A DNA stretch of 50,558 nucleotides from contig PWRF01000223.1 in assembly GCA_003556325.1 (NCBI GenBank), positions 1 through 50,558 of the forward strand, read 5' to 3'. The notes beneath the pieces were generated by a model that ran no database searches, was not told the DNA's origin, and saw only the letters and a list, made by a program, of their open reading frames with translations. Of this stretch, positions 1 through 50,558 are shown one piece after another. Position 1 is the first letter of the stretch; every line of letters starts with the position of its first letter. Source of the stretch: Bacteroidales bacterium. Lineage in GTDB: Bacteria; Bacteroidota; Bacteroidia; Bacteroidales; UBA7960. The position numbers and the translations under genes were made by a program.

Positions 1-1187
1 GTGCAGATACTTTGCACCCGCCAGCGATAGGTTGTATCCGGGATCAGATCCGTTGCGACAAAAAACGTATTGGTGGTGGCAGCTTCTGTCCATGTTTCAA
101 ACGGATAAATGCTGTATTCTGCCAGATAACTCTGAAACCCGTCCGAATCCCGGCCCTCCCAGGCAAATCTTGCTGTGGTGGCCGCAATATCTGTTGTTTC
201 AAGATTATACGGCTGGCCGCATTCATTAAGATCAACCGTTGAAAACTCCTTCAGGGGTGAATAAGAAGAATTGCCTGAACAAATGGCTCTTACCTGCCAC
301 TCATAATCGCCTTCGGGAATACCAGACAAGGTGTAATGATCCTGGCTGGTGGTAACTGCTGTCCACGCAGTATCATACCTGCTTTCTTCGTCTGTTGTGT
401 TTTGCAGGTATATTTTCAGTGATGCGCTTACTTCTGATTCTGATGGCACTCCAATGGTATAACCGATGGACTGTATTTCTGTTCCTTCGGTAAGGTCGGA
501 GCCTGCCATCTCCTCAGGGGAGACCAGGTAAAAACTACGCTGGTAAGCCACCCCTCCCTGGGGTGCCATCAGCTGAGAGGTTGATCCGTCATAATTCAGC
601 ACTGTGGAGCTGTTTCCTGTGACTGTTACAGAGAAACTGCAGGTGCTCGTATTGCCTGCTGCATCAGTGGCCTGATAAGTGTTCACCGTGGTTCCTGCAG
701 GAAATATGTCGCCGGGCTCAAGCCCGGAAAGCTGGATAATCGACACTAACTCGCAATTATCAACAGCATAAGGAGGTTCAAAATCAACAACCTGGCAATC
801 ACCCAGGCTGCTCGATTGAATGATATTTTCCGGGCAGAATATTTCAGGCGGCTCTGCATCCGTTACCGTCACGATAAACGTGCAGGAATGCATTCCATCA
901 TTCGATTTTAATGTGATGACAGTCACTCCAACCGGAAAATCTGAACCTGAAGCGGGGCCGGATTCAACATAGGTCTCATCAGGAAGAGTGTATTCGACCA
1001 CTGCATAGCATCTCCCCGGGTCATTAACGGTTACTATGTCACCGGGACAGTTAATCCCTGGTGGGTCATTGAGTACATGTGCATGCAAAAAATTACCATT
1101 TAGCGGGATTCCTTGCATGAACAATAAAAATACTGCTACGGGCAGCACCATTTTGCCGCAACCATATATTTGTTTAAAAACTTTCAT
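1..1187 (-). pseudogene. Secreted HYR-domain / FN3-like surface protein. It is cut by the window edge and interrupted by two compensating frameshifts.
   Basis: Hand translation of the minus strand from ATG 1187-1185 gives MKVFKQIYGCGKMVLPVAVFLLF (signal peptide). Two HYR-like modules follow (INCPGDIVTVNDPGRCYAVVEYTLP; IFCPENIIQSSSLGDCQVVDFEPPYAVDNC...ATDAAGNTSTCSFSVTV). That frame stops at TAA 293-291. The sensible continuation (AVTTSQDHYTLSGIPEGDYEWQVRAICSG) lies in another frame from about 362 to 241. The reading then returns to the first frame (TVDLNECGQPYNLETTDIAATTARFAWEG...TTYRWRVQSIC) and runs off the left edge. The 298-codon ORF 291..1187 is absent from the supplied ORF track. Confidence 0.7.
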
Positions 1188-1208
1188 GGCCTGGTGGGAT
1201 TAAGGTGC

Positions 1209-3839
1209 TTAGTCTAATTTTAATTTCATTTCGCTGTTGGAAAACCTGTAGGCGTACTTCCTCTGGGTGTATATGGATTTCTCCAGGTTTGTTTCAATAT
1301 AGCTAAGGACTTCTTCCCTGTATTGAGGATCTGAGTCAATACGGCTCCAGAAGGGATGCTCTTCGATGTGCATGATAACCATATCTTCAAGCTCCTGTGA
1401 AAGTTCTAATCCGCCAAAAACAATATCACTCAACCCACCCTTCGTATCAAATGCCTCCAAATAAATTTCCCTGGCCATATCCAAAGAGGCTTCTACCTGT
1501 TCTCTTGGTATCTCGAAGTAAATAATATCATCAGGAGAGGTGTACGCGATATTCGTTTCGGCAGATCTGGAATAGTTTTGGGTCAGATTGTTTACCGCAT
1601 ACCTTTCAGATTCCTGGTTGGCAGAGGGTTTAAACCCGGTTGCCTCTGCGAACCCGGGAACCAGGCCGGCCAAAACAGCATTTGACCTTTCATTCTGATC
1701 TTTCAGCGCCTCAAATTCGTTCCTCAAAGCACTGTATCTTTCTTCCTGCTGGATGATTACACGGGTTAAGTCGTTTGAATTAATGCCAACGGCAACATTG
1801 ACTAAGCTAATACCCGGAATAATCTCTTGCGTATCTGACCAGGCAACACCAACAATGTTTTTGTAGTCCTTTAGTTCCATTTTGTCAGGATGTACAGCCT
1901 TTCCGAAGCCGCTGCCCAATTCGCTTGGCAGGATATAGTCTCCCGGCTGGACATTTCCCAGCACCTGGACAGGCACCTGGCCCATAAAAGCGATTTTCAC
2001 AAATCTGTCTTCCTGGCCCTCCGGGGGCATGTTACCCAAAACAATGGGGTTTGTTGATACTGCCATGATCTTATCCGCAGAGGCAAGGTTTCTGGTTACA
2101 AATCCATTTCTGAGGCCAACAATTTCTCCGGGAGCAAAGCGTGCACCCGGATCTTCCTTGGGAAGCCATTCTGCATAGTCAGCTGCGCCTGATGAGTAGG
2201 TAACACCAATATTGGCGTTTTTAAAAGCCGTAAAAGCTGCTGCATCAGCAACTTTTTGCGCCAGGCTTAATCCTTTTTGGACACCGTTCGCAATTTTCAA
2301 GGCCAAATTGGTGCCGGATTCCACGATCAGGGAAGGAATCGGGGCAGTTACGCAGGCACCCAAACCTACACAGGCTGTGCTGGATGTACCCGCTGCACTT
2401 AGTTTTACAACCCCCTGGGCTGTTTCAAACCCGCTGATAGCCAGCTCAGCAACGTACAGTCCTATTTCAAGGTTTTTAAAGCCAAATTCAAACAGATATT
2501 CAGGATCAGTCCATAAGTCACTATGGTTCTGGCCTTCAATCCTTCCCCACATCTTATTGGTTTCTGTGTCCCAAAACGACACATAATTGTTTTCAGAGCT
2601 TCTTGCGCCATTAACTTTTATGGCTATTCCCTGTTTGCTGCCTTCAACCAAAAGAGGATAATCCGCATAGTTCGATTGATTGCCTGTACCCGGGTTGGCA
2701 TGAACCTTAACCTGGCCGTTTACGTTGAGCTTGTTTTCAACCGTTGTCTCACCTCCCACATTCAATCTTTTCTTAATGCCAACCCCACCTGCAACGGTAA
2801 GTGCTCCCGAGTCCACGTCATCTGATTCAGTCTCGTCAGTGATTGCCATAGGTCCATCAAAGAAGGCGCTGCCGCCAACATACAGGTTTTCACCAATTCC
2901 GGTGCCTCCGGCTACCACCAATGCCCCGGTTTCAGGACTGACAGAACCCAGATTTGCATTGTCCAGTGTTACGTTTTCATTAAACAGGGCGTCCTGGTTT
3001 ACAAGCAATGATCCGGTCAAGACTGAAGGGCTGTTATTATTGACATTGAACGAGCTGTTCAGGTTTGTAACGCCGTCAACATTCAAAGAACTGTTCAGAT
3101 CTGTGGCCAGGTCAACGGTAAGTTCACCGGAAAGTAGCGTAGGGCTTAGGTCCGCAACCGTAAAAGGCCCGTAATTTGTAGTTTCGCCGCCGACGGTGTT
3201 CAGGAAAACGTAATTTTCGACAGTCAGGTTTTCTCCAATATTCAGGCTCCTGGCTATCTCCACATCTCCATCGCTCCTGATTCTCAGCCTGTCCATATTG
3301 TTTGTTACGATCATCAGGTCTGCATTGTCGGTAGTTCCCAGCTTGTCTTCCGGCGGGCTTGAGTTGGAGTTGCCAAACAAAGACCAGGTCTGTGATGGGA
3401 TTCCCCTGTCAGTGCCGTCAGGTGGCATCAGCATCGAAGCAGTTCCCGAGTGCAGGGCATAAGGCACGGATAACAACTGGGCTGCTCCAATAGGCCTGTA
3501 ATTGTGCCCCCCAAATTCATCCATTTCAATCTTAATAAAATAGCTTGCCTTTGCCCAGTTGATGTCTGAAAAGCTGCCGGACAGGCGCAGCCCGCGTCCG
3601 ACTTCGATGTTGACCAACCCCAGTGAGTTTGTCAGGATAGGGTGTGTTTCTGAATAAACGATGTTCTCTGAATCTGCTCCCTTCAGAATACTGACCCTTA
3701 GGTTAATATCCTGGTCAGCGATAATGTGCCCGCTATGATCCCTGATCACAGCCTGGTACTTAAATGCTTGTGGTATTTGCGAAACAAGCATAGCAGAGCA
3801 AATTACCATTGCCATTATGGCAAGTAACAGCTTTTTCAT
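1209..3839 (-). CDS. Secreted fibre / tail-fibre-like protein with a repeat-rich (beta-helix-like) middle and a Peptidase_G2-like autoprocessing (IMC) module
   Basis: 876-aa ORF with an ATG start and a signal peptide (MKKLLLAIMAMVICSAMLVS). The N-terminal module IPQAFKYQAVIRDHSGHIIADQDINLRVSILKG...VYSETH is typical of Bacteroidota tail-fibre-domain proteins. The middle is N/G/T/V-rich repeats. The motif SSGAADYAEWLPKEDPGARFAPGEIVGL...STNPIVLGN...PGDYILPS resembles the GADYAE(Y/M)FEW core of the phage phi29 gp12-type Peptidase_G2 domain (from memory). It sits 21 bp upstream of the HYR gene on the same strand. Confidence 0.75.
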   Translation of the reverse strand: MKKLLLAIMAMVICSAMLVSQIPQAFKYQAVIRDHSGHIIADQDINLRVSILKGADSENIVYSETHPILTNSLGLVNIEVGRGLRLSGSFSDINWAKASYFIKIEMDEFGGHNYRPIGAAQLLSVPYALHSGTASMLMPPDGTDRGIPSQTWSLFGNSNSSPPEDKLGTTDNADLMIVTNNMDRLRIRSDGDVEIARSLNIGENLTVENYVFLNTVGGETTNYGPFTVADLSPTLLSGELTVDLATDLNSSLNVDGVTNLNSSFNVNNNSPSVLTGSLLVNQDALFNENVTLDNANLGSVSPETGALVVAGGTGIGENLYVGGSAFFDGPMAITDETESDDVDSGALTVAGGVGIKKRLNVGGETTVENKLNVNGQVKVHANPGTGNQSNYADYPLLVEGSKQGIAIKVNGARSSENNYVSFWDTETNKMWGRIEGQNHSDLWTDPEYLFEFGFKNLEIGLYVAELAISGFETAQGVVKLSAAGTSSTACVGLGACVTAPIPSLIVESGTNLALKIANGVQKGLSLAQKVADAAAFTAFKNANIGVTYSSGAADYAEWLPKEDPGARFAPGEIVGLRNGFVTRNLASADKIMAVSTNPIVLGNMPPEGQEDRFVKIAFMGQVPVQVLGNVQPGDYILPSELGSGFGKAVHPDKMELKDYKNIVGVAWSDTQEIIPGISLVNVAVGINSNDLTRVIIQQEERYSALRNEFEALKDQNERSNAVLAGLVPGFAEATGFKPSANQESERYAVNNLTQNYSRSAETNIAYTSPDDIIYFEIPREQVEASLDMAREIYLEAFDTKGGLSDIVFGGLELSQELEDMVIMHIEEHPFWSRIDSDPQYREEVLSYIETNLEKSIYTQRKYAYRFSNSEMKLKLD

Positions 3840-4454
3840 GGTAAACCTCCTTTTTTGGTTATGTGTTGGTTTTTATTTATTCGTATAACCTTATTCATTA
3901 GTATAACCACATTCCATTTTTGCTCCATTTTTGCAATGGCTGGTTTATTCCTATTCTATTGATATATATTATCGACGTTTAACTTATAATGTCTTACAGG
4001 GGAACTGTAATGAAAGGAAAGGCATGGTGCTTACGCAGGCTGTCGATTTTACTTTATGATAAATGAGCATTTACTATCAGCGCTGTGCATATTTATCGAA
4101 CCATCAGTATATCACGCAGGAAAACCAATGTCTTTGTTTTAGTGAAAATTCAATAAAAATCAGCGATATATCTTGTTTGTTATCAGTGGCATATTGGTAT
4201 ATAAATATACATAACAAAAAAATCTTTTACAATAGCTTGGTGCATTTTTAACATATGTAATAATATTACTTATCGGATTCGTCCCAATAATATTTTATTT
4301 TTAGACAAACTGTCGTTTTTGTTGGCCGCAAATACCTTGTAATTTTAGGGGTTTTATCATCCTTGCGGGGGGTGTCTCTGCCCCTGGAAACAGAAACACT
4401 CAAGGGTTTTAAGGAATTGTGAGAGATAACACTGGTGGTAAACCTTCCGTTCCG

Positions 4455-6935
4455 CTACTCCTCTTGCCGGCAGAAGTTGTTGAAATTCGCCTCCCCGCTT
4501 TCTATGCCTGCCTCCATGGCTGCGCGGAAATCCTCACAAGCGGCTTGATGCTCGCCCAGGTTTCGCAGACAGACCCCCCGCAGGTTGACCAGCGAAAAGT
4601 TTTCCTCTCCTTTTTCAAGTGCCTGGTTGATGTCCGCTATGGCCTCCTCGTAGTTGTTCAGATAGTAGTGTGAAAAAGCGCGCATGCGGTATACACCTTG
4701 GTCAAAAGGGGCCTTTTCGATATATTCAGTAAGGTATGGAAGCGCTTCCGCATACTGGTTGTCCCTGTAATAGTCGACCGCTTGGCGGTAAACCTCCTGG
4801 AATGGCGCCACAAACTTCTGGTGATGCAGGATGTTATAAAGGTTTTCAATCTCCTCGTTATATGGCATCACCTGGTAAGCAGTGTCGATGTGGTTCCATG
4901 CGTGCTCTAACTCACCCTGGCGATTGAAAAAAGTAGCGGCATACAGATAAGCCTCATGGTTTTCTTTTTCGTTCGCAAGATAGCGGTCCAGGATGGGCCC
5001 TACCTCATTTTCACGGTTTTTTTCCTTCAGCAGGGTGGTCATCAGATGCACATTCTGGAAGTAGTGCGGTTTTATTTCATAGGCCTTCTGACTGTAAACC
5101 AGGGCACTGTCTTTCTTACCCAGGTTTTTGAAGGCCCTCGCCATGAAAAACTCCCGCCGGCCGTCCCAGGGGTTTATGCGGGCATCGGGACGCAACAGCT
5201 CAATGACTTCCCTGTATCGGTTTTCCTGCAACAGGTACCTGGCCGTAAGTGCGTTGATCGACTCGCCCCAGATGCTCACATTGGGGATGAACGGGAATCC
5301 TTCCAAAAACTTATCGGCACCCCGGTTCAGATCCCTTCTCATGATGTCCTGGAATACAATACGTTGCATCTTTGATGATTCATAATTTACTGTCAGAATA
5401 TAGGCCGATCCCAGCATCAGAACCACAAATATTACAGACAGTATCTTTGCAAATATGGGCCGCCGGCTTTGCTTCTGCTCCTCTGATTCCAGGTCGCCCG
5501 CTGACGCCGTTACCTGCTCCCCCCCTTCCGGGCGATCCATTTTCAGCGTGGCCACAATCCCGGCTGCCATATACAGGGCAAAAACCATCTGGATCTCCGG
5601 CCGGTCCATCGGGAAGTTAAAGAAGGCATCAAAGCCATAGAACATCAACCCAAAGCCGGCCAGGAAGAGGTGGCGGTATCGCAGCGTGTTTCTGTCCTTA
5701 TAGAGATATGCCCTGATCAGGTTCCAGAAGATGAACACGAACATCAGAATGTAGAGCAACCCCCCGGCTATGCCTGTCTCCACGGTGTTCTCAATAAAGT
5801 CGTTATGCGCCTTGTACAGATAGATATAGCCAGTATTCACCTGGTTCTCATGCTCGAGGATGTTTATCTTCCAGTTGCCCGTGCCCACTCCCAGCCAGGG
5901 ATTCTCCCTGATGAGGCGGAAAGACCAGAACCAGGCGTTGATACGGTTGCTGTCCCGGGCATCATCCTGTATGGTGGCAAGCTGGGCTCCGATAGCTTGT
6001 GTGTGGCGCGCATGGGTATGGGGGTAGATGTTCGACCTTACAGCGGAAAACAACACGAGAGCCAGCACCAGCGCCCCGACATACCCCCCGAGCAGCCTGA
6101 TGTGTTTCATCTCCTTCTCTCGCAAATAGTTATATCCGCAATAAACCAAAAACACCAGGGTGACGACAATCGTCCCCACGTAAAAACCCCTTGTGGCCAT
6201 AAAGAAGGTGGCCAGCAGCCCCGTAAAGATGCCCAGCCAGCCAAGGATCTTCAGCCTGCCCCGGTCAAACATCCACAAGTACATGGCAAAAGGGATCTTA
6301 ACGAAGATGGCTGATGCCAGGATGTTTTTGTTGGAATAAACGAATTTGATATCGGTAATGCTTCTGACCTCTCCCTGGATGTATTGTCCGATGTTAACAA
6401 AAACAGCCACACTGTCTATCAGCAAAATCAGGGCTCCCAGCACAACGACCATCTTCACGTACCGCATGTCCCGCATCAGGATCACCGCGATGATGAAGGT
6501 GGCCACGAACACCGAAAACAGCTTGGTGAAGTGCAGCACCGACTCCAGGATGTTGGTGGCCTGGGTGAACGACAGGAGAACCGCCACCATAAAAAACCCG
6601 AAGGCCAGTCCGGCCCTGGTGTCGAAAAAGCGCATCAGCACCCCGGGCTGGCCCTTGATATCCGGACGCGTCCACAGGTAGCCGAAGGCAAGCAGGTTCA
6701 GAAACGAGAGGGTCATGAACTTGGTGGCGTTGGTGTCCAGCGCCATCCAGTTGGGGGTAAAGGTCACCACGAGAAAATAAGCCAGGATGATGAACCCGTA
6801 AGGTATCATCGATGGCTCTACCAGGGGCTTGCGTTGTTCCTTCCTGTATTTATGCCGTCGGTTCTTTCTTCCCTGCCGCTCCGGCCTTTGATGTAAATCC
6901 TTGCGCACCGGAGGCTTTCCTTTCTTTTTGGTCAT
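4455..6935 (-). CDS. O-antigen ligase (Wzy_C) family polytopic membrane protein fused to C-terminal TPR repeats
   Basis: 826-aa ORF with an ATG start and many TM helices. It carries the Wzy_C-type motif YKAHNDFIENTVETGIAGGLLYILM and a TPR-like C-terminal half. The very basic N-terminal 42 aa may not be translated; an alternative ATG lies at 6809. Confidence 0.8.
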   Translation of the reverse strand: MTKKKGKPPVRKDLHQRPERQGRKNRRHKYRKEQRKPLVEPSMIPYGFIILAYFLVVTFTPNWMALDTNATKFMTLSFLNLLAFGYLWTRPDIKGQPGVLMRFFDTRAGLAFGFFMVAVLLSFTQATNILESVLHFTKLFSVFVATFIIAVILMRDMRYVKMVVVLGALILLIDSVAVFVNIGQYIQGEVRSITDIKFVYSNKNILASAIFVKIPFAMYLWMFDRGRLKILGWLGIFTGLLATFFMATRGFYVGTIVVTLVFLVYCGYNYLREKEMKHIRLLGGYVGALVLALVLFSAVRSNIYPHTHARHTQAIGAQLATIQDDARDSNRINAWFWSFRLIRENPWLGVGTGNWKINILEHENQVNTGYIYLYKAHNDFIENTVETGIAGGLLYILMFVFIFWNLIRAYLYKDRNTLRYRHLFLAGFGLMFYGFDAFFNFPMDRPEIQMVFALYMAAGIVATLKMDRPEGGEQVTASAGDLESEEQKQSRRPIFAKILSVIFVVLMLGSAYILTVNYESSKMQRIVFQDIMRRDLNRGADKFLEGFPFIPNVSIWGESINALTARYLLQENRYREVIELLRPDARINPWDGRREFFMARAFKNLGKKDSALVYSQKAYEIKPHYFQNVHLMTTLLKEKNRENEVGPILDRYLANEKENHEAYLYAATFFNRQGELEHAWNHIDTAYQVMPYNEEIENLYNILHHQKFVAPFQEVYRQAVDYYRDNQYAEALPYLTEYIEKAPFDQGVYRMRAFSHYYLNNYEEAIADINQALEKGEENFSLVNLRGVCLRNLGEHQAACEDFRAAMEAGIESGEANFNNFCRQEE

Positions 6936-7220
6936 TGGTATATGCTATTCGTTATTTTTTTTGTTCTCATAATCACCCAGGCAACCACAAACCCACAATC
7001 CCGTATCGCTTCGCTACCAGGACTTCACTGCCGCTCAGCATCAACCCTCTTCCGGCAATCTCTCTACTTTGTGTCTAACAATCGTGATTTCTACTTACAA
7101 AAAGTGTAAACCTATTTCAGGACGAGACACACTTCTTTTTCCTGCCTGCTTCTTACTACCATCATATCTCCCAAAACCCTCCCCCGGTTATCACCCTACC
7201 CACAACCTTCACCAACCTCC

Positions 7221-7300
7221 GACCTTTCGACTTTTCGACCTTTCGACTTTTCGACTTTTTGTCCTTTTGTCTTTTTGTCCTTCCTCCCTTCCCTCCTTCC
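7221..7300 (+). repeat. Tandem octamer array, 10 units (GACCTTTC/GACTTTTC x5 decaying to GTCYTTTY and YCCCTTCC)
   Basis: Read directly: gacctttc gacttttc gacctttc gacttttc gacttttt gtcctttt gtcttttt gtccttcc tcccttcc ctccttcc. It lies in the divergent intergenic region between the O-antigen-ligase and CapD-like genes. Confidence 0.85.
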
Positions 7301-7395
7301 AAAGTTAAAACATTTTGTAACTTTGGTTATTGCGCTTTTGTTATTTTTAGGCGTTTTTGCAACCCATAAACCTTTCTGATACGCCATACGCATCG

Positions 7396-9345
7396 ATGCC
7401 AGCTACCCTTTCACGCATACCGAAGTTCCTGCAAAAGCCGTTGTACCGGCTTTACCGGAGTTACGCCAACCGCTTTGTGCCGCGGTGGCTGGTGCTGATC
7501 TTCGACGTGCTGGTCATCCTTGTCACCTTTTACATCGCTTTTGCCGTGCGGCTTAATTTTGAGATGGAGCGCCTCGACGTTTGGGCAGAAACACCACAGG
7601 CCCTGGTCGTCACCGGCATCTACGCCCTGGCCTTTTTGTGGTTCCGCTCCTACTCCGGAATCATACGGCACACCGGGCTTAATGACGCCTACCGGGTCTT
7701 CCAGGCCACCGCCACGGCCTTTCTTGTCACCCTGCTCATAGGTGCGGGCACCCGCCTCATTGGCTACGGGTTGCCCGGCACCACGTCCTATGCGGTGTAC
7801 CTCATACACTTCCTGATGGGCTATTTCGTGCTTATCGGCGCACGCATCGTGGTCAAAACCGTGTTCTCCGAGGTGGTGCGCTCCGGGCGCGAAAAGGGTT
7901 ACCGTGTGATCATATTCGGTGCGGGCGCCTCCGGCGTGCTGGTGCGCAAAGCCCTCGACAACGACCCCGGCACCATTTACGAAATTGTTGCTTTCGCCGA
8001 CGACAACCCCAAAAAGGCCAGCAAGATGCTCGAAGGGGTGCCGGTGATGCTCACCGGGGAGGCCCTGCGCAGAAGTTTTGTCGACCGCCACGGGGCCGGC
8101 CTGCTGATCATCTCTATCCAGAACCTGCACCCGCGCCGCCGGGCCGTGGTGATCGAACAGGCGCTGGCCCTCGGCATGGAGGTAAAGGTGGTACCGCCCC
8201 TCGACCGCTGGGTGCACGGCCAGCTCAGCTCCACCCAGCTGCAGAAGGTACGCATCGAAGACCTGATGGAGCGCGAACGTATCGTGCTCGACAGCGCCAA
8301 CGTGGCCGCCGACATCCGCGACAAGACAGTACTGGTGACGGGCGCTGCCGGGTCCATCGGGGCGGAGATCGCCCGGCAGGCACTGGCCTTCGGCCCGCAA
8401 AAGCTTGTCCTGCTCGACCAGGCCGAATCGGCTCTCCACGACGTGCAGTATGATATCCTGGGCGAACACAGCCTCCGGGAACACAGCCACCGCACCGAAT
8501 ACCTGGTGGCCAACGTCAAGGACGCCTGGAGGATGGAACAGGTCTTTGCGCAATACCAGCCGGACATCATCTACCACGCGGCGGCTTACAAGCACGTGCC
8601 GCTGATGGAAGCCTTCCCCTACGAGGCGCTGCTCACCAACGTTATGGGAACCAAAATCCTGGCCGATCTCGCCGTCAAACACCGCGTGAAAAAGTTTGTG
8701 CTGATCTCGTCAGACAAGGCGGTGAACCCCACCAACGTGATGGGGGCGTCCAAGCGCATCGCGGAGATCTGCACCCAGGGCCTGAGCAACAGCACCACCC
8801 AGTTTATCACCACGCGCTTCGGCAACGTGCTCGACTCCAACGGCTCGGTGATCCCGCTCTTCCGCAAACAGATCGCACGCGGCGGGCCGCTGACCATCAC
8901 CCACCGCGAGATCACCCGCTTCTTCATGATGATCTCCGAAGCCTGTAACCTGGTGCTCGAAGCGGGCGCGATGGGCAAGGGCGGCGAGATCTTCCTCTTC
9001 GACATGGGCGAGCCGGTAAAGATCATCGACCTGGCACACAAGATGATCCGCCTCAGCGGCCTCGAACCCGACAAGGATATCCTCATCCGCGAGACCGGCC
9101 TCAGGCCGGGCGAAAAGCTCTACGAAGAGGTCCTGGCCAGTGAAGAAAACGCCCTCCCAACCTACCACCCCAAGATACTGCACGCCCGGGTGCGCACGAA
9201 CGACAAGGAATGGGTGGCCTCACGGCTCGGCGAGCTGCAGGCACTCATCCACGAAGGCGATGACTTTAAGCTGGTCGCAAAGATGAAGGAGATCGTTCCG
9301 GAGTACCGCAGCGAAAACTCGGTGTACAGCCAGCTGGACAGGTAG
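7396..9345 (+). CDS. Polysaccharide biosynthesis protein, CapD/PglF/WbpM-type membrane-anchored NDP-sugar 4,6-dehydratase/epimerase
   Basis: N-terminal TM helices followed by two Rossmann regions (VIIFGAGASG; VLVTGAAGSIGAEI). The catalytic-region motif YHAAAYKHVPLME and GASKRIAE is typical of CapD-like proteins. The track ORF starts at a TTG (7357), so I prefer the first ATG at 7396. Confidence 0.9.
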   Translation: MPATLSRIPKFLQKPLYRLYRSYANRFVPRWLVLIFDVLVILVTFYIAFAVRLNFEMERLDVWAETPQALVVTGIYALAFLWFRSYSGIIRHTGLNDAYRVFQATATAFLVTLLIGAGTRLIGYGLPGTTSYAVYLIHFLMGYFVLIGARIVVKTVFSEVVRSGREKGYRVIIFGAGASGVLVRKALDNDPGTIYEIVAFADDNPKKASKMLEGVPVMLTGEALRRSFVDRHGAGLLIISIQNLHPRRRAVVIEQALALGMEVKVVPPLDRWVHGQLSSTQLQKVRIEDLMERERIVLDSANVAADIRDKTVLVTGAAGSIGAEIARQALAFGPQKLVLLDQAESALHDVQYDILGEHSLREHSHRTEYLVANVKDAWRMEQVFAQYQPDIIYHAAAYKHVPLMEAFPYEALLTNVMGTKILADLAVKHRVKKFVLISSDKAVNPTNVMGASKRIAEICTQGLSNSTTQFITTRFGNVLDSNGSVIPLFRKQIARGGPLTITHREITRFFMMISEACNLVLEAGAMGKGGEIFLFDMGEPVKIIDLAHKMIRLSGLEPDKDILIRETGLRPGEKLYEEVLASEENALPTYHPKILHARVRTNDKEWVASRLGELQALIHEGDDFKLVAKMKEIVPEYRSENSVYSQLDR

Positions 9346-9528
9346 TGTCGTGTCAACGCTACATTATCCGGCCCAGGTCTTGATCTTTTACCCGGTTTCC
9401 GCAAAGCCCAAGATGACCTGCCGGGACCACAACGAATACAAGGCGCGAAAAACCACTTTTATTCTCATTACATTGCGAATATTTGTTATATTTGTCTCAC
9501 CACGTCTAAAAAACCAACATAAATTGCA

Positions 9529-10806
9529 ATGGCATCACCTGATTTCCGAAACATCTTACTTGAGCAACGCGAGGAAGTTTCCCTTCTCGAAGGCATCTCT
9601 CACGTGCGCCGCGAAAATGCCGGTGAACTGGACACAGAGAGCAACCTGGCCCAGATCATCACCGGCATCAGGCGATGTGGCAAGTCAACCCTCGCACACA
9701 TGATGCTCGCCAATAAAAACTATGCTTATGTTAATTTCGACGACGAAAGGCTGATCAACACAGGTGCAAATCAGTTAAACGACCTGCTCGAGTCACTTTA
9801 TGCCGTTTATGGCCAGTTTGAACACCTGTTTCTTGATGAAATCCAGAATGTGGAAGCCTGGCATTTGTTTGTGAACCGTTTGTTGCGCAAAAAGATAAAA
9901 ATCGTCCTTACCGGCTCCAACTCGAAGCTTCTTAGCCGCGAGATGGCCACACATCTGACCGGCCGTTATAAAAGCATTGAGCTCCTTCCCTACTCCTTTG
10001 CCGAGTTCCTGCGGGCTAATAAATATGAAATTATCAACCTTGATACGGCAAAAGAAAAAGGGCTGGCTCTTAAATATTTTGAAGAGTATCTGCAGACTGG
10101 TGGTATGCCTGAAGTGGTACACGGGGAAGAAAAAAGCGCATATGTCCGCAGTTTGTTCGAAGCCATTGTTACGCGCGATGTTTTATATCGATATGATATC
10201 CGGCACATACGTGCTTTCAGGGAAATGGCATTGTGGCTTACTGGTAACTTCTCCAAAGAAATCAGCTATAACCGGATAAAGAAGGTTTTTGGGTTTGGCA
10301 GCGAAAATACGGCCAAAAACTATCTGTCATATCTCGAAGAGGCCTGGCTGTTTATCACGCTTCAGAAGTTTTCGTTCAAAAAACAGGAAAGTCTGCGTTA
10401 TCGCAAATTATACCTCACAGACACGTCTTTTGCTGCACTTTCTGGCGAAAGCACCTCCCCCGACCGGGGTCGTTTACTGGAAAACATTGTGTTTTTGCAG
10501 CTGATGCGACATCGGCTCAGGCAACAATACGAGATTTACTATTACAAAGACGCTGTTGAGGTTGATTTTGTCGTTTACAGACAGCGAAAGGTCATTGAAC
10601 TCATACAGGTGGCGCTTTCGCTGGATGACCAGAAAACACGCAAGCGCGAAACCCGGGGACTGCTGGAAGCACATAAAGCACTAAATGCACAAAAGCTTAC
10701 TATCATTACATTAAACCATAAAGAGGAAATCCCCGCCGGAAATACAATCATTCATGCCGTTCCAATTATGGAATGGCTCCTTAACTTTTATGGTTCATCG
10801 GTCTGA
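9529..10806 (+). CDS. AAA+ ATPase of the AAA_14 + DUF4143 type
   Basis: 425-aa ORF with Walker A ITGIRRCGKST and Walker B LFLDEIQ. The C-terminal half has the usual DUF4143 layout. Its GC content is lower than the flanking genes. Confidence 0.85.
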   Translation: MASPDFRNILLEQREEVSLLEGISHVRRENAGELDTESNLAQIITGIRRCGKSTLAHMMLANKNYAYVNFDDERLINTGANQLNDLLESLYAVYGQFEHLFLDEIQNVEAWHLFVNRLLRKKIKIVLTGSNSKLLSREMATHLTGRYKSIELLPYSFAEFLRANKYEIINLDTAKEKGLALKYFEEYLQTGGMPEVVHGEEKSAYVRSLFEAIVTRDVLYRYDIRHIRAFREMALWLTGNFSKEISYNRIKKVFGFGSENTAKNYLSYLEEAWLFITLQKFSFKKQESLRYRKLYLTDTSFAALSGESTSPDRGRLLENIVFLQLMRHRLRQQYEIYYYKDAVEVDFVVYRQRKVIELIQVALSLDDQKTRKRETRGLLEAHKALNAQKLTIITLNHKEEIPAGNTIIHAVPIMEWLLNFYGSSV

Positions 10807-11058
10807 GCGGTATCGCATAAAAGACCAGGCGCCTGGCAACAAAAACATAAGCACCATCCGAACAAAGTTGTTACCCCTTTGACAGGTTAACCCAAACAGA
10901 GCTCACCTATGGTCAATGATTTGCCAGCCCCCCGCAGCTCGGGCAAGACCGGGCCTGCCCCATATTTTTCTCATTGACGGCCTGTACGGACAGCGCAACA
11001 ACAGCAAAACATTGAACTTTGTCTCCCTCGTTTTCAAAGAACCCAAGGATAACTTCAA

Positions 11059-11230
11059 ATGCTACACACGGAAACACTTTCAACCAAAACATTGGAGCTC
11101 CTGAAGTCCCTTTAATCCAGAGACTACCTGAAAGGCTGACATCTCGCGGGCGGATCGGCTTTGGCATTATATTACGGACACCGTAGGTCCATAGACCTGG
11201 AATTGTTTACCAACTTACACGATAAAACTT
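11059..11230 (+). pseudogene. Remnant of a nucleotidyltransferase AbiEii-type (type IV TA toxin) gene, covering the N-terminal ~55 codons only
   Basis: Hand translation gives MLHTETLSTKTLELLKSL*SRDYLKG*HLAGGSALALYYGHRRSIDLELFTNLHDKT*. The segment LAGGSALALYYGHRRSIDLELFT matches the conserved N-terminal motif (L/V)(A/V)GGTALAL..GHR.S.D(L/I)D.F of AbiEii-family proteins. There are two in-frame stops, and the reading is truncated where the AlbA_2 gene ends. Confidence 0.5.
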
Positions 11231-11239
11231 GATATGCAC

Positions 11240-11878
11240 CTACTCTTCCGGATCTTTCAGCCGGAACCACGTATGGTGTTCGTTTTGCCCCATTTCAACG
11301 AGGCCGGCGACCATCATGTCGACGATCACATTTTCGGCGAGGTTGCGGGGCAGCCCGGATAGTTTTACAAAGCTTTTCAGGGTGATGGTGGGATGTGTAC
11401 TGAGGTATTGCATCAGCGTCTTCTCGTTCTCGGAGTATTGGATCACCGTGCCTTTGGGGCTTTTCTGGCGTTTCCAGTATTTGATCATGATGGTGTCGGC
11501 CAGGATGTTCTGGTCGCCCACGCGAACCCACGCCATCCAGCGTCCGTTGTCGGTCTTGGCATATACGGGCTTGACCTGCGCCCGTGGCACGTCTACCTCC
11601 AGCACCCGCCTGCCATCGATGTTCCAGTGCCGGAAGGCAAAGTCGATCTCCGGGCGGCAATACATCGTCGCCGCCGCCTCCATCATATGATACTCCTCCT
11701 CCGTGCGGATCCCGGCGATCACCCCGTTGTCCTTCACCCCGATCAGCAACTTTCCGCCATCGGTGTTGGCAAACGCCACAAGGGTGCGCGCAATCTTCCT
11801 GCTGTCGTTCACCTGGAACTTGAAGTCCTGCTGCTGATGCTCCCCCTGGAGAATGAGGTTTTTGATGTAGGTGGACAC
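11240..11878 (-). CDS. AlbA_2 (Schlafen-type) DNA-binding domain protein with a C-terminal winged-helix
   Basis: The ORF contains LILQGEHQQQDFKFQ....IARTLVAFANTDGGKLLIGVKDNGVIAGI, the AlbA_2 signature. The track ORF start (11968) is a TTG inside the octamer array. I prefer the in-frame GTG at 11878, just before STYIKNLILQGE, but the start remains uncertain. Confidence 0.7.
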   Translation of the reverse strand: MSTYIKNLILQGEHQQQDFKFQVNDSRKIARTLVAFANTDGGKLLIGVKDNGVIAGIRTEEEYHMMEAAATMYCRPEIDFAFRHWNIDGRRVLEVDVPRAQVKPVYAKTDNGRWMAWVRVGDQNILADTIMIKYWKRQKSPKGTVIQYSENEKTLMQYLSTHPTITLKSFVKLSGLPRNLAENVIVDMMVAGLVEMGQNEHHTWFRLKDPEE

Positions 11879-11905
11879 GGGTTTATGTTTTTTTTGTACT
11901 GCAAT

Positions 11906-12271
11906 AATGTGCTGTTGGGTTAATGTGCTAATGTGCCGAATTAATGTGCCAATGTGCCAATGTGCCAATGTGCTAATGTGCTAATGGAAGGGTCCGTTTG
12001 GCAATGTTCAGCGGTAATTTCATGATCGTTGTTTTTTATTTACATGCGAGGCTGCGTCATTCCGAACGCGAAGCGGAGGAGCCTCTGCAAATCATCCCCC
12101 GATCATGGCACGCACCAATACACCCATCAAACTGACCCGTCCAAATTTTTTTGCCACTTTTTTGGGTTAATAATTGACTTTTTGTTAATCATATTTTTTT
12201 CAATTCACCTTCATTAGCACATTGGCACATTAGCACATTGGCACATTAGCACATTGGCACATTAGCACATT
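11906..12271 (+). repeat. Octamer-TIR element copy A: left array (AATGTGCY)n 11906-11985, divergent core, right array (RGCACATT)n 12212-12271
   Basis: Read directly. The first ~75 nt of the core (ggaagggtccgtttggcaatgttcagcgg...atgcgaggc) match copies B, C and D, and the rest is unrelated. The right array ends 1 nt before the purF stop codon. Confidence 0.85.
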
Positions 12272-14176
12272 TTAATACGCCCTCTCCGTCTTACCCTCAA
12301 TGTAGTTGATAAACGACCGGCACGCCACTTTGTTCCCTCCCGGGGTGGGATAATCGCCTGTGAAATACCAGTCGCCCCGGTGGTTGGGGCATGCAGCGTG
12401 GAGGTCTTCTATGGTTTGATAAACCACGTCGACATGGGCCTGTACGTCGGGCGGGTGCAACATCTCCGCGATCTTGGCAGAGATCTCATCCGCACAGAAC
12501 GGCTGGTATATGCTTTTAACGGCGTTTTCAACTTCTTCTACGGGCTTTTGCAGCTGTTCTTTACAGGCAAGATACACCTCGTTGATCACGTGGCCCATGC
12601 CGCGTTCTTTGAGCAGCTGCATGGCGGCGCGGAATGCGATAAAGTCGCCCAGCCGGGTCATGTCGATGCCGTAGCAATCCGGGTATCGTATCTGGGGTGC
12701 GGAAGAGGCCACGATGATATGTTTTGGGCCAAGGCGGTCGAGCATCCGGATGATACTCTTTTTCAGGGTTGTGCCCCGCACGATGCTGTCGTCGATAACC
12801 ACCAGCGTATCCTGTCCGCGGCGCACCACACCATAGGTAACGTCGTACACGTGGGCTACCAGCTCGTTGCGCTGCTTGTCGCGGGTGATGAAGGTGCGCA
12901 GCTTGGCATCCTTCACGGCGATCTGGTCTACCCTCGGACGAAGTGCCAGGATCTTCCGGAGGGCTTCCGGGTCCGTCCGTCCTTCCATATGCAGGATGCG
13001 GTCTTTCTTGATCTCATCGCAGAAGTCGTGCAGCCCCTCCATCATACCCTTAAACGCGGCGATTGCGGTGTTGGGGATATAGGAGAATATGGTGTTTTCA
13101 AGGTCGTGGTGAATGCTTTTCAGGAGCCTGGGAACCAGCCTCCGCCCCAGGCGCTTCCGCTCCTGGTAGATATCGGCATCGGTACCCCTTGAAAAATAGA
13201 TGCGTTCGAAGGAACAGGCGGCTCTCTTTTCCCGGGGCTTGCACTCCATATCGAGCACCCGGCCGTCGCGCTTTACGATAACGGCGTTGCCCGGGCTGAG
13301 CTCCCGGATCTCCTCCAGCGGGACGTTCAGGGCGGTCTGGATGGCAGGTCGCTCGCTGGCGGCAACAAATACCTCGTCGTTCTGGTAGTAGTACGCCGGA
13401 CGGATACCCACCGGGTCGCGCATGATGAAGGCGTCGCCATGGCCCACCATGCCGGCTACCACATAGCCTCCGTCCCAGTATTTGCTGGCGTTCGACAGCA
13501 CGTTGGCAAGGTCGATGTCGCGTGCGATAAGCGGCGAGATCTCTTTTTTGGTGTACCCTTCCTTTTTGAACTTCCGGTAGAGGTCTTCGTTCTCGTCATC
13601 AAGGAAGTGGCCCATCTTCTCGAGGATGGTAACCGTGTCGCTGGTCTCGCTGGGATGCTGCCCGATGTTTACCAGGCTGTTGAAGAGTTCATCCACGTTG
13701 GTGAGGTTGAAGTTTCCGGCGATCATCAGGTTTTTCGACATCCAGTTGTTGGCGCGCTGAAAAGGGTGGCAATATTCCAGATCGTAACGGCCGAAGGTGC
13801 CGTATCGCAGGTGGCCAAGGAAGAGCTCGCCGGTGAAGTTCAGGTGCTGCTTCAGCCACTCCGCATCCTGTAAGCGGCCCGGGTGCCCTTTTGTGGCAGC
13901 TTCAATGTCGGCATGGATACGTTCGAAGATATGCTGGATGGGGTTGTGCCGGTTGCTCCGCAGGCGGTTCATATAGTTCGCGCCCGGAGGCATGTCGAAC
14001 TTGATACAGCCCAGCCCCGCCCCATCCTGGCCGCGGTTGTGCTGCTTCTCCATCAAAAGATAGAGCTTGTTAAGCGCGTAAAAGGCCGTCCCGTAATGAC
14101 TGACGTAATACTCCAGGGGCTTGAGCAGGCGCATCAGCACAACGCCGCACTCGTGTTTGATCGGTTCACTCATCAC
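12272..14176 (-). CDS. purF: Amidophosphoribosyltransferase, long Bacteroidota form
   Basis: 634 aa. The N-terminus has KHECGV (the Ntn Cys nucleophile), followed by a class-II glutamine amidotransferase region and a PRTase motif (LVVIDDSIVRGTT). Confidence 0.9.
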   Translation of the reverse strand: MMSEPIKHECGVVLMRLLKPLEYYVSHYGTAFYALNKLYLLMEKQHNRGQDGAGLGCIKFDMPPGANYMNRLRSNRHNPIQHIFERIHADIEAATKGHPGRLQDAEWLKQHLNFTGELFLGHLRYGTFGRYDLEYCHPFQRANNWMSKNLMIAGNFNLTNVDELFNSLVNIGQHPSETSDTVTILEKMGHFLDDENEDLYRKFKKEGYTKKEISPLIARDIDLANVLSNASKYWDGGYVVAGMVGHGDAFIMRDPVGIRPAYYYQNDEVFVAASERPAIQTALNVPLEEIRELSPGNAVIVKRDGRVLDMECKPREKRAACSFERIYFSRGTDADIYQERKRLGRRLVPRLLKSIHHDLENTIFSYIPNTAIAAFKGMMEGLHDFCDEIKKDRILHMEGRTDPEALRKILALRPRVDQIAVKDAKLRTFITRDKQRNELVAHVYDVTYGVVRRGQDTLVVIDDSIVRGTTLKKSIIRMLDRLGPKHIIVASSAPQIRYPDCYGIDMTRLGDFIAFRAAMQLLKERGMGHVINEVYLACKEQLQKPVEEVENAVKSIYQPFCADEISAKIAEMLHPPDVQAHVDVVYQTIEDLHAACPNHRGDWYFTGDYPTPGGNKVACRSFINYIEGKTERAY

Positions 14177-14205
14177 CTATGCGTTGGTAAAATGCAAAGG
14201 TACGG

Positions 14206-14447
14206 TTAATGTGTTAATATGTCAATGTGCCAATGTGCTAATGAAGGGTTTCGGATATAAGATGAGTCTTTCCCTTTGTTTGCAGCTGACAGGTGGTTTT
14301 AGCGCGTGCCGGGATGCTATATCAGGAGCTTGTTTTATAGAGGTTCTTCCGCCCCGTATTTAAATGAAAAACAATGACCAGGAAAACACCTGCTGAACAT
14401 TGCCCAAAGGACCCTTCCATTAGCACATTGGCACATTAGCACATTAG
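14206..14447 (-). repeat. Octamer-TIR element copy B, inverted relative to copies C and D
   Basis: The arrays are at 14206-14246 and 14418-14447. The reverse complement of the core aligns by eye with the cores of copies C and D. It lies between the purF start and the add stop. Confidence 0.85.
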
Positions 14448-14451
14448 AAAA

Positions 14452-15564
14452 TTAACCCTGTTCCGCATCATAGCTGTTTATCAGCTCAATGGTCTTTTGT
14501 TTGGCGTCGCGCAGGAACCACTTCTTGTATTCGAAGGGGATGAATGCGGACTTGATGCCGTTGATGACCAGGTCGAGGATGTTTTGCGGGGTGAGTTCGA
14601 AGTGTTTGTAGGCCAGGTGGTATTCGTCGGTCATCGTGGTGAGGGTCACCAGGCGGTTATCGGTGTTCAGGGTGGCGCGCAGGCCCAGGTCGAGGTAAAA
14701 CTTAAAGGGGTGCGACTCCATGGAGCGTGCGGCTTTGGTCTGGACGTTGCTCGAAAGGCAGATCTCAAGCGGGATGCGGTGGTCGTTCACGTAGTTGAGC
14801 AGGTCGCCGTCCTCCTTGAGGCGTGTGCCGTGCCCGATACGGTGGGCGCCGCAGTAGTGCAAGGCCTGGTGGATGCTGTTGGGGCCATATGCCTCGCCGG
14901 CGTGGATGGTCACGTTAATGTTGTTTGACAGGATGAGGTTGAAGGACTCCAGGTGGTCGCGGGCGGGATAGTTGTACTCGGCGCCGGCCAGGTCGTAGCC
15001 CACCACGCCCCTGTTCTTGAAGGCAACGGCAAGCTCGGCCATCTGCATACTGACCTCCGGGGAAATGTTGCGGATGCCGCATACGATCACACCGCACTTG
15101 ATACCGAAGTCGCGCTCGCCATCCTTTAACCCCTCGATAACCGACTCCAGGATGGCGGTCACGGGCAGCTTCTTCTGGGTGTGCAGGATGGGAGAATATC
15201 GCACCTCGAAGTATTGGACATTCTCTTTGGCATTGTCTTCGACCAGCTCGTAGGCGGCCCGGTAGAGCGACTCTTCGGTCTGCATCACCTTTAAAGTGAG
15301 GTCAAAGGTCTTGAGGTAGTCGTTGAGCGACTCGTGATCCTTGCCGGGCTGCAGCTTTTTCTCAAGCTTTTTCAGCGTATCCGCACCGATGTCAACACCG
15401 TCTTTTGAGGCCAGCTCGAGGATGGTTTCCATCCGCATCGAGCCATCGAGGTGCACGTGCAGGTCGGTCTTGGGCAACTTCTCAAAGAAATCACGGTTGA
15501 AAGGCTTTGTTGGGGTTTTCAGGTCGGTATCGTGGGAGTAGTATATTTCTTTTTGTTTCATCAT
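14452..15564 (-). CDS. add: Adenosine deaminase
   Basis: Metal and catalytic motifs are present: DLHVHLDGS, HAGE, RIGHG, LNTDN. The track start at 15570 is a TTG, and the first ATG is at 15564. Confidence 0.9.
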   Translation of the reverse strand: MMKQKEIYYSHDTDLKTPTKPFNRDFFEKLPKTDLHVHLDGSMRMETILELASKDGVDIGADTLKKLEKKLQPGKDHESLNDYLKTFDLTLKVMQTEESLYRAAYELVEDNAKENVQYFEVRYSPILHTQKKLPVTAILESVIEGLKDGERDFGIKCGVIVCGIRNISPEVSMQMAELAVAFKNRGVVGYDLAGAEYNYPARDHLESFNLILSNNINVTIHAGEAYGPNSIHQALHYCGAHRIGHGTRLKEDGDLLNYVNDHRIPLEICLSSNVQTKAARSMESHPFKFYLDLGLRATLNTDNRLVTLTTMTDEYHLAYKHFELTPQNILDLVINGIKSAFIPFEYKKWFLRDAKQKTIELINSYDAEQG

Positions 15565-15588
15565 CGACAATGGTTTTGAAGTGTAGTT

Positions 15589-15855
15589 AATGTGCTAATG
15601 TGTTAATGTGCCAATGTGCTAATGTGCCAATGTGCTAATTAAGAGTCCTTTGGGCAATGTTCAGCAGGTGTTTTCCTGTTCATTGTTTTTCATTTAAATG
15701 CAGGGCGGAAGAACCTCTTCAAAACAAGCTCCTGATATAGTATCCTGGCACGCGCTAAAAGCAAAGAACCTATCTGCTGCAAACAAAGGGAAATACTCAT
15801 CTTATATCCGAAACCCTTCATTAGCACATTGGCACATTAACACATTAGCACATTA
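15589..15855 (+). repeat. Octamer-TIR element copy C
   Basis: The left array is at 15589-15639, the core at 15640-15818 and the right array at 15819-15855. It lies between the add start and the fructosamine kinase stop. Confidence 0.85.
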
Positions 15856-15897
15856 CATAATAATACGTTTTTCCCGGCAAATTGTTTCACAGACGGC

Positions 15898-16785
15898 CTA
15901 CGCAAAGCGGCGCAGGATGTTTTTCACCTGTCCCGGGTATCCTCCGCCGAAGAGGTTTACGTGCACCATCAGCGGGTAGAGGTTAGCGATCTCTGTGCCT
16001 TCCTGCCAGCCTTTGTCGAGGGGATAGTGCTCGTTATAGGCATCATAGAAGGCGGCGCTGAAGCCTCCGAACAGCTTACTCATGCCCAGGTCCATGTATC
16101 GGTGGCCGTAATATACCGCCGGGTCGATGATCACGGGCTCTCCCTCCTCCCCTGTCATGTAGTTGCCGCCCCAAAGGTCGCCGTGCAGCAGGGCAGGCGG
16201 CTCTTCCGGGAAAAAGTCCGTAACGTAGCGGTAAAACTTCTCAAACAGGGTGCTCAGCTCCTTCCCTGCCCTGCCGTTGTCGCGAGCGAGCTTCAGCTGT
16301 GCTTCCAGACGCTCGGAGATGAAAAAGGAGATCCAGTCGTCGTGAGTACGGTTGCCCTGTGGCAGGCTGCCGATGTAGTTGTCGTGATCGAGCCCGAACC
16401 GGCCGTCATCCGGCTGTTGCTGATGCATCCGGGCCAGCCCTTCTCCAAACTCCTGCCAGAAACCGGACTTTTGGGCTGCCGGGGCTATATACTCCAGCAC
16501 CAGGATACTTTGGTTGTTCGTCTCCCCGTGGCCAATGACGGCGGGCACCTTAAGGCATCCGGCGTCCTCCAGCAGCTGCAGCCCCCTGGCTTCGGCCTCA
16601 AACATCCCCGGGTAGTGCGAGGCAGAATTGTATTTCATGAAAAACCTTCCCTTGTCCGTCTCCACCTGCTGCGCATCGTTGATGCAACCGCCCCCGATGG
16701 GCTTCATTCCTGTAATGGTGACAGGCTCTCCCAGGGAGCGACTGATGATTTCGGCTATTTGGTCTTGTATTTGGCTTTGTGGCAT
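15898..16785 (-). CDS. Fructosamine/ketosamine-3-kinase family protein
   Basis: 295 aa with GGGCINDAQQVETDKGRFFMKYN and HGDLWGGNY, both typical of the family. Confidence 0.9.
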   Translation of the reverse strand: MPQSQIQDQIAEIISRSLGEPVTITGMKPIGGGCINDAQQVETDKGRFFMKYNSASHYPGMFEAEARGLQLLEDAGCLKVPAVIGHGETNNQSILVLEYIAPAAQKSGFWQEFGEGLARMHQQQPDDGRFGLDHDNYIGSLPQGNRTHDDWISFFISERLEAQLKLARDNGRAGKELSTLFEKFYRYVTDFFPEEPPALLHGDLWGGNYMTGEEGEPVIIDPAVYYGHRYMDLGMSKLFGGFSAAFYDAYNEHYPLDKGWQEGTEIANLYPLMVHVNLFGGGYPGQVKNILRRFA

Positions 16786-16790
16786 GGTTT

Positions 16791-16825
16791 TGTGAGTTGT
16801 CAGTTGTGAGTTATGAGTTGGAGGC
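16791..16825 (+). repeat. Tandem heptamer array (TGTGAGT-like x5) with a short inverted partner at 16905-16916
   Basis: Read directly: tgtgagt tgtcagt tgtgagt tatgagt tggaggc. It begins 6 nt beyond the fructosamine kinase ATG. The segment gctcacaactca at 16905-16916 is the reverse complement. Confidence 0.7.
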
Positions 16826-17153
16826 TCATTTGAGGGTTAGGGGTTGTGAATTTGGGGTTATAGCCATAAAACGGTCAACGTCATTTAGGCATCGCCTATC
16901 GTCCGCTCACAACTCAAAGCTGATTCCCTGCAAATCTACGCTGCAGCCCAAATTCCTCAACAATGTGGCGCATCAATAGCGTATCGCTGTTTGGATGTTC
17001 GTCCTTCTGTGAGCCTTGTTGCAACTATTGCTAAGCGATTTACCATAGAGCAACGATTTGAAAATGATTTCTAAATTTTGTGAGTTAACTTCCTGATTAT
17101 GTGATGATGCTTACGGCAAACTAAAAACAACGCAACGCCAGTGGTCGCGTATT

Positions 17154-17204
17154 TAAAAAAATGGTAATCAACCGGGTGGGCTTTAGCCCAAGCGACTGAT
17201 TACC
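17154..17204 (-). terminator. Putative intrinsic terminator downstream of tRNA-Ala
   Basis: On the minus strand the sequence is GGTAATCA-GTCGCT-TGGGC-TAAA-GCCCA-CCCGGT-TGATTACC followed by ATTTTTTT. It starts 22 nt after the tRNA 3' end. Confidence 0.55.
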
Positions 17205-17225
17205 AGGCATATATTGGGGTTAAAT

Positions 17226-17302
17226 TGGTGGAGAATACCGGGCTCGAACCGGTGACCTTTTGGCTGCCAGCCAAACGCTCTAGCCAACTGAGCTAATTCC
17301 CC
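17226..17302 (-). tRNA. tRNA-Ala (anticodon GGC) with encoded CCA
   Basis: The minus strand reads GGGGAAT TA GCTC AGTTGGCTA GAGC G TTTGG CTGGCAG CCAAA AGGTC ACCGG TTCGAGC CCGGT ATTCTCC A CCA. The cloverleaf folds cleanly, the G3:U70 alanine identity pair is present, and the total length is 77 nt. Confidence 0.95.
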
Positions 17303-17493
17303 GTGTTTTGGTTGGCAAAATTAATATCTTTTCTTATTTTCACCAAAAAAATCTTTGAAAACGGCACATCCTGCCAGCCCATGCAGCCCATTTAACACTA
17401 TGAACACCAGCAACCCGCATACCCACTGTAACACACCCCTTAACCCCAATCATCACCAACCCATCAACCCATAACCCCAACCCCAAACTTTAT

Positions 17494-17820
17494 CTTGATC
17501 TTAATCTTATCCTCAACCTTAACCTCAACCTAATCTTAACCTCAATCTTAACCTCAACCTAATCTCAACCTCAATCTCAACCTCAATCTCAACCTCAATC
17601 TCAACCTTAATCTTAACCTCAATCTCAATCTTAACCTCAACCTAATCTTAACCTCAACCTCAATCTTAACCTTAATCTTAACCTCAATCTCAACGTTAAC
17701 CTTACTCTCAACCTTAATCTCAATCTTAATCTCAACCTCAATCTCAACGTTAACCTTACTCTCAACCTTAATCTCAATCTTAATCTTAACCTCAACCTTA
17801 ACCTCAACCTTAATCTTACC
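17494..17820 (+). repeat. Hexanucleotide microsatellite (AAYCTY), about 55 units, abutting the thpR ATG
   Basis: Read directly. Units are mostly 6 nt with occasional 5-nt units. An exact higher-order duplication of a 52-nt segment is offset by 54 bp (17681-17732 = 17735-17786). The plus strand is almost G-free from about 17400 to 17820. Confidence 0.9.
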
Positions 17821-18378
17821 ATGAAACGCCTCTTCACCGCCATTCACATCCCCCTTGCCGATCCCATAACCGAGGCCCTTGAGCACTTTCAAGCCGTACT
17901 GGCCGGTGACAGGATCAACTGGGTGTCGCCTACAAACATACACATCACCCTGAAGTTTTTTGGAGACACGCCCATGCGCGATGAGCCACCTATTAAAAAC
18001 GCCCTGGAGGCAGCCGGAAAGGAAGCAAAGCCCTTTACCTTCCGCATCAGGGGTTGCGGTACTTTTGGCAACCCCCGTATGCCCCGTGTCATATGGCTGG
18101 GCATCGAGGAAGCGGACGGACTCATCCGGCTCTATGATACGATCAACAAACACCTGAAGCCCTTGGGCCACAAGCCTGACAAGAAAGTCTTTGTGCCGCA
18201 CCTCACCATTGCGCGCGTCAAACACCTTGCCAATTACGCCGGACTTGAGGAGTTGCTTGCCGAATATGCGGAAGAAGACTTCGGGGAGGTCACCGTGGAT
18301 CGTTTTACCCTGTACCAGAGCATACTGAAGCCCACGGGTCCGGTATATCGCCCGGAATTCAATGTGCTAATGTGCTAA
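17821..18378 (+). CDS. thpR: RNA 2',3'-cyclic phosphodiesterase (2'-5' RNA ligase family, ThpR/LigT)
   Basis: 185 aa with two HxTx motifs (HITLKF and HLTIAR). The last 6 codons and the stop (NVLMC*) are encoded by the octamer array of element D. Confidence 0.85.
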   Translation: MKRLFTAIHIPLADPITEALEHFQAVLAGDRINWVSPTNIHITLKFFGDTPMRDEPPIKNALEAAGKEAKPFTFRIRGCGTFGNPRMPRVIWLGIEEADGLIRLYDTINKHLKPLGHKPDKKVFVPHLTIARVKHLANYAGLEELLAEYAEEDFGEVTVDRFTLYQSILKPTGPVYRPEFNVLMC

Positions 18379-18703
18379 TGTGCTAATGTGCTAATTAAGA
18401 GTCCTTTGGGCAATGTTCAGCGGTGTTTCCTGTTCCTTGTTTTTCATTTTAATGCGAGGCGGAAGAACCTCTTCAAAACAAGCTCCTGATATAGTATCCT
18501 GGCACGCGCTAAAAGCAAAGAACCTATCAGCTGCAAACAAAGGGATATACTCATCTTATATCCGAAACCCTTCATTAGCACATTGGCACATTGGCACATT
18601 AGCACATTAGCACATTGGCACATTGGCACATTAGCACATTGGCACATTAGCACATTAGCACATTGGCACATTGGCACATTAGCACATTAGCACATTAGCA
18701 TAT
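18361..18703 (+). repeat. Octamer-TIR element copy D
   Basis: The left array is at 18361-18395 (4 units), the core at 18396-18572 is near-identical to copy C, and the right array at 18573-18703 has about 16 units. It lies between the convergent thpR and lutB genes. Confidence 0.9.
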
Positions 18704-18705
18704 TA

Positions 18706-20076
18706 TTAACCCATTTTTTTTCTAAAACTTTCCACCACCTTCGGGAGTGTCCGGCGGGGGCCCCAGGCTTTTTTAAGGAACAGGCCGGCAAACAGGTTTT
18801 TTATGCCTGGCGGGGCTTTATCGAGGCGGGAGGCCTTGCTCATAGTCATCTTATAGGCTTTTATGCCCCAGCGTTCGGTGCGCGGGGGGAAGGCGTTGCG
18901 CACGGCCAGGCGCCGGTTTTGCAGCAGCTGGTGGTGCAGGTCGATGCCGGCGGGACATACGTCGGTGCAGCGTCCACAGAGGCTTGAGGCATAGCTCAGG
19001 TGGATATATTCTTTCAGCTGCCCGCTCAGGTGCGGACTGATGACAGCTCCGATGGGCCCGCTATATACTGTTCCGTAACTGTGTCCGCCGATGTTCTTAT
19101 ATACAGGACAGGCATTCAGGCAGGCCCCGCAGCGTATGCATGACAGCGCCCGGCGTTGCGGTATGGCCGCCAGGAGGTTGCTGCGCCCGTTGTCGAGCAG
19201 GATCACGTACATCTCTTCCGGGCCCTCTTCTTCGCCTGCAGCCCGCGGCCCGCTCACCAGGGTGTTGTATGCCGACATGTCCTGACCTGTGCCGTGAACG
19301 GCAAGCAAAGGCCAGAAAAGGTCAAGGTCCCCGGGCGAAGGGATCACCTTTTCTATCCCGGCCACCACGATGTGTACCCGGGGGACGGAAGCACAAAACA
19401 GGGCATTGCCCTCGTTCTCCGTAAGAGCAATAGATCCCGTGCCGGAGACCAGAAAGTTGGCCCCGGTGATCCCGGCACCCGCCCGCAGAAAACGCTCCCG
19501 CAGATGAGGCCTGACAAAAGATGCGATCTCCTCAGGCGCAGACTCCGGGGGCATGTCGTATTTCTCATGAAAGATCTTTGCAACATCAGCCGCTGAAAGA
19601 TGCATGGCGGGCGTGACAATATGATAGGGCTTGTCATCAGATATCTGTACTATAAACTCACCCAGGTCCGTCTCCGTGCATTCTATCCCGTTTTTTTCAA
19701 GGAAGGTCGTAACCCCTACCTCTTCGGTGGTCATCGATTTTGACTTTACCACCGATCTGATGTACTGCTTTTCCAGGATGTCAAGGATGGCGTTGCGGGC
19801 ATCAGCGGCATCGCGGGCCCAGATAACCTTTCCGCCACGTGCTGTAAACTGCTGCTCAAACGTTTTTAAATGGTCTTCAAGGTGTTCAAGCACAGAATGC
19901 TTTTTCACCGCAGCACGCTGCCGGGCAAGAGCAAGGTTGGCATAAATGCCAAGTCCCTTCTCAAAAGAACGGTCGTAACACGAAATGTTATAAGCGATCT
20001 TTTTTCGGTGTTCTACGTCAAAAGCCTTATCCTCACTGGCCTGCTGGAATGCCTGGTATATTTCCCGTGTTGCCAT
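18706..20076 (-). CDS. lutB: Lactate utilization protein B-like iron-sulfur protein (LUD domain + 2x[4Fe-4S])
   Basis: 456 aa with CIRCGACLNACPVY and CGRCTDVCPAGI cluster motifs. The N-terminal region is LUD/DUF162-like. Confidence 0.8.
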   Translation of the reverse strand: MATREIYQAFQQASEDKAFDVEHRKKIAYNISCYDRSFEKGLGIYANLALARQRAAVKKHSVLEHLEDHLKTFEQQFTARGGKVIWARDAADARNAILDILEKQYIRSVVKSKSMTTEEVGVTTFLEKNGIECTETDLGEFIVQISDDKPYHIVTPAMHLSAADVAKIFHEKYDMPPESAPEEIASFVRPHLRERFLRAGAGITGANFLVSGTGSIALTENEGNALFCASVPRVHIVVAGIEKVIPSPGDLDLFWPLLAVHGTGQDMSAYNTLVSGPRAAGEEEGPEEMYVILLDNGRSNLLAAIPQRRALSCIRCGACLNACPVYKNIGGHSYGTVYSGPIGAVISPHLSGQLKEYIHLSYASSLCGRCTDVCPAGIDLHHQLLQNRRLAVRNAFPPRTERWGIKAYKMTMSKASRLDKAPPGIKNLFAGLFLKKAWGPRRTLPKVVESFRKKMG

Positions 20077-20210
20077 CCTCTGTTCATTAAAACCTGTTAT
20101 ACCTCTTTTATTGGTGGGGTCGTCTGCCTTTAACCATGGCTCGCGCTGTGTTTGCCTGCATGATGCTTCCGGGCGGAAGACATCATCGTGTCCAAAACGG
20201 CGCCGGCAAC

Positions 20211-20663
20211 CTAGGCCAACCCCCTTTTTATCTTTTCGACCCTCTTCTGGTGCCTGCCTCCTTCAAAAGGCGTCTCCAGGAAGACCCTTACCGCTTCCAG
20301 TGCGTCGTCCTCATCGATAAACCGTGCCGGCAAGGCAAGTATGTTTGCATCGTTATGGGCACGCGCCAACCGGGCTAACTCGGGCTTCCACGACAAGCCT
20401 GCCCGGATGCCCGGATTCTTGTTGGCCGTCATGCTGACCCCGTTGCCGCTGCCACACATGACAATGCCGTAATCGTGATCCCCGGAAGATACGGCCGAAG
20501 CCAGCGGGTGAATATAATCGGGATAGTCTGCACGCTCAGGAGAAAAAGTCCCGTAGTCAGTACAGGTATGTCCGAGGGAAGATAAATACCCTTTGATCTT
20601 CTCCTTTAACTCAAATCCGGCATGATCAGCGCCAATAGCTATGTTCAGCGGTTTATTCTCCAT
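20211..20663 (-). CDS. rpiB: Ribose-5-phosphate isomerase B
   Basis: Contains IAIGADHAGFELKEKIKGYL, CGSGNGVSMTANK and ARAHNDANILALPARF. I chose the ATG at 20663 (MENKPLNIAIG); the longest ORF starts at 20690. Confidence 0.9.
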   Translation of the reverse strand: MENKPLNIAIGADHAGFELKEKIKGYLSSLGHTCTDYGTFSPERADYPDYIHPLASAVSSGDHDYGIVMCGSGNGVSMTANKNPGIRAGLSWKPELARLARAHNDANILALPARFIDEDDALEAVRVFLETPFEGGRHQKRVEKIKRGLA

Positions 20664-20690
20664 TGTTGAAAACTTTTTGCTGTCTGACAA

Positions 20691-21440
20691 ATCATTTAAA
20701 TATCAAAGATACTACATAAATTTTTGAGCCAACAAGTTAAGCATGACTTAATGAAATCAGTAAATCATATAAATATATCGAAAGTAAATGATCTGCAGCA
20801 ATTTATGATTTATTAACATTTGACTGTTGATTTCTGTTGGCTCATTGTTGATAAAATGTGATAGATTTTCCTTGACAAATTCCACCCCACTATTGCATAT
20901 AAAAATTATCCGGATTTCAAAATTTTTCACCTTCCGAATTATTAAAATTTACTAACAGTTTATTGACACCCGGGAGTGGTTTTTCGTATGTTAACAACTG
21001 TCTATTTGTTCACACCGCCGGTTATTCACAGTTTGTTAATAAGTACAATAAACTGCTGGCAATTAGTTATTTAAATCTATAATTCATGTTGATACCCTGT
21101 TGATAAGTAGCAATAACACAACTTGTCAAGCAAAGCGTAAAAAAATTACAAACAATATGAACACCCTGATGATGATGAATAGTTTTTTATTAAAATAATT
21201 AGTATTCATAAGTCAGGATGCCAGAAAATTTTAAAAAACGGTTCTGTCGAAAATTATATAAGACCAATTTAGCTTTTCCTGTTAAAAATTCTCAAATTAT
21301 ATTCGATAAAATTGAAATTAAGATAAAAATCACTAAATTTGACACGCAAAATTGCATTTTTTTTTGCTGAAGAAACTTCGGTTTACATAATCTTTTTTGC
21401 GCCTTTGATCTAAATGTAACAAATCAAAAAATCATCAGAT
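20691..21440. other. 750-bp AT-rich non-coding region with clustered DnaA-box-like 9-mers (candidate oriC or complex promoter region)
   Basis: No ORF is present. TTATTCACA at 21022-21030 is an exact match to TTATNCACA. Single-mismatch matches lie at 20846-20854 (reverse), 20960-20968, 21006-21014 and 21098-21106 (reverse). A very AT-rich stretch runs 21180-21360. Genes to the left are mostly on the minus strand and genes to the right mostly on the plus strand. Confidence 0.4.
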
Positions 21441-22193
21441 ATGGCAAAAGTAAAAATTCTAATTGTAGAAGACGAAACCATTGTAGCGAAGGATATTCAG
21501 AACAGTCTGAAAAACCTGGGCTACCAGGTAACGAACATCGTAAACAGCGGCGAAAAAGCCATCCGTGAAGTTGAAGACAAGCGCCCCGATCTTATCCTGA
21601 TGGATATTATGCTTAAAGGGTCAATGACAGGTATTGACGCTGCCAAGGAGATCAAGGAACGCTTCTCACTGCCCGTGATCTTCCTTACAGCCTATGCCGA
21701 TGAAAATACCCGTAACAAAGCTAAGGTCACCGAACCCTACGGTTACATCATCAAACCTTTTAAGGAAAAAGAGCTGCAGACCACTATAGAGATGGCTCTC
21801 TACAAGTACGAGAAAGACGAAGAAGTAAAAAGAGAACGCGACCTCTATCACTCACTCATCGAAAACAAAGAATCAAAAGATTCTATCTTCGTCCGCGCCG
21901 ACTACAGGCTCAACAAGATCAACTTCGATGATATTTATTACGTGGAAGCTCTTAAGGACTACGTTGTTATCAATACGTCCGACAACAGCTACACCACGCA
22001 CACCACCATGAAAGAGATGGTACGCATCCTCCCGGCAAAAGACTTTGTCAGGATCCACCGCTCTTTCATAGTGAACCTGAACAAGATCTTCTCAATCAAA
22101 TATCCCGATCTTGTCATCGAAGGAAAAATGAAGGTGCTGCCCATTGGCGGACTGTACAGAAAAGAACTCTACAGCAGGCTGAACCTGATATAG
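21441..22193 (+). CDS. LytR/AlgR-family response regulator (REC + LytTR DNA-binding domain)
   Basis: 250 aa. The REC domain shows ILIVEDE...DLILMDIML...K, and the C-terminal LytTR region shows FVRIHRSFIVNLNKI. No adjacent histidine kinase is present. Confidence 0.9.
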   Translation: MAKVKILIVEDETIVAKDIQNSLKNLGYQVTNIVNSGEKAIREVEDKRPDLILMDIMLKGSMTGIDAAKEIKERFSLPVIFLTAYADENTRNKAKVTEPYGYIIKPFKEKELQTTIEMALYKYEKDEEVKRERDLYHSLIENKESKDSIFVRADYRLNKINFDDIYYVEALKDYVVINTSDNSYTTHTTMKEMVRILPAKDFVRIHRSFIVNLNKIFSIKYPDLVIEGKMKVLPIGGLYRKELYSRLNLI

Positions 22194-22349
22194 GATCTTT
22201 CCAACTGTCTCGCCTGCCAACAGGAGACCGCTGAATACCAAAAAGCACCAGGGCAATGCACAAACAATGCCGGCTTTCTGTTATTCTACTCTGACAGACA
22301 AAATTCTGGCAGACAATGACAGCATAAATCATTTTTTATTATTCAAAAC

Positions 22350-22382
22350 AAAGGACACGAAAATTCATTCTTCGTGTCCTTT
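22350..22382. terminator. Bidirectional stem-loop between the convergent LytTR regulator and rnr genes
   Basis: AAAGGACACGAA (22350-22361) pairs perfectly with TTCGTGTCCTTT (22371-22382) around a 9-nt loop. A T-rich tract follows on the minus strand. Confidence 0.55.
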
Positions 22383-22398
22383 CTGTTTAATCCTTCTG

Positions 22399-22477
22399 CC
22401 AACATCCAACCGCTAATAGCCAATAGCCAACCGCCAATAGCTAATAGCTAATAGCCAACAGCCAATAGCCAGCAACC
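22399..22477 (+). repeat. Tandem heptamer array (AAYAGCY), about 10 units, directly after the rnr stop
   Basis: Read directly: ...ctaatagccaatagccaaccgccaatagctaatagctaatagccaacagccaatagcc... The period is 7. Confidence 0.85.
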
Positions 22478-22480
22478 TCC

Positions 22481-24625
22481 TTACCCCGCCAGCTCAAAAT
22501 CAAGCTCTTTCTTCAGTAAATTGGCTCTTTTGATACGAATGCGCACAGGACTTCCCAGCTTGTATTCCTTCTTCGTGTTGTATCCGATAACACGGAAATT
22601 GTCTTCGTCCAGGTAGTAGTAGTCATCATCCATATCGCTTAAACGAACCATGCCCTCGCATTTGTTTTCCTTGATTTCCACGAAAATACCCCATTTTGAT
22701 ACACCTGAGATGAGCCCTTCGAACTCTTCACCCACATGCTCCGACATAAACTCCACCTGCTTGTACTTTACAGAGTCCCTCTCAGCCTCCTGGGAGCGTC
22801 GTTCCATTTCAGAAGAATGCTGGCAATGTTCCTCGTATAACGCCTCCCTGGCAGACGGCTTGCCATTCATGTAATCAAAGAGCAGGCGATGCACCATCAT
22901 ATCGGGATACCTTCGGATCGGCGATGTGAAATGCGTGTAGTGATCAAATGCCAGTCCGTAATGCCCTATGTTCACCGTGCTGTACTCCGCTTTCGCCATG
23001 GTGCGTATCGTAAGGGTTTCTATGAGATTCTCCTCCCCCTTGCCCTGCGAATCCTTTAAGAGCTTGTTGAACGACTTGGCAATGTTGTTCCGGGTATCTG
23101 TTTTGACCTTGTATCCCAGTTTTTCCACGAAGGTGGCCAGCGTATTCAGCTTTTCCGGGTTAGGGATGTCGTGAACCCTGTATACAAAGGTTTTCGGTTT
23201 TTCCCTGCCGCGGGGTTTGCCGATCTTTTCAGCTACTGCCCTGTTTGCCAGCAGCATAAACTCTTCTATGAGCTTGTGAGACTCTTTCTGCTCACGGAAA
23301 TATACCTCAAGAGGTTTTCCGTCCTCACCAAGCCTGAACTTAACTTCCTGCCTTTCGAAATCAATGGCGCCAGCCCGCATGCGACGCTCACGGATGATGC
23401 CCGCAAACCTGTTAAGCAAGGCAATCTCCTCGTGGTACTTTCCCTCCCCCTTTTCGATGATATCCTGAACTTCTTCGTAATTAAAACGATGGTCGCTGTG
23501 TGTAACAGTTTTTACAATCCGGCTCTTTGTAACACGTGCATTGGAAGTGATCGTGAAGATAACGGAGTAGGTAAGCTTATCTTCGCCGGGGCGCAACGAA
23601 CATACCTCGTTCGACAGCTTCTCCGGAAGCATGGGTATGGTTCTGTCTACCAGGTAAATACTTGTAGCCCGGCTCTGAGCCTCACCGTCGATGATGGTAT
23701 CAGGCTTCACATAATGCGTTACATCAGCAATGTGAACACCTATTTCCCAAGTATCATCGGAAAGCTTTCTTACCGATAATGCATCGTCGAAATCCTTTGC
23801 ATCGGCAGGGTCTATCGTAAAAGTAAGTACATCACGGAGATCCTCTCTTCTGGCAATTTCCTTTTTTGGGATATGCACATCGATTGTTTCCGCTTCGGCT
23901 TCAACCTCCTTCTCAAAGCGCGATGGAAGGTTATACTCAGCCAGGATGGCATGCATCTCGACCTCGTTCTCACCGGGATCACCCAACACTTCAACTACCT
24001 TTCCAAAAGGGTTTTTAGCCGGTGGCTTCCACTCGATGATCTCGACAATGGCCTTCTGGCCATCTTTTGCATCGTTAAGATGTTCGCCGGGAATAAAAAT
24101 ATCGATAGGCATAGCCTTGTTGTCGGCCAGGAGAAAAGCATACCGTCCGGTATACTCTATTACCCCTACAAACCTGTTTTTCGAGCGCCGCAACACCTCC
24201 ACAATTTCACCCTCCACCTTCTGTGACTTGCGCCTGGGGAATAACCGGACCTTAACATAGTCCTCGTGCAGGGCATAACCCGTATTGTTGGGAGCTATCC
24301 TCACATCCTCCAGCAGATCATCAGTGATCACATAGGCCTTGCCGGTAGACTTCATATCGACAGTGCCTTTGATGAAAGGCCCTACCTTGCGCTTCTTCTC
24401 AAGGTACGACGGGCTGATCTTGAACTTGCCCTTGTAGACCTCGATCAGATCCCCCTCCTTCGCAAGCGAATACAGTATTCCCGACAGAAACTTTTTATGT
24501 TTGGCTCCCTCCTCACCCAACGCCTTGGCGATCTGCTTGTAATTATACACCTGGCGGGGATTGGATTCGTAAATCCGCAAAATCTGCTCCCGTAACTGCT
24601 TCTTTATCTTATCTTTTTTTGACAT
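22481..24625 (-). CDS. rnr: Ribonuclease R
   Basis: The RNB catalytic region is present (DPADAKDFDDALSV; YSTVNIGHYGLAFDHYTHFTSPIRRYPD) along with a C-terminal S1 domain. I chose the ATG at 24625 (MSKKDKIKKQ); the longest ORF starts at 24670. Confidence 0.9.
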   Translation of the reverse strand: MSKKDKIKKQLREQILRIYESNPRQVYNYKQIAKALGEEGAKHKKFLSGILYSLAKEGDLIEVYKGKFKISPSYLEKKRKVGPFIKGTVDMKSTGKAYVITDDLLEDVRIAPNNTGYALHEDYVKVRLFPRRKSQKVEGEIVEVLRRSKNRFVGVIEYTGRYAFLLADNKAMPIDIFIPGEHLNDAKDGQKAIVEIIEWKPPAKNPFGKVVEVLGDPGENEVEMHAILAEYNLPSRFEKEVEAEAETIDVHIPKKEIARREDLRDVLTFTIDPADAKDFDDALSVRKLSDDTWEIGVHIADVTHYVKPDTIIDGEAQSRATSIYLVDRTIPMLPEKLSNEVCSLRPGEDKLTYSVIFTITSNARVTKSRIVKTVTHSDHRFNYEEVQDIIEKGEGKYHEEIALLNRFAGIIRERRMRAGAIDFERQEVKFRLGEDGKPLEVYFREQKESHKLIEEFMLLANRAVAEKIGKPRGREKPKTFVYRVHDIPNPEKLNTLATFVEKLGYKVKTDTRNNIAKSFNKLLKDSQGKGEENLIETLTIRTMAKAEYSTVNIGHYGLAFDHYTHFTSPIRRYPDMMVHRLLFDYMNGKPSAREALYEEHCQHSSEMERRSQEAERDSVKYKQVEFMSEHVGEEFEGLISGVSKWGIFVEIKENKCEGMVRLSDMDDDYYYLDEDNFRVIGYNTKKEYKLGSPVRIRIKRANLLKKELDFELAG

Positions 24626-24796
24626 AGTGAGATCCTGTTTTATGAGGAAATTTTTGTTGACTACAAACAAAGATACGATATTAGAACTCCCTTTGGTAAT
24701 GCAAATGCCATTTTCTCAGGGGCTTTTTAGCTTTTTTTGCACAATTCCCACTACGAATTTTCGTAATTTTACAAGTTAAACTAAGTAATTTCGCTT

Positions 24797-27700
24797 ATGT
24801 CAACCACTTTTGACATCCTGTTACGAAAGATTGACCGGTTTATCCGAAGGTACTACATGAACCAGTTAATACGGGGACTGATACTTTTTGGTGCCGGCCT
24901 GTTCATTCTTTCCATGGTATTTATAGGCCTTGAATATTTCGGATATTTCAACCCCGGAGTACGGTTCGGGCTGTTTTATGGCTTCATAGCCTTCAACGCA
25001 GTCGTCCTCATACGCTACGTTATTATTCCCCTTATGGGGATGATCCGGATCGGGAAGAGGATCAGCCCTGAACATGCTGCCAGGCTCCTTGCAAAATACT
25101 ATCCCGACGAGATCAACGACAAAGTGACCAACGTTATCCAGCTGCGGAAATACCTGGATCAGAACCCGGAAAATGCTGAACTGATCATGGCGGGTATAGA
25201 CCAGAAGGCACGGCAAACCGCTGTCATTCCTTTCCATAAGGCAATCCCGCTTCACGGCAACCTTCGCTTTGTGCCTTATGCCGTTGTTCCCATGATCATC
25301 ATCCTTGGCGTATATCTTCTGCAGCCGGGCACACTTGTGGAACCTGCAAGGAGGATCGTCCAATACGACGTTGTGTTCGAACGTCCGCGGCCTTTTCAGT
25401 TTGAAATGCTGTCAGACGGCCAGGCCTTCCGCAACGACGACCTTGAAATACGTATGAAAGCCAGCGGAGAAGCCCTGCCTTCAGAAGCCTACCTGGTGCT
25501 GGATAATTCGCGCCACCGGATGAGAACTCACGGAAGGACAGAGTTTACTCACCAGCTGCGCAACATACAACAGGACAAAAGTTTTATTGTAGAAGCCGAA
25601 GGTTTCAGGTACGGACCCTACCATATCACGGTAAATGAAAGAGCCTCGTTCACCCATTTCCACATACATGTTGATTATCCGGAGTACACAGAATACCCTG
25701 ATGACGATTTTACCAATATGGGAGACCTGTCCGTTCTGTATGGCTCGGAGCTTACATGGACCTTCTTTACAAACCGCATTGCCGATATAGAATTTTTCTC
25801 CGGGGATGACGAAATACAGGCAGAGAAAGTACGCGAGGGAGAGCACAGGGTACGAATGACTGCTGACGGATCCTTCGAATACAATGTATTTGCTTTTGAT
25901 GACGAACACGGCCGCGGCGACAGTTTGTCCTATTACGTGAATGTGAACATGGATGAATACCCCCGCATTGCTGTGGAAGAACATCGCGACGATGTACTCC
26001 TCGCCCACCTGTTTTACAGGGGCACCATTGGGGATGATTTTGGATTTTCGGGACTGGAGTTCCATTACCGGGTCATGGATCAGGCACAGATTAACAGAGG
26101 TGTTGAGACAGACTTCTTCACGGAAAGCATAGACATTGATCCGAATCTGCGGAACCAAACCTTTTATCACCATTTTGACCTGCAAAGCATCTATGTTCAA
26201 CCCGGAGAGACCGTAGAGGTGTATTTTACCGTTTACGACAACGATCCGCTGAGAGGTCCAAAAAAGACCAACAGCAGGGTCTTTTCGCACTACATTCCCA
26301 CAGAGGAAGAGATCCTTGCAGAGAGAAGGGAAGGGGAGGAGAGGATAGAGCAGGGCTTGAGCGACGGTGCAGGCCAGGTTAAAGATGCCAGGGATCAGAT
26401 CGACGAACTGAGAAGAAACCTGCTGGACTCAGAAAGGGCGGGATGGGAGGAAAGAGAGGCAGTGGAGCAGCTTCTCGACAGGAAAGAAGAGATGGAAGAA
26501 CGGCTCCAGGAAATATCCGACCTGAAGAAAGAAACAGAAACCCGCTCTGAGCAGTTTATGGAAAGCAGCGAGCGGCTGCAGGATATGCAAAAGGAACTGC
26601 AGCGCCTCTTTGACGAGGTGATGAGCGACGAGATGAAAGAGCTGTTTGACAAAATTCGTGAGGGTCTTGATGAGATGAGCCGCGACGAGATCTATGAACA
26701 GCTTGATCAGATGGACTTTGAGTTCCAGGACCTGGAAATGCGCATGGAACGAACCTTAGAGATGTTCAGGCAGTTTGCCATGGAGCGCTTGCTCGAAGAA
26801 AGCATCAACAGGCTAGAACAGCTTGCCGAACAACAGGCAGAGCTTCAGGAACAGACTGAGGCAGGTGGCGATTCCGAAGAGCTTTCGGAGTCGCAACAAC
26901 AGATCCAGGACGCATATGACAACATCCAGGATATGCTGGATGAGTTTCGTGATCTGAACGAAACCCTGAGCCGCCCTAAAGACATACCGGATACACAACA
27001 GCAACAGGATGCAATATCCGATGATCTGCAGGACGCACTGGATCAGCTTCATCAGGACAACCTGCAGCAAGCAGCGCCGCATCAGCAGGATGCCGGACAA
27101 AAGATGCAGGAATTCGGTGAGTCGCTAATGCAGATGAAGCAACAGATGTTCCAGGAGCAGCTTGCCGAAGACGCCCGTGCCATACGGATGATCCTCGAAA
27201 ACCTGCTGCGCTCAAGCTTTGCACAGGAAGACCTCCTGCTGGCTACACGTGAAGCGAATGTCAACGACCCGCAGTACCCGGAGCTTATCCGTGAGCAGAG
27301 GAAGATAGAGAGCGATATGGAAATGATAAACGACTCCCTTGTAGCCCTGAGCAAACGCCAGATTGCCATAGAATCTTTTGTGAACAGGGAGGTGGCAGAG
27401 ATCAACCACCAGATGAGGCAGGCTATAGACCACATGATAAACAGGAGAAGGCACCAAAGTTCTTCGCGGCAGCAACATGTGATGACACATATCAATAACC
27501 TGGCCCTTCTGCTGAACGAAAGCCTTCAGAATATCCAACAACAGATGGCAATGGGAGAGGGTATGGGCGACGACATGCAGATGGGGGAGGGGCAGTCTTT
27601 TCAGAACCTCAGGGAGATGCAGGAGCAGCTCAACCAGATGCTTGAGCAGATGCAGGATGGCTTTGAACCTATGCCCGGAGAAACCGGTGAACAACAGATG

Positions 27701-28126
27701 GGCATGAGTGAACAGATGGCACGTATGGCCGCTGAACAGCAGGCCATCAGGAACAAATTGCGCGAGATGGCCGATGAGATGAGCGGCAGGGGCGATGAGG
27801 GTGCACGGGAGCTGCGCGAGCTGCAACGGCAAATGGAACAATCCGAGCTGGACATGTTGCGAAAAGAAATTTCGACACAGACGATGCACCGCCAGGAAAG
27901 AATTTTAACCCGCCTTCTGGAGCATGAACGTGCTGAAAAACAACGCGAAACAGAAGACAGAAGAGAAGGGACCACAGCAGAAGATTACGACATCAGTAAC
28001 CCTGAAGACTTTTTTGAGTATAATAGGATAAGAGAACGGGAAGTGGAGATGTTGAGAAGTTTGCCGCCAGGGCTCAGGCCGTTTTACAGAACACTGGTCG
28101 AGCAGTATTTTTTGCATATGGAATGA
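24797..28126 (+). CDS. Large membrane-anchored, strongly acidic Q/E/M-rich coiled-coil protein (possibly DUF4175-like)
   Basis: 1109-aa ORF with N-terminal TM helices (LILFGAGLFILSMVFIGL; FGLFYGFIAFNAVVLI; VVPMIIILGVYLL). A folded middle region is followed by about 550 aa of low-complexity coiled coil. The family name is from memory only. Confidence 0.75.
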   Translation: MSTTFDILLRKIDRFIRRYYMNQLIRGLILFGAGLFILSMVFIGLEYFGYFNPGVRFGLFYGFIAFNAVVLIRYVIIPLMGMIRIGKRISPEHAARLLAKYYPDEINDKVTNVIQLRKYLDQNPENAELIMAGIDQKARQTAVIPFHKAIPLHGNLRFVPYAVVPMIIILGVYLLQPGTLVEPARRIVQYDVVFERPRPFQFEMLSDGQAFRNDDLEIRMKASGEALPSEAYLVLDNSRHRMRTHGRTEFTHQLRNIQQDKSFIVEAEGFRYGPYHITVNERASFTHFHIHVDYPEYTEYPDDDFTNMGDLSVLYGSELTWTFFTNRIADIEFFSGDDEIQAEKVREGEHRVRMTADGSFEYNVFAFDDEHGRGDSLSYYVNVNMDEYPRIAVEEHRDDVLLAHLFYRGTIGDDFGFSGLEFHYRVMDQAQINRGVETDFFTESIDIDPNLRNQTFYHHFDLQSIYVQPGETVEVYFTVYDNDPLRGPKKTNSRVFSHYIPTEEEILAERREGEERIEQGLSDGAGQVKDARDQIDELRRNLLDSERAGWEEREAVEQLLDRKEEMEERLQEISDLKKETETRSEQFMESSERLQDMQKELQRLFDEVMSDEMKELFDKIREGLDEMSRDEIYEQLDQMDFEFQDLEMRMERTLEMFRQFAMERLLEESINRLEQLAEQQAELQEQTEAGGDSEELSESQQQIQDAYDNIQDMLDEFRDLNETLSRPKDIPDTQQQQDAISDDLQDALDQLHQDNLQQAAPHQQDAGQKMQEFGESLMQMKQQMFQEQLAEDARAIRMILENLLRSSFAQEDLLLATREANVNDPQYPELIREQRKIESDMEMINDSLVALSKRQIAIESFVNREVAEINHQMRQAIDHMINRRRHQSSSRQQHVMTHINNLALLLNESLQNIQQQMAMGEGMGDDMQMGEGQSFQNLREMQEQLNQMLEQMQDGFEPMPGETGEQQMGMSEQMARMAAEQQAIRNKLREMADEMSGRGDEGARELRELQRQMEQSELDMLRKEISTQTMHRQERILTRLLEHERAEKQRETEDRREGTTAEDYDISNPEDFFEYNRIREREVEMLRSLPPGLRPFYRTLVEQYFLHME

Positions 28127-28271
28127 CAAAATATGAATCAAAGCGAGAGTCAGCTTACTGAAAGCCCTTTCAATACACGCAAACCTATGCCGTGCATGCA
28201 GAAGTGACCGGTTCCCGTAGCATGAAACAATCCATGCCAGAATTTTTGAAACACAGGAGGTTGATTATTGG

Positions 28272-28311
28272 GACGTTTCGACATTTCGACATTTCGACAT
28301 TTTGACAGTTT
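28272..28311 (+). repeat. Tandem octamer array (GACGTTTC GACATTTC GACATTTC GACATTTT GACAGTTT)
   Basis: Read directly. It belongs to the same GACNTTTC family as the 7221-7300 array. Confidence 0.8.
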
Positions 28312-28400
28312 CAACACAGCCCCTGAACCTTTGACAAGAACATAAACACCTCTGTGGCAATTAGTTGAAAAAACATAAGCACATGAAAAACAACTAACAG

Positions 28401-28910
28401 ATGAAGCAGAACTACCGGAACCGGCACCTCAAATTGCAGGACGATGACCTGTCCATTTCCAGGCTTGAAGCGTTTTTGGACTCAATATGTGACGACTACC
28501 GTATTTACGACGATTACTACGGAAACATTATATCAAGCGTTACTGAAGCATTCGACCTGGTAACCGGGATGCAACAAAAGAATGCTGATGTCGACATCTA
28601 TTTCTCTTCCGGTAAAAACGGATTGGTGTTCAGGATTATCCTCAGGGATATGTTTATAGATATTGCCAGGATACAGGAGCGTATTGAAAACAACGCAACC
28701 GGCATCCCGGATGAGGAATGGGACGAGCCGACCCGCAGCTTGTTTCTCATTAATTCATTGGCCGATAATGTTGTTATCAATAATGAAGACGAAAGCCTGG
28801 AGATCTTGTTCCATGTTACAGGCATAAACGAATTTCTTACAGAGCAGCGCAGGCAACTGTTGTATAATTATTATGACAAACTATTGCGTGAAAAGAAAAC
28901 GTATAAATAA
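28401..28910 (+). CDS. Hypothetical protein, possibly a degenerate anti-sigma-kinase / HATPase-like fold
   Basis: 169-aa ORF immediately upstream of ybeY. SISRLEAFLDSICDDY....YGNIISSVTEAFDLV resembles the N-terminus of small RsbW-like ATP-binding proteins of Bacteroidota. This is weak and pattern-based only. Confidence 0.6.
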   Translation: MKQNYRNRHLKLQDDDLSISRLEAFLDSICDDYRIYDDYYGNIISSVTEAFDLVTGMQQKNADVDIYFSSGKNGLVFRIILRDMFIDIARIQERIENNATGIPDEEWDEPTRSLFLINSLADNVVINNEDESLEILFHVTGINEFLTEQRRQLLYNYYDKLLREKKTYK

Positions 28911-28912
28911 CC

Positions 28913-29368
28913 GTGGATCAACCTGCACCTCCCCCGAACGATTCTTTTCCCCGTATTCTTTTTCATTATGAAGATGTTTATGTTCCTGATATTCAGGAGC
29001 ATAAGGCTGAGGCGTGGATCCTTGACGCTATCAAAACCGAAGGCAAACAAGCCGGGGATATTTCTGTTATCTTTTGCAGGGATGAGTACCTGCACAGGAT
29101 AAACAAATCATATCTTGATCATGATACGCTTACTGATGTAATAACGTTTGACTATACAGGGGAAGAAGGTTACGTTTCTGGTGATATCTTTATCAGCTAC
29201 GAACGTGTTGAGGAGAATGCGAAACTGTTCAACCAACCCCTGCCTCATGAACTGCACAGGGTTATCATTCACGGTGTGTTGCACCTGCTCGGCTACCGCG
29301 ACAACACCGGACCTGAGAAGGCGGCTATGCACGAAAAGGAGAATTATTACCTATCTTTGCGTTTCTAA
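28913..29368 (+). CDS. ybeY: rRNA maturation endoribonuclease YbeY
   Basis: The Zn motif HGVLHLLGYRD and the conserved DVITFDY are present. The start is a GTG at 28913, with no in-frame ATG upstream of the conserved region. Confidence 0.9.
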   Translation: MDQPAPPPNDSFPRILFHYEDVYVPDIQEHKAEAWILDAIKTEGKQAGDISVIFCRDEYLHRINKSYLDHDTLTDVITFDYTGEEGYVSGDIFISYERVEENAKLFNQPLPHELHRVIIHGVLHLLGYRDNTGPEKAAMHEKENYYLSLRF

Positions 29369-29379
29369 AGAAGAAAGTC

Positions 29380-31260
29380 ATGTTGTTTGATCGTTACGAC
29401 GTTATTGTGGTAGGAGGCGGACATGCAGGATGCGAGGCTGCCTCTTCTGCGGCACGGCTTGGATCAAAGGTATTGCTGATCACAATGAATTTTTCGACCA
29501 TCGGACAGATGTCGTGCAATCCCGCTATGGGCGGTATTGCCAAAGGACAGATTGTTCGGGAGATAGATGCGCTGGGTGGATTAACCGGTATTGTAACCGA
29601 TCACACCATGGTGCAGTTCAGGATGTTGAATCTGAGTAAGGGGCCGGCTATGTGGTCGCCCAGGGCGCAGAGCGACCGCCATGCCTTTTCCCAAAAATGG
29701 CAGGAGCAACTTCAGAATATCGAAAATCTTTTTATATGGCAGGACACCGTGCGCGGATTGATCTTTGAGGACAAGCGGGTTACAGGCGTACAAACCCGTA
29801 TTGCCGGCGATATTTTTGCGCATTCGGTGATCATCACGAGCGGCACATTTCTGAATGGAAGGATACACATTGGTACCAACAGCTATCCGGGAGGCAGGAT
29901 GGGAGAGACAAATGCTACAGAATTGACTGACAGCATATGTGCCACCGGAGTTGAAAAGGAGCAACTGAAAACTGGTACGCCTGTACGCGTGGATGGCAGA
30001 ACCATTGATTTCTCCAGGATGACAGAACAGAAGGGTGATGACAAGCCAGGCCGGTTTTCCTACCTGGATACTCCCCCGTTGCATGACCAGCTGAGCTGTT
30101 TTCTGACGTATACAAATCCGGAAGTCCACAGCGTACTGCAAAAAGGTTTTGAGCAATCGCCGCTTTTTGCGGGCCGGATCAAAGGAACAGGGCCGAGGTA
30201 CTGTCCTTCTATAGAAGACAAGATCGACCGTTTTTCAGACCGCACCCGGCACCAGCTTTTTGTAGAGCCGGAAGGCCGCGGCACAAACGAGTTTTATGTT
30301 AACGGGTTTTCTTCCAGTCTGCCTATTGAAGTACAATACCAGGCACTGAGGCTTATCCCTGGATTTGAGGAGGCGATGATTGTCAGGCCCGGATACGCCA
30401 TAGAGTACGATTATTTCCCCCCCACGCAATTAAAATTCTCGCTTGAGAGCAAAATTGTCGGGAACCTTTATTTCGCAGGCCAGGTAAACGGTACAACCGG
30501 TTACGAGGAGGCTGCCTGCCAGGGTCTGATGGCAGGCATCAATGCACACCGGAAAAGGTTAGGAGAGGAGCCCGTTGTGCTGAAGCGGTCGGAGGCATAC
30601 ATCGGTGTGCTTATCGATGATCTGGTCACAAAAGGCACCCGGGAACCTTACCGGATGTTTACCAGCCGTGCCGAGTTCAGGATACTGCTGCGCCAGGACA
30701 ACGCCGATCAGCGCCTTACCCGGCTCGGACATCAAATAGGGCTTGCATCGGATGAACGCCTGGAGAGACTTAATGAAAAGGAAAAGAGCTGTGAACGGAT
30801 ACAACATCTTTTGCAAAACGAAAGCGTTACTCCGGACGAGATTAACCACTTTCTGGAGAGTGCCGGTACAACGACAATAACACGCAAGACCAGGTACAGC
30901 CAGCTGATACTCCGGCCCCAGGTAAACCTGAAAGGGCTTGTGAACCAAAGCAGCACATTGAAAAACGCCCTGGCTGATATAACAGAACAACCCAATGCAG
31001 ATGAAATTTTCCAGGCTGCAGAAATTCAAATTAAATACAAGGGCTACCTTGAAAAAGAGCGTGAGCTTGCCGACAAAATGCAGAGGCTTGAAAACTTAAC
31101 TATCAATGAAACCATTGACTATGTGAAGATCCCTGGGCTAAGCAACGAAGCGCGGGAAAAACTTGCCAATCAACGCCCCGAAACCATAGGGCAGGCATCA
31201 CGCATCAGCGGCGTTACCCCCTCGGACGTTTCTGTTTTGTTGGTTTATTTAGGAAGATAA
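29380..31260 (+). CDS. mnmG: tRNA uridine 5-carboxymethylaminomethyl modification enzyme MnmG (GidA)
   Basis: 626 aa with the FAD motif YDVIVVGGGHAGCEAA. It also carries SCNPAMGGIAKG and GTGPRYCPSIEDK. Confidence 0.95.
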   Translation: MLFDRYDVIVVGGGHAGCEAASSAARLGSKVLLITMNFSTIGQMSCNPAMGGIAKGQIVREIDALGGLTGIVTDHTMVQFRMLNLSKGPAMWSPRAQSDRHAFSQKWQEQLQNIENLFIWQDTVRGLIFEDKRVTGVQTRIAGDIFAHSVIITSGTFLNGRIHIGTNSYPGGRMGETNATELTDSICATGVEKEQLKTGTPVRVDGRTIDFSRMTEQKGDDKPGRFSYLDTPPLHDQLSCFLTYTNPEVHSVLQKGFEQSPLFAGRIKGTGPRYCPSIEDKIDRFSDRTRHQLFVEPEGRGTNEFYVNGFSSSLPIEVQYQALRLIPGFEEAMIVRPGYAIEYDYFPPTQLKFSLESKIVGNLYFAGQVNGTTGYEEAACQGLMAGINAHRKRLGEEPVVLKRSEAYIGVLIDDLVTKGTREPYRMFTSRAEFRILLRQDNADQRLTRLGHQIGLASDERLERLNEKEKSCERIQHLLQNESVTPDEINHFLESAGTTTITRKTRYSQLILRPQVNLKGLVNQSSTLKNALADITEQPNADEIFQAAEIQIKYKGYLEKERELADKMQRLENLTINETIDYVKIPGLSNEAREKLANQRPETIGQASRISGVTPSDVSVLLVYLGR

Positions 31261-31313
31261 ATAAGTGATGGTTTTTTGAAAATGTTCCACGTGGAACAAT
31301 TTATCATTCTCCA

Positions 31314-32288
31314 ATGGAATATGTAGAGCATTGTGTTTTATGCGGCAAATACAGGACGCAGCACCCCTATATGAAGGTTAGGGATGCCCTTGTAACCGGC
31401 GAAGTGTTCGACCTCACCCGATGCGGCCGCTGTAAGTTCGTCCTAACAAACCCTAGACCAGAGGCCCAGGACTCCTTAAAGTATTATAAATCAGACGATT
31501 ACATATCTCATACCGATCGAAAAAAGAACCTGAAAGAGAAGGCTTACGGCTTGGTTAAGAAACGCATGCAGGTTCGTAAAATTCAATGGATCAGCAAGCA
31601 CCTTGAAAACTTTCCTCATAAAGAAAAAGAAGCCCGTAATGAGATGGGCAAAGGTTTTTCCTTGCTCGATTACGGCTGCGGAACCGGCGACTTTGTTATT
31701 GCTGCGGAAAAAGCCGGATTTAAAGCCCGGGGATATGATCCGGACAGCCTGGCAATGCAACGCGCACAGAATAAAGGGGTTAAGACTCTGAAAGTCCGCA
31801 AGGACGGCTGCCTTTACAGGTCACCTGAATTCGATGTCATTACCCTTTGGCACGTCCTCGAACACATTCCAAATATCAGAGAGGTGATCGCCTCGTGCCG
31901 GAAAGCACTCAAACCCAATGGCATCATGATTGTGGCTGTGCCCATGGCTAACAGTTACGATGCCCTTCACTATAAAGAAAAATGGGCCGCCTGGGATGTG
32001 CCCCGGCACCTGTACCACTTTGTCCCCGGAACCGTGAAAAACCTTTTCAGCCAGGAGAAACTTGAATGCGTGGCGACGTATACCATGCCGTTCGACGCAC
32101 TCTATATTTCCCTGCTGAGCGAACAAAATAGAAAAACAGAACGGAAAGGCGAGCATAAACCCGGCAAAAACACGGCCGGAGCAAGCGTGATCTTTCGGGC
32201 AGTGCGCTCAGGAATCAAATCTAACCTGAAAGCCCGCAAAGAAAAATATCCTGCTTCGAGCCAGGCATTCGTCTTTAAAAAACAGTAA
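31314..32288 (+). CDS. Class I SAM-dependent methyltransferase with an N-terminal Cys4 motif
   Basis: Contains CVLCG...CGRC and the SAM motif LLDYGCGTGDF. The region VITLWHVLEHIPN is typical of the Methyltransf_23 type. Confidence 0.85.
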   Translation: MEYVEHCVLCGKYRTQHPYMKVRDALVTGEVFDLTRCGRCKFVLTNPRPEAQDSLKYYKSDDYISHTDRKKNLKEKAYGLVKKRMQVRKIQWISKHLENFPHKEKEARNEMGKGFSLLDYGCGTGDFVIAAEKAGFKARGYDPDSLAMQRAQNKGVKTLKVRKDGCLYRSPEFDVITLWHVLEHIPNIREVIASCRKALKPNGIMIVAVPMANSYDALHYKEKWAAWDVPRHLYHFVPGTVKNLFSQEKLECVATYTMPFDALYISLLSEQNRKTERKGEHKPGKNTAGASVIFRAVRSGIKSNLKARKEKYPASSQAFVFKKQ

Positions 32289-32299
32289 ACCCACAATCC

Positions 32300-32740
32300 A
32301 AGCCCTTGGCAGGAGGGCAATGACACAGACTCCCATACCCCCGGGATGGGGCTAAAAGCAGCGAGCAAGGAAGACATTGATCATTAACAAAGGGTAAACA
32401 GACAACCCAGGTCCCCCGGCAGAAGGGCAATGACACAGACTGCCATACCCCCTGGATGGGGCTAAAAACAACGAGCAAGGAAGACATTGATCATTAACAA
32501 AGGGTAAACAGACAACCCAGGTCCCCCGGCAATAGGGCAATGACACAGACTGCCATACCCCCGGGCCGGGGCTAAAAACAACGAGCAAAAAAGACAGTTG
32601 CTTAAAAAACAGTGAACACACAATGCAGCACCCGGCAGGAAGGTAAATAAACAGACAACCCAGGTCCCCCGGCAGGAAGGGCAATGACACAGATTCCCAT
32701 ACCCCCGGGATGGGGCTAAAAGCAGCGAGCAAAAAAGACA
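32300..32740 (+). repeat. Tandem repeat of about 110 bp, 4 units (periods 110, 110, 144)
   Basis: The anchor GGGCAATGACACAGA recurs with its C at 32318, 32428, 32538 and 32682. The third unit carries a ~34-bp insert that resembles the methyltransferase 3' end/junction (aaaaaacagtgaacacacaatgcagcacccggcagga versus aaaaaacagtaaacccacaatccaagcccttggcagga). Confidence 0.9.
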
Positions 32741-32851
32741 TCCCCTGTTTTGGTACAGGTTTTGCTATTATGCCCGGGGAAAGACACACGGTTGGGGACA
32801 GGGACAAAGACACGAAGATCCGTATAATATGGTTTTATCTGTTTAAATTAA

Positions 32852-32876
32852 AGTCAAAAAGTCGAAAAGTCAAAAT
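32852..32876 (-). repeat. Short octamer array of the GACTTTTY family, 3 units, reverse orientation
   Basis: The plus strand reads agtcaaaa agtcgaaa agtcaaaa. Confidence 0.7.
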
Positions 32877-32885
32877 AACCTTACA

Positions 32886-33004
32886 CCCTGTTTGTCAACA
32901 CCTTGTCATGGAGGGGACTTCAACGGGCTCGCAAGTGACCGGAGCCCGGTGTTCAGGACCGAAGAAGCATTAACCTGTTTGTCAAACACGGTGGCATGGC
33001 CCGG
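32886..33004 (+). repeat. Two copies of a CCTGTTTGTCAA-N5/6-TG(T/G)CATGG box plus a GCTCGCAAGTGMCCGG motif, upstream of the sensor kinase
   Basis: ccctgtttgtcaacaccttgtcatgg is at 32886-32911, gctcgcaagtgaccgg at 32927-32942 and cctgtttgtcaaacacggtggcatgg at 32974-32999. The same box and the GCTCGCAAGTG motif recur at 36862-36919. The box alone recurs at 38244-38272 and 39588-39611. Confidence 0.7.
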
Positions 33005-33042
33005 TTAATCTAAGTAATAAACCACATATCCGGCGGAAAGAA

Positions 33043-36000
33043 ATGCGGCATGTAACGCTATACAAGTATCTCGAAAAAGTTGGGCTGGCCATCATACTGA
33101 TCCTCCTCAGCGCAGTGGTTTACCACTTCAGGGAAACCACCACCGACAGCGAAACGCATGTCAAACAGTTTACCAGAGCGCTGCATAAACAGGAAAACAC
33201 AGCCAGCCGGATATTGGATGACTTCGTTTTCCAATACCGGGAAAGCGAAGGAGAAATCCTCAATGATGCCGCATACGTCAAAAAACTAAACCAGCTCTTT
33301 GAAAGGAAAGGCATCATACTGGCCCTTGCTGAAAACCAAAGAATCTCTTTCTGGTCGCATAACCATATTCCTCTCGAAGAAAGAGTGCTTCCTGTGGAGG
33401 AAACAGGAGCCTCACGGATCGAAAACGGCTGGTATTACCACCACAAGTACACCGGCAACGACAAAAGTTTCTTTGTGTACTACCTCATCAAAAATGACTT
33501 TAAATACCAAAACCAGTTCCTGGTAAACAGGTTTCATGATGCCCTGCCCGAAATCAGCGACATCTTCTTTATCAGCGACCGGGAAGACATGGGCTACCCC
33601 GTTCACTCCCAGGACGAAACGTATTTGTTCTCGCTGGCTTTGCGCAGCGAATCCGCACTGGTAAAGACATCCGGGTGGGTGGAAAATGCTGCACTGCTGC
33701 TCGCACTGGCAGCATTGGCCATCCTGGTGTATTTTACCTTCCGGTACTTTTCGCGGCTGTTTGCTGCAGGAAGGAGGGTCACCGCAGTCACCGGTTTTCT
33801 TGCCGTCATCATCCTGAGCCGGATCCTTTCTTTCTGGTCGCAGGTCCCACGGGCACTGTACAACACCAAACTGTTTTCGCCGGAGCTGTACGCCACCTCC
33901 GACATATTGCCCTCCCTGGGTGACCTGATGACAAACATTGCAGCCGTCACAATCATTGGCTATTTTCTTTTCAGCAACCTCAGGAATATTGAGCTGAAAA
34001 GCACACCCGGTAAAGCGGGCTCGGTATTGGCCGCATCCGGCTTTTTTGTGCTGATATACCTCATATGCGGACTGGCGCTTTATATCATCGACGGCCTCGT
34101 GATAAACAGCGACCTGAACCTCAACGTAAACTTTATTTTTAAACTGGACACCTACAGCCTCCTTGGATTTCTGACCATCGGCCTGATCTCCTTTGCTTTT
34201 TTCTTTTTCAGCATCATACTTTGCCGCCTGGCACTGCACCTGCTGAGCACACGAAAAGCCTTTTGGACGACCTGCATCAGCACCTTTGCCGTACTTGCCG
34301 CCATTACATGGATCCTTGCAGGGGCAACGCCCCTGCTTTGGGGCCTGGCAGCCTCATCGGTCGTGATCTTCGAACTCGACCGGCAAAGCAATACACCACG
34401 GAAAAACTTCTCAACACTGGTGATAGCGCTCTTCCTGTTCAGCATCGTCTCCACAGCAGCCCTCTATCGCTTCAACGAAGAAAAAGACCGTCAAATAAGG
34501 AAAAGCCTGGTGCTGCAACTGGCATCCGAACAGGACCCCGTGGCAGAATTCCTGTTTCTGGAGCTTGAAGAGGCCCTGTTTCAGGATAACCAGCTCGAAT
34601 ACCTGGTACAACACGACCCCTATAACGAATCGCTCATCTATAACTATCTTCAGTTTCATTACTTCTATGACTTCTGGGAAAAATACGACATCCAGGTTAC
34701 GGTATGCCGGCCCGAAGAGCCGCTCCTTATAAAACCTGCCAATGTTGAAGTGGAGTGCGCTGCCTTTTTCCGAAACTATATCATGACGTTCGGCAGAGAG
34801 ACCATGAGCGAAAATTTCATATACCTCGACAACAACACGGGCAGGAACAGCTACATCACCAAGGTTCCCTTCGGAAGAGAAGACCATGACGGCCGGGCGG
34901 AGTATAACCTGTACATCGAGTTCGACGCCAAATTCATAGCACGCGACATGGGCTTCCCCGAATTGCTTATCGATGACGCGATAGACCTGAACCGCGAACT
35001 GATCAACTATTCCTACGCCACGTATAAGTCAGGGTATCTTGTAAATGAGTTTGGCCCCTTTTCCTATAATGTTGAAGCCGCCGTATACCCGCATCCGGAC
35101 AACGAATTTCTTTATTTTGATTTCGACAACCACTGCCACCTCATCTACCAAAAAGACGCCGACACGCTGATCATCATCAGCCGCCCCCATGGATCCCTGC
35201 TGGAGGCCATAGCACCCTTCTCTTATCTCTTTATTTCATTTTTTGTGCTGGTAGTTGCCTTCTGGTTGCTCGTAAACCGCAAAAAACCGGTGCACCTCTT
35301 TAAAATGACTTTCAGAAAACGGGTCCAGTACTCGATGATCGCCGTCCTTCTGGTGGCAGCCCTTTCGATAGGAGGGGCCTCGGTATGGTTTATTTACAAC
35401 ATCTATGAAAACAAAAACCTGTCATTCCTGAACGAAAAGGCCCACAGCGTGCTGCTGGAAATCGAGGATGACCTCGCTGCCGACCGCCACCTCGACCATA
35501 CCATGGAGTACTTTTTGTATGACCTGCTGCTGCAATATTCCAACGTGTTCTTTACCGACATAAACCTTTACAGCCCGGAAGGGCGCCTTATTGCTTCCAG
35601 CCGGCCCAAGGTCTTTGAAGAAGGACTGGTAGGGCGCAAGATGGATCCCGTAGCCTACCACAGGATACATACAGAGCAGCGCAGCAACTTCGTCCACAAC
35701 GAGCGCATAGGAAAACTGGAATACCTGTCGGCCTATACCCCGCTGTATAACCGCTATAACGAAAAGCTGGGATACCTCAACCTGCCCTATTTTGCCAAAC
35801 AAAGCGAATTGCGCAACGAGGTGTCCTTCTTCCTGGTCGCCTTCATCAATATTTACCTCCTGCTGATCGTGCTGGGAGTCATCGTTGCCCTGTTCGTTTC
35901 GGGATACGTTACCAAGCCCCTCCAGCTGATACGTGAAAATATGGCGCGCGTGAAACTAGGAAAAGCAAACCAGAAGATAAAGTGGTCCCGCGAAGACGAG

Positions 36001-36762
36001 ATTGGCAGCCTGATCGCTGAATATAACCGCATGATTGACGAACTGTCTGTCAGCGCCGAACTCCTGGCCCGCAGCGAACGGGAAAGCGCATGGCGCGAGA
36101 TGGCAAGGCAGGTGGCCCACGAGATCAAAAACCCGCTTACCCCCATGCGGCTTAATGTACAATACCTGGAAAAAGCATGGAAAGAAAAGGCCCCTGACTG
36201 GGACAAGCGGCTGGAACGATTTACCAAGACCATGATCGAACAGATCGACAACCTCTCTGTCATCGCAGGAGAATTCTCCGACTTCGCCAAGATGCCTTCA
36301 GGAAAACAGCAACGCCTTAACCTGCGGCAGCTGCTGCCCGAGGTGCTCGACCTCTATGAGGACTTCGAACGGGTTTCGATACGGCTCCATATGCCCGGAG
36401 GCGACGACCCCATGTTCGTGAGAGCGGACAGAAACCAACTGCTCAGGGTGTTTAACAACCTGATAAAGAATGCTATACAGGCTTATCCGAGAGGTGATAC
36501 AGCAGAAATTGATGTGACATGCAGCAAAGAGGGCTACATGTATAGTATTGAAGTTTCTGATAGGGGCTGTGGCATTCCTGACGAGCTAAAAGGCCATATC
36601 TTTAGCCCATACTTCACCACAAAGACCAAAGGAATGGGCCTGGGCCTTTCGATGGTAAAAAACATTATTGAAGGGTTTGGGGGCAACGTCTGGTTTACCT
36701 CCCGCGAAGGCGAAGGCAGCGTATTCGGTTTCACCCTGCCCGAAGACCAAAGAAGCCAGTGA
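33043..36762 (+). CDS. Large multi-pass membrane sensor histidine kinase (HAMP + HisKA + HATPase_c, NtrY-like H-box)
   Basis: 1239 aa with two TM clusters. The H-box is AHEIKNPLTPM, the N-box LLRVFNNLIKNAIQA and the G-boxes DRGCGIP and GMGLGLSMV. Confidence 0.9.
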   Translation: MRHVTLYKYLEKVGLAIILILLSAVVYHFRETTTDSETHVKQFTRALHKQENTASRILDDFVFQYRESEGEILNDAAYVKKLNQLFERKGIILALAENQRISFWSHNHIPLEERVLPVEETGASRIENGWYYHHKYTGNDKSFFVYYLIKNDFKYQNQFLVNRFHDALPEISDIFFISDREDMGYPVHSQDETYLFSLALRSESALVKTSGWVENAALLLALAALAILVYFTFRYFSRLFAAGRRVTAVTGFLAVIILSRILSFWSQVPRALYNTKLFSPELYATSDILPSLGDLMTNIAAVTIIGYFLFSNLRNIELKSTPGKAGSVLAASGFFVLIYLICGLALYIIDGLVINSDLNLNVNFIFKLDTYSLLGFLTIGLISFAFFFFSIILCRLALHLLSTRKAFWTTCISTFAVLAAITWILAGATPLLWGLAASSVVIFELDRQSNTPRKNFSTLVIALFLFSIVSTAALYRFNEEKDRQIRKSLVLQLASEQDPVAEFLFLELEEALFQDNQLEYLVQHDPYNESLIYNYLQFHYFYDFWEKYDIQVTVCRPEEPLLIKPANVEVECAAFFRNYIMTFGRETMSENFIYLDNNTGRNSYITKVPFGREDHDGRAEYNLYIEFDAKFIARDMGFPELLIDDAIDLNRELINYSYATYKSGYLVNEFGPFSYNVEAAVYPHPDNEFLYFDFDNHCHLIYQKDADTLIIISRPHGSLLEAIAPFSYLFISFFVLVVAFWLLVNRKKPVHLFKMTFRKRVQYSMIAVLLVAALSIGGASVWFIYNIYENKNLSFLNEKAHSVLLEIEDDLAADRHLDHTMEYFLYDLLLQYSNVFFTDINLYSPEGRLIASSRPKVFEEGLVGRKMDPVAYHRIHTEQRSNFVHNERIGKLEYLSAYTPLYNRYNEKLGYLNLPYFAKQSELRNEVSFFLVAFINIYLLLIVLGVIVALFVSGYVTKPLQLIRENMARVKLGKANQKIKWSREDEIGSLIAEYNRMIDELSVSAELLARSERESAWREMARQVAHEIKNPLTPMRLNVQYLEKAWKEKAPDWDKRLERFTKTMIEQIDNLSVIAGEFSDFAKMPSGKQQRLNLRQLLPEVLDLYEDFERVSIRLHMPGGDDPMFVRADRNQLLRVFNNLIKNAIQAYPRGDTAEIDVTCSKEGYMYSIEVSDRGCGIPDELKGHIFSPYFTTKTKGMGLGLSMVKNIIEGFGGNVWFTSREGEGSVFGFTLPEDQRSQ

Positions 36763-36799
36763 ATGCTTCTAAACCAGGTCAGATTGTAAGGCGTCGAAA

Positions 36800-36919
36800 G
36801 CCAATAGCAAATAGCCAAAAGCCTGCTTAGTATGAACACCCCCGTGACAATAATCACCCCCCTGTGTGTCAAAAATCCTGTCATGGGCGTTTGGCTTCGC
36901 CGAGCTCGCAAGTGCCCGG
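36800..36919 (+). repeat. Repeat element copy 1: heptamer array + AGCCTGCTTAGT + GTGACAATAATCA + TGTCA box + GCTCGCAAGTG
   Basis: Read directly. Positions 36800-36889 are the inverted counterpart of 39588-39673. Confidence 0.8.
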
Positions 36920-36924
36920 TCCTT

Positions 36925-37034
36925 CTATTTGTACTCCAGCGGCTCGACCTCGCCGTTTAGTACCATGAGGCCGTTCATTGCCAGGGCGTGCATTTCATCT
37001 TCTCCGGGGTAGACATAGACGGGGCCAATGTGGC
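36925..37034 (-). pseudogene. Duplicated 3'-terminal 110 bp of buk (gene fragment)
   Basis: 36925-37034 aligns with 37062-37171 (the true buk 3' end including the stop). There are 5 mismatches by eye, and the copies are separated by 27 bp. Confidence 0.8.
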
Positions 37035-37061
37035 AATACAGCAGGCAACCCATCTTTTCAT

Positions 37062-38138
37062 CTATTTGTACTCCAGCGGCTCGACCTCGCCGTTTAGTAC
37101 CATGAGCCCGTTCATTGCCAGGGCGCGCATTTCATCTTCTCCGGGATAGACATATACGGGGCCAATGTGGCGAACCCGTTTTGATACAGCCTCAACGAAA
37201 GGTTTTCCGTATGCAATACCGCCGGTGAGCAGGATAGCATCCACTTCGCCTTCCAGTACTGCCGACATGGCGCCGATCTCTTTGGCTACCTGGTAAGCCA
37301 TGGCATCCTGTATAAGAATGGCTTTCTCGTCGCCGGCCTTGGCCCTCTTTTCAACCTCATAGGCGTCGTTGGTGCCCAGGTAGGCGACCAGCCCACCCTG
37401 CCCTGTGATCATCTTCCGGATCTCTTCCTCGCTGTATTTCCCGCTGAAACACATTGTCACGAGTGCGCCCGCCGGAAGGGTTCCGCTGCGCTCAGGGGAA
37501 AAGGGCCCTTCGCCATCAAGCGCCTGGTTGACGTCGATCACACGGCCCCGGTAATGCGCGCCCACACTGATACCTCCGCCGAGATGAGCCACGATCAGAT
37601 TTAACGCCTCATACTTGTTGGAGACCGACTTCGCATGTTGCCGCGCAATAGCTTTCTGGTTCAGCGCATGGAAGATCGAGATGCGCTCAAACTCAGGATG
37701 CCCGGAGATCCGGGCGATGTCGTCGAGCTCATCTACAACAACCGGGTCGGCAATATAAGCACGGGCCCCGGGAACAGAACGGGCAATATCGTGGGCGATC
37801 AACCCCCCCAGGTTGCTGGCATGCTGCCCCAGGACACCCACCTTTAAGTCTTCCGTCATGGGCTCGTTAACCTCATAAACGCCCGAAGGAATAGGCCTTA
37901 TCAAACCGCCGCGGCCAACGATCACCTTGATGGTGCTGACCTCAAAAGAGGCACTCTCCAACTCGTCCAGGATAATCTGCTTGCGAAACGCATACTGGTC
38001 CGTGATCTTTTCGAAACCGGCAAGGTTTTCGGTTGAATGTTTGATGTTCTTCAGAAAAACCTCTTTGGTGTTGTCAAACACCGCGATTTTTGTAGACGTG
38101 GACCCAGGGTTAATGGCCAGGATCAAATTTTCTTCCAT
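37062..38138 (-). CDS. buk: Butyrate kinase
   Basis: 358 aa with the N-terminal ILAINPGSTSTKIAVF. The fold is ASKHA-type, and the gene is paired with ptb. Confidence 0.95.
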   Translation of the reverse strand: MEENLILAINPGSTSTKIAVFDNTKEVFLKNIKHSTENLAGFEKITDQYAFRKQIILDELESASFEVSTIKVIVGRGGLIRPIPSGVYEVNEPMTEDLKVGVLGQHASNLGGLIAHDIARSVPGARAYIADPVVVDELDDIARISGHPEFERISIFHALNQKAIARQHAKSVSNKYEALNLIVAHLGGGISVGAHYRGRVIDVNQALDGEGPFSPERSGTLPAGALVTMCFSGKYSEEEIRKMITGQGGLVAYLGTNDAYEVEKRAKAGDEKAILIQDAMAYQVAKEIGAMSAVLEGEVDAILLTGGIAYGKPFVEAVSKRVRHIGPVYVYPGEDEMRALAMNGLMVLNGEVEPLEYK

Positions 38139-38214
38139 CTGTTTGTGTTTTATATGTTTGCTTCATGTGTTTGTAATTTTTCAACTAGCTGGTTATCTGG
38201 TGTTTATTTTTTCA

Positions 38215-38275
38215 ACAGAACTCCCCCGTGACAATAATCATCCTCCTGTGTGTCAGAAATCCTGTCATGGGCGTT
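38215..38275 (+). repeat. Repeat element copy 2 (GTGACAATAATCA + TGTCA box only) in the ptb-buk spacer
   Basis: The sequence cagaactcccccgtgacaataatcatcctcctgtgtgtcagaaatcctgtcatgggcg aligns with 36836-36889. Confidence 0.8.
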
Positions 38276-38564
38276 TTATCTGTTGATAAATTGTTTGGTG
38301 CGATTCTCAATAATGACGTATCTACACTACGATGATGCTCCGGGCCACCCTAAACCACAGCGCAAACGAAATCTCTTTTTCAGTTTGCGGTTTTACAGCT
38401 GCCGGGTTTGTTGTGTTTCGGCAAAAAGCCTGAGACACTAACAGTTTATATGTTTGTGTTTTGTTAATGCTTACTTCTTGACCGTACTCCCAATCCTTGC
38501 CACCCCGCTCTCAATACCCTCAACGGCAGAAAAGACCCCCCACAGTTGTTTGCTGGCCGGCCTT

Positions 38565-39461
38565 TTAGCCTACGGCAGCTGCCAGTGCAATGCTGTTAAG
38601 CTTCGTTTCGTCGGTGTCGGCACGGGATGTCAAAACGATAGGAGCAGCGGCCCCCAGGATTACGGCAGCACACTTTGCCCGGGCGAAGTAAATAAAGTCC
38701 TTGTAAAGCCCGTTTGCCGCGTCAATGTCGTCTGGTACCAGAATATCTGCATCACCGGCTACAGGGCTGTTTATACCTTTCAGATCGGCGCTTTTTTTGC
38801 TGACCGCATTGTCAAAGGCAAGCGGCCCGTCGATAATGCAGTTTTTAATCTGTCCACGATCCCCCATTTTGGCAATGGCGCTGGCCTCCATGCTCGACTT
38901 CATGGCAGGGTTTACTGTTTCCACTGCACTGAGCATGGCCACCTTGGGCTTTTCAATGCCCAGCTGCTGAAAATACACTACCGCATTGCGGGTTATGCTT
39001 ACTTTTTCCATGAGCTCCGGTGAAATATTCATGGCAGCATCCGTTAACCCAATCAGTTTGTGGTAGGAGGGAAGTTCAAAAATGGCCAGGTGAGAGATCT
39101 GCTCGCCCGTACGAAGCCCAAACTCCTTGTTTAGCACCGCCTTTAGCAACACAGCCGTTCCCAGGTTACCCTTCATAAGGACCTCTGCATCCTTTTCCCT
39201 GACCATTTTCACTGCCCTGGCAGCAGCTTTGGCATTGTCAGGCTCGTTGATCACCAGAAAAGGCTTTAGGTCATAGGCCTGTTTGTCGGCAATCTCCCGG
39301 ATCCTGGCTTCGTCTCCAATAAAAATGGGGTCCACCAGGCTGTTGTCCCGGGCGCTCATTACGGCCCCCATGGCATGCGCATCATGCGCGGCAGCCAATA
39401 CCAAACGCCGGCGACTGTGACCCCTGGCCATGTCGTGTAGTTGTGATAGCTTCGTTAACAT
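38565..39461 (-). CDS. ptb: Phosphate butyryltransferase
   Basis: PTA_PTB family, about 298 aa from the ATG at 39461 (MLTKLSQLHDMARG...). The 49 codons further upstream in the track ORF run into the repeat element and look non-coding. Confidence 0.9.
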   Translation of the reverse strand: MLTKLSQLHDMARGHSRRRLVLAAAHDAHAMGAVMSARDNSLVDPIFIGDEARIREIADKQAYDLKPFLVINEPDNAKAAARAVKMVREKDAEVLMKGNLGTAVLLKAVLNKEFGLRTGEQISHLAIFELPSYHKLIGLTDAAMNISPELMEKVSITRNAVVYFQQLGIEKPKVAMLSAVETVNPAMKSSMEASAIAKMGDRGQIKNCIIDGPLAFDNAVSKKSADLKGINSPVAGDADILVPDDIDAANGLYKDFIYFARAKCAAVILGAAAPIVLTSRADTDETKLNSIALAAAVG

Positions 39462-39587
39462 ATGTTTTGGGATTAATTGATTGCGTTTCGTCCTCAAAAG
39501 TAAAAAAAAGATATGAAACGCCGTTGCAGGATTTTGGCAGAAAGCTTCGATGCCGGAAGGAGCAGCCGCCCCCTTCCCCCTGAAAGG

Positions 39588-39673
39588 CCCATGACAGGTT
39601 TTTGACAAGGGGGATGATTATTGTCACGGGGGGTGTGTTCAGACTAAGCAGGCTATTAACTATTGGCTATTGA
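39588..39673 (-). repeat. Repeat element copy 3, the inverted copy of 36800-36889
   Basis: Its reverse complement is gtcaatagccaatagttaatagcctgcttagtctgaacacaccccccgtgacaataatcatcccccttgtcaaaaacctgtcatggg. Confidence 0.8.
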
Positions 39674-39861
39674 CCAGCAGGACTAATTGTTGGAAGTTTG
39701 GAGCTGACAGGCCCTGGAAAGCAAAAAGCAGGAATAATAAGGCAACGGAGGCGCGTTGACGAAGCTCCGGGTGCGAAACGATTGGGGAGCAAGGCGATTC
39801 GGGATTAAGGCTGAGCGTTCGTGGGGCATTGAGCTGCAAGCGCCTGCGGGGCAAAACCATA

Positions 39862-40938
39862 TCAGAAAAGATGCCTGAACGGCACGAGTACCCACTCGAA
39901 AAACTTCTGAATGGTAGGGCGCTGCTTCCAGCTTTGGTAGTGGAAAGTCTCAGACTCCTTGCGTGTCTCGTTGAAATGATTGATCATCTGGCGCACCAGG
40001 CTTTTATGGCTCCCGGCAAGGCAAATCTCGTGCATATACCGGAAACTCCGGTAGTCGAAGTTCGATGACCCGACAATAAAATATTTTCTGTCGGCCAGAA
40101 ACATCTTGGAATGAAGGTTCTGGGGAAGGAAGAAGTAAATGTTGACCCCGTGCTCTGCCAGCTCGCCAAAATATTTCGAAGACAAGACATCCATGATGCC
40201 CACGTCAGACTTTTTGGGAATGTGCACGTGTACCTTTACGCCGCGGTCAGCTGCATCTGTAAGGGCTTTGCGAAGATTGCTTCCCGGCAGGAAATAAGGC
40301 GTTTCAATAACAATCTCCTTTTGGGCTGCCTGGATGAGCTCAAGATGCTTCTTCTTTACAGGCTGAAAAGCCAGGGAGGGCACATCCCGGATGATCTCCA
40401 TCCCGTCAAAGGAAATCGTCCTGGTATAGGATAATTTATCGTAAAAGTACTTGTTATAGATCTTGAAGTTCTCTTCGATAACGCGCTTAAACTTTTTTGC
40501 AATACCGCCCCTGATGCGGAACATGGATTCGCGCCAGTTCAGGGCGTAGCTCACGATATTGGCCGAGCCGATCCAGGTGATCTCATCGTCGATCACCAGG
40601 ATCTTGCGGTGATCCCTCCGGTGGTTCTTGGTGAAGGTGTCCAGGTTAAACCGGATCTTCTTGAAAAACTTAAGTTCAGCACCCTCATCAACCAACTCCT
40701 GGAAAAAAGAATAGCTCGAAGAGGCCCCCCAGGAGTCAATAAGAAGTTTGATCTTTACCCCTTCGCGGCATTTTTTCAACAGGTAGTCGCGAAACCTGAC
40801 CCCCATAGGGTCATTGCGAAAACGATAGATTTCAAGAAAAATATACCGCGACGCCTTTTTAATATCGTTCAGCATCGCGGTATAATAAGAAAGTGAGTCT
40901 GAGAGTAAACGTATTTGCAGGTCCTGGCTGGCTTCCAT
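39862..40938 (-). CDS. Phospholipase D / cardiolipin-synthase-like protein (two HKD motifs)
   Basis: The HKD motifs are HRKILVIDDEITWIGSANI and HSKMFLADRKYFIVGSSNFD. No N-terminal TM segment is present. Confidence 0.85.
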   Translation of the reverse strand: MEASQDLQIRLLSDSLSYYTAMLNDIKKASRYIFLEIYRFRNDPMGVRFRDYLLKKCREGVKIKLLIDSWGASSSYSFFQELVDEGAELKFFKKIRFNLDTFTKNHRRDHRKILVIDDEITWIGSANIVSYALNWRESMFRIRGGIAKKFKRVIEENFKIYNKYFYDKLSYTRTISFDGMEIIRDVPSLAFQPVKKKHLELIQAAQKEIVIETPYFLPGSNLRKALTDAADRGVKVHVHIPKKSDVGIMDVLSSKYFGELAEHGVNIYFFLPQNLHSKMFLADRKYFIVGSSNFDYRSFRYMHEICLAGSHKSLVRQMINHFNETRKESETFHYQSWKQRPTIQKFFEWVLVPFRHLF

Positions 40939-41028
40939 AGCTTCTCTGGTATTACCGGGCTAAGGCCCGAAACATAACCAAAGATATAAAATTGTAGAAT
41001 AATGTGCTAACGGATCGCCACCTAATGC

Positions 41029-41436
41029 TTACGAAACCTTGATCTGCTTGCTCAGCCTTGCCTTGTCGATCTTGGGAACCGTAATGTACAGTATCCCGTT
41101 GTCATACCTGGCTTTGATGTTCTCAGCATCAGCCGTTTTTGGGATAGAGAACGAACGGGTAAACGCATCCATGTCGAACTCCCTGCGCAGGAATTCACCC
41201 TCCTGCTTTTCATCTTCTTTCTTTTCAAATGTGACGGTAAGAATGTTCTCTTCCATCTCCATGTTGAAATCCTCTTTTTTCATCCCCGGCACCGCCAGCT
41301 GGATCTCAAAGGCTTTTTCGCTTTCCAGGATGTTGGTTGCAGGTACGCAGCCACAGTTCCTTTCAAACCCGGTTTCAAAATCTCTGTCAAACATCTGGTC
41401 CATCATCGGACGCTTATGCCATCTGATAATTGTCAT
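41029..41436 (-). CDS. Hsp20 / alpha-crystallin family small heat-shock protein
   Basis: 135 aa with the alpha-crystallin core AFEIQLAVPGMKKEDFNMEMEENILTV...GILYITVPK. An AGGAGG lies 8 nt upstream of the ATG, which is unusual in this window. Confidence 0.9.
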   Translation of the reverse strand: MTIIRWHKRPMMDQMFDRDFETGFERNCGCVPATNILESEKAFEIQLAVPGMKKEDFNMEMEENILTVTFEKKEDEKQEGEFLRREFDMDAFTRSFSIPKTADAENIKARYDNGILYITVPKIDKARLSKQIKVS

Positions 41437-41516
41437 GATTGTTTCCTCCTGTTTTGGTGATACAAGTAATTTTTTCCTTCCTGATCACAAAAGCCGTTCC
41501 TTTGCGTACCGTGGGC

Positions 41517-41613
41517 AAAAAACAGCCATTTTGGCGCAGAAAAGTTGCCAAAACAAGGGTATTATGCAAATAACCGGTCAAAATGGCTGTTTTTTCGCGG
41601 GTTTGTTTTTTTT
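41517..41613 (+). promoter_or_regulatory. Attenuator-like stem-loop plus T-tract in the glnA upstream region
   Basis: A perfect 16-nt inverted repeat pairs AAAAAACAGCCATTTT (41517-41532) with AAAATGGCTGTTTTTT (41580-41595) across a 47-nt spacer. It is followed by CGCGGGTTTGTTTTTTTT. A competing pairing, TTTTGGC (41529-41535) with GCCAAAA, overlaps the left arm. The element ends 60 nt before the glnA ATG. Confidence 0.35.
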
Positions 41614-41672
41614 CCTTATGTTTGGCGGAAATTTCAAAAAATCGAATATTAACACCATAAAACAGTTGTATC

Positions 41673-43178
41673 ATGGAAGAAAATCAATATTTGCTTAATC
41701 CCAATCCACTGGTTCGTTTCTTACACAAATCACCCGCCGAGTTTACCAAAGAGGACATCATGCGTTTTGTCCAGGAGAACGAGATCGAGGTGTTGAACTT
41801 TCGTTATGTGGGGGGCGACGGGCGGCTGAAGGCCCTTAATTTCCCTATTCAGAGCAGGGAGCATCTCGACACCGTCCTGTCTACCGGCGAGCGTGTTGAC
41901 GGCAGCAGTCTGTTCACCTTTCTGGAGGCCGGCTCTTCCGACCTCTATGTAATACCCCGGTTCCGCACCGCTTTCATGAATCCGTTTTCTGAGATCCCGA
42001 CACTTGATATCCTGTGCTCCTATTACGACAAAGACGGCAAGCCGATGGAAAGTGCGCCTGAAAACATCATGCGCAAGGCTTACCGTGAGATGGTTGAAAA
42101 GACAGGTTACGGCATGGAGGTGATGGGCGAGATCGAGTATTATGTGATCAGCGAGAAAGACCCCCTGTACCGCGCCACCGACCAGCGGGCCTATCATGAG
42201 TCAGAGCCTTTCGTGAAGTGGGAGCAGCTGAGGCTGGATGCGATGATGGCCATGGCACAGACCGGTGCCCAGATCAAGTATTCGCATTCGGAGGTGGGCA
42301 ATTTTTCTGATGACGAATTTGATTATGAGCAGAATGAAATTGAGTTTCTTCCTACGGACGTGGAGTCGGCTGCCGACCAGCTAATCATTGCCAAATGGAT
42401 CCTTCGTCAGGTTGCTTACCAGTATGGTGTAACGATGAGCCTGGCACCGAAGATCACTGCTGGCAAGGCCGGAAGCGGCATGCATATCCACATGCGTATC
42501 ATGAAAGACGGGGAGAATGTAACGCTTCAGGACGGCCGCATCAGCGATCCTGCGCGAAAGGCTATTGCAGGGATCCTGGACCTGGCCCCCTCCCTGTCTG
42601 CCTTTGGCAACACCATACCTACCAGCTATTTTCGCCTTGTTCCCCACCAGGAGGCTCCCACCAACGTCTGCTGGGGCGAACGCAACCGTTCCACACTCAT
42701 CCGTGTCCCCCTGGGCTGGGTAGGCTCGGGCGATATGGTTGCCAGGGAGAACCCCAACGAGTGCCCGCAGGATAAAGATCAGCGCGACAAACAGACCTTC
42801 GAGTTTCGCTGCCCCGACGGATCGGCAGACATATACCTGCTGATCGCCGGCCTGCTGGTGGGTGCCCGCCACGGGCTGGAGATGCCCAACGCCCTGGAGA
42901 TTGCTGAAAAAACCTATGTGGATGTCAACATCTTTGACGAAAAACACAAAGCACGCCAGGAGCAGCTTGCACAGCTTCCCTACTCATGCAAAAAGGCGGC
43001 TTCTTATCTTAAAGAGCAGGCCGAAGCATATAAGAAATACAACGTGTTTCCCGACACGCTCTTAGAAGGTGTGATCAGCACGCTGGAATCCTACAACGAT
43101 GAAAACCTGCGTGAAAAACTAAGCGGAAATACCGAAGAGACCATGAAGCTGGTCAGGCGTTTCTTGCATTGCGGATAG
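41673..43178 (+). CDS. glnA: Glutamine synthetase (about 500-aa GlnA family form)
   Basis: 501 aa with an N-terminal beta-grasp region (VLNFRYVGGDGRLK). It carries KYSHSEVG and GSGMHIHM motifs. Confidence 0.88.
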   Translation: MEENQYLLNPNPLVRFLHKSPAEFTKEDIMRFVQENEIEVLNFRYVGGDGRLKALNFPIQSREHLDTVLSTGERVDGSSLFTFLEAGSSDLYVIPRFRTAFMNPFSEIPTLDILCSYYDKDGKPMESAPENIMRKAYREMVEKTGYGMEVMGEIEYYVISEKDPLYRATDQRAYHESEPFVKWEQLRLDAMMAMAQTGAQIKYSHSEVGNFSDDEFDYEQNEIEFLPTDVESAADQLIIAKWILRQVAYQYGVTMSLAPKITAGKAGSGMHIHMRIMKDGENVTLQDGRISDPARKAIAGILDLAPSLSAFGNTIPTSYFRLVPHQEAPTNVCWGERNRSTLIRVPLGWVGSGDMVARENPNECPQDKDQRDKQTFEFRCPDGSADIYLLIAGLLVGARHGLEMPNALEIAEKTYVDVNIFDEKHKARQEQLAQLPYSCKKAASYLKEQAEAYKKYNVFPDTLLEGVISTLESYNDENLREKLSGNTEETMKLVRRFLHCG

Positions 43179-44013
43179 CCTCTACCAGGGAGCCGGCCAG
43201 CCGGCTGGCTCCAATTCGGAACCACTTGCTGTTCAACCGCCTGGAGCCCAGCACCTCGCGCGTGAGACGATAATAGGAAAGAGCCGTGCTGGGGTCGGAA
43301 ATGCCCCCGGCCGGCTTGATACCGGTCATCTGGCCGGTTTTTTTATGGTGATCGCGAATGGCCTCCAGCATAACCAGCATTGCTTCCGGCGTGGCAGCCG
43401 GCTTCACCTTGCCGGTCGACGTCTTCAGAAAATGACAACCCGCCTCCAGGGCGATCTCGCTGGCGCGCCGGACGTTCGTGGCGGTCTTTAGCTCGCCGGT
43501 TTCCAGGATGACCTTAAGGTGAGCATCCTTGCAGGCCTCACGAATGGCGGCGATCTCATCGTAAACCTCATTGTACTCGCCCTCCAGGAACTTGCCGCGC
43601 GAAATAACCATGTCGATCTCTTCTGCACCCTCGTCCACGGCATAACGCACCTCTGCCATCTTCACGAAAAGCGGCGACTGGCCCGAAGGAAAAGCACCGG
43701 CTACTGAAGCAACCCGGATGCCGCTTCCCTGGAGCAACTTACGTGCCTGGGCCACAAAGGGCGGATATACACAAACCGCTGCAACATTGGGCAAGCCGTC
43801 GGGCAAGGCCGAATAGGAAGCAGCCTGGCTGCACAACTCCCCCACCCGCTTTTTGGTATCCGTACCCTCCAAGGTGGTAAGGTCTATAAAACCAAGTAAG
43901 TCAGCATAAACTTTCGCCAGGTCAGACTCTTTACGAGCATCCTGCAATAGTTTCTCCGTGCGCTGCCTGACCTCGTCGTCAGAAACCGCGGGGGTCTTTG
44001 TAAAATCCGTCAT
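43153..44013 (-). CDS. deoC: Deoxyribose-phosphate aldolase (long form)
   Basis: The Schiff-base region FLKTSTGK is present. I chose the ATG at 44013 (MTDFTKTPAVSDDE); the longer track ORF extends into AT-rich non-coding sequence. The 3' end overlaps the glnA 3' end by 26 bp (convergent genes). Confidence 0.88.
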   Translation of the reverse strand: MTDFTKTPAVSDDEVRQRTEKLLQDARKESDLAKVYADLLGFIDLTTLEGTDTKKRVGELCSQAASYSALPDGLPNVAAVCVYPPFVAQARKLLQGSGIRVASVAGAFPSGQSPLFVKMAEVRYAVDEGAEEIDMVISRGKFLEGEYNEVYDEIAAIREACKDAHLKVILETGELKTATNVRRASEIALEAGCHFLKTSTGKVKPAATPEAMLVMLEAIRDHHKKTGQMTGIKPAGGISDPSTALSYYRLTREVLGSRRLNSKWFRIGASRLAGSLVEAIRNARNA

Positions 44014-44277
44014 AAAGCTTACAGTTTTAGAAAAAACGCTTTTGGAAACGTAAAGGTAATATATTTTTACAAAGAATACAGCCCCCCGCCATATGCTCTG
44101 TTCAAAAACAAAAAATCGCGGATTTTTCGTTTTATTTGTAAAGCTTATTATTTTTGTTCTATTATAGGCCAGAACTTCACCGGCTGATCGTTCGCTTACC
44201 AAACATTATTGCTGCCTTTCGCGAAACGCCGGTTCTTTTTGCCTGAACAGGAAAAAAACGTCAACAAAAGCAACAAC

Positions 44278-45435
44278 ATGATCCTTTTTACCGGATGCGA
44301 AGTATATTCGCCGGCATACCTGGGGCCAGCAGACGTATTGGTAGCAGGAAGCCAGGTGGTGGCCGTACAAAAGAAGATATCCCTCCCGGCAGGCCTGGAG
44401 GCGGAGGTTATTAACGGCCGGGGCCTGAAGCTGCTCCCCGGCCTTATCGACTCCCATGTGCATATCGCTGGGGCGGGCGGAGAAGGCGGCCCCGCCAGCA
44501 GAACGCCGGAGATGCCACTGAGCCGCATGCTCGAAGCAGGAGTGACCACCGTGGTGGGATGCCTGGGAACAGACGGCCTGACCCGCGACCTGCGGGCGGT
44601 GCTTATGAAAGCCAAAGGGCTGCGCGAAGAAGGTGTAAGCGCCTATATGTACACGGGAGCCTACCAGGTGCCTCCCCCCACCATCCTCGGCGACGTGGGA
44701 AAAGATATCAGCATGATAGAAGAGGTGATAGGCACCGGGGAGATCGCCTTGTCAGACCACAGATCCTCCACCCCCACAATCTCAGAACTTATCCGGCTCG
44801 CAGCCCATTCACGTGTGGGCGCCATGCTCGGAGGCAAGTCCGGGATTGTCAACATCCATATGGGCGACGCAGAAAACCCATTTCAACCGCTTTATGATGC
44901 CGTAAACCTGAGCGAACTCAAGCTGACCCAGTTCCTTCCCACACACTGCAACCGGAACGACTATATCTTTGAAGATGCCAAAACCTACGGGAAACACGGC
45001 TATGTAGATTTTACCACCAGCTCGTACCCCATCTTCCCCGACGAGGAGATAAAGCCCTCGAAGGGCATTGTGGACCTGCTAAAGGCAGATGTTCCCCTGG
45101 CACACATTACCATGAGCAGCGACGGCTCCGGCTCTCTCCCCCAGTTCGATGAAAAGGGAGAACTGGTAAGGCTGGAGTCCGGAGGGCTGAAATCGATGAT
45201 GGACGAACTTCGCGACTGCGTGCTGGAAGAAGGGTTAAAGCTTGAAGAAGCCGTGCAAACGGTCACCTCCAACGTGGCTGCTATCCTCAAACTGCGCAGG
45301 AAAGGCCAAGTGGCACCGGGCAAGGATGCCGACCTCGTGCTTGTCGGCAAAGACTTTCAGATTGTCCATCTCTGTGCCATGGGCAGGATGATGGTAAAAG
45401 ACGGGGTGATGTTGCGGAAGGGAACGTATGAGTAG
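44278..45435 (+). CDS. iadA: Isoaspartyl dipeptidase (beta-aspartyl peptidase)
   Basis: GLIDSHVHIAGAGGEGGPASRTPE is typical of IadA amidohydrolases. I chose the ATG at 44278 (MILFTGCEVYSP). Confidence 0.85.
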   Translation: MILFTGCEVYSPAYLGPADVLVAGSQVVAVQKKISLPAGLEAEVINGRGLKLLPGLIDSHVHIAGAGGEGGPASRTPEMPLSRMLEAGVTTVVGCLGTDGLTRDLRAVLMKAKGLREEGVSAYMYTGAYQVPPPTILGDVGKDISMIEEVIGTGEIALSDHRSSTPTISELIRLAAHSRVGAMLGGKSGIVNIHMGDAENPFQPLYDAVNLSELKLTQFLPTHCNRNDYIFEDAKTYGKHGYVDFTTSSYPIFPDEEIKPSKGIVDLLKADVPLAHITMSSDGSGSLPQFDEKGELVRLESGGLKSMMDELRDCVLEEGLKLEEAVQTVTSNVAAILKLRRKGQVAPGKDADLVLVGKDFQIVHLCAMGRMMVKDGVMLRKGTYE

Positions 45436-45495
45436 ATTTGCGGCCGGGAACTTAGATCATTTACCAAACCATTATAAAACTAAAACCACAACACC

Positions 45496-48435
45496 ATGAA
45501 GAACATCTTTCTTTCCATGTTAATCTTGCTGATGACTGCCCTGGTGGTCAAGGCAGACCGTATAACGGTGAGCGGTGTGGTGACCTCTGTCGACGAAGGA
45601 GACATCACATTGCCGGGTGTCACCGTAACGGTGCAGGGTACCACACGGGGTACCATCACAGATGGGGACGGGCGATACCAGATCGCCGTACAACCCGACG
45701 ACACGCTCACGTTTTCTTTTGTGGGGATGAAGCCAAGAACTATCCCCGTAGACGGCAGGACGGTTATCAACGTCGGCCTTGAGCTTGATGTCGCGGAGCT
45801 GGGAGAGATCGTCGTTACCGGGTACGGCACCGAGTCGCGCCGCCTGATATCAGGCTCCGTCGGCGTGGTGAGCTCCGAAGACCTACAGGAGTCAAGCATG
45901 CGCACCATCGACGGGGTACTCCAGGGTCGGTCGGCAGGCCTGCAGATAACACAGAGCTCAGGAACGCCCGGCGCCGCCAACGCCATCCGGATCAGGGGCA
46001 GCAGCTCCATATCGGCCGGAAACCAGCCGCTTATCGTGGTCGACGGGATCCCGGTGACAACGGGTGACTTCGGACAGGTAGGCTTCTCCGGGCAAGGCAT
46101 CGACGCCCTCTCAGACATCAACCCCAACGACATCGAGTCGGTGACGGTGCTGAAAGATGCTTCGGCCGCCGCCATCTACGGGGCCAGAGCTACCAACGGG
46201 GTGATCCTCATCACCACCAAACGGGGCGACAAAGCCGAGACGCGTATCAGCTTCAATGCCACAACCGGCATGCAGGACATCGAAAACCGGCTGGAGATGC
46301 TCAACGCAGAACAATGGCATGAGCTGAAAGGAACACAGCCGCCCGACCCCGCCGCCATGGTCGACACCGACTGGCTGGACCAGGTGCTTTCAACTGCCCC
46401 GACAATGAACTATGAGCTCTCAGCACGCGGAGGAGGCGAAGACACCCAGTTTTTTGTTTCCGGGAACTACCTGAACCAGGAGGGTGTTCTGCTGGGGACA
46501 TCTTACGAAAGGCTGAGCGGCAGACTGAACCTGGATCATAACGTGAACGAACGGCTCGACATCGGGCTGAGCATGGGCGTTTCCTATGCCCTGAACAACA
46601 GGGTGGAAGGCGACAAGTCGCTCAACGCACCCCTGGCAAATGCCATCGCCAACCCCGCCATCTACCCGGTATACAACGAAGACGGGTCCTACAACGAAGA
46701 AGCTCCTTTTGCCAACCCGGTAGCCATCGGAAAAGAAGCCATCAACGAAGCGCATAACTACCGGACCCTCGGGAATGCCTTTGCCAACTACCGCATCCTG
46801 CACAACCTCACCTTTAACACCAAGTGGGGCTTTGACTACCTCAGCCTGCGCGAACACAGCTACGACCCGGCCACTACCCGCCAGGGGGCCCGCTCCAACG
46901 GGATCGGGCTGGAAGGCCAGAGCAACGTGCTGAACATCGTTTCGAACAACACCCTGCGCTATGTCAACGTATTTGACGAAGCACATAATATGGAGCTGCT
47001 CGGCGGATACTCCTTTGAGCTCTTTCAGCGCCGCAACTCCTTCATCCGGGGGGTCGACTTCCCCAACGCCTATTTCCAGTACATCAGCGAAGCAGGTACC
47101 ATTTCCAATGCATCCGCAGGCGCCACCGACAGAGGCATGAACTCCTTCTTTGGCCAGCTGAGGTACAACTACGACTACAGGTATATCCTGTCTTTCACCG
47201 CGCGGTACGACGGATCCTCGCGGTTCGGCGAAGAGAACCGCTACGGATTCTTCCCCGCAGCATCTGTGGCATGGCGTATATCGGAAGAAGACTTCTTCAG
47301 GGCCTGGAACACGCCCGTAAACGAACTGCGCCTGCGCGCCGGATACGGAATTACCGGTAACGACGGAATCCCCGACTTTGCCTACCTTTCCCTCTTCGGA
47401 GGAGGTGCAAACTACCTCGGACAGTCGGGCATCTTCCCGCGGGGCATCGCAAACCCGGAACTCAAATGGGAAACCACCTACCAGTACAACGCAGGGCTGG
47501 ATGTCGGCCTCTTTAACGACCGTATCGAAGTCAGCGTCGACTACTATTACAACCACACCAAAGACCTCCTCTTCAGCCGCCCCATTTCCTTCACAACAGG
47601 ATACGGCAGCATAACATCCAACATCGGCGAGCTCGAAAACAGGGGCGTGGAAGTGACCCTCAGCACCGTGAACTTCGAAAACAGGGACTTCTCCTGGAGC
47701 ACCGACTTCAACATCAGCAGAAACAGGAACAAAGTACTCGAACTCTACGAAGGCCAGCCCCTGGATAACCTGGGCAGAGGAAGCAACAGCGTCAGGGAAG
47801 GAGAACCTATCGGGATCTTCTACGGCTATAAGAGCCTGGGTGTAGACCCCTCTACCGGCGACATCGTATTTGCCGATATCACCGGCGACGGACAGATCAC
47901 CTCGGAAGACCGCACCAAAATCGGGGACCCGAACCCCGACTTCACCGGAGGTCTTACCAACCGCTTCAGGTATCAGAGCTTCGAGCTGAGCGTGTTCCTG
48001 CAGTTCTCTTACGGAAACGACATCTTTAACGGCACACGCATTTATATAGAATCCATGAAGGGTGAAGATAACCAGACCACCGCAGTTCTCGACCGCTGGC
48101 AGCAACCGGGCGACATCACAGATGTCCCGAGGGCTACCGAGCTGGACCCGAACAACAACAACCGGATCTCCAGCCGCTTTATTGAAGACGGCTCCTATCT
48201 CCGGGTGAAAAACCTGCGCCTGTCGTACCGTTTCTCCCCTGAGCTTGCCGGCAGGATCGGCATGCGGAACGCACGCGTGTTTGTGTCGGGAGAAAACGTG
48301 CTCACGTTCACCAATTACAGCGGAATGGACCCGGAGGTAAACTACGCGGGCCCGGACGATCTCCGCTTTGGAACGGACTTCTTTACCCACCCGCAGGTGC
48401 GTACTTTTTCAATAGGTGTAAACCTTGAGCTGTAG
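45496..48435 (+). CDS. SusC/RagA-family TonB-linked outer-membrane transporter
   Basis: 979 aa with a signal peptide and a CarboxypepD_reg-like N-terminal domain (ITVSGVVTS...VTVQGTTRGTITDGDGRYQI). The plug motif is IESVTVLKDASAAAIYGARATNGVILITTK. The C-terminal beta-barrel ends in F...L. Confidence 0.92.
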   Translation: MKNIFLSMLILLMTALVVKADRITVSGVVTSVDEGDITLPGVTVTVQGTTRGTITDGDGRYQIAVQPDDTLTFSFVGMKPRTIPVDGRTVINVGLELDVAELGEIVVTGYGTESRRLISGSVGVVSSEDLQESSMRTIDGVLQGRSAGLQITQSSGTPGAANAIRIRGSSSISAGNQPLIVVDGIPVTTGDFGQVGFSGQGIDALSDINPNDIESVTVLKDASAAAIYGARATNGVILITTKRGDKAETRISFNATTGMQDIENRLEMLNAEQWHELKGTQPPDPAAMVDTDWLDQVLSTAPTMNYELSARGGGEDTQFFVSGNYLNQEGVLLGTSYERLSGRLNLDHNVNERLDIGLSMGVSYALNNRVEGDKSLNAPLANAIANPAIYPVYNEDGSYNEEAPFANPVAIGKEAINEAHNYRTLGNAFANYRILHNLTFNTKWGFDYLSLREHSYDPATTRQGARSNGIGLEGQSNVLNIVSNNTLRYVNVFDEAHNMELLGGYSFELFQRRNSFIRGVDFPNAYFQYISEAGTISNASAGATDRGMNSFFGQLRYNYDYRYILSFTARYDGSSRFGEENRYGFFPAASVAWRISEEDFFRAWNTPVNELRLRAGYGITGNDGIPDFAYLSLFGGGANYLGQSGIFPRGIANPELKWETTYQYNAGLDVGLFNDRIEVSVDYYYNHTKDLLFSRPISFTTGYGSITSNIGELENRGVEVTLSTVNFENRDFSWSTDFNISRNRNKVLELYEGQPLDNLGRGSNSVREGEPIGIFYGYKSLGVDPSTGDIVFADITGDGQITSEDRTKIGDPNPDFTGGLTNRFRYQSFELSVFLQFSYGNDIFNGTRIYIESMKGEDNQTTAVLDRWQQPGDITDVPRATELDPNNNNRISSRFIEDGSYLRVKNLRLSYRFSPELAGRIGMRNARVFVSGENVLTFTNYSGMDPEVNYAGPDDLRFGTDFFTHPQVRTFSIGVNLEL

Positions 48436-48484
48436 CCCCTGAACACGCCAATACATTGTAAACAAAAAAAAACCAAGATATATC

Positions 48485-49828
48485 ATGAAAAAATCAATTT
48501 TGCTGCTCCTGGCGCTGTTTCTTTCGTTTTCGGCATGCGATGTGCTGGATGTCGAACCGTATCACAGCATCCCCGGAGAAGAAGCCATAACAAGCAGGGC
48601 AGATGTGGAAAGCGCCATCACGGGCACCTATTCAGCGCTGCAGGCAGCCGGCTATTACGGCCGTAACTACCTGGTAGCAGGAGACCTTCCTGCCGACAAC
48701 CTGACATGGACGGGCACCACCGCAGGGTATAACCAGATGGACAACAACAGCATTCTTGCCGACAACGTGATCGTTGAAGGCATCTGGGCTGCGATCTACC
48801 GGGTTATCAACCGGGCCAACCACGCTATCGTACAGATCCCCCACGTGGATGAACTTACAGATGAAGACGCCAACACCTACCTGGCGGAACTGAAATTCCT
48901 CCGCGCCCTGGCCCACTTCGACCTGATGCGTATGTTCGGCCCGGTGCCTGTGCGCACCCAGCCGGCCACAGAGCACGAAGACGACCTTAACGTGCCCCGC
49001 CTGCCCTATGAAGATGTCTATGCACAGGTGTATGAAGACCTGGACTTCGCCGAAGCATACATCAGGACAAATGTGCAGCAGGGGCTGGCATCCAAGGCCG
49101 CCGTGCAGGCACTCAGGGCAAGGGCGAAGCTCTTCGAATATGCGACCACAGGACAAAACGATGTGCTCCATGCTGCTGCCGCGGAAGCTACAGACGTAAT
49201 CGAAGACTACGGCCTGAGCTTGGTGCCCTATGAATCCCTCTTCGCCGACGGGACCAACAACGAGTCCATCTTCGAAGTGGACTTCTACGAACAAGCCCGG
49301 AACCGGCTGGCAGAGTATTTCTTCCCCACAGCACTGAGCGGAAGAAGGGAATTCTCCCCTACGGAACACCTGTATGAAAAATACCACGAAGATGACGTCA
49401 GAAGAGACCTCTCCATCGGCGTCGACGGCGATAACTATTATGTTATCAAGTACGACGACATCGAAACAGGTACCGACAACGTATATGTGTTTCGTCTTGC
49501 CGAGATGTACCTCATACGTGCAGAGGCTTACGCCATGCTGGGAGAAAATCTGGACCAGGCACGCGACGACGTGAACGCCATCCTGGACAGGGCGGGATTA
49601 AGCCCCATAGATACAACAGACCCTGAGGCCCTGCTCGACATCATACACGAGACCAGGCAGCTTGAGTTTGCCTTCGAGGGCCAACGCTGGTTCGACCTGG
49701 CGCGAAGCGGAAGGGCCGTGGAAGAACTGGACGGCGTAGACGATGAATGCCAGACGCTCTTCCCCATTCCCCTGGGCGAGCTGCTTACCAACTTCCACGA
49801 AGACATGTATCAAAACGAATGCTATTAA
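48485..49828 (+). CDS. SusD/RagB-family nutrient-binding outer-membrane lipoprotein
   Basis: 447 aa with a lipobox (LSFSAC). It lies immediately downstream of the SusC-like gene and carries typical RagB/SusD helices (LKFLRALAHFDLMRMFG; YLIRAEAYA). Confidence 0.9.
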   Translation: MKKSILLLLALFLSFSACDVLDVEPYHSIPGEEAITSRADVESAITGTYSALQAAGYYGRNYLVAGDLPADNLTWTGTTAGYNQMDNNSILADNVIVEGIWAAIYRVINRANHAIVQIPHVDELTDEDANTYLAELKFLRALAHFDLMRMFGPVPVRTQPATEHEDDLNVPRLPYEDVYAQVYEDLDFAEAYIRTNVQQGLASKAAVQALRARAKLFEYATTGQNDVLHAAAAEATDVIEDYGLSLVPYESLFADGTNNESIFEVDFYEQARNRLAEYFFPTALSGRREFSPTEHLYEKYHEDDVRRDLSIGVDGDNYYVIKYDDIETGTDNVYVFRLAEMYLIRAEAYAMLGENLDQARDDVNAILDRAGLSPIDTTDPEALLDIIHETRQLEFAFEGQRWFDLARSGRAVEELDGVDDECQTLFPIPLGELLTNFHEDMYQNECY

Positions 49829-50022
49829 ACATGAGCGCAAGGGGAGAATGGCCTGAAGCGAAGGGACTGGGCCTGCCCTTTGTGCGGGTTGAAGCAGGGC
49901 AGCGGGCAAGGATCTGGCCGGGCCACCCTTTCCCTCTAAAGCAAGAAGCGGTATACGCAGCACCTGGGCTGCGCACCGAAATATAAAATTTGAAAACCAA
50001 CTAGCAACAAAATTACAAACCC

Positions 50023-50558
50023 ATGAAAAACCTTTTGAAAATAATGAGCCTGCTGGTCGTGCCGGCCCTCATCCTTTCCCTGAACGCCTGCTCGGAAGAT
50101 GATATAGATGTGCCTGCGGCCAGCACACAAGCCAATTTTGACTATGAGGTCGAGGTAAAAACTGACGCCGAAACCGGTGAGATATACTATGAGGTGTCAT
50201 TCGAGAACAAATCCCTTCATGCCGTATCCTATCACTGGGACTTCGGTAACGGAAACACATCAGATGAGAAGCACCCTGTTGAGATATATCAGGAAGACGG
50301 CATATATGAGGTGGTTTTGACCGTGGAGCCCGAACAGGACCTGCATTACAACAACCTGGAAGCCACCGAACGCCTGAGCCTGGTATCCACCATCTTCAGG
50401 GAGCGCTTCGACGATCCGGAGCTGGAAGAAGACTTCCCGCCGGAAGGGTGGACGCTGATAGACCTCAACGGCGATGGCCGTAACTGGTACTGGGACAGCT
50501 CCATGGGAGAAGACGAAATGGAGTACTATATCATGTCGGACTCCTGGGATGTAAACAC
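50023..50558 (+). CDS. PKD-domain lipoprotein of the SusCD locus (5' part only, runs off the window)
   Basis: Hand translation from ATG 50023 gives MKNLLKIMSLLVVPALILSLNACSEDD (lipobox). A PKD signature follows (VSFENKSLHAVSYHWDFGNGNTSDEKHPVEIYQEDGIYEVVLTV). It is not in the ORF track because no stop lies in the window. Confidence 0.75.
   Translation, partial: MKNLLKIMSLLVVPALILSLNACSEDDIDVPAASTQANFDYEVEVKTDAETGEIYYEVSFENKSLHAVSYHWDFGNGNTSDEKHPVEIYQEDGIYEVVLTVEPEQDLHYNNLEATERLSLVSTIFRERFDDPELEEDFPPEGWTLIDLNGDGRNWYWDSSMGEDEMEYYIMSDSWDVN

Follow-up and report, generated by a model that had tools for sequence, protein, structure and literature searches.

Candidate foldback-type intergenic repeats with inverted octamer-array arms at gene ends in a Bacteroidales genome

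Four intergenic elements, E1 to E4, in a 50,558-nt stretch of Bacteroidales DNA (contig PWRF01000223.1; hereafter the window) are tentatively interpreted here, at a little under even confidence, as members of a lineage-specific family of foldback (hairpin) intergenic repeats that would act as hairpins at the RNA level. They appear to be a variant of known intergenic repeats, and searches of Rfam, of plasmid and phage sequences by BLAST and of the literature returned no prior description, so that within this reach the proposal of the first-pass annotation that the family is uncatalogued holds.

Results

All four loci carry a left arm formed by a run of AATGTGCY octamers and a right arm of (RGCACATT)n (Table 1), as the first-pass annotation had described. 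The two-unit pattern AATGTGCYAATGTGCY, allowing up to 2 mismatches, gave 42 matches, every one within E1–E4, against 0.10 expected from shuffles, and the TRF scores of the arms range from 43 to 210; the arms are tandem runs of a unit in the 5–11-nt range beyond chance length. The arms, inverted repeats of 37–45 nt with 82–100% complementarity, give each short, non-coding element terminal inverted repeats like those of a MITE. The outer 37 nt of the E3 arms are 100% complementary, with a rare AATGTGTT/AACACATT unit at mirrored positions of both arms, and the outermost GGTTAAT/ATTAACC of E2 are likewise complementary. The inverted repeat continues ~10 nt beyond the arrays into the core (AATG(G)AAGGGT/ACCCTTCATT). 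AATGTGCY itself is not self-complementary, and pairing requires two opposed arrays; its most conserved positions are A2, T3 and G6. Copy number differs from arm to arm, as had been noted (the last right arm, then put at 131 bp, measures 133 bp by TRF), and arrays range from 1 to 27 units without apparent constraint. One copy, E2, is indeed flipped relative to E1, E3 and E4.

Table 1. Coordinates of the elements and associated features in the window
Feature	Position	Strand	Description
E1	11906–12271	+	Left arm ~11905–11986, AATGTGCY units with two interruptions (TRF)
E1 core	11987–12211		
E1 right arm	12212–12271		7.5 units (TRF); equals (CATTAGCACATTGGCA) x3.75
E2	14204–14457	-	Arm ~14205–14243; core 14244–14417; arm 14418–14447 (TRF)
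E2 degenerate unit	to 14457		Extends the arm across the add stop codon (14452–14454)
E3	15588–15855	+	Left arm 15588–15639 (6.5 units); right arm 15819–15855 (4.6 units) (TRF)
E3 core	15640–15818		
E4	18361–18705	+	Left arm 18361–18395 (4.4 units); right arm 18573–18705 (16.6 units, 133 bp) (TRF)
E4 core	18396–18572		
A module (CAAACAAAGGGAAAnnCTCATCTTATATCCGAAACCCTTCATT)	15780–15822	+	Adjoins the E3 right arm
A module copies	18534–18576; 14240–14282	+; -	In E4; in E2
B module (TTCAGCAGGTGTTTTCCTGTTCATTGTTTTTCATTT)	15660–15695	+	Small hairpin and T-run; in the inward direction from the neighboring arm it may resemble a terminator (weak evidence)
B module counterparts	14362–14397; ~18416–18449; 12007–12041	-; +; +	The last with a different stem apex
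C module, stand-alone	7050–7132	.	Without AATGTGCY arms; same as the loop of the sister genome's E4 ortholog
Candidate purF -7 box (TACCTTTG)	14195–14202	-	4 nt past the E2 arm, 21 nt before the purF ATG

With ORFs called heuristically, the elements fill the AlbA_2/purF, purF/add, add/fructosamine-kinase and ligT/lutB spacers, in agreement with the earlier view that they separate almost every gene from AlbA_2 to lutB. E1 is bounded by the purF stop codon (12272–12274) and the AlbA_2 start (~11881), the left arm of E4 codes for the last ligT residues and provides the ligT TAA stop (18376–18378), and the lutB stop (18706–18708) comes right after the E4 right arm; purF, add and ligT each have a stop codon that an arm touches or overlaps. 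All four copies lie within 7 kb, with none in the other 43 kb of the window, which would be a strange distribution for a device used at gene ends in general. The sequence TACCTTTG, kept in the relatives L119, L120 and L324, fits TAnnTTTG, the Bacteroidetes -7 promoter consensus; it is the only such box near the elements and lies outside E2. No transposase or integrase domains were found in window ORFs of at least 90 aa, again as first reported, nor was a RAYT (IS200/IS605-like Y1 transposase) or an RHH or ParB-type gene seen in the window. The only nearby DNA-binding domains are those of AlbA_2 and of a LytTR regulator 3 kb away, and AlbA_2 adjoins purF in array-less relatives too.

The centers had been called unique, which proved wrong. 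The cores of E2, E3 and E4 are 90–96% identical (E3 versus E4, 95.5%; E3 versus E2, 90.4%), and that of E1 shares with them the first ~65 nt (~61–68 nt at ~82%) and the final ~20 nt only. The copies differ by core indels of 1, 2 and 5 nt, and because these break every frame the cores are non-coding. The near identity of three cores, together with mechanical ORFs of 62–93 aa that overlap them, might suggest that the core is a small RNA or small protein gene and the arrays merely its flanks. We consider this very improbable: besides the broken frames, a search of Rfam 15 matched only a tRNA-Ala and, with the threshold relaxed to E ≤ 5, still none of the elements, orthologous sites either lack the core or have another in its place, and the single -7 box is outside E2. 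The loops are instead mosaics of reusable modules (A, B/B', C and D), some of which recur alone. The B module consists of a 5–6-bp stem and TTGTTTTT(C/T)ATTT. The A module occurs at seven sites in a sister MAG at 86–97% identity, some with a single array, and the loop sequence around it is mostly not alignable across copies and genomes. A ~27-nt sequence adjoining the arrays is conserved in ten copies from two genomes, and element ends also occur alone and in 54-bp higher-order duplications.

The sister soda-lake MAG, B1Sed10_143R1 (contig L324), is syntenic, with proteins 83–96% identical. The first-pass annotation had proposed a search for empty sites and target-site duplications; the outcome spoke against recent insertion, as arrays are present at 4/4 orthologous spacers, with different loops. 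At the E3 and E4 sites the A module is shared and keeps its side, but the loops otherwise differ; the E1 site holds a half-element, and the E2 site, the emptiest, retains only TGATGTGTTAATTAACACATTAACC, a minimal perfect palindrome with one unit per arm; a clean empty site was absent in this MAG. Because all sister sites carry arrays with different loops, the arrays predate the cores. E3 aligns with its own sister ortholog only over ~71–77 nt (arm plus A module), whereas it closely matches its paralog E4. A hexamer array has 55 units here versus about 5 in the sister, and in more distant relatives (58–78% aa identity) the purF–AlbA_2 spacers measure 55–75 nt and are without arrays.

These comparisons bear on whether the elements are non-autonomous transposons of the MITE or foldback type, moved whole by a transposase whose gene lies elsewhere in the genome and which recognizes either the arrays or the subterminal ~27-nt sequence. 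Several features fit the MITE reading offered by the first-pass annotation, namely the small size, the inverted arms, the lack of coding capacity and the near-identical copies, one of them flipped; the conserved ~27-nt sequence can be added, the solo ends and end duplications recall decayed transposon ends, and eukaryotic hAT and Foldback transposases bind subterminal repeat arrays. We nevertheless regard transposition as unlikely. None of the four copies has a target-site duplication (flanks: E1, CAAT/TTAA; E2, GGTT/AGAA; E3, AGTT/ACAT; E4, ATTC/ATTA), the window holds no transposase, the sister sites are all occupied and the apparent empty one keeps its 1+1-unit palindrome, the cores are mosaic, most AATGTGCY arrays of the phylum are single rather than paired, and array ends anchored on stop codons are not expected from random insertion.

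AATGTGCY arrays matched at least 117 loci, and Bacteroidota appear in 76/80 record titles among the matches listed, including the isolates Capnocytophaga gingivalis CCUG 13096 and Hymenobacter terricola 3F2; a control octamer matched 62 loci, 15 of them Bacteroidota. Viral contigs gave 15 matches versus 1, 2 and 4 for three controls, and the enrichment over composition-matched controls is at least 4-fold (4–15-fold) in Bacteroidota and viral contigs. The sense-strand start of an array lies at a median of 1–3 nt from a stop codon: a sense-strand stop is found ≤5 nt from the 5' end in 42/59 cases and a convergent stop ≤5 nt from the 3' end in 3/54, and in about 20 cases the array's own TAA supplies the stop. 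An inverted partner is present on the inner side of 17–20/100 arrays and on the outer side of 0–2/100; viral contigs contain tight left-arm/loop/right-arm hairpins after ORFs. Stop-codon polarity may be general to such arrays, since a control octamer sharing GCYAA also shows it, if more weakly (15/39 versus 3/45). We found no description of arrays that, as they appear to here, start at stop codons across a phylum.

The same survey raises the question of whether the arrays have a function at all or are a neutral by-product of a strong 7–8-nt slippage bias in Bacteroidota with occasional inverted duplication, tolerated only in the dispensable DNA that separates a stop codon from the signal after it. 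In 820 kb of Bacteroidota sequence, TRF listed 190 rows of period 7 and 322 of period 8, with very diverse units, about 140 of the 322 being AATGTGCY arrays that had been searched for; an unbiased 986 kb yielded 70 rows of period 6–9 (68 after merging overlaps). The abundance of such arrays in intergenic DNA, the free variation of copy number between arms and between sister genomes (the hexamer array among them) and the tendency of generic arrays to abut stops as well (11/61 sides ≤5 nt) are in keeping with neutrality. We would still give this reading a modest chance only, because the same unit accompanies hundreds of independent genes from distant orders with 4–15-fold enrichment, strand polarity is strong, both E3 arms carry a rare unit variant at mirrored positions, and the A module is conserved within loops that mostly cannot be aligned.

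We also considered that the arrays are double-stranded DNA sites for a conserved Bacteroidota protein, such as a polar transcription roadblock, a nucleoid protein or a ribbon-helix-helix-type repressor, with the inverted pair as a two-sided version. The enrichment across the phylum and in viral contigs, the conserved A2, T3 and G6 and the strict orientation relative to gene ends are compatible with this, and TATCACA units in the sister MAG resemble the WATCACW heptads to which the omega repressor binds, which we treat as a lead only. This seems rather unlikely, as no candidate DNA-binding gene is linked to the arrays (AlbA_2 and the LytTR regulator being the only ones near), an 8-bp period would place successive sites on different helix faces, unit number is unconstrained, and polarity on the sense strand is equally explained at the RNA level. 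A plasmid-style centromere or operator is disfavored because there are hundreds of loci across a phylum. That short-read assemblers created the arrays at low-complexity repeats, a caveat raised by the first-pass annotation, is scarcely credible: such arrays challenge assemblers, which may report too few or too many units, but the same architecture recurs at syntenic sites of an independent MAG, in isolates, in viral contigs and in assemblies that, by their names, were built from long reads.

The whole E3 element folds into a ~40-bp stem, with a folding energy of -100.3 kcal/mol and a z-score of -7.7. An intrinsic terminator has a G+C-rich hairpin with a U-tract directly behind it; here the arm stem is long and AT-rich, and no strong U-tract follows it. 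The modules carry small, weak, inward-facing hairpins followed by T-runs. The region has as many terminator-like structures as expected from shuffles, and the scan flags E3 only. Because the B-module T-runs of E1 and E3 face the wrong way for the upstream genes, the elements, if terminators, would be leaky or orientation-independent.

Discussion

REP/BIME elements of Enterobacteria and Pseudomonas form RNA stem-loops that stabilize upstream mRNA or attenuate read-through. A REP/BIME-like or terminator reading had been put forward for E1–E4, and as a way of working it fits best, given arms that start at stop codons and finish just short of the purF -7 box, the ~40-bp stem, and the small inward-facing hairpins with T-runs in the modules. 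E1–E4 are likewise extragenic and non-coding, located at 3' ends, between cistrons and inside operons, with inverted copies flanking short conserved linkers in a mosaic, and their copies are homogenized within a genome. As a family assignment the reading fails. The REP unit is an imperfect palindrome of ~35 nt, within a range of ~20–40 nt, whereas in E1–E4 a non-palindromic octamer forms a hairpin only through opposed arrays and the arms are hypervariable in length and anchored on stops with strand polarity. We place E1–E4 outside the REP family because the unit is non-palindromic and no RAYT gene was seen in the window.

DUS/USS sequences of Neisseria and Haemophilus are over-represented and often occur as inverted pairs just after ORFs, doubling as terminators. 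E1–E4 resemble them as a short, lineage-specific, over-represented sequence with inverted pairs downstream of genes, but DUS/USS are single 9–12-mers rather than tandem arrays, and these Bacteroidota are not known to be competent. Foldback (FB) elements of Drosophila and other eukaryotes share the long inverted repeats made of short tandem repeats, the unequal and variable arms and the variable or absent center, an arrangement that E1–E4 display. FB elements are, however, eukaryotic; they duplicate their target sites and have partners that encode a transposase. No duplication was found at E1–E4 and no transposase in the window, and in the sister genome the orthologous sites already carry arrays. 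Plasmid centromeres and RHH iterons differ in that no binding-protein gene is linked in the window and more than 100 array loci are spread across the phylum.

Long simple sequence repeats have units of 5–11 nt (Mrazek et al. 2007, as cited in PMC4679880), and TAACTGA heptamer arrays are known from cyanobacteria and Beggiatoa (MacGregor 2015, PMC4679880). The likeness lies in intergenic tandem arrays of 7–8-nt units far beyond chance, with slippage as the proposed origin, one unit common to unrelated lineages including some Bacteroidetes, and a non-random orientation to ORFs. Most TAACTGA arrays immediately precede a start codon, and inversion is seen in 1/170 sets (PMC4679880), whereas AATGTGCY arrays begin at stops and have 17–20% inverted pairs, here enclosing shared modular cores. 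The BrickBuilt MITE of Porphyromonas gingivalis, from the same phylum, is similarly small, non-coding, multicopy and always intergenic, combines tandem and inverted repeats and has a proposed effect on transcription (PMC4596501). It has a 23-nt internal minisatellite with small inverted ends and sits 49–591 nt from coding sequences (PMC4596501), while in E1–E4 the tandem repeats are the ends, the middle is a mosaic of unique sequence, and the distance to stop codons is 0–4 nt.

In the foldback intergenic repeat that we tentatively favor, the inverted arms (AATGTGCY)n/(RGCACATT)n lead through the short inner inverted repeat AATG(G)AAGGGT to a non-coding modular loop. The array end that begins AATGTG abuts a gene boundary, typically the stop of the gene that reads AATGTGCY in sense, and because array 5' ends abut stop codons the full element may be viewed as two 3'-end cassettes placed face to face. 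A transcript across the element would allow the arms to pair into a 35–45-bp duplex, an intercistronic or 3'-end hairpin that could block exonucleases or offer an RNase III-type cleavage site; with the inward small hairpin and U-tract modules it might insulate or terminate in both directions. Promoters, such as that of the candidate purF -7 box, would lie directly outside the far arm. Arm length would shift by slippage, and homologous recombination through the arrays, to which the patterns point as the means of spread, could swap, lose, homogenize or flip loops between copies, so that cut-and-paste transposition would be unnecessary for the observed pattern. The arms are a local case of a Bacteroidota-wide octamer array, and the sequence comparisons argue, for the most part directly, that these arrays are old residents of their spacers that change by slippage and recombination, rather than recent MITE insertions.

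Architecture of the octamer-armed elements

The four intergenic elements of the window, E1 to E4, share one plan, in which a left arm of (AATGTGCY)n and a right arm of (RGCACATT)n (octamer AATGTGCT as DNA and AAUGUGCU as RNA) enclose a core, or loop. Inspection of the sequence from 11500 to 19200 together with Tandem Repeats Finder (TRF) confirmed the period-8 arrays of the first-pass annotation at all eight arm positions, the left blocks all lying on the + strand and the right blocks on the opposite one. When up to two mismatches were permitted, the two-unit pattern AATGTGCYAATGTGCY occurred 42 times, always within E1–E4, against 0.10 predicted by dinucleotide shuffling, and by this excess (42 vs 0.1) the octamer arms qualify as long simple sequence repeats (unit of 5–11 nt). 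The arms hold 3.8 to 16.6 units, close to the earlier estimate of about 4 to 16, and the right arm of E4, first put at 131 bp, spans 133 bp by TRF. Arm-to-arm pairing extends over 37–45 nt at 82–100% complementarity, unit variants are mirrored in both arms of E3, and inverted symmetry reaches ∼10 nt inward past the arrays (AATG(G)AAGGGT ... ACCCTTCATT).

The centers had initially been described as unique but proved to be homologous: over ∼178 aligned nt the E3 core is 95.5% identical to that of E4 and 90.4% identical to that of E2 (reverse-complemented), and E1 has its first ∼61–68 nt (82%) and last ∼20 nt in common with the others. The cores differ by indels of 1, 2 and 5 nt and, because these break the frame, a protein-coding role was ruled out. 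Reusable stretches of loop sequence are referred to as the A, B and C modules, of which A and B adjoin the arms. The E1 core contains an inserted GC-rich mini-palindrome of type GTCATTCCGAACGCGAAGCGGAGGAGCCTC, which also occurs in intergenic spacers of related MAGs and appears to represent a small repeat family of its own. A search of the window with Rfam returned only a tRNA-Ala gene, the elements being unmatched both at gathering thresholds and when the cutoff was relaxed to E ≤ 5.

Coordinates of the elements, their modules and neighboring or related repeats (window positions unless a retrieved locus, L, is named; sister, soda-lake MAG B1Sed10_143R1)
Feature	Position	Description
E1	11906-12271 (+)	AlbA_2/purF spacer; sister site a half-element, single array and A module
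E2	14204-14457 (-)	purF/add spacer; sister site only TGATGTGTTAATTAACACATTAACC, one unit per arm, loopless
E3	15588-15855 (+)	add/fn3k (fructosamine kinase) spacer; sister array begins at identical flank position, then A module; rest of loop shorter, unrelated
E4	18361-18705 (+)	ligT/lutB spacer; sister site (ligT 3' end) with both arms and A module on matching side; remaining half-loop is C module, unlike window E4
A module hairpin		GGATATA/TATATCC, then CTTTGTTTG
B module hairpin		AGCAGG/CCTGTT, then TTGTTTTTCATTT; in E1 different apex, same base pairs
Mini-palindrome, GTCATTCCGAACGCGAAGCGGAGGAGCCTC type	12040-12090; L118 2100-2140; L336 870-910	E1 core; related-MAG spacers
tRNA-Ala gene	17226-17302	Rfam match
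C module copy	7050-7132	No octamer arms; 85% identical to loop of sister E4 ortholog
Three different short arrays	7220-7300	CGACYTTT, TTTTGTCC, CCTTCCCY, after the C module copy; polysaccharide-biosynthesis gene downstream
Hexamer array	17488-17818	331 bp, ∼55 units (CTCAAC/CTTAAC/CTTAAT), no G on + strand; ends 2 nt before ligT ATG
Heptamer array	22349-22471	GCCAATA/GCTAATA; shares GCYAAT with the octamer
Canonical hairpin and T-run terminator	22349-22385	Order: RNase R-like gene stop (22481, - strand), heptamer array, terminator
110-bp tandem repeat	32308-32596	2.6 copies, 93% identity; overlaps 129-aa ORF without Pfam match
137-bp tandem repeat	36924-37171	1.8 copies, 96% identity; overlaps 3' end of acetate-kinase-like gene (37062-38138, - strand)
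Inverted pairs of other units	L135 11001-11093; L143 13573-13649; L127 1763-1839	Other Bacteroidota

Gene surroundings

Pfam analysis of all ORFs of at least 90 aa assigned the genes around the elements to AlbA_2, a purF-like amidotransferase, adenosine deaminase, fructosamine kinase, LigT and LutB, with RNase R, MnmG and a SusC/SusD pair farther along, all ordinary Bacteroidota chromosomal genes. Among these ORFs there was no transposase or integrase, in agreement with the first reading, and no small DNA-binding partner. AlbA_2 was considered as a cognate binder and rejected, as it adjoins purF also in array-free relatives. The spacers are wholly occupied by E1–E4: the E1 arm immediately adjoins the purF stop TAA (12272-12274), a degenerate unit of E2 contains the add stop, and ligT coding runs two units into E4, where a TAA of the array is the stop codon.

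The sequence TACCTTTG, 4 nt past the end of E2 and with the purF ATG 21 nt downstream, fits the Bacteroidetes -7 consensus TAnnTTTG, and no box of this type was present ahead of add, AlbA_2, ligT, fn3k or lutB. Promoters borne by the cores were rejected, given that the A module, for all its TTTG-like spacing, is missing the consensus TA, that a sigma-70 scan stayed at shuffle level, and that the only consensus box found, that of purF, lies outside E2. Resemblances to DnaA boxes, to sigma-54 elements (-24/-12), to the pause consensus G-10/Y-1/G+1, to 8-nt PUF sites and to repeated AUG-UGC-UAA mini-ORFs were likewise discarded, each being a poor match or probably fortuitous.

The window is generally full of other 6- to 8-nt arrays. 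The hexamer array ahead of ligT has only ∼5 units at the corresponding site of the sister MAG, so its expansion is recent. The 137-bp repeat seems to have arisen when the end of the acetate-kinase-like gene was duplicated in tandem.

Orthologous spacers in related genomes

A junction pattern (array unit followed by AATG(N)AAGGGT) recovered many loci of B1Sed10_143R1, as well as two contigs from the CSSed10_288 bin. One sister contig, L324, is syntenic with window 11368-18395 (proteins 83–96% and DNA 82–93% identical). The comparison of filled and empty sites proposed at the outset found sister arrays in all four orthologous spacers, and no target-site duplication was visible at any copy, the palindromic TTAA, TA and ATT targets following no consistent pattern. 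At the sister E3 site the arm-plus-module unit is repeated three times as a 54-bp higher-order repeat, and at the E2 site TGATGTGTTAATTAACACATTAACC is an almost perfect palindrome of 28 nt; the stop codon lies within it, and the -7 box seen in the window comes next. Other sister loci comprise paired arms around loops of 48–205 nt, solo arm-plus-module ends, and arms of up to 27 units; over ten copies the best-conserved part is the ∼27 nt adjoining the array (CTCATCTTATATCCGAAACCCTTCATT).

In distant relatives (58–78% amino acid identity) the purF-AlbA_2 spacers are array-free and 55–75 nt long, and in some of them a different octamer array, AACCYATC, lies upstream of purF ahead of the shared -7 box. 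Metagenomes searched with a 16-nt pattern from the core gave chance matches only; at least 120 loci matched, and none of those listed had the core or the arrays. The two contigs binned as "Methanobacteriaceae archaeon CSSed10_288" (L336, PWMT01000163.1, and L346, PWMT01000062.1) carry E1-type and related elements at 85% identity over 149 nt and are probably mis-binned Bacteroidales DNA.

On our reading of these alignments, arrays occupied the four spacers before the window and sister genomes split, and the loops are mosaics that were replaced, lost or copied between loci. Paralogs of one genome resemble each other more than orthologs do, a pattern of concerted evolution. Copying, exchange of loops and the flipped E2 could all result from homologous recombination through arrays; as the two arms are reverse complements, such recombination would work in either orientation.

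Octamer arrays across Bacteroidota

At least 117 stretches of (AATGTGCY)3 were found in a collection of species-representative genomes. Among the matches listed, 76 of 80 record titles were Bacteroidota, spread over many orders and including the isolates Capnocytophaga gingivalis and Hymenobacter terricola. The composition-matched control (AAGTTGCY)3 gave 62 stretches, 15 of them in Bacteroidota; it also forms numerous arrays within single genomes of other phyla (a Gemmatimonadaceae MAG, Exilibacterium tricleocarpae and a Buchananbacteria MAG; L465-L526). Viral contigs held 15 AATGTGCY arrays vs 1, 2 and 4 for three control octamers, also 3' of ORFs and in some cases as tight hairpins with 13-nt loops. 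Units flanking the selected arrays gave the logo R-A-T-K-T-G-C-Y, with A2, T3 and G6 most constant.

Read as AATGTGCY, the arrays are strongly oriented with respect to heuristically called ORFs: the end of the upstream ORF on the same strand lies a median of 1 nt away (within 5 nt in 42/59), vs a median of 94 nt for the end of an ORF converging from the 3' side (within 5 nt in 3/54). A second method placed a stop within 5 nt in 43/77 upstream sense cases vs 4/69 convergent ones. In ∼20 cases the array's own TAA is the stop codon, at offsets of -1, +7 or +15. A recognizable inverted partner within 250 nt was present on the inner (3') side of 17–20 of 100 arrays, compared with 0–2 of 100 for the outer side; left arm followed by right arm thus occurs and the opposite order essentially never, and the possibility raised at first reading, that arrays elsewhere are never paired in inverted orientation, does not hold.

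The polarity may be a broader property of such arrays, since the control AAGTTGCY, which has GCYAA in common with the real unit, shows it in weaker form (15/39 vs 3/45) and generic arrays abut stops above chance. Arrays of 7 and 8 nt with many other sequences are common in Bacteroidota (190 and 322 TRF rows in 820 kb), and an unbiased sample of 986 kb with purF as anchor gave 70 rows (68 arrays once overlaps were merged), inverted pairs of other units included. Such pairs, 20–30 nt apart, were seen in other Bacteroidota including Mucilaginibacter (TCATTAGT/AACTAATG and GTTCATTG/AACCAATG), so array-armed hairpins are not confined to AATGTGCY. Several Bacteroidales MAGs (L008, L036, L054, L071, L101) carry a second, CTGCAG-containing array directly after the AATGTGCY array, for example GACTGCAT or AACTGCAG, a hint that different arrays may follow one another in a recurrent order within a spacer.

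Predicted structure and proposed role

Folding of the full E3 element as RNA, a check proposed in the first-pass annotation, predicts a strong hairpin (-100.3 kcal/mol, z = -7.7). A transcript crossing an element would form a 35–45-bp duplex from the arms. Duplexes of this kind are known in bacteria to stop 3' exonucleases, to be substrates of RNase III and to hinder RNA polymerase. Read inward, the arm-adjoining modules each present a small hairpin and then a T-rich run, in the right orientation for terminating add (E2) and ligT (E4) and the wrong one for purF (E1) and fn3k (E3). Terminator-like structures are no more frequent than in shuffled sequence, and termination as such by the elements is a weak proposition. 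A full element could be viewed as two convergent stop-array-hairpin cassettes, which would form an intercistronic or bidirectional 3'-end structure.

We tentatively speculate, at rather less than even odds, that AATGTGCY arrays are a hitherto unrecognized, Bacteroidota-wide cis-element of gene 3' ends, strand-polar and stop-anchored, on chromosomes and on viral contigs (probably phages of Bacteroidota). A conserved host factor that binds RNA or DNA would read the arrays and so bring about termination, processing or protection of transcripts; the foldbacks of the window would be the bidirectional form of this signal, with their modular loops acting as exchangeable terminator cassettes.

Relation to known repeat families

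REP/BIME sequences are the closest functional analog of the elements and the eukaryotic Foldback element is the closest structural one. The octamer arrays themselves are long simple sequence repeats, as are the TAACTGA heptamers (PMC4679880). BrickBuilt (PMC4596501) is a Bacteroidetes MITE whose tandem repeats are central, whereas in the window elements the tandem repeats form the arms. Each family compared failed at least one of the defining features tested. E3 was unmatched by BLAST against annotated plasmids and phages, and literature on the octamer, on Bacteroidetes repeats of 8 bp (octamers) and on bacterial foldback elements yielded no description; together with the Rfam result, this bears out the original view of an uncatalogued family. 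We rate the elements as belonging among the intergenic palindromic or microsatellite repeats, as a variant for which we found no description.

Implications

The promoters and translation initiation of Bacteroidota differ from those of model bacteria, and to our knowledge the 3' ends of their genes have been little studied. The most interesting lead is the phylum-wide stop-anchored polarity. If true, stop-anchored arrays of one orientation across many orders and viral contigs would offer a handle on how transcripts are ended, processed or insulated. Gene-end annotation would be affected too, since ∼20 stop codons come from the array itself. If functionless, the elements would be a clear bacterial case of foldback repeats that spread and homogenize via microsatellite homology without a transposase. 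They also serve as hypervariable markers. Because arrays occur in cultured carriers, Capnocytophaga gingivalis CCUG 13096 and Hymenobacter terricola 3F2, the question of function is directly testable.
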